From: a virus | Taxonomy: Duplodnaviria; Heunggongvirae; Uroviricota; Caudoviricetes | Virus record (IMG/VR): IMGVR_UViG_2534681934_000013 | Length of the DNA stretch: 22,551 nucleotides | Direction: 5' to 3' (one strand) | In this document: positions 1 through 22,551 of the stretch, piece after piece | Layout of the letters: the number at the start of each line of letters is the position of its first letter | Numbering within the stretch: position 1 is the first letter of the stretch | The notes under the pieces: generated by a model | Seen by the model: the letters and a program-made list of their open reading frames with translations, nothing else | What the model was told of the DNA's origin: nothing | Databases searched by the model: none | Made by a program: the position numbers and the translations under genes

Positions 1-356
1 CGCTGGCGCTGGCCAGACTGTCAGGGTTTCGTCATAAAACGGTGAAGGTGCCGGAATGGGGTAATGTCAGCGTGGTGCTGCGGGAGCCTTCGGCAGAGGC
101 CTGGTATCTGTGGCAGGAAGTGCTCAATGGTGATGGAGAGGATGACGATACCCTTTCGGTGGTGGCGAAAACCCGCCGTAACCTGGAAGCGGATGTGACG
201 CTGTTCTGCGATGTCCTGTGTGATACTGACCTGCAACGGGTGTTCACTCCGGACGACCGTGAGCAGGTGCTGGCCGTCTATGGTCCGGTACATGCCCGGT
301 TGCTGCGTCAGGCACTGGAACTGATCGCTGATGCAGAGTCGGCCAGAAAAAAGTAG
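1..356 (+). CDS. G: tail assembly chaperone G (lambda gpG-like), 5'-partial at window edge
   Basis: Frame is open from the window start (codons from nt 3) to TAG at 354-356, so the gene begins upstream. Lies directly upstream of T and the tape measure, the lambda gene order. Ends in the frameshift heptamer. Confidence 0.6.
   Translation, partial: LALARLSGFRHKTVKVPEWGNVSVVLREPSAEAWYLWQEVLNGDGEDDDTLSVVAKTRRNLEADVTLFCDVLCDTDLQRVFTPDDREQVLAVYGPVHARLLRQALELIADAESARKK
347..353 (+). promoter_or_regulatory. -1 programmed ribosomal frameshift slippery heptamer A_AAA_AAG (G to G-T)
   Basis: The heptamer a-aaa-aag is in phase with the G frame three codons before the G stop. The -1 frame is open from 353 into the T-like ORF with no intervening stop. 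Confidence 0.6.
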
Positions 357-661
357 CCCGCCCGGAAATTCGCTTTCTGATGCGACTTGCGCTCCGTCTG
401 GGGCGCACCTTATCCGAACTGCGGCACAGCCTGAGTGCGAGCGAGGCGATGATGTGGATGGAGTTCGACAGGGTATCCCCGCTGGGTGATGAGCGCGGGG
501 ATATCCGTAATGCACAGATCGTGAAAGCGGTTTTCGGGGCACAGGGGATGAATGTTGCACTGAAGGACGCCATGCTCTGCTGGGGCGAGGATGAGGATAA
601 GCCGGAGGTGGATCCGTTTGCGGCGCTGGAAGACGCGCTGAGCCTTGCAGCAATGTCATAA
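353..661 (+). CDS. T: tail assembly protein T domain, expressed as G-T fusion via -1 frameshift
   Basis: The -1 frame relative to G reads VARPEIRFLMRLALRLGRTLSELRHSLSASEAMMWMEFDRVSPLGDERGD... Position between G and the tape measure matches lambda T. Confidence 0.6.
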   Translation, partial: VARPEIRFLMRLALRLGRTLSELRHSLSASEAMMWMEFDRVSPLGDERGDIRNAQIVKAVFGAQGMNVALKDAMLCWGEDEDKPEVDPFAALEDALSLAAMS

Positions 662-671
662 ATAATGATGA

Positions 672-696
672 AAACCTGCTGTGGCAGGTTTTTTTT
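672..696 (+). terminator. putative intrinsic terminator/attenuator between G-T and tape measure
   Basis: Hairpin aaacctgc-tgtg-gcaggtt followed by a T8 run; RBS ggagaaagg and ATG 713 follow. Confidence 0.45.
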
Positions 697-712
697 GCCC
701 GGAGAAAGGTGA

Positions 713-3700
713 ATGGCGACGTTACGTGAACTGATTATCAAAATTTCGGCAAATTCACAGTCATTCCAGTCGGAGATCCAGCGGGCGTCCCGTATGGGCA
801 GTGAATATTACCGGACCCTGCAGAATGGCGGGCGTCAGGCCGCTGCGGCAGCCCGGGAGCAGCGACGTGCCCTGGCAGAACTGAACAGCCAGTTGACGGA
901 AATTCGCGGTTCTGCTGTCGGAATGGCTGGCGCATTTGCCGGTGCCTTTGCCTCCGGACACCTGATTTCACTGGCGGATGAGTGGAGTTCCGTAAATGCC
1001 CGTCTGAAACAGGCATCACAGTCATCCGATGAATTTTCGTCATCACAGAAAGTGCTGATGGATATCAGCCAGCGGACAGGCACGGCATTTTCGGATAATG
1101 CGGCCCTGTTTGCCCGTTCGGCTGCCTCGATGCGTGAATATGGTTACAGTGCCGGTGATGTACTGAAGGTGACGGAGGCCATTTCCACGGGGCTGAAAAT
1201 CTCCGGTGCCAGTACGGCTGAGGCGGGTTCGGTGATCACCCAGTTCAGCCAGGCGCTGGCACAGGGTGTGTTGCGCGGTGAGGAATTTAATTCGGTCAAT
1301 GAAAGTGGTGACCGGATCGTACGTGCACTGGCTGCGGGTATGGGCGTGGCCCGTAAAGATCTGAAGGCAATGGCGGATGACGGAAAACTGACAGCGGATA
1401 AAGTGGTCCCCGCGTTAATCAGCCAGCTGGGGATATTACGTGATGAATATGCGGCCATGCCGGAAACGGTTTCCAGTAGTATCACGAAGGTGGAAAACGC
1501 CTTTATGGCCTGGGTGGGCGGTGCGAATGAGGCCAGCGGGGTGACAAAAACGCTCTCCGGCATGCTGAACGGTGTTGCCGGACAGATTGATAATGTGGCA
1601 ACAGCCGTGGGCGCGCTGGTTGCCGTCGGGGTTGCACGTTACTTTGGCAATATGGCCTCCGGAGCGATGTCTGCCACGGCAGGACTTGTGACGGCTGCAC
1701 GTAATGAAGTTGCACTGGCGGAAGCACAGTTCAGGGGAACGCAGATTGCCACGGCGCGGGCAAGGGCAGCCGTGTACCGTGCTCAGCAGGCCGTGGCGGC
1801 AGCCCGCGGGACGGAGATGCAGATTGCAGCAGAGGCCCGTCTGGCGGCCACACAGGAACGCCTGAACAGAAATATTGCTGCCAGAACCGCCGCCCAGAAT
1901 GCGCTGAACAGTACAACGGCGGTGGGCTCACGTCTGATGAGCGGTGCGCGTGGGGCTGGTTGGTGGCGTACCCGGACTGGTGATGCTGGGGGCTGCAGCA
2001 TGGTACACGCTGTACCAGAATCAGGAGCAGGCCAGGGAGTCTGCGCGCCAGTATGCACTGACGATAGATGAAATCGCGCATAAAACGCCGTCAATGTCTC
2101 TGCCTGAAGCCTCAGATAATGAAGGACGAACACGGGCGGCGCTGACAGAGCAGAACCGGCTGATTGATGAACAGGCCAGTCGGGTGAAATCCCTGCAGGA
2201 AAAAATCGCAGGATATCAGTATGTTCTGGCGAACCCGGGCTGGACGACCGGTGACGGATTCATGATAAACCATCTGACATCGGTGAAGACCGTAACGGAA
2301 GGGCTTGCTCAGGCAACAGAGCAGCTTGCCGTTGAGCAGTCCCGTCTGGCACAGATGCAGGAAAAAGCGCAGTCCATTCAGGATGTGCTTGCCGGGCTGG
2401 AAGACCGTCGTGTGGCGTTAATTCGTCAGCAGGCGGCAGAGCAGAATAAGGTGTACCAGTCCATGCTGGTTATGAACGGTCAGTATACGGAATTCAACCG
2501 TCTGCTGGGGCTGGGGAATGAACTGCTTCAGCAGCGGCAGGGACTGGTGAATGTGCCGTTACGGCTGCCACAGGCCACTCTGGATGATAAACAGCAGAGT
2601 GCCCTGACAAAAACAGAGCGTGAGCTGGCCCTGTCCAGACTGAAAGGGGAAGAAAAAGAGCGACGTCCGACTGGGGTATGCGGCGGATGACCTCGGTTTT
2701 GTGGGGGATCCGTATCAGGAGGCGAGACAACGTTATATCAGTAATGCCCTGGAAGCCTGGCGCAATAACGAGGCGAATAAACCCAAATCCCGGGGTGGAA
2801 AATCAGAGACGGAAAAAGCGGAAGACAGTTTTTCCCGGCTGCTGAAGCAGCAGAAAGAGCAACTGGCACTGGCCGGTCAGAACACGGAGCTGGCGAAGCT
2901 GAAGTACCAGACAGCGCTGGGTGAACTGAAAACCCTGTCGGAGATACAGAAGCAGGAACTGCTGCGCAATGCGGCCCTGATTGACCAGCAAAAAATCCGG
3001 GAGCAGTTGCGGTACCGGGAAGAGACCCTGAAGAATGATAATGTGGCTGCGCGTGCATCAAATGAATCTGAACTGCTGGGGTACGGGCAGGGGGAACGAG
3101 CCAGGGAACGCATGCGGGAGTTGCAGCAGATCCGCGACAGCTTCCGCCAGAAGGATGCGGACCTTCAGTCTCAGTATCAGACCGGGGATATCAGTGAGGA
3201 TTTTTACAGACAGGCGCTGGCACAGAACGCGCAGTATCTGAGCGAACGCCTTAAGGACCAGGCAGTCTTTTATGCCGAATCGGATGTGCAGCGTGCGGAC
3301 TGGCAGAAAGGGCTGCAGGAGGGATTCAGTAACTGGGTGGATAATGCGTCCGATTACGCCTCACAGGCAGCACAGCTGGCGACGGAGGGTATCTCAGGGA
3401 TGGTGAATAACATCACGGAGATGCTGAACGGAAATAAAGTGGAATGGCGCAGCTGGGCCTCATCCGTACTGCAGGAAATATCAAAAGTTCTTATGAATGC
3501 CGCGATTGTCAACGGAATTAAGACGGCGGCAAACGGTATGTCCGGTGCGGGAGGATTTCTCGGCAGCATTGGTGACTGGCTGGGCGGAGCGGTGGCCAAT
3601 GCAAAAGGCGGCGTGTATACCTCGGCAAACCTGAGCGCGTACAGCAACAGCATTGTGGACACGCCCACGTACTTTGCGTTTGCAAAAGGGGCCGGGCTGA

Positions 3701-3915
3701 TGGGGGAAGCCGGACCTGAAGCTATTATGCCCCTGACCCGGGCGGCGGATGGCTCGCTGGGCGTACGCGCCGTGGGCAGTATGAACGGCAGTGCTGGTCT
3801 GGTGTATTCCCCGGTCTACCACATCGCCATTCAGAATGACGGGGCTAACGGACAGATAGGGCCGGAGGCGGCAGGCAGTCTTGTGCAGCTGATTGACCAG
3901 CGGGTGCAGCGGTGA
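713..3915 (+). pseudogene. H: tail tape measure protein (lambda gpH-like), reading frame broken twice
   Basis: Three consecutive ORFs in three frames (713-2071, 1944-2690, 2701-3915). Alanine-rich coiled-coil N-terminus, a hydrophobic segment (LVGGVPGLVMLGAAAWYTLY), and a C-terminus (NKVEWRSWASSVLQEI...IQNDGANGQIGPEAAG) resembling lambda H from memory (WRSFTRSVL...NNDGTNGQIGPAA). Frame changes lie near 1941-1955 and 2644-2690 (A5 run 2653-2657). Confidence 0.75.
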
Positions 3916-3948
3916 TGCTGTCCATGCGACGTGACGGAGGAATGCTGA

Positions 3949-4290
3949 GTGGCTGAGATAAAAACGCTGCATCTGGTCCCGCGTGAAGGGATGCAGGTGA
4001 GTGAGAAGCCGTCGGTGGTGAGGGTGCGGTTTGGTGACGGTTATGAACAGCGCCGCCCCACAGGGCTGAATCCTCAACTGAAGACGTTTCAGGCGGTGTT
4101 CCGGGTGACGGATGAGTCAACCCGGCGCTGGCTGGATGAATTTTTATCCTGGCATGGTGGTTACCGTGCCTTTTTGTGGCGACCGCCGAAACATAACCGG
4201 ACGGTGAGGGTTGTGTGCCGGGAGTGGAGCGTCACGGATAACGCCCGGTACAGTGATTTCAGCTGTACGATAGAGCAGGTGGTGAACTGA
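3949..4290 (+). CDS. M: minor tail protein M (lambda gpM-like)
   Basis: 113-aa product with motifs VRVRFGDGYEQRRPTGLN and FSCTIEQVVN matching lambda M as recalled (VRKVRFGDGYSQRAPAGLN...EFEQVVN). GTG start with GGAGG 8 nt upstream. Confidence 0.85.
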   Translation: MAEIKTLHLVPREGMQVSEKPSVVRVRFGDGYEQRRPTGLNPQLKTFQAVFRVTDESTRRWLDEFLSWHGGYRAFLWRPPKHNRTVRVVCREWSVTDNARYSDFSCTIEQVVN

Positions 4291-4727
4291 TGCAGAATAT
4301 TCATGAAGAAAGCCTGAACGAGTCGGTTAAGTCAGAGCAGTCACCGCGGGTGGTGCTCTGGGAAATCGACCTGACGGTGCAGGGCGGTGAGCGGTATTTT
4401 TTCTGCAATGAGCTGAATGAAAAAAGGGAGCCGGTGACCTGGCAGGGGCGGCAATATCAGGCGTACCCGATTGAGGGCAGTGGCTTTGAGATGAACGGAA
4501 AGGGCAGCAGTGCCCGCCCGTCGCTGACGGTGTCCAATCTGTTCGGTCTTGTCACCGGGATGGCGGAGGATTTGCAGAGCCTGGTGGGTGCCACGGTGGT
4601 CCGCCGCCGGGTGTATGCCCGTTTTCTGGATGCGGTGAATTTTGTGGCGGGCGGTCGTGGTTATCGGGCGGCAGAGGTAAAAAGAATAAAAAAATCCCGC
4701 AGAGTTGCGGGGACAGACAAAGATTAA
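4290..4727 (+). pseudogene. L: minor tail protein L (lambda gpL-like), 3'-truncated after about residue 113
   Basis: N-terminal 113 aa (VVLWEIDLT...GERYFFCNE...VTWQGRQYQ...RFLDAVNFV) resemble lambda L, then the sequence diverges into a short basic tail and stops at 4727; lambda L is about 232 aa. ATG overlaps the M stop (ATGA). Confidence 0.75.
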
Positions 4728-4850
4728 CGTTAAGGAGTTATTTTTGTTTCTGGTGCTCGGGCAAAAAAACATTAACGCAGAGAAATTATTAGCACCACAG
4801 TCAGTTTGTGAAAATGTGAAGATATTCAGAAGTTTTATTCAGTCATGATA

Positions 4851-4881
4851 CAGGCATCCTCCGGGATGCCTGTTGTTTTTG
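4851..4881 (+). terminator. intrinsic terminator-like hairpin immediately upstream of J
   Basis: caggcatcc-tccg-ggatgcctg (9-bp stem) followed by ttgtttttgtg. Confidence 0.5.
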
Positions 4882-4914
4882 TGCGTAACAGTTATCACAG
4901 TAAAGGGTGAGACA

Positions 4915-6755
4915 ATGGGCAAAGGTGGCGGCAAGGCGCACACGCCGGTAGAGGCAAAGGACAATCTTAAGTCCACGCAGATGATGAGCGTGATTGATGC
5001 CATTGGTGAAGGGCCGATTGAAGGTCCGGTGAAGGGGCTGCAGAGTATCCTGGTGAACAAAACCCCGCTGACGGACACGGACGGTAATCCTGTGATACAT
5101 GGTGTGACAGCGGTCTGGCGCGCCGGGGAGCAGGAGCAGACACCACCTGAAGGCTTTGAGTCCTCCGGGGCGGAAACCGCACTGGGCGTGGAAGTGACGA
5201 AGGCAAAGCCGGTGACGCGCACCATTACGTCCGCGAACATTGACCGCCTGCGGGTCACCTTCGGGGTGCAGTCACTGTTGGAGACCACCTCAAAGGGCGA
5301 CCGTAATCACTCTTCTGTCCGACTGCTGATTCAGTTGCAGCGTAACGGTAACTGGGTGACGGAAAAGGATGTCACCATTAACGGCAAGACCACCTCGCAG
5401 TTTCTGGCGTCGGTGATTCTGGATAATCTGCCTGAGCGGCCCTTTAACATCCGGATGGTCCGGGAGACAGCGGACAGCACCTCGGACCAGCTGCAGAATA
5501 AGACGCTCTGGTCGTCATACACCGAAATCATCGATGTGAAACAGTGCTACCCGAACACGGCGATTGTGGGGCTGCAGGTGGATGCGGAGCAGTTTGGCGG
5601 TCAGCAGATGACGGTGAACTACCATATCCGCGGTCGCATCATCCAGGTACCGTCAAACTATGACCCGGAAAAACGCACGTACAGCGGCATCTGGGACGGC
5701 AGCCTGAAACCGGCATACAGCAACAACCCTGCCTGGTGCCTGTGGGACATGCTGACCCACCCGCGCTACGGAATGGGAAAACGCCTGGGGGCGGCGGATG
5801 TGGACAAGTGGGCGCTGTATGCCATTGCGCAGTACTGCGACCAGACGGTCCGGATGGTTCCGGGGGCACAGAGCCGCGGATGACTTTCAATGCGTACCTG
5901 TCACAACAGCGTAAGGCGTGGGACGTTCTCAGTGATTTCTGCTCGGCGATGCGCTGTATGCCGGTATGGAACGGGCAGACGCTGACGTTTGTGCAGGACC
6001 GTCCGTCAGATGTGGTGTGGCCCTACACCAGCAGTGATGTGGTGGTGGATGATAACGGCGTGGGGTTTCGCTACAGCTTCAGCGCCCTGAAGGACCGCCA
6101 CACGGCGGTGGAGGTGAATTACACCGACCCGCAGAACGGCTGGCAGACCTCCACGGAACTGGTGGAAGACCCGGAAGCCATACTGCGCTACGGACGCAAC
6201 CTGCTGAAGATGGATGCGTTCGGCTGCACCAGTCGCGGTCAGGCCCACCGTGCCGGGCTGTGGGTGATAAAGACCGGACTGCTGGAAACGCAGACGGTGG
6301 ATTTCACGCTCGGGTCACAGGGGCTGCGTCACACACCCGGTGACATTATTGAAATCTGTGATAACGACTATGCCGGGACCATGACCGGCGGACGTATCCT
6401 GTCCATCGATGCCGCCAGCCGCACCCTGACACTGGACCGTGAGGTGACCCTGCCGGAGACCGGTGCCGCCACGGTGAACCTGATTAACGGCAGCGGTAAG
6501 CCGGTGAGCGTGGCCATCACTGCACACCCCGCGCCGGACCGGATACAGGTCAGCACCCTGCCTGATGGCGTGGAGACATACGGTGTGTGGGGGCTCTCCC
6601 TGCCGTCACTGCGCCGTCGCCTGTTCCGCTGTGTCTCCGTCCGGGAAAACACGGACGGCACCTTTGCCATCACGGCGGTGCAGCACGTACCGGAAAAAGA
6701 AGCCATCGTGGATAACGGTGCTTTAAGGTCAATGTTTTTTATCAAAACATTTTAA
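4915..6755 (+). pseudogene. J: tail tip/host-specificity protein J (lambda gpJ-like): N-terminal ~600 aa only, with one frameshift
   Basis: MGKGGGKAHTPVEAKDNLKSTQMMSVIDAIGEGPIEGP closely resembles the lambda J N-terminus. Frame changes at about 5850 (QYCDQTV then PDGSGGTEPRMTFNAYL in the next frame). Similarity continues to ...AITAVQHVPEKEAIVDNGA at about 6722, then is lost; lambda J is about 1130 aa. Confidence 0.8.
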
Positions 6756-6815
6756 GCAGGCAGCTGTTACGCCATCACTACGATGGCATACAGTTAATCA
6801 AATAGATGAGGTTGG

Positions 6816-7454
6816 TTAAATATCTTGTTGAATTTTAAAGCATACTCCCAATATGCAAGATAGATCATCCAGCATAATTGAAGGGTAGCGAGGATTCGTG
6901 GGGACTAAAAGAATATCCGGCCCTTCTATCTCCAGTTTGCGAATGACAGGCGTTGTGGTCCCTTTGGGTAAGGCAAGGACAATATTTCCTGGTTGTACGA
7001 TTCGATCGGGATCAACAAAAACTGTTGAACCATTTGGGATGGAAACTCCACCACCAGATGTCGACATACTGTCACTCTCTAGAACAACAGCAAAGGTATT
7101 GGCCGGGATTTCTCCGACAAGCTGCACACAAGAGGTTATTGAGGAATTTTTCATATAATCACTCCAGCTTGCTGCCTGCTGAAGTGATAGTAGCGGAACC
7201 GTTTTTATCGGCGGTAAAGATAGATCAAGCGAATCACCTGTATTTAACTCTCCTCCATTAAGAAGCCAATTTTCGTTTACTTTCAATATCTTTGCCAGTG
7301 AACTTATGTAACGCGAGGACGGCGCTCCTCCACCGTTCATCCATTGACTTACGGAGCCTTTTGATGCGCCAGTGGCATTGACAAGGTCTTTGCCTTTCAA
7401 GTTTAGCGCATGCATACGTTGGGTTATGCGTTCAGATATTGTTTGCTTGTTCAT
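6816..7454 (-). CDS. cI: CI-like phage repressor (N-terminal HTH, C-terminal S24/LexA-like autopeptidase)
   Basis: 212 aa with an N-terminal HTH (LNLKGKDLVNATGASKGSVSQWMNG) and a C-terminal region with the Ser...Lys arrangement typical of S24 peptidases (ESDSMS...VIRKL). Divergent from a Cro-like gene; no SD before the ATG, compatible with a leaderless message as in lambda cI. Confidence 0.75.
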   Translation of the reverse strand: MNKQTISERITQRMHALNLKGKDLVNATGASKGSVSQWMNGGGAPSSRYISSLAKILKVNENWLLNGGELNTGDSLDLSLPPIKTVPLLSLQQAASWSDYMKNSSITSCVQLVGEIPANTFAVVLESDSMSTSGGGVSIPNGSTVFVDPDRIVQPGNIVLALPKGTTTPVIRKLEIEGPDILLVPTNPRYPSIMLDDLSCILGVCFKIQQDI

Positions 7455-7545
7455 GTTTTGATTTTAAAACACAGATGGTTTTGTTTCTTGACTTTCTTTG
7501 GTTTTGATTATTAAACTTTTGGCGTTCAGTTTTATGGAGCGACTC
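7455..7545. promoter_or_regulatory. divergent repressor/cro promoter-operator region (putative)
   Basis: AT-rich 90-bp spacer between divergent cI-like and cro-like genes; contains TTGACT and the inverted repeat aaaac-N7-gtttt. Individual operators not resolved. Confidence 0.4.
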
Positions 7546-7788
7546 ATGAAAAAATCAGAAGTATTAGGCTATTTTGGCGGAGTTGTTAAAACAGCCGCCG
7601 CTCTAGGAACGTCAAAAACCACAGTCAGCATGTGGGGGGAAGACGTTCCGTGGAAATGGGCGTTGCTAATTCAGGCAGTCACTGCCGGGGCGCTCAAATA
7701 TGAGTTACACATACCGACGGTTGTCATTCCCGATTCTGATCATAATCCGCCTTCTAACCAAGGGGGGATTCATGAAAATCAAGCATGA
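7546..7788 (+). CDS. cro: Cro-like HTH regulator
   Basis: 80 aa starting MKKSEVLGYFGGVVKTAAALGTSKTTVSMWGED (HTH); GGAG 5 nt upstream of ATG 7546; divergent from the repressor. Confidence 0.55.
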   Translation: MKKSEVLGYFGGVVKTAAALGTSKTTVSMWGEDVPWKWALLIQAVTAGALKYELHIPTVVIPDSDHNPPSNQGGIHENQA

Positions 7789-8197
7789 ACACATCCGCAT
7801 GGCGATGAATGCCTGGGCGCGTCCTGATGGCGAAAAAGTTCCGGCAGCTGGAATAACCCAGGCTTATTTTGAGTTGGGTATGACGTTTCCTGAACTGTAC
7901 GACGACAGCCATCCGGAAGCCCTGGCTCGCAATACCCAGAAAATTTTCCGCTGGATAGAGAAAGACACCCCTGATGCAGTTGAAAAAATGCAGGCTCTGT
8001 TACCGGCGATCGAAAAGGCAATGCCGCCTCTGCTGGTGGCCCGTATGCGCAGTCACAGCTCTGAATATTACCGTGAGATCGTCGAACGGAGGGATCGGCT
8101 GGTGAAAGATGTGGATGATTTTGTCGCAGCGGCGATCGCCTGGGGCACCCTGACTAACAGTGGGGGTCAGCCTGGTAATGCTGTTGTCGTGCATTGA
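7772..8197 (+). CDS. CII-like / YdaT-like regulatory protein (tentative)
   Basis: 141 aa starting MKIKHEHI with SD aaggggggatt; sits where CII sits in lambda. Family assignment is from memory of Rac ydaT and is uncertain. Confidence 0.45.
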   Translation: MKIKHEHIRMAMNAWARPDGEKVPAAGITQAYFELGMTFPELYDDSHPEALARNTQKIFRWIEKDTPDAVEKMQALLPAIEKAMPPLLVARMRSHSSEYYREIVERRDRLVKDVDDFVAAAIAWGTLTNSGGQPGNAVVVH

Positions 8198-8265
8198 CCA
8201 ACAATATTCATGCCGGATTTCTTCCGGATGTTCGAGGGTAAAGTTCGGTATCAGAAGAGGTGAGT

Positions 8266-9309
8266 ATGGCTAATGCCTGGCTCAGATTGTGGCATGACAT
8301 GCCAAATGACCCCAAGTGGCGAACGATTGCCAGGGTATCAGGACAGCCAATCGCAACAGTGATGGCAGTGTATATCCATCTTCTGGTGAGCGCGTCACGA
8401 AATGTCACGACATGTCACGGCGTGTCACTACGTGGTCACATTGATGTCACGACGGAAGATTTAGCAAGTGCGCTTGATGTGACGGAAGACGTAATTGATT
8501 CAATTTTGCATGCAATGCAGGGGCGGGTTCTGGATGGTGACCTTATTTCCGGATGGGAAAAACGTCAGGTGCTGAAAGAGGACAATGGTAACGTTTCGCA
8601 AACGGCAAAATCCCCGGCAGAGCGCAAGAGAGCGCAGCGGGAGCGGGAAAAGCTGCGGAAACATAATGCTGATTGTCACGATGAGTCACGACGTGTCACG
8701 CATCTGTCACGACAAGTCACGACAGATAAAGATACAGATAAAGATACAGATACAGAATTAAACCCCACACATAACGCGCGCGAGAGTATTCCGACCAGTG
8801 AGTCGAATGGTGCGCCGTTGCAGACAGCCGAACCTGAATACCTGGACGGCCTGAGCGAACCGATCGGGAAATTTTCGATGACTACTGTCTGGCAGCCGTC
8901 GCCGGATTTTCGACAACGGGCAGCAGTGTGGGGTATGGCTCTGCCTGAGCCGGAATTTACACCTGCTGAGCTTGCCGCATTCCGGGATTACTGGATGGCG
9001 GAGGGGAAGGTTTTCACGCAGGTTCAGTGGGAGCAGAAATTTGCCCGCCACGTGCAGCACGTCAGGGCACAGGTAAAACCAGTCAGCAAGGGGGGAAGCC
9101 ATGCAGCATCAGGTGGCACGGCATCACGGGCAGTTCAGGAAATCCGGGCTGCACGCGAACAGTGGGAACGTGACAACGGATTTATCAGCAACGGAAACGG
9201 CCTGGAAGCTGTGGGAGCTCATGGGGGAGGTGTATTCGAACCGCTGGACTCAGAAGAACGGGGCCGCACCTTCGAAGCTCTGGATTGCCCAGATTGGTGC
9301 GATGACTGA
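8266..9309 (+). CDS. replication initiator (functional analogue of lambda O; DnaT-like C-terminal region suspected) with internal iterons
   Basis: MANAWLRLWHDMPNDPKWRTIAR N-terminus; two clusters of GTCACG repeats lie inside the gene, as the lambda origin lies inside O; immediately upstream of a P-like gene. Confidence 0.6.
   Translation: MANAWLRLWHDMPNDPKWRTIARVSGQPIATVMAVYIHLLVSASRNVTTCHGVSLRGHIDVTTEDLASALDVTEDVIDSILHAMQGRVLDGDLISGWEKRQVLKEDNGNVSQTAKSPAERKRAQREREKLRKHNADCHDESRRVTHLSRQVTTDKDTDKDTDTELNPTHNARESIPTSESNGAPLQTAEPEYLDGLSEPIGKFSMTTVWQPSPDFRQRAAVWGMALPEPEFTPAELAAFRDYWMAEGKVFTQVQWEQKFARHVQHVRAQVKPVSKGGSHAASGGTASRAVQEIRAAREQWERDNGFISNGNGLEAVGAHGGGVFEPLDSEERGRTFEALDCPDWCDD
8394..8451. 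repeat. iteron cluster 1: six GTCAC(G/T/A) repeats at 10-11-bp spacing
   Basis: GTCACG at 8394, 8404, 8414; GTCACT 8424; GTCACA 8435; GTCACG 8446. Confidence 0.55.
8675..8756. repeat. iteron cluster 2 (five GTCACG repeats) plus adjacent tandem gataaagataca repeat
   Basis: GTCACG at 8675, 8685, 8695, 8706, 8716, then gataaagataca repeated about 2.5 times (encodes DKDTDKDTDTE). Confidence 0.55.

Positions 9310-22551: not shown

Follow-up and report, generated by a model that had tools for sequence, protein, structure and literature searches.

Junction of Sp12-like tail and Sp11-like immunity DNA in a draft contig of Escherichia coli O157:H7 DEC4E, probably left by a chromosomal deletion

The stretch of DNA analysed here (the window, 22,551 bp) corresponds in its entirety to contig AIFO01000027.1 of E. 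coli O157:H7 strain DEC4E (assembly GCA_000249455.2). An exact look-up of the first of the three fragments of its tape-measure gene gave this 22,551-bp contig as the single record, and NCBI assigns the proteins to DEC4E; a literature search with the WGS accession found no associated paper. Within it, a truncated tail-tip gene of the J type runs directly into the immunity region of another prophage. We consider it probable that this junction is real and that it resulted from an illegitimate, strain-specific chromosomal deletion of approximately 14-15.5 kb across the boundary between an Sp12-like and an Sp11-like prophage in DEC4E. An earlier note, made from the sequence alone, had seen here the fusion of two prophage segments by deletion or recombination, or else a pair of tandem remnants. 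The analysis supports it on both counts: the window lacks the 14.0-15.5 kb that separate its colinear halves in relatives, and these halves are the tail end of Sp12 and the early region of the adjacent Sp11 in Sakai and other O157:H7 strains.

The junction and its flanking segments

Window positions 5800-7800 were compared by megablast with 5,426 complete E. coli genomes and with 50,697 phage records. In both sets, query positions 1-922 (window 5800-6721) matched J genes and query positions 923-2001 (window 6722-7800) matched regions annotated as 'LexA family protein / Cro/CI / YdaT'. The two sets of matches abut, with J extending through 6721 and the immunity region starting at 6722. A three-way alignment followed J to ...GGTGC and the repressor side from TTTAAGG..., with 0 bases common to both. 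The earlier note had the similarity to J ending near 6722 and the 3' end of a convergent CI-like gene beginning about 90 bp later; megablast and alignment place the end at 6721, and the stop codon of the minus-strand repressor gene was measured at 94 nt from the breakpoint. The features around the junction are as follows (window positions).

4915-6721, plus strand: 5' approximately 52% of an Sp12-like J tail-tip/host-specificity gene (Pfam FNIII-A_GpJ and Phage-tail_3)
6721/6722: probable deletion junction, blunt, 0 bp of microhomology (L003 12637/28183; roughly Sakai 2,215,585/2,200,032)
6722-6755, plus strand: ten out-of-frame codons (LRSMFFIKTF, from translation) and a stop, in Sp11-like intergenic DNA
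6727-6732, minus strand: retained -35 hexamer TTGACC of a putative PL, from the promoter scan of a relative
6731-6751: palindrome AATGTTTT-TTATC-AAAACATT, putative OL-type operator of the cI/Cro pair
6816-7454, minus strand: cI-type repressor gene with HTH and S24 domains, a 212-aa ORF (199 aa from 7415 in the draft)
7453-7517: OR region, with operator copies at 7453-7471 and 7500-7517
7488-7517: PR-like promoter, TTGACT (7488-7493), 18 nt, TAAACT (7512-7517)
7547-7788, plus strand: cro-type gene, 80 aa (P22_Cro, 1e-15; Cro/CI family in the annotation of relatives)
7772-8197, plus strand: YdaT-family gene in the cII position (Pfam YdaT_toxin)

Up to position 6721 the J sequence is 99.7% identical to O157:H7 genomes, and it is cut after codon ~602 of ~1,159. 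The J frame reads ...EAIVDNGA, continues through the ten foreign codons and ends at a stop at 6753-6755. J was a pseudogene before the cut, being frameshifted in the window and in relatives alike: a relative's J of 3,479 nt is annotated as frameshifted, and in the window a 1-nt indel near 5849, probably a sequencing error, shifts the frame. Short direct repeats of GCCATCAC, found in J (6666) and to the right of the junction (6771), lie away from the breakpoints and were set aside as irrelevant.

To the right of the junction, the repressor carries a C-terminal Peptidase_S24 domain (8e-13), associated with self-cleavage, and an N-terminal HTH_3 match (2e-4) that falls below Pfam's cut-off. Together with the divergently oriented Cro-family gene, this HTH and S24 repressor gene forms a switch of the lambda type. 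The repressor gene is 100% identical at the DNA level in O157:H7 strain Z1830. A CII-like role has been shown for the YdaT homologue of CP-933P (PMC8630535), and by analogy the YdaT-family protein of the window may act in the same way.

Both halves of the window match single O157:H7 chromosomes, with identities of 99.7% for the left half (3-6721) and 99.9% for the right half (6722-22551). In NCCP 13892, 7636, 1613 and NCCP 13894/13906 the halves are colinear on one strand with 15,545 bp between them; the spacing in strain 319 is 14,011 bp, shorter presumably because int there lacks an IS1203 copy. BLAST comparison with Sakai (NC_002695.2, 2,180,000-2,226,000) and its Sp11/Sp12 feature annotation assigned the left half to the tail end of Sp12 (97.6-98.4% identity) and the right half to the early region of its neighbour Sp11 (99.9%), in the same orientation as in Sakai. 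A lineage variant in which K, I and the 3' end of L are likewise missing is a closer match to the left half than Sakai is. Sp12 of Sakai is CP-933P of EDL933 (PMC8630535), and both Sp11 and Sp12 of Sakai were scored as defective and non-excisable by Asadulghani et al. (PMC2669165).

Between J and cI, relatives carry 14.0-15.5 kb of DNA (lom through DUF1391) that is gone from the window. The gene content of this interval was taken from the annotation of relatives, and the DicF RNA from an Rfam scan. The missing features are:

the 3' 48% of J, lom and two tail-fibre genes
a DUF1076 gene (in the nleI/nleG2-4 position of the Sakai annotation) and nleG7
an IS256-family remnant split by ISEc8, and IS629/IS1203
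dinI, and fragments of int and recE
a DUF1482 gene, dicB, the DicF RNA, two hypothetical genes and a DUF1391 gene
a leader of ~200 nt
the -10 box of the putative PL

The IS629/IS1203 copy lies beside dinI in Sakai and within int in NCCP 13892. In this type of phage the leftward operon runs in the order DUF1391, hypothetical gene, DicF, dicB, DUF1482, recE, int. The earlier note had remarked on the absence of N, int and xis beside cI; int is indeed absent, but N was not to be expected, as the phage type has no lambda-like N at that place.

The J-cI junction was found in 0 of the 5,426 complete E. coli genomes (megablast; 0 places with at least 80% coverage), and none of the 252 matching phage records joins both halves. 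The identical repressor gene was seen in nine other contexts, among them the sister DEC drafts AIFJ and AIFG; none of these has an adjacent J, and all have DUF1391/DicB to the left. An intact relative with a repressor gene directly after a short J, the counter-example named in the earlier note, was thus found in none of these genomes, phage records or contexts. Exact 28-mers spanning the junction had 0 matches in IMG/VR, GTDB representatives and JGI metagenomes, a weak negative given the few O157 drafts in these collections. By exact look-up, the fusion ORF is on record from AIFO01000027.1 only; the start of this ORF depends on the probable error at 5849, so that other assemblies could escape the look-up. 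When the final 57 aa of this ORF were used as a protein query, 24 short J fragments came back but not the ORF's own protein, so that this search is too shallow to count as a negative.

The palindrome and the putative leftward promoter

The palindrome at 6731-6751 had been described in the earlier note as a feature of the junction. Its coordinates are correct; its assignment to the junction is not, and it is instead an operator-like site native to the right-hand prophage. The whole palindrome lies to the right of the breakpoint, at a distance of 9 nt, and is kept in all relatives whose context lacks J, including phage vB_EcoS-640R1. Because it is native to right-hand relatives that have no adjoining J, the palindrome was neither made by the junction nor its mediator.

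The motif ATGTTTT-N(4-8)-AAAACA occurs at two sites only in the window (expected number 0.00), namely the palindrome and positions 7453-7471 in the cI-cro gap. Relatives have a run of seven T where the window has six, which gives a 6-nt spacer, and the relative's palindrome equals the OR site in 15 of 15 specified bases (TGTTTTGAT-NNN-AAAACA). A 46-kb relative has two exact copies of this sequence, one at OR and one abutting the -35 box of PL, and a degenerate third operator copy lies across the PR-like -10 box. The promoter scan of the relative gave a leftward promoter-like site (TTGACC, 17 nt, TAAACT) that abuts the palindrome, and its TAAACT hexamer is common to the PL-like and PR-like sites. 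The PL-like region is also conserved in phage vB_EcoS-640R1. PL is a putative promoter, recognized by its match to the consensus. Since the palindrome copies the OR sequence and abuts the PL -35 box, we read it as most likely an OL operator beside PL. No description of this Sp11-type operator/promoter map (OL identical to OR, with a shared TAAACT) was found in the literature searched.

The promoter scan of the window left no PL-like site, and the best replacement -10 box that the J sequence offers, judged by eye, is CACGAT with 3/6 matches. The palindrome was also considered as an intrinsic terminator of cI and rejected: its stem consists of A and T only, the cI strand has no T-run after it, and it was not called by the scan.

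Origin of the junction

The two pieces lie on the same strand, upstream piece followed by downstream piece, which is a join of the deletion type. The blunt joint without homology points to illegitimate recombination. One end of the proposed deletion falls within J and the other within the spacer of the putative Sp11-like PL. The window retains the -35 box, the operator palindrome and the complete cI-OR-cro-ydaT switch; the -10 box and everything that PL would transcribe are absent. The ends are joined without homology, presumably by illegitimate end-joining, and the initiating break may have occurred at one of the IS629/IS1203 or ISEc8 copies that lie within the interval in relatives. Such an event would have converted both prophages into one immobile composite with no internal att/int junction. 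The upstream element would be deprived of lom, its tail-fibre genes, its nleG effector cargo and the half of J that binds the receptor, and the downstream element of the leftward operon under repressor control, including DicF and dicB. Judged from the sequence, the repressor could still bind the orphaned putative OL, which now faces antisense J.

The main competitor to the deletion is a chimera of assembly, in which Sp12-like J reads were wrongly joined to Sp11-like PL reads and DEC4E in fact keeps the 14-15.5 kb. AIFO01000027.1 is an early, error-prone WGS draft of limited accuracy. Alignment to the closest complete genome shows 13 gap positions (12 indel events), roughly half of which fall in homopolymer runs, as well as three small SNP clusters, which suggest that paralogous reads were mixed during assembly of the contig. 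The tape-measure gene is broken into three ORFs in the window. The junction is seen in this contig alone among the collections searched. Assemblers are prone to error where near-identical paralogues begin to diverge; the tail genes of the left half are present 9-15 times in each O157 genome, and the left breakpoint lies ~100 nt before the point where the J paralogues diverge (94-100% identity dropping to 65-79%). Against a chimera, the junction offers no repeat or homology that could mislead an assembler and does not lie in sequence repeated at both loci; the breakpoints have no sequence in common, which excludes repeat collapse as well as homologous recombination. The colinear, same-strand arrangement of two loci ~15 kb apart is predicted by a deletion and rare for a random join: we estimate that random chimeras in a 5.5-Mb genome would be both colinear and within 16 kb in only about 0.3% of cases. 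Circularisation of mate pairs or a missed linker would be expected to give the permuted order, downstream piece first and upstream piece second, and several overlapping reads normally underlie a contig. On balance we consider a chimera unlikely, though it is the most serious of the rival explanations.

Fusion by recombination between the prophages, whether homologous (repeat-mediated, as in the FRIK strains) or site-specific (Int-mediated), has a precedent in adjacent O157 prophages, including those of FRIK strains, that lose DNA between direct repeats (PMC7430833). In the present case the longest words common to the two breakpoint neighbourhoods (+/-1 kb) are 11 nt, none of them in register, the breakpoints fall within J and a promoter spacer rather than at att sites, and relatives have no more than a fragment of int in the downstream prophage. 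We regard this route as very improbable. Lambdoid phages are highly mosaic, and the arrangement might in principle belong to a natural type with a short J normally placed right before the repressor gene; nothing more specific favours this. It is contradicted by the failure to find the two halves joined in any genome or phage record searched, by the DUF1391/DicB genes to the left of the identical repressor in its nine other contexts, by a J severed in mid-gene with a ten-codon out-of-frame tail, and by a putative PL severed between its -35 and -10 boxes. A natural mosaic of this kind is the least credible explanation, and we give it almost no weight.

A further question concerns whether the deletion, which we hold to be the probable origin of the junction, was selected. 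By severing PL between its -35 and -10 boxes it would at a single stroke rid a prophage with an S24 repressor of an SOS-inducible, potentially toxic leftward operon (DicF, dicB and their neighbours) along with the internal att/int junction, and the resulting stable and harmless composite of two cryptic prophages would keep the repressor, its operators and immunity. We think selection improbable; if it did act, this would be a concrete case of prophage domestication by a promoter-precise deletion.

If the junction is real, DEC4E is without several nleG-family effector genes, lom, the tail-fibre pair, DicF and dicB of its relatives. This would bear on PFGE and WGS typing and on effector inventories of a reference-collection strain, and it would add one more homology-free junction to the deletions of the Sp11-Sp12 region. 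Beyond such strain bookkeeping the importance of the junction is small, and the putative operator/promoter map of the Sp11-type immunity region is the more reusable by-product.

Comparison with known systems

Chen et al. 2013 (Appl Environ Microbiol 79:1934), as cited in PMC7430833, reported deletions that arose spontaneously in the Sp11-Sp12 region under laboratory conditions; so far as that citation describes them, they affect the same locus and likewise entail loss of DNA across the boundary. Compared with the Sp12-Sp11 tandem of other strains, the junction of DEC4E, from J codon ~602 to the PL spacer with 0 bp of homology, is present in no other sequence searched. The event is known in kind, as decay of prophages by deletion in a region known to be unstable, while the allele is new and comes from one draft contig. 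Deletions beside insertion sequences that are attributed to IS629/IEE are reported to remove anything between a few nt and over 40 kb (PMC9943667). The present case may resemble them: relatives such as Sakai and NCCP 13892 carry IS629/IS1203 within the missing interval, though at different sites, and the junction is without long homology. It differs from them in that the joining proposed for IEE needs microhomologies, whereas 0 bp are shared at 6721/6722, and in that neither endpoint coincides with an IS end in relatives. The involvement of IS629/IEE in the deletion is only a lead.

The immunity region itself can be compared with that of lambda. Unlike lambda, the Sp11-type region is without rexAB and N, has only one clear OL copy, and has a leftward operon that begins with a DUF1391 gene and includes DicF and dicB; in the window, moreover, PL has been stripped of its -10 box and its operon. 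As in lambda, the repressor and Cro genes are divergent, with the YdaT gene occupying the place of cII, and the operator motif is found both between cI and cro and, downstream of cI, next to a leftward promoter-like site.

Accuracy of the draft sequence and an older tail deletion

Comparison of the window with the closest complete genome revealed single-base indels, of which about half fall within homopolymers, and the compared O157 genomes were near-identical to the window outside three tight clusters of substitutions. These differences are located as follows.

Indels: 688, 1950, 2663, 3908, 5849, 6734, 16005, 20031, 20053, 20688-20698 and 21182
SNP clusters (5-6 substitutions each): 23-155, 4221-4266 and 21420-21543

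Because of such indels the tape-measure gene (713-3915) reads as three separate ORFs, and the frame shift in J is probably explained by the indel at 5849. These indels look like draft sequencing errors and not biology. The SNP clusters suggest either gene conversion among paralogous prophages or a draft consensus built from a mixture of paralogous reads. In the tail module, the 262 bp at 4653-4914 stand in place of about 2 kb of Sakai Sp12 that holds the whole of K and I together with the 3' end of L. The 99.7% identical relatives have the same L/K/I arrangement, with L annotated as incomplete, and it is therefore an older deletion common to a lineage.

The immunity region in other strains

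In L016 (JH946094.1, GCA_000303415.2; 5079-6644), from another strain, this immunity region is truncated differently: the YdaT gene is cut to 93 aa and fused directly to chromosomal genes (a sugar/MFS transporter, mannitol dehydrogenase and YdfZ). Its leftward operon is intact, which indicates that the immunity region has decayed independently on the other side. In L012 (AIFJ01000034.1; 9935-14036), a sister DEC draft, the same repressor as in the window occurs alongside a DUF1233 gene and a RecE-like gene of full length (820 aa), and the 431-aa integrase is intact as well. This looks like a less decayed form of the Sp11-type prophage. In NZ_CP062702.1 (Z1834), the two halves of the window lie on opposite strands about 330 kb apart. 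Large prophage-bounded inversions have been described in O157:H7, and the Z1834 arrangement is consistent with them.

RNA and other genes of the right half

Several further features were located in the right half.

12382-12556: sok antitoxin RNA (Rfam match, 113 bits), adjoined by a hok/mok gene in relatives
16107-16820: 237-aa ORF, annotated as an HTH or phage regulatory protein, upstream of both tRNA genes
16849-16921 and 17025-17098: a pair of tRNA genes, which the Sakai annotation gives as Ile-CAT-type and Arg-TCT
17871-18043: STnc100 sRNA (Rfam, 105 bits)
18180-20030: SASA-family carbohydrate esterase gene (616 aa), after STnc100 and before the lysis cassette

The window shares the layout of the 237-aa ORF and the tRNA genes with Stx phages, where it lies upstream of stx, yet the stx genes are absent from the window.

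The repressor gene and its flanks

Reading along the cI strand, a GC-rich hairpin (GCCATC-ACTAC-GATGGC, 6771-6787) that lacks a T-run lies about 30 nt beyond the cI stop, and may act as a terminator or processing site separating cI from OL. Together with the new J flank, this region folds unusually strongly (z = -3.85) because J contributes the complementary GCCATCGT.

In genomes that match 6816-7454 (-) at 100% identity, RefSeq annotates no more than the C-terminal 112 aa (339 nt), named 'LexA family protein' or ECs_2209. The Sp11 repressor has been described as disrupted (Asadulghani et al., PMC2669165); nonetheless, the ORF is open over 212 aa, HTH included, and is called as 199 aa in phage vB_EcoS-640R1 and in the draft. 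Its ATG at 7454 sits within the OR operator beside a TAAAAT box. Judging from this placement, the repressor mRNA may be leaderless, in which case the Sp11-type repressor would resemble lambda cI, whose mRNA is leaderless.

Follow-up and report, generated by a model that had tools for sequence, protein, structure and literature searches.

Repeat arrays within a prophage replication initiator gene

The stretch of DNA analysed here, referred to as the window, is 22,551 nucleotides long. Over its whole length it is about 99.5% identical to O157:H7 prophage DNA, and it contains a lambdoid early region. Positions 8200–9800, which hold a replication initiator gene, a P-like gene and their flanks, are 100% identical to E. 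coli O157:H7 chromosomes. The features of the early region and of the replication genes are given below, with the source of each assignment in brackets.

6816–7454, − strand: cI-like repressor, S24/LexA-type (Pfam, PHROG)
7488–7517, + strand: pR-like promoter (consensus match only)
7546–7788, + strand: Cro (Pfam, PHROG)
7772–8197, + strand: CII/YdaT-like gene (Pfam, PHROG)
8266–9309, + strand: replication initiator gene, 347 aa (ORF; RefSeq WP_001262402.1; PHROG; AlphaFold2 model)
8266–8565, + strand: folded N-terminal winged-helix domain of the initiator, aa 1–100, the presumed iteron-binding domain (AlphaFold2 model)
8394–8451, + strand: iteron cluster 1, six GTCAC(G/T/A) cores at 10/10/10/11/11-bp steps (direct reading, pattern search, Tandem Repeats Finder)
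8479–8483, − strand: single inverted core (GTGAC on the + strand), 28 nt downstream of cluster 1 (pattern search)
8614–8670, + strand: basic helix, aa 117–135, AERKRAQREREKLRKHNAD, directly 5' of cluster 2 (AlphaFold2 helix; class alignment)
8675–8721, + strand: iteron cluster 2, five GTCACG cores at 10/10/11/10-bp steps, abutting the AT tract in the region that codes for the disordered linker
8722–8763, + strand: A-rich tandem repeat of hexamer units, a candidate DNA-unwinding element at the joint of exchangeable N- and C-modules (Tandem Repeats Finder, stability)
8851–9075, + strand: DnaT-like C-terminal ssDNA-binding domain, aa 196–270 (match to DnaT residues about 84–153, in sequence and fold)
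9302–9763, + strand: lambda-P-like helicase loader gene, overlapping the initiator stop codon (Pfam, PHROG, RefSeq)

The initiator is laid out as an N-terminal winged-helix module, a disordered linker and a DnaT-like C-terminal domain. RefSeq names WP_001262402.1 a 'DnaT-like ssDNA-binding domain-containing protein', and the PHROG match of the initiator is phrog_1408, 'replication initiation protein' (E 3e-119). The loader gene matches Pfam PF06992 Phage_lambda_P (E 1.3e-15) and phrog_109, 'P-like helicase loader', has the RefSeq name 'replication protein P', and is itself followed by a DUF1627 gene. Upstream, the immunity and early region (6816–8197) would drive transcription into the candidate origin discussed below.

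A first-pass annotation of this DNA had described six plus five GTCAC-type repeats at 10–11-bp spacing, and their positions were confirmed by direct reading and by pattern search. On the + strand, GTCAC starts at 8394, 8404, 8414, 8424, 8435 and 8446 in cluster 1, where the sixth bases are, in order, G, G, G, T, A and G. In cluster 2 it starts at 8675, 8685, 8695, 8706 and 8716, and all five copies read GTCACG. Tandem Repeats Finder reported period-10 arrays at 8394–8439 and 8675–8723. The distance from the last core of cluster 1 to the first core of cluster 2 is 229 bp, and it is equal in versions with four and with six cores. According to the ORF list and the RefSeq annotation, both clusters and the AT repeat lie inside the ORF at 8266–9309 (+), i.e., the initiator gene, and the cores occupy all three reading frames. 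Runs of GTCAC at 10/11-nt steps reached at most two copies in 2000 dinucleotide-preserving shuffles of the window, and runs of any 5-mer at such steps at most three copies in 300 shuffles, versus the six and five copies observed. Neither pattern search nor Tandem Repeats Finder found repeat arrays elsewhere in the 22.5-kb window. A CRISPR array, which has repeats of ~24–48 bp and unique spacers of like length and is non-coding, is ruled out by the 6-bp core units, the 4–5-bp spacers and the location in an intact ORF, as the first annotation had also held.

The A-rich tandem repeat that had been reported after the second cluster was likewise recovered: Tandem Repeats Finder gives a 12-nt unit, ACAGATAAAGAT, in 2.9 copies with 95% matches at 8722–8756. 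The tract at 8722–8763 has a GC content of 0.30 with a strong A bias. Among all 40-bp stretches of the 22.5-kb window, its portion at 8724–8763 ranks second from the bottom in stability (dG −42.3; mean −56.4, sd 4.3), and the tract is the lowest-stability stretch within the replication genes. A (GATAAA/GATACA)n tract is found 3' of cluster 2 in nearly all homologues. Close E. coli relatives have between 3 and 10 of these hexamer units, and this variation accounts for protein length variants of 341–355 aa. The tract is short, at about 40 bp. A promoter and terminator scan of 7400–9900 gave counts at chance level, and no match fell in the AT tract. No DnaA boxes were found in 8394–8763, the nearest one-mismatch site being at 8110, and a DnaA-dependent origin is not indicated.

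Conservation of the repeats and matched core types

In a one-genome-per-species scan, 38 loci were found to encode the N-terminal module at 45–92% amino-acid identity. GTCAC arrays are present at the same two gene positions in about 25 of these 38 loci, which represent 15 or more genera within the Gamma- and Betaproteobacteria, among them Escherichia, Shigella, Serratia, Rahnella, Erwinia, Pseudomonas, Bordetella, Acidovorax, Chromobacterium, Aquitalea, Gilvimarinus and Castellaniella. The first-pass annotation had reasoned that absence or decay of the repeats in close homologues would speak against its reading; they are instead kept in both close and distant ones. In relatives, cluster 1 has four or six cores, and cluster 2 has three to six, directly 5' of the AT tract. 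The spacers between the cores vary freely among homologues, no conserved dyad is present, and the 10–11-bp phase is held in every lineage, including those with a different core.

Synonymous sites were compared in 19 loci with less than 93% mutual nucleotide identity. Fourfold-degenerate third positions in the cluster 1 cores had an entropy of 0–0.6 bit, versus a mean of 1.52 bit at 18 other fourfold sites (Mann–Whitney p = 0.0025). Two of these 18 sites also had zero entropy, and both are the sixth base G of GTCACG. The single inverted core is found at the equivalent position in most GTCAC-type loci, and the third position of its GTN codon is G in all of the loci that encode valine there (17 of the 19). 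As the core fourfold sites are fixed while other fourfold sites and the spacers vary, purifying selection, as read from these alignments, is acting on the repeat DNA and not on the protein.

Could the arrays be a neutral product of slippage, or of gene conversion, at a junction of modules that is prone to recombination, i.e., a coding microsatellite without a binding role? Copy number does vary in close relatives, within the ranges given above for cluster 1, cluster 2 and the AT hexamers, and the AT tract coincides with the breakpoint of the exchangeable N- and C-modules. However, slippage would copy core and spacer together, whereas the spacers vary freely here. The core fourfold sites are invariant in the 19 loci even though other synonymous sites are near saturation, and no lineage has lost the phase, not even those in which the core itself is different. 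We therefore regard a neutral origin of the arrays as very unlikely.

Elsewhere in the family, these two gene positions are occupied by GTAACG or CGAACGC instead. We compared the two clusters in 56 loci that remained after dereplication at 90% nucleotide identity, with viral contigs added. The viral contigs were queried with distant members of the family; a query with the family alignment gave only E. coli loci that were 97–100% identical. The cluster 1 and cluster 2 regions were delimited by fixed gene intervals, and a core was considered dominant when present in three or more copies. The cores of clusters 1 and 2 were GTCAC/GTCAC in 27 of the 56 loci, GAACG/GAACG in 13 and GTAAC/GTAAC in five, and no locus had discordant cores. 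A dominant core was found in one region only in four loci and in neither region in seven. Thus, wherever both regions hold a dominant core, these cores agree (45/45). Such matched cores suggest that one lineage-specific factor reads both clusters. As for the seven relatives without clear arrays, either the arrays are not obligatory for the family or the copies have decayed. Cores of the GTAAC type never occur in the frame that reads TAA, and their spacing alternates between 10 and 11 nt so that TAA is avoided.

Structure and modularity of the initiator

The initiator was modelled with AlphaFold2 from a 103-sequence alignment (mean pLDDT 70). Residues 3–100 form a confident domain with helices at 3–14, 16–25, 29–45, 63–70 and 74–84, a beta-hairpin at 47–56, and then a wing; the fold is a confident winged helix that resembles the DnaD N-terminal domain and CAP. 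The predicted recognition helix (aa 74–84, EDVIDSILHAM) is acidic, an uncommon property for a helix that reads DNA. Residues 136–150 have a pLDDT of about 52–68 (about 52 over aa 141–150), and residues 151–200 are disordered in the model, with a pLDDT below 50. Cluster 2 and the AT tract encode aa 137–164 and thus fall in the linker between the folded N-terminal domain and the DnaT-like domain, whereas cluster 1 encodes aa 43–62, which take in the last part of helix 3 and the folded domain's beta-hairpin. The basic helix at aa 117–135 is of a sequence type that varies with the iteron class in the alignment. Among Pfam and NCBIfam models, none matched the first 164 residues above the cut-off, the one Pfam hit being at chance level (E 0.048). 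Pfam Phage_rep_org_N (PF09681; SPP1 G38P-like) did not match the N-terminal module even at E ≤ 10, and the likeness of this module to the replisome-organizer family is one of fold and of weak PHROG similarity only. Clustered at 50% identity, the N-module family has 1904 cluster representatives with E ≤ 1e-3, from Proteobacteria and their phages.

A repeated peptide motif (VT / SR / CH dipeptides) that the protein needs would make the regularity of the DNA secondary. Pairs of V-T, S-R and (C/G)-H are indeed abundant in the encoded peptide, and parts such as RGH.DVT are conserved. Yet these dipeptides are what GTCACG yields when it is read in frames 0, 2 and 1, and the period of the arrays is not a multiple of three. 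At codon third positions the iteron base is invariably used even though the amino acids allow four codons, lineages with another core encode quite different peptides at this place (e.g., NATERGRTQ), and cluster 2 lies in the linker that the model leaves largely disordered. An explanation at the level of the peptide is extremely improbable.

In a class-sorted alignment, no other segment of this otherwise highly conserved domain is as class-specific as the hairpin. GTCACG phages have a hairpin of the type RNVTRGH.DVT, CGAACGC phages have NATERGRTQ, and GTAACG phages have V-T-rich versions. Outside the hairpin, this alignment allows no safe assignment of specificity-determining residues because the core classes follow clades. 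Cluster 1 might even be self-referential, its iterons encoding the hairpin (aa 46–57) that reads them, an idea that we consider doubtful. If the hairpin contacts DNA and sets specificity, a single mutation would alter the site and its reader together. If the self-referential reading were true, it would explain at least three joint switches of specificity in the clusters and the protein with the origin retained.

The initiator gene is also modular. BLAST homology breaks at 8757/8759 of the window (query positions 558/560), which is the end of the AT-rich repeat. The phages Evi, Tritos and 606R7 have the N-module at 84–86% nucleotide identity, an unrelated C-terminus and no P gene, and they retain four plus five GTCAC cores. 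Their cluster 1 is shorter by exactly 21 nt, i.e., two iteron periods or seven codons. A four-core cluster 1 is equal in length to the repeat-free 'S..EERG.....ED' segment of other relatives, and the array has thus overwritten an existing structural element instead of being inserted. Conversely, the DnaT-like C-module and the P gene are also found joined to a DUF1376 N-module (Rac-type ydaU) or to an HTH_36 N-module (PPompW/Eru7-type). These versions contain no GTCAC array and have other repeats before the same AT-rich joint (TGTTCAA in three copies plus an inverted copy; ACCCAAA in six copies at 22/20/10-nt steps). In most of the distant loci, CII-like, Cro-like, DnaT-like and P-like neighbours are not detectable. 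Judged from gene content across these loci, the sole constant gene partner of the repeats is the N-terminal winged-helix module of the initiator. Because the repeats are physically part of the coding DNA of that module, the argument rests on parsimony, and since this is true of both clusters, co-inheritance alone cannot name the binding protein.

This modularity also bears on other phased cis-acting sites, such as a centromere-like partition site, a packaging site or the target of a host or defence factor. Centromere-like sites share the build of short phased direct repeats. However, no partition genes are annotated in the neighbourhood and the element is an integrating lambdoid prophage. In a related O157:H7 prophage the initiator gene and the terminase genes are about 17 kb apart, the latter being downstream. 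Gene context thus offers nothing in favour of a partition or packaging role. Moreover, the arrays travel with the initiator module across unrelated phage backgrounds. A cis-acting site of one of these kinds is highly improbable.

A candidate replication origin and its known counterparts

Based on computational evidence, namely the phased repeats, the adjoining AT tract, the location in the initiator gene and the neighbouring loader gene, we consider it probable that this region is a prophage replication origin and that the N-terminal winged-helix module binds its GTCACG cores. The candidate prophage origin that the first-pass annotation had placed in the initiator gene thus gains support from homologue conservation, synonymous-site selection, matched core changes, AT instability and the P-like gene. 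In the mechanism that we propose, the region would be a theta-replication origin built into the initiator's own gene. Derepression would lead to transcription from the pR-like promoter and to production of the initiator and the P-like loader. The N-terminal winged-helix module would then bind the GTCACG cores and, with one core per helical turn, monomers would be aligned on one face of the DNA in each cluster. Protein bound at clusters 1 and 2 may interact and wrap or loop the intervening DNA, as in the lambda O-some, and the resulting strain would melt the adjoining A-rich (GATAAA/GATACA)n tract at 8722–8763. Finally, the DnaT-like ssDNA-binding domain and the P-like protein would bring the host DnaB helicase to the opened DNA. 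In this scheme we infer the binding of the cores by the N-module, the unwinding of the tract, the cooperation of the clusters and the start of replication at this site. The shortness of the AT tract, the acidic recognition helix and the seven relatives without clear arrays count against this reading. The window is colinear with none of the complete genomes in the collection, and its tail genes abut the repressor gene. The prophage copy in the window may be defective or rearranged, and for that reason the origin may not fire in this strain.

Plasmid iteron initiators commonly autoregulate. The repeats could thus be operator or roadblock sites, at which a protein, possibly the initiator, throttles transcription or translation of its own gene or of the P gene, with replication starting elsewhere. 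Cluster 1, at 128 nt into the coding sequence, is distant from the AT tract and lacks an unwinding element of its own, and selection on the DNA together with concerted core changes would suit any specific protein-binding site equally well. Against this, cluster 2 adjoins the lowest-stability DNA in the replication genes and, in nearly all homologues, a similar AT tract, which is the signature of an origin. In addition, the 22.5-kb window holds no further repeat array, and the position agrees with those of the lambda ori (PMC7466680) and SPP1 oriL (PMC6316719). Operator sites in place of an origin are therefore unlikely, and autoregulation is in any case compatible with origin function, so that the two may coexist.

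With the region read as an origin, a candidate origin and a candidate origin-binding domain become available for a replication module that is present in many genomes: the initiator–P region is matched over at least 80% in 657 of 5426 complete E. coli genomes, including O157:H7. According to a recent survey of the replication regions of Stx phages, nothing is known of the replication proteins that belong to the non-lambda ('Eru') types (PMC8951638). Origins and iterons are not discussed in the Eru papers, and our literature search found no description of this origin or of the DNA sites of the N-module. The family represents a natural experiment in joint change of initiator and site specificity, with three core types that are matched between the clusters, and it provides an example of a DNA-binding array written over protein-coding sequence, even over that of a folded domain. 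The origin fragment might find use as a replicon specific to the phage, as a decoy that acts against such prophages by titration or, as the unit number of the AT tract varies, as a typing marker.

The arrangement had been likened to the lambda ori in the first-pass annotation. This likeness stands as an analogy, given the location of cluster 2 and the AT tract in the linker-coding region and the presence of a P-like gene, but it does not extend to kinship of the N-module with lambda O. In lambda and Stx phages, the ori lies in the central part of gene O, in the region that codes for the linker (PMC7466680). Here, such a placement holds for cluster 2 and the AT tract, but not for cluster 1, which the model places in the coding sequence of the folded domain. 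As in lambda, the origin would lie in the initiator gene, with direct initiator-binding repeats beside an AT-rich tract in the linker-coding region. The linker would join an N-terminal origin-binding domain to a C-terminal partner-recruiting domain, a P-type loader gene comes next, and the gene order is cI-cro-cII-initiator-P. Iteron number also varies between relatives in both systems, with four in lambda and six in Stx phages (PMC7466680). However, lambda has a single block of iterons, each an imperfect inverted repeat of 19 bp (PMC7466680), whereas the cores described here are 6 bp long, occur once per helical turn and form two blocks 229 bp apart, one of which overlies the coding sequence of the folded domain. 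The C-terminal domain is DnaT-like and unlike the lambda O C-terminus. The N-terminal module has no Pfam match to the lambda O relatives (HTH_36 / Phage_rep_O) and, as 19-bp inverted-repeat iterons are also lacking, membership of the lambda O family is ruled out.

A second counterpart is SPP1, in which oriL lies inside gene 38 and consists of direct repeats together with an AT-rich unwinding element bound by gp38 (PMC6316719). The SPP1 system comprises the replisome organizer gp38/G38P, the loader gp39 and the helicase gp40. Unlike SPP1, the present family has a host range in the Proteobacteria and a lambda-P-type loader that would use host DnaB instead of a phage helicase. A second copy of the origin, like SPP1 oriR, was not seen in the window.

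The DopC/DopE proteins of Cellvibrionales and Oceanospirillales are a domesticated lambda O/P-like pair (PMC5509034). As in that pair, a P-like protein comes after an initiator-like protein whose C-terminus bears a DnaT motif. The N-terminus of DopC is of the HTH_36 type, and DopC is reported to have lost its iteron-like repeats and to have no origin function (PMC5509034). The initiator described here differs from DopC in its N-module and in its two strong repeat arrays, as would be expected of a still-viral, origin-bearing ancestor type. An Eru7/PPompW-type relative (L009) has exactly the HTH_36 + DnaT_C layout, and DopC/DopE appears to be a domesticated pair related to the HTH_36 + DnaT_C + P version.

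Short repeats in two sets are also found in SaPI origins, where the AT-rich region is between the sets; unlike in these SaPI/PICI origins, the AT-rich region here follows the second set. Iteron plasmids (pPS10/RepA, R6K/pi) offer a further parallel, as they combine phased direct repeats and a winged-helix initiator with an AT-rich unwinding element alongside. Plasmid iterons are about 17–22 bp long and intergenic, whereas all elements of the present array are protein-coding. The kind of element is classical and known, but the initiator family seems to be undescribed in this respect. Its variant features are the two clusters, the hexamer cores at single-turn spacing, the position of one cluster over the coding sequence of a folded domain, the three matched core types and the constraints that the reading frame places on the array.

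Reading frame and copy number of the iterons

The iterons lie within a coding sequence. In seven homologous initiator loci in which the core takes the form GTAAC (L030, L033, L210, L172, L175, L042 and L043; gene nt 118-235 and 330-600), 30 GTAAC cores were found in frame 0 and 27 in frame 1, while frame 2, where GTAAC would read the stop codon TAA, contained none. At frame-2 positions, L030 and L033 carry GTCAC or an inverted GTTAC instead. The core steps in the L172/L175/L042 lineage alternate 10/11/10, so that the frames of successive cores alternate between 0 and 1. Judged from these sequences, the iteron array is visibly constrained by the open reading frame.

Copy numbers vary even between near-identical E. 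coli prophages (the window and the loci L001-L004 and L050-L129). The AT tract (8722-8756 in the window, with its equivalents) contains 3-10 hexamer units, cluster 1 contains either 4 or 6 cores, and cluster 2 contains 3-6. The varying numbers of hexamer units and iterons result in initiators of 341-355 aa, and these copy numbers could serve as a typing marker for strain or prophage.

Directly 3' of the AT tract are C runs (CCCC to CCCCCC), exemplified by AAACCCCACACATAACGCGCGCG in the window, where the stretch at 8757-8790 can also be read as a GC-rich minus-strand hairpin. Such runs also follow the AT tract in seven homologous loci (L013, L015, L016, L023, L024, L030 and L033), and the loci that carry them have very different C-terminal modules. 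The C runs might be a component of the origin, or they might merely be Pro codons.

Other sites in the window and the surrounding prophage

Several features of the window lie outside the candidate origin:

Up to 6755: tail genes, from the tape measure gene through the J gene, which is broken off at 6755 (339 aa)
10310/10321: two further GTCAC cores, 11 nt apart, inside the DUF1627 gene
13015-13041: perfect 9-nt inverted repeat containing the iteron core, CGTGACAAT...ATTGTCACG, inside a ygiW/ydeI-like gene
16849-16924 and 17025-17101: two tRNA genes, downstream of the gene for an HTH-domain protein (16107-16820)

The inverted repeat lies ~4.3 kb downstream of the candidate origin; both it and the GTCAC pair may be due to chance. 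DnaA-box-like sites (TTATCCACA, with at most one mismatch) occur 13 times in the whole window, against 5.0 expected and a maximum of 12 in shuffled sequences. The minus strand carries 12 of these sites, and none of the 13 lies within the candidate origin.

In the first 7454 nt of the window, the tail genes directly adjoin a full-length cI-like repressor gene (6816-7454), whereas the repressor in the best complete-genome matches is a 112-aa remnant. These matches cover the window only in 3-4 pieces spread across about 35 kb. From this arrangement, the source of the window seems to be a rearranged or tandem prophage. One tRNA of the pair is tRNA-Arg (TCT); the other, with anticodon CAT, is assigned to Met by ARAGORN and to Ile by the RefSeq annotation. 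Two tRNA genes downstream of a gene for an HTH-domain protein are an arrangement known from Stx and lambdoid prophages.

Family members with nuclease-like segments and initiators with other N-terminal modules

Some family members contain nuclease-like segments (loci L045, L047 and L318, at about aa 105-140 of the initiator, and proteins P0152, P0193, P0219 and P0222). In some, a GIY-YIG-like segment (YVYYV...GISRNPWAR) replaces the linker and the cluster-2 region, and these members are without iteron arrays; HNH domains (PF01844/PF14279) are fused to other N-terminal modules. This suggests nuclease insertions or fusions into initiator genes.

Initiators that share the DnaT-like C-terminal module with the window and have different N-terminal modules carry repeats of their own. 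These repeats directly precede the AT-rich joint that the genes have in common: six copies of ACCCAAA in the HTH_36 (PPompW/Eru7) type (L009, gene nt 292-483), and three copies of TGTTCAA plus one inverted copy in the DUF1376 (Rac ydaU) type (L008/L010, gene nt 309-400). They may be the origins of the respective replication modules, possibly including oriJ of Rac.
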